A stretch of DNA of 7,803 nt, taken from the NCBI GenBank assembly GCA_000388065.2, contig KB932201.1; one strand, given 5' to 3'. The notes beneath the pieces are model-generated. The model made no database searches and was not told the origin of the DNA. It saw nothing but the letters and a program-made list of their open reading frames with translations. A program made the translations under genes and the position numbers. Source of the stretch: Fonticula alba ATCC 38817. Its lineage: Eukaryota > Protista > Nucleariida. Position 1 is the stretch's first letter. Each line of letters starts with the position of its first letter. This document shows positions 1 to 7,803 of this stretch, piece after piece.

Positions 1-124
1 ACCTCCCACCCAGAGGCCCATCCCGACGCGAAAGGGGTCCCGGCCGGAACACGCTTGTGCGCCTATGGTGGCGAGCCGCGATTGCGGGCTTCATCGCCGC
101 GGCACGTCCAGACTCTTGAATTCG

Positions 125-144
125 CCCCCCCCCCCCCCCCCCCC
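125..144 (+). repeat. C20 homopolymer
   Basis: Read directly; the length may be inexact in this assembly. Confidence 0.9.
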
Positions 145-886
145 GCACCCCTGGCCGCCGCTTGCCTCGCCACCCGGGGCCGCCGCCCCTCTCTCCCCCT
201 TCTTGGGCTTCCTGCCGCCCACCCAGGTCGGCCGCTGGGGTGAGGAAGGGTGACAGGTGGCCGCGCACGCCCGACCCGGAGACGGGGACAAGGGAGAGAC
301 GGGCCGGGGGCCGCTCTCGGCGAGGGGCGGCGACCCTGCGCGTCTTGGCTCCGCCCGGACTCCCGCCTGCCAGTGCCGTTCAGGGTCTGCGAACGCCCCA
401 GCCGAAAGAAGAGAGCACGAGGGGCCGGCAAGGGACATAGGGGAAGGCAAGTCGACGACCAGGCCAGCATGTCGTCCTGCCAGGGGGCGGAGGTCTGTTC
501 GCCTCGGCGCGATCGTCGGTCATTCATCGGGGCCCCAGGCGAATTACGCCCTCCCGGTCGGACACATCCGCTGGCTCCTTTCGCCTCTTGGCGCCGAGAG
601 GAGACAGCCTTTTGGGGGCCGCGGCCGCGTCGGCCGATCGCAGCCGGAGACACCCCCGGCCGCGCCGGGAGAGTGTTAACACCATCCCAAGCGCGGGAGA
701 TCGGGGCCCGGGGCCGGGCGGAGCGCTTCGCACCTCGGTGCATCCCCCCCCCCTCCCCCCCGGGCTTTCGCAAGCCACATCTCCACGTTGGTCGTTCAAA
801 ACACCATTAATTTGGATGGCGCCTTTGCCGCGCAGCTCCGGCAGGCAAGGACATAAGGTCGCACCCTTACTCATACATACACACGA

Positions 887-887
<1 letters not shown>

Positions 888-923
<36 letters not shown>
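888..923 (+). repeat. (CA)18 microsatellite with degenerate CA/TA flanks
   Basis: Read directly from the sequence. Confidence 0.97.
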
Positions 924-928
<5 letters not shown>

Positions 929-1601
929 AGACATATACACAGGTCCCCGGGGAAAATAGCGCGGCCGCGGGCAGGCAGGCAAATACACGCCGCCCCCGGG
1001 ACCACGGGCACATCCGCCGGCAATATGGCAGTCGCTCATGCTTTTCCCCTTTGGCTCATGCATCCGTGGAGAGCCTTGTTCGGCGCAATTCGGCTCGACT
1101 CGGCCCACGAGCCTGGCCAGCCACGTCGGCGACTGTTTCGAGCCCGCTCTGCAGGGACATATCTCAGGTGCCCCTCCCCTCGGGCCAGGACCAGGCCGGG
1201 GGGCTCATTATTTGCGACCGAATGAAATCACCACAAATGAGGCACGCTATGTGATTGGCGGGGCGTCGGGGAGGGGAGGCGGGAGGGGGGGCATTTTTAG
1301 GGGCGCCCCATGGACGGACACTGAGGCCATTTGTGTGTGGGCCTCATGGCTCCGACATTTGGTCCCCCCCCCCCCCTCCGCCCGGCCCGGCCCGGGCCGG
1401 CCCGCCCCCTGAGGCGGGTGGCCGCCCAAGTGCCGGCTGCCCCAGGATGAGGGGGCGAGCCTCGCCGGCAGGCGTTCAGTCGGCGGGGACGGCCGAACCC
1501 GGGGCCGAGCCATCGAGGGCCCGGGCCGCGGCCGGTGGAAACGCCCCGAAGCCGGGGGGTGTGGGCTGGTGTACATGGTGTTTCGAGCCCTGTGTGCTAA
1601 A

Positions 1602-1625
1602 TGTGTGTGTGTGTGTGTGTGTGTG
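1602..1625 (+). repeat. (TG)12 microsatellite
   Basis: Read directly from the sequence. Confidence 0.97.
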
Positions 1626-2077
1626 GGTATGTCCGGGCTGACGGCGAGCATGATGCTTTGGCATGTGCCACGATGCTCGGTGGGGCTGAGCGCGTCGACT
1701 GCGCGAGCTTTGACGATCACCACCAGGCACAAAGGCCACCCTCGGATGCCGGAGCGCCGCGCAACGTGCCGGGGGGAAGGGGATCGCCGGAACCCGGGTC
1801 CAATGATCGGGATGTTGGCCTGGAAGGGGGGGGGGGGGCAGGCCGAGCAGTTGTAGAGGGTCTGCAATATCCCGGAATATCGGGATGTTGTGCCAGGGCA
1901 TTGGAGGCGCTCTTGACAACCTGGCCCCGGTGCATGGGCGCCTTTCACGCCGTGCCAAGACTGGGGCCGGCATGTCTGGAGCCTACCACCCGCACGCGCA
2001 CCATCATTCGCGGAGAGACACGCACAAGGAGCCACACCTATCGAAAGTGGATCGATAGGTGGATAGCTCCCCCGTCT

Positions 2078-2113
2078 ACACACACACTCACACACACACA
2101 CATACACGCACAT
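2078..2113 (+). repeat. Imperfect (AC)n microsatellite
   Basis: acacacacactcacacacacacacatacacgcacat. Confidence 0.9.
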
Positions 2114-2251
2114 AAACATGTCTTCCATTCGGTCGAGGGTCTGCCGGGGAAGATCCCGGCCGACGCCTCCTTGTTATTTCTCGGCCCTGCCTGTGGATGT
2201 TGGCGTGGAGACGCGGCGACAAGCACCAAAGAAGAGACATGGAAGGCTGGA

Positions 2252-2296
2252 GTGCGCGCGCGCGCGCGCGCGCGTGTGTGTGTGTGTATGTGTGTG
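2252..2296 (+). repeat. Compound (CG)10-(TG)n alternating purine-pyrimidine tract
   Basis: (CG)10 at 2255-2274 runs directly into (TG)6-TA-(TG)4, giving 45 nt of unbroken alternation. Confidence 0.95.
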
Positions 2297-2905
2297 GCCC
2301 GTGATGCGCGGTGCCTGGCAGTGAGATGCCGCTAGAGCGCGCCCGAGCCAGCAAAAAGGTGCCATTCGCCGGACAGATGCGCCCCCTGGTTGGAGGGAGG
2401 AGCCGTGTCAGGGGCTGGCTCGCCCCCGATTGGGGATTGGGCATGTGTTCGGCGCGCCGATGTGCCCGGCGAGGAGCACCGGAGGGCCGACTATGCGGGA
2501 CCGAGCCCGGCCCAAAGGCTGGCCCCCGGCGCCGGGACAACGCCGAGGCCCGGGGCCCGGACGGCGAACGGGGGACAGATCACCGACCCCTCTTTGGCCG
2601 GCGGCTGGCAGGAAACCCTCTTTCGTCGGGGCACGAGGTGCGAGCAGAGGCCGCCGGGAGGTTGCGCGTCGAGCCCCGACACCACGGCCAATTTCTGCCC
2701 CTTGCCTCGGCTCAAAGGAAGGAGACGAGGAAGAAGGCCCCTGGAAGCATAGGGAGGCGGCAAGGCGCTCGCATGGGTGCAGCCGCCCCGGCCTTCCCCT
2801 GGGGGGTGGGGGTGGGGGCGGGCGGCAAGCCGTCGAACGGGGTCGCACCGGACATGGCAGCGGGGGACGGGGTCCGCGCGTGTATGAGCCGACGGTGATG
2901 GGGCC

Positions 2906-3013
2906 NNNNNNNNNNNNNNNNNNNNNNNNNNNNNNNNNNNNNNNNNNNNNNNNNNNNNNNNNNNNNNNNNNNNNNNNNNNNNNNNNNNNNNNNNNNNNNN
3001 NNNNNNNNNNNNN
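2906..3013. other. Assembly gap (~108-109 N)
   Basis: N run whose right edge abuts a G run. Confidence 0.98.
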
Positions 3014-3605
3014 NGGGGGGATAGACAGGGCCCAGAGCTTCTACTGCTTGGAACGCGCGGCATTGAGGATGTGGCGTCGCAGAAGCGGCGCGCGGTTGGA
3101 ATTCGAGCCCTTGACCTGGAGATCTGCGTCCACATATTCTTTGAAGCCCAGGGGGGTGGGGCCAGGGGCGGGGCCGGGGGGCGGGGATTGGCAGGCGCAC
3201 CGGGGCTCTTGTAGGCCCGTCGGTGGTCTCAGCCATTTGAAGAAAAAAAGAGGCTCTTTGACTCGTCATCCCCCCCCCCCCCTCCACACTCCGCATTAGG
3301 CGGTAGGCGCGAGGAAGAAAAGGAGCCGGCATCGTGGGAGGTGGCGCTGCGCAGACAATTTGCCACGGCGGCACTCCCCGGCTGTTGCCCTCGTTCATCT
3401 TTCTTTTCCCGGAAGGGAGCACAAATTGGCGATCGCAGGCCACCGCCCGCCTCCACCGGGGCATACAACTGGGACGGTTGCAAGTCGAGTGGACACCGGC
3501 GAAACCCGTGCCTTCTGTATGCTCGAAAATGCGGGACCCCCCTCCCCCCTAGCGGCCGACATATGTTAATCTCGGCCTCTTGGGGAGGGTAGGCCCACTC
3601 TTCAT

Positions 3606-3632
3606 CCCCCCCCCCCCCCCCCCCCCCCCCCC
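3606..3632 (+). repeat. C27 homopolymer followed directly by GGGGAGGGGGGAGGGG
   Basis: Read directly; the length may be inexact in this assembly. Confidence 0.9.
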
Positions 3633-4068
3633 GGGGAGGGGGGAGGGGCAAGAGGGCTCTGCGGATGCCCGCATCGACGAGGGGGCAGAGGCAAGATGAC
3701 GATCGGTACTTGCCGGGCCGGGGCTTTGTGCGGAACGGCCCGAACGAGCCAGGCGTGGCAGCAGACGATCTCCCATCGAGCGCAGTGGCTGCCTCGGTCG
3801 CAGGCCCGGCGCGTTCGGGGACGGTGGCCTTTCATCAGACTTGACCCTGTGCCAGCTACGGCTGGTTGCCTCACACTGCCAAGCCCAAGGTTGTTGCCCA
3901 TTGCAAGGGGAAGCTTGCCTCATGCGGGCAGGTGTCCTCCTTTTGCCCATGCAGCCCCATAGGCTTGCCGGGCCAGTAAGACCGGGCAGTGCCCAGCCCG
4001 AGGGACAGGGAGATGCCCCGGAGAAGGCCCCCAAGGCCTCGAAACAGCACCAGGGGAGTCGGAAACCG

Positions 4069-4406
4069 CCAACGGCCCACGGCCCAGGACAAACATGGCC
4101 CACGATTGAGCCCAACCCTGCCCTGTGGGCTAGCTGGGCATCGGGCCGAGGTTTGAACAGCCAGCAAACGGATGTCAAATATGAGGGCGTGATTTTGAAA
4201 TAGTCACACGGAAGAGGCATGGTCACGCGCGTCCGTTTCTTTTCAAACTCTCCCCCCAACACACACACACACACACGGTACTCGGAAGGGCTTCGTTCCC
4301 GGCCCGCCCGGTTGCCCGCACCCTTTTGCCGGCTGCCTCCCCAGTTGCCCTTCCTCCCCTGGGGCAGGAAGATCTTTTCCCACCGGATGGGATGGGTTTG
4401 GCGGGA
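4069..4406. promoter_or_regulatory. Putative cell-cycle promoter cluster: 3 CHR (TTTGAA), 3 Myb/MSA cores (AACGG), 1 E2F site
   Basis: TTTGAA at 4152-4157 and 4194-4199, TTCAAA at 4242-4247. CCAACGG at 4069-4075, AACGG at 4167-4171, CCGTT at 4233-4237. TTTGGCGGGA at 4397-4406. The cluster lies upstream of a mitotic-type gene. Function is inferred only. Confidence 0.45.
4259..4276 (+). repeat. (AC)9 microsatellite
   Basis: Read directly from the sequence. Confidence 0.95.
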
Positions 4407-4527
4407 CCGGCCAGGCAGATGGAGCATATCAACAAAGCATTCTACCGACACCGGCGGNNNNNNNNNNTTGGCGGGACCGGCCAGGCAGATGGAGCATATC
4501 AAAAAAACATTTCCCCGCCCCCGGGGG
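4398..4527. other. 10-N gap (4458-4467) flanked by a 60-bp false duplication (unmerged contig overlap)
   Basis: 4398-4432 is identical to 4468-4502 (35 nt). The next 25 nt align without gaps, and the mismatches in the second copy tend toward the neighbouring base. Confidence 0.8.
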
Positions 4528-4798
4528 GCACCCCCCCTTTCCCCCCCCCCCCCCCCCTCCTGTGGATGGGCCCCCGGCACGGTCGTGTGGCCGCCGCCGC
4601 CGCCGCCGCCAGAGCCGAAGCCGAAGCCCCGGAGAGCGACGGGCCTTTTCGGGCACATGCCACCGAGCCCGGGCTGTGATCAGACCCGCGGACAGTCACA
4701 GCCCCTCCTCCTTCAGCACTCTGCTCCGCACTTCGCTGCCTGCCCCCGGCGCTTGTATCTCCTCATTTACCTTCGCCCCGCCGATCTCCACCTGCGCG

Positions 4799-6458
4799 AT
4801 GACCGCCCCTCCTCCTTCGCCCCGGCGCCTGGAGTCCCCCTCGCGGCAGGGATTCTCGCTGACAAGCGCCAGCGGTGCTCCATCCCCGGCGAGCCAGCTT
4901 CGCCGGTCGGCCGCCAGCTCGCGCCCCCCAAGCGCCGGGCTTGGCTCCTCGGTGTCGGAGCTGCGCCATGGCGCGGCCCCGTCCAGCGGCGGGGGCGAGC
5001 CCGGGTCACCACGCGCCGCGAGCCCGAGCCGGCGCCCTCGCGATGACCCTGCCCCCTTGACGCCGTCGAAGCGCCTGCGCAGCGCCGCTGCTCCGCCATC
5101 CCCGGCCCCGGGGGCCACCCTGCCGGCGACCAGTAGGGTGGATCGCGCCGTGGCGGTGCTCATGAATGCGGCGAATTCCCCGGTGTCGTCCACTCGCCGG
5201 CGCCAACTGGCCCAACAGGCCTCGGCCCTTGAGGACTCGCTGTATTCGGACGCGGTGGACCCATCCGACCAGTCGGCCCCGCCGGTGGTGTTGATTACCC
5301 CGGCCAGCCCGCGCCAGGCGACCGAGCCGGCCATCCGCCACACCAATGATCCGCAATTCGGCACGGCCATCCCGCGTACACCCTCGCGCCTGCGAGCCAC
5401 GCCCACCGTGCGCAAGTCCCTCGAACCCGACGAGCGCCCCGCCCAGGGTATGGCCGCCACCGCCTTTTGTTTTCTGCCTCCCGGCCTTTCTTGCCCCCCC
5501 CCCCCCCCCCCCCACGCACTTCCCCCTTCCGCTTCTCGCGTTGCTGGCTGCATTTCCCTCCCCCACACGGTGCTGACCCCGGCGTCCTGTGCGTAGGCAC
5601 GGCCCCCGACACTCCGGCCTCCCAGCGCGCCCTTCGGCCGCGGCTGGCGCCGGGTCAGGTGGGCGGTCGCTTTGACTCGGCCCACCAGCAGCAATTCGAC
5701 CTGATGAAGTCCATCACCGAAAGCCCGTCGTCGGCGGCTCGTCGAACCCCGGCCGAGGCGGCGGCCTTTGTGCTGGCCAGCACGGCTCCCGGCCGATCGG
5801 CCCCATCCACCCCGGCGGACTCGCGTCCCCCGACGGCCACCCCGCAGTCGGCCGGTGCATCGACCGCCCGGCGCACCCCGGCGCCCCTGCCACAGAGCCC
5901 CTCATCGGTGGGTCCCCGTCGCGGGGGAGCCGGCACCGGATCGCCGGTCCTGGTGCCAGCGCGGCATCTCTTCCGCGGGGCGTTGGCCCCGGCCCCGGGC
6001 ACGGCTGCCAGCCCCGGTGCCTCGGCCGGCATGACCCGCGGCACCTCCAATGGCCTGGAAAACACACACGAAGAAGCCGCAGAAGCGGCGGCGGCGACCG
6101 AGCAGGAGGAGCAGGAGGAGGACGATGAGGAGGACTTCCATGACATCTCCGAGCCTGGCACTCCGGCTGTGCTTTTCCCTGTGAATGTCACGCAGGCGCC
6201 CTTCCGTGGCCCGGCCTCCTCGCCCATGTTGACCAATCGTGCCATGCAGGAGGCCCTGCGGGCGCAGCGCCAACAGCCAGCCAATCCCGCAGCCGGCACC
6301 CCTCCTCCCTCGGTGCCTGCCTCTGGCCGGACGCTGACCTTCGCCGCTATGGCCGGCGCCGAGGGCGGCCCAGCCCTGCATGAGCCGGCCACACAGGAGG
6401 CGGATGGCGCCTCCCTGGCGAGCGAACAGCCGCAGCAGCAGCAACAGCAGCAACAGCA

Positions 6459-6497
<39 letters not shown>

Positions 6498-7422
6498 GGC
6501 CCCCACGGCTGCCTCGCCGATGGTGGCTGATGGTCTGCGACCGGTGGCCCTCCGGCCGGCTGGCAAGCTGGTCGCCTGGATGCTGGGATCGCGGGGAGGT
6601 GCGCCATCCAGCCCGGCCCCGACCAGCCCGGCCCCCCCCAGCCCGGCCCCGATCGAGGCAAAGACCCCGCAGCCGCCAGCCGCCGAGTCACTTGAGGTGG
6701 CTAGCCCCCGGTCAGCCGCACGCCGGGCCCTGACCCCGGTGCAGCAGCAGCAAGTCCAGCAGCAGGTGAGCCTCAAGCAGGTCATGCAAGAGGAGCTCCT
6801 TTCGCAGTCGCTCCCATCGCAGCTGCCGGTCCCGACGCCTGAGTCCGGCCGGACGATCACCGCCGTCGGAGCCAGCCTCCAGCTGGGTCGAGCCCCCGGG
6901 TCGCGCTTTTCCCGGCTGCCCACGCGCGTGGTGGCCGCGGCCACCAGGGACGCCGCCGACAGGGCGGCCACCGCCGCCGGCCCTGGTGGCACGTCCGCCA
7001 CGCGGCCGGGCGCCGTGGCTGCGGCCTCGGCTGCCAGACCGAGCCTCACCGGCAGGCCCGGCGGGGCTGCCCGACCGAGCGCCAGCACTCGGCCGAGTGT
7101 CGGCGCCCGGCCGGCGCCGGGGCCCCCGGTGACTCGGTCGGCTACGGCCGCGGCCGCGGCCAGGACCACGCCCCCGGCCAGCCGGCTGTCCCAGCGTCCC
7201 GCCCGTGCTGCTACCTCTGCTTCGGCCGGCTCGGTCGCGCCGGGGCCGACAGGCGCCCGTGTGCCTACGGGGGGGGCCACTGCGCCGGCTGGCCGTCGCT
7301 CTGCCGTCCCGGCCCCCGCACCGGCCTCTGCGCCACGGAGTCGCGAGGAGGAACTTGCTGCCCGGCGGAAAGCCGCACGCGAGGCCGCCAATGCCTCCTT
7401 GCGGGCCGGGCGGCGGACCTGA
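4799..7422 (+). CDS. NUSAP1: Two-exon gene, join(4799..5447,5597..7422), 824 aa. NuSAP-like (nucleolar and spindle-associated protein family) disordered microtubule-associated protein; no SAP domain seen.
   Basis: ATG 4799-4801 follows a pyrimidine-rich leader. The exon 1 frame (ORF 4562..5596) joins the exon 2 frame (ORF 5467..7422) exactly through a phase-1 GT-AG intron (G|GC = Gly217), and the stop is TGA 7420-7422. Motifs: RFDSAHQQQFDLMKSI (F at 5671) has the same F/H/F/M/S/I spacing as the human NUSAP1 segment FKKLHEAHFKEMESI; RPVALRPAGKLVAW (6538-6579) resembles RPLNYEPHKGKLKPW; the C-terminus is a charged helix, SREEELAARRKAAREAANASLRAGRRT. Reference sequences are recalled, not searched. 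Gene structure confidence ~0.85, family assignment ~0.65, start codon less certain. Confidence 0.8.
5448..5596 (+). other. Spliceosomal intron, 149 nt, phase 1
   Basis: Donor CAGG|GTATGG at 5448, pyrimidine-rich body with a poly-C run, branch point GCTGAC at 5572-5577 (A 20 nt before the 3' end), acceptor GCGTAG|GC at 5596. Removal fuses two long ORFs in frame; if retained, the exon 1 frame stops at the acceptor TAG. Confidence 0.9.
6433..6495 (+). repeat. Coding CAG/CAA repeat encoding polyQ21
   Basis: 21 consecutive Gln codons in the exon 2 frame, with CAA interruptions in the 5' half. Confidence 0.95.
6608..6652 (+). repeat. Coding 15-nt tandem repeat x3, encoding SPAP(T/P)
   Basis: ccagcccggccccga / ccagcccggcccccc / ccagcccggccccga. 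Confidence 0.9.
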
Positions 7423-7803
7423 ACAGGGTGTCCCCTCCGGTCCCCCCGGTGCCCAGGCACCACGCTGGGCAAGAGCGCGTACAAGGGGTATTGTCGCGCG
7501 AGCGTCCTGCTTCACACATCCCATGAGTCGCCTTGGGCATCCCCCCCCCCCCAAAAAAAAAGCATACACACGCATCCCATACATCCATGCGCCGACATCC
7601 ATGCAAGCGGACGCCTTCCTTTCGAGCGGAGCCGAGGCCGGAGGGGGGAGGGGGCGCGCGGATCGGCCGACGGAGAGAGGGACGCAGGGCCGGGGGCCGG
7701 GTCGCCGGTGTTGGGTCGGACCAATATCATACTTCAGAATCAGGGATACCAGAACCGTCCGAATGCAGAACAGTGATCGGACCGCGGAGGGGGCCGGGGG
7801 GGG

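What the first reader, a model, noticed from the sequence alone, without database searches (positions are those of the whole stretch)
5662..5730. Hidden NuSAP signature FxxxHxxxFxxMxSI in an otherwise featureless protein
GGRFDSAHQQQFDLMKSITE (F242) matches the spacing of the most conserved NuSAP block, human FKKLHEAHFKEMESI. As I recall, the same pattern appears in budding-yeast She1 (FQAKHDSQFGQMESL) and in uncharacterised fungal proteins (approximately RFSDxHMAEFKKMDSI). Six positions match with no gap. The gene could link animal NuSAP to fungal She1-like spindle and dynein regulators, and it would probably be annotated only as hypothetical. All reference sequences are from memory.
Basis: partly seen in the sequence, partly recalled or inferred. 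Interest (0 to 1): 0.75.

Follow-up and report, generated by a model that had tools for sequence, protein, structure and literature searches.

The report
NuSAP/She1-type helix motif in Fonticula
A disordered, otherwise featureless protein of this fungus-related amoeba carries one short helix that is the hallmark of a large family of fungal proteins, and in those proteins the same helix matches the curated profiles of both animal NuSAP and yeast She1, two spindle proteins not linked in the literature I could search.

Summary
RFDSAHQQQFDLMKSI lies at window 5668-5715, in exon 2 of a two-exon gene of about 824 aa, and F242 is correct.

Direct tests from this protein failed. There was no Pfam hit and no homologue in three large protein searches.

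A back-translated motif pattern scanned over metagenomes found a real family. It includes Pezizomycotina proteins with RFSDVHMAEFKKMDSIANHPSAFR and Agaricomycete "SAP domain-containing" proteins with RFDKVHEEQFNKMDSIANHYAARR.

- One family member, searched against the whole own genome, hit only this locus (E=3e-4).
- A family HMM gives 28.5 bits here, against a best of 12.3 bits in a 31-Mb composition-matched random genome.
- hhalign probability is 91%.

In the basidiomycete members, the 35-aa motif alone hits both Pfam NUSAP (profile 26-48, up to 20.5 bits) and Pfam Msap1/SHE1 (profile 76-97). All these hits are below the curated cut-offs. These members also have an N-terminal SAP domain, as NuSAP does.

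The Fonticula protein shares only the motif, which is predicted to be one amphipathic helix. It has no SAP domain.

Verdict: this is a divergent, SAP-less member of a NuSAP/She1-type family. The function is inferred, not shown.

The parts
4799..5447 (+). Exon 1, from the first in-frame ATG to the last base before the GT donor. It encodes 216 codons plus 1 base. The product is S/P/A/R-rich and holds all 5 full CDK consensus sites ([ST]-P-x-[KR]).
   Evidence: Translation is open. GC3 is 0.82, above GC1 and GC2. No Pfam hit.
5448..5596 (+). Intron of 149 nt, GT..AG, phase 1, with a C-rich pyrimidine tract. The CTGAC branch-site match is at 5573-5577, with the branch A 20 nt before the AG.
Evidence: Read directly from the sequence.
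5597..7422 (+). Exon 2 with the TGA stop at 7420-7422. It encodes about 608 residues of low-complexity A/P/S/R/Q-rich protein.
   Evidence: Open frame. GC by codon position is 0.76/0.69/0.80, as expected for coding sequence.
5668..5715 (+). Core motif R241-I256, RFDSAHQQQFDLMKSI. F242, H246, F250, M253, S255 and I256 fall on the invariant columns of the fungal family.
   Evidence: The HMM alignment is and the hhalign alignment.
5635..5775 (+). The wider block that aligns to the fungal family, RPRLAPGQVGG-motif-TESPSSAARRTPAEAAAFVL.
   Evidence: Whole-genome reverse search with L010:754-981:- hit only window 5581-5775, E=3.2e-4, 45% identity. BLASTP gives 25/60 identities, E=2e-8. The family HMM aligns residues 13-59 of exon 2 at 28.1 bits.
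5662..5718 (+). Predicted single alpha-helix (residues 22-40 of the 80-aa piece) in an otherwise disordered stretch. F, H, F, M and I fall within 60-180 degrees on a helical wheel.
   Evidence: AlphaFold2 on alignment A4 predicts helix 22-40, with block pLDDT of 73-81 against 52-65 elsewhere.
5899..6198 (+). Acidic patch, protein residues 318-417, net charge -11.
6433..6495 (+). Poly-glutamine run, (CAG/CAA)21.
6799..7419 (+). Arg-rich basic C-terminal region, residues 618-824, net charge about +23. It is a candidate microtubule-binding tail by analogy only.
   Evidence: Charge profile. No sequence match to fungal C-termini.

Best explanation
The gene at 4799-7422 encodes a protein of about 824 residues. 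The protein is intrinsically disordered and net-basic, and it is rich in S/T-P sites.

Its only conserved element is a 16-residue amphipathic helix with short flanks. This helix is homologous to the signature block of a widespread fungal family. That family includes Pezizomycotina proteins, often misnamed 'erythromycin esterase', and Agaricomycete 'SAP domain-containing' proteins.

In the basidiomycete members of that family, the same block is recognised by the Pfam profiles of yeast She1 (Msap1) and animal NuSAP, although below their cut-offs.

I therefore read the Fonticula protein as a divergent, SAP-less member of an opisthokont NuSAP/She1-type family of spindle microtubule-associated proteins.

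Inferred mechanism, by analogy with She1 (Zhu et al. 2017, PMC5584168):
- The basic C-terminal tail binds and bundles microtubules electrostatically.
- The helix presents one hydrophobic face (F, H, F, M, I) to a conserved partner. In She1, the N-terminal region holding the conserved PISH motifs is needed for spindle stability, for Sli15/INCENP binding and for restraining Aurora B loading. It is not needed for microtubule binding.
- S/T-P phosphorylation would tune both activities through the cell cycle.

What is shown: the motif, its homology to the fungal family, and that family's sub-threshold matches to the two Pfam profiles. What is inferred: spindle localisation, microtubule binding and the identity of the partner.
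For: Homology of the motif to the fungal family:
- The metagenome pattern scan returned 120 loci. About 30 of them form one coherent family in long open frames.
- That family is invariant at F, H, F, M, S and I, including in members fetched by homology rather than by the pattern. In those members only the leading R varies.
- A reverse search of the whole own genome with L010 hit only this locus, at E=3.2e-4. BLASTP gives E=2e-8.
- The family HMM scores the motif 28.5 bits. That is above all 91 chance matches to the same pattern, whose best scores are 24.8 and then 19.9. It is 16 bits above the best score in a composition-matched random genome.
- hhalign of A3, which contains no Fonticula sequence, against the Fonticula piece gives probability 91% and E=1e-6.

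Link of the fungal family to She1 and NuSAP:
- Msap1 hits P0103 at E=4.6e-6 and 26.4 bits, against a cut-off of 27.
- Motif-only 35-mers hit NUSAP profile 25/26-48 and Msap1 profile 71/76-98.
- NUSAP was hit at this one site in 10 of 18 basidiomycete members scanned, and in 0 of 5 real ORFs that carry the pattern by chance.
- The SAP domain at residues 14-49 scores above its cut-off in P0021 and P0092.

The motif is predicted to be a helix. The C-terminal tail is basic.
Against: - There is no direct Pfam NUSAP or Msap1 hit for the Fonticula protein or for any piece of it at E<=10.
- No SAP domain is in or near the gene.
- Nothing outside the block of about 45 residues aligns to full-length basidiomycete or Pezizomycotina profiles.
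- The conserved Pezizomycotina C-terminal motif is absent.
- Three of four single-sequence reverse searches did not find the locus.
- All NUSAP and Msap1 hits in the relatives are below the gathering scores.
- Pezizomycotina members hit no Pfam family at all.
- The family was found with a pattern taken from this very motif. The invariant positions are therefore shared by construction, and only the flanks and the off-pattern positions are independent evidence.
- There is no expression evidence.
Confidence: 0.72

Rival explanations
1. Convergent short linear motif. The helix binds the same conserved partner in NuSAP, She1, the fungal family and this protein, but the proteins do not descend from one ancestor. 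Alternatively, only the fungal family and Fonticula do, and the NuSAP resemblance is convergence.
For: Similarity is confined to about 25-45 residues. Domain content differs: SAP is present in basidiomycetes and absent in Pezizomycotina and Fonticula. The NUSAP hits exceed what the bare pattern gives by only a few bits; L065, a spurious ORF, reached 13.2 bits.
Against: SAP plus motif in the same N-to-C order in basidiomycete proteins and in NuSAP is an independent coincidence (NuSAP architecture from PMC2172854). She1 and NuSAP are both spindle microtubule-associated proteins with C-terminal microtubule-binding regions (PMC5584168, PMC2172854). Similarity extends past the pattern, reaching NUSAP profile 9-63 in P0114 and L116.
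Confidence: 0.15
2. Chance match. A reader who remembers many motifs and scans a whole genome will sometimes meet a six-position coincidence in a low-complexity protein.
For: Chance pattern matches do occur in huge search spaces. L005, an off-frame match inside a bacterial gene, reached 24.8 bits. The Pfam profiles do not see the Fonticula motif.
Against: There is only one open-frame occurrence of the pattern in the genome. The score of 28.5 bits compares with a maximum of 12.3 in a random genome of the same size and composition. Off-pattern identities also match: RFD, QF, FD.M, APG upstream, and PS/AARR downstream. A relative of fungi is expected to carry an orthologue of a family found in both Ascomycota and Basidiomycota.
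Confidence: 0.07
3. The gene model is wrong. The true coding strand would be the 609-aa antisense ORF at 5655-7484, or the two exons would not be spliced, so that the motif is not part of a protein.
For: Neither protein database returned the window's own protein. Long antisense ORFs are common at 73% GC.
Against: Codon-position GC fits the + frame, with GC1 above GC2, and does not fit the antisense frame. The intron has canonical GT..AG ends and a branch site, and it restores the frame. The homology signal is in the + frame.
Confidence: 0.05

Closest known systems
Unnamed fungal family. It includes Pezizomycotina proteins named 'hypothetical', 'erythromycin esterase' or 'related to glucan 1,4-alpha-glucosidase' (for example Sclerotinia SS1G_07100, P0235), and Agaricomycete 'SAP domain-containing protein' (for example P0021 of Russula and P0111 of Postia).
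   Same: They share the signature helix R-F-x3-H-x3-F-x-K-M-D-S-I with its flanks. This is supported by E=3.2e-4 genome-wide, 28.5 bits with the family HMM and 91% hhalign probability. Like the Fonticula protein, they are long, disordered and S/T/P/K/R-rich, and the motif sits in the N-terminal half.
   Different: Fonticula has L and K where the family has a nearly invariant K and D (..F-D-L-M-K-S-I). It lacks the H three residues after the motif. It also lacks the KRKS/KRSPSK element, the Pezizomycotina C-terminal LSLSRLNMLARPKxRK and the basidiomycete SAP domain.
Budding-yeast She1 (Pfam PF17077 Msap1), a spindle and astral microtubule-associated protein that inhibits dynein and cross-links microtubules.
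   Same: The motif maps to Msap1 profile positions 76-97 through the basidiomycete relatives. Like She1, the Fonticula protein has no SAP domain and has a basic C-terminal region. She1's N-terminal conserved PISH1/2 motifs lie in the same part of the protein (PMC5584168).
   Different: There is no direct Msap1 hit for the Fonticula protein. It is 824 aa long against 338 aa for She1. Which PISH motif equals this helix could not be settled, because the figure with the alignment is not held.
Animal NuSAP / NUSAP1 (Pfam PF16006).
   Same: The motif maps to NUSAP profile positions 26-48 through the basidiomycete relatives. Both proteins are basic and largely disordered.
   Different: There is no direct NUSAP hit. 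The Fonticula protein has no SAP domain, no KEN box and no recognisable ChHD or microtubule-binding domain. NuSAP was described as vertebrate-only, with no clear invertebrate homologue (PMC2172854).

Membership tests
NuSAP (Pfam PF16006) | Match to the NUSAP profile at or above the gathering score of 26 bits | tested here: not met
   No hit at E<=10 for exon 1, exon 2, or the 100-, 50-, 35- and 30-aa pieces. The six-frame family search of the own genome found nothing, but its control was uninformative.
NuSAP (Pfam PF16006) | Conserved block F-x3-H-x3-F-x2-M-x-S-I (profile positions about 26-41) | tested here: met
   The pattern is present at 5671-5715. Its placement on the profile is shown by fungal motif-only pieces hitting profile 25/26-48. 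This is indirect for Fonticula itself.
NuSAP (Pfam PF16006) | N-terminal SAP domain | tested here: not met
   Exon 1 has no SAP hit. The four SAP matches in the genome are all on other contigs. PF18953 found none. An unassembled upstream exon beyond the gap at 4458-4467 cannot be excluded.
NuSAP (Pfam PF16006) | C-terminal microtubule-binding region, charged helical domain (ChHD) and KEN box | tested here: inconclusive
   The C-terminal 200 aa are strongly basic and end in a short charged stretch. There is no profile match and no KEN or D-box string.
NuSAP (Pfam PF16006) | Nucleolar localisation in interphase, spindle localisation in mitosis, microtubule bundling | not testable with these tools
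   Needs cell biology.
She1 (Pfam PF17077 Msap1) | Match to the Msap1 profile at or above 27 bits | tested here: not met
   No hit for any Fonticula piece. The best relative, P0103, reaches 26.4 bits.
She1 (Pfam PF17077 Msap1) | N-terminal conserved motif region (profile 76-97; the PISH region of PMC5584168) | tested here: inconclusive
   Motif-only pieces of P0103, P0062 and P0073 hit Msap1 71/76-98, and the Fonticula helix aligns to those pieces. No She1 sequence was available for a direct alignment.
She1 (Pfam PF17077 Msap1) | Dynein inhibition and microtubule cross-linking through the C-terminal domain | not testable with these tools
   Needs biochemistry.
Fungal RFxxxHxxxFxKMDSI family (no Pfam model in Pezizomycotina) | Signature helix with flanks, detectable by a family profile | tested here: met
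   28.5 bits with the HMM; hhalign probability 91%, E=1e-6; reverse genome search E=3.2e-4; random-genome maximum 12.3 bits.
Fungal RFxxxHxxxFxKMDSI family (no Pfam model in Pezizomycotina) | Nearly invariant K before M, D after M, H at +3, and a downstream K-R-[KS] element | tested here: not met
   Fonticula has L, K, S and ARRTP at these places.
Fungal RFxxxHxxxFxKMDSI family (no Pfam model in Pezizomycotina) | Collinear similarity outside the motif (N-terminal EMHP..HQST block, C-terminal LSRLNxLARPK) | tested here: not met
   Full-length profiles align only at the motif.

The most novel reading that the evidence does not exclude
Animal NuSAP, budding-yeast She1, the large unannotated Pezizomycotina family, the Agaricomycete SAP-domain proteins and this Fonticula protein would all be one ancient opisthokont family of spindle microtubule-associated proteins. 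The ancestral architecture would be SAP, then the helix, then a basic tail, with SAP lost in ascomycetes and in Fonticula.

If so, NuSAP is the metazoan She1 homologue that Zhu et al. [quoted passage not shown] The shared helix would be the docking site for a conserved partner, with Sli15/INCENP of the chromosomal passenger complex as the leading candidate.
Probability: 0.5. Interest if true: 0.75.

Novelty: new member of a known kind. Interest (0 to 1): 0.6.

Why it matters
She1 is the only known microtubule-associated protein that inhibits dynein. Its students state that a metazoan counterpart has not been found by sequence (PMC5584168). NuSAP was described as vertebrate-restricted (PMC2172854).

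A shared, invariant helix would make results from one protein testable in the other:
- The She1 N-terminal phenotypes could be tested in NuSAP. These are bent spindles, premature Aurora B loading and weakened Sli15 binding.
- NuSAP biology could be tested in yeast.

It would also give hundreds of fungal proteins a better name than 'erythromycin esterase'.

The Fonticula copy matters mainly as a phylogenetic anchor. It shows that the helix predates the split of Fungi from their nucleariid relatives, and that it can persist when everything else in the protein has diverged.

No paper in the searched library mentions any two of NuSAP, She1 and Nsk1 together. Curated orthology databases could not be consulted.

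Tried and rejected
1. Direct Pfam scans of both exons and of 30-116-aa pieces found nothing relevant.
2. The PF16006 family search of the own genome found nothing, and its control was uninformative.
3. The word-index protein search with residues 1-90 of exon 2 found nothing at E<=10, not even the protein itself.
4. The exhaustive HMMER search of 1.84 billion representatives with the 60-aa piece gave 0 hits at E<=0.001. A 16-residue motif cannot reach that threshold, so this says little.
5. The ESM Atlas was blank both for the Fonticula piece and for a basidiomycete piece.
6. PDB sequence searches returned only a chance Legionella Lem22 hit at E=0.49.
7. I tested a possible C-terminal resemblance between Fonticula (...ANASLRAGRRT) and the Pezizomycotina terminus (LSRLNMLARPKxRK). 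An HMM scored it about 0 bits, so I rejected it.
8. I looked for similarity of exon 1 or the rest of exon 2 to full-length family profiles. Only low-complexity noise appeared.
9. L065 (SFKQLHEASFSSMQSI) looked NuSAP-like but sits in a spurious ORF, so I dropped it. L005, the high-scoring negative, is an off-frame match inside a bacterial gene.
10. Reverse genome searches with L116, L066 and P0102 did not find the locus.
11. I could not fetch real NuSAP or She1 sequences. The word-index searches returned only Agaricomycetes and Pezizomycotina in their top 120. No paper text held the human peptide, and I did not type sequences from memory.
12. I had the idea that S. pombe Nsk1 might belong to the family. 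It comes from memory only and has no support from the literature search. It is untested.

Full report
**What is there**

The window is 70% or more G+C and has (GT)n microsatellites and two assembly gaps. An earlier agent's note says the genome (31.3 Mb, 214 contigs) is Fonticula alba. I did not test that.

On the + strand an open frame runs from the ATG at 4799 to a GT at 5448. A second frame opens behind an AG at 5595-5596 and runs to a TGA at 7420-7422. That stretch has GT..AG ends, a C-rich tract and a CTGAC branch site 20 nt before the AG.

GC by codon position fits the + frame and does not fit the 609-aa antisense ORF.

The product has about 824 residues. It is 19% A, 14% P, 11% S and 10% R. 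It has 33 S/T-P sites, an acidic patch, a 21-residue polyQ run and a strongly basic last 200 residues.

The spliced protein was never handed to a search tool. The only joined use was a composition count inside the script. The exact-sequence look-ups that need the joined protein were left out.

**The observation**

RFDSAHQQQFDLMKSI is at 5668-5715. The pattern F-x3-H-x3-F-x2-M-x-S-I, back-translated, has a single open-frame occurrence in the whole genome.

**Direct tests fail**

- hmmscan finds no NUSAP, Msap1 or SAP domain in either exon or in any short piece.
- A word-index search of 5.8 billion proteins, an exhaustive HMMER search of 1.84 billion representatives, the PDB and the ESM Atlas all return nothing.
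- None of these searches returned even the window's own protein.
- These blanks have little power for a 16-residue motif.

**The route that worked**

I scanned the metagenome contigs for the back-translated pattern R-F-x3-H-x3-F-x2-M-x-S-I. Of 120 loci, about 90 are chance hits, full of stops or off-frame. About 30 are one family in long open frames:

- an ascomycete type, GRKIAQPKGKVG-RFSDVHMAEFKKMDSI-ANHPSAFRAQP...LKRSPSKA;
- a basidiomycete type, RFDKVHEEQFNKMDSI-ANHYAARRG..KKRKSD.

Profile searches seeded with these loci gave:

- 227 hits for the basidiomycete-led alignment, the top 120 all Agaricomycetes;
- 957 hits for the ascomycete alignment, all named entries among the 120 listed being Pezizomycotina.

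The sources call them 'hypothetical', 'SAP domain-containing protein', 'erythromycin esterase' or 'related to glucan 1,4-alpha-glucosidase'.

In members retrieved by homology rather than by the pattern, F, H, F, K-M-D-S-I and the following H-Y-A-A-[KR]-R stay invariant. Only the leading R varies.

**Is the Fonticula motif a member?**

- A 76-aa piece of the metagenomic protein L010, searched against the whole own genome in six frames, hit one place only. That place is window 5581-5775, at E=3.2e-4 and 45% identity.
- BLASTP of the pair gives 25/60 identities and E=2e-8. The matches extend outside the pattern: T.P.T.A..R...APG.V..RFD..H..QFD.M.SI...AARR.
- Three other single queries did not find the locus, so the E-value should be read with a factor of four.
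- A family HMM built from 139 sequences scores the Fonticula piece 28.5 bits. That is above all 91 chance matches that carry the same pattern, whose top scores are 24.8, 19.9 and 19.2.
- The best score in a 31.3-Mb third-order-Markov random genome in six frames is 12.3 bits.
- hhalign of a 30-sequence fungal alignment against the Fonticula piece gives 91% probability and E=1e-6 over 32 columns.

A caveat applies. The family was fished with a pattern taken from this motif, so the pattern positions agree by construction. The independent evidence is the off-pattern identities, the flanks, and the fact that a coherent family exists at all.

Outside the block of about 45 residues nothing aligns.

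AlphaFold2 on the alignment predicts one helix exactly over the motif, with moderate confidence, in a disordered context. F, H, F, M and I fall on one face of that helix.

**Link to She1 and NuSAP**

- Full-length Agaricomycete members have a SAP domain at residues 14-49. It scores above its cut-off in P0021 and P0092.
- Pfam Msap1 (SHE1) hits P0103 at E=4.6e-6 and 26.4 bits, against a cut-off of 27. The hit covers 100 residues that include the motif. It also hits P0062 at 24.2 bits.
- Pfam NUSAP hits 10 of the 18 basidiomycete members scanned, always at the motif, at 13-18 bits.
- NUSAP hits none of five real ORFs that carry the pattern by chance.
- Most directly, 35-aa motif-only pieces hit both NUSAP (profile 25/26-48; up to 20.5 bits, E=4.7e-4) and Msap1 (profile 71/76-98; E=0.008-0.08).

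Both curated profiles therefore contain this block.

All these scores are below the gathering thresholds. Pezizomycotina members hit no Pfam family at all. I could not obtain real NuSAP or She1 sequences for a profile-profile test.

**Function, inferred**

Zhu et al. 2017 (PMC5584168) report the following for She1:

- The basic C-terminal 194-338 binds and cross-links microtubules.
- The N-terminal part, with the conserved PISH1/2 motifs, does not bind microtubules.
- That N-terminal part is needed for spindle stability, for normal Sli15/INCENP binding and for preventing premature Ipl1/Aurora B loading.

NuSAP was described as vertebrate-only, with an N-terminal SAP domain and a C-terminal microtubule-binding region (PMC2172854).

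By analogy, the Fonticula protein would bind microtubules through its Arg-rich tail and dock a partner through the helix.

**Novelty**

No paper in the library holds any two of NuSAP, She1 and Nsk1. Orthology databases could not be checked.

The Fonticula gene is best filed as a new, very divergent, SAP-less member of a known kind. The wider unification of NuSAP with She1 is the more interesting reading, at about even odds.

**Tools**

Noticed in passing
window 4152-4157, 4194-4199 (+) and 4242-4247 (-): Three TTTGAA hexamers (CHR-like) cluster 550-650 bp upstream of the ATG in a 70% GC context. The whole window has 6 TTYGAA against 2.2 expected; 9 of 200 shuffles reach 6.
   Followed up: partly
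window 2906-3014 and 4458-4467: Two runs of N. [quoted passage not shown] An unassembled upstream exon cannot be excluded.
   Followed up: no
P0144, P0152, P0153, P0233, P0235 and many others: Hundreds of Pezizomycotina members of the motif family are named 'Erythromycin esterase' or 'related to glucan 1,4-alpha-glucosidase' in UniRef/NCBI, although they have no Pfam domain at all. This looks like a propagated misannotation.
   Followed up: partly
L006, L053, L058, L079, L090 and P0124-P0235, C-termini: Pezizomycotina members end in a strongly conserved KKKG-LSLSRLNMLARPKxRK at the very C-terminus. Agaricomycete members instead have SAKKRARQSEYxRRRSR near the end. From memory only, the former resembles the C-terminal end of NuSAP's charged helical domain. 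This was not tested.
   Followed up: partly
window 5655-7484 (-): A 609-aa antisense ORF overlaps exon 2. Its codon-position GC (GC2 above GC1) argues that it is a by-product of high GC and not a gene.
   Followed up: partly
L005:6386-6433: An off-frame, stop-containing chance match (RFSVWH*KQFYKMESIAIH) inside a bacterial metallophosphoesterase-like gene scored 24.8 bits with the family HMM. This shows how far chance can reach in a search space of about 10^12 bases.
   Followed up: yes
window 888-923, 1602-1625, 2089-2102, 2274-2287, 4259-4276; C or G runs at 3606-3632, 4541-4557, 5494-5513: There are many (CA/GT)n microsatellites and long homopolymer C/G runs. One run of 20 C lies inside the intron.
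   Followed up: no
whole gene 4799-7422: Neither the 5.8-billion-protein word search nor the 1.84-billion-representative search returned the window's own protein. The gene may be unannotated or modelled differently in public proteomes.
   Followed up: no
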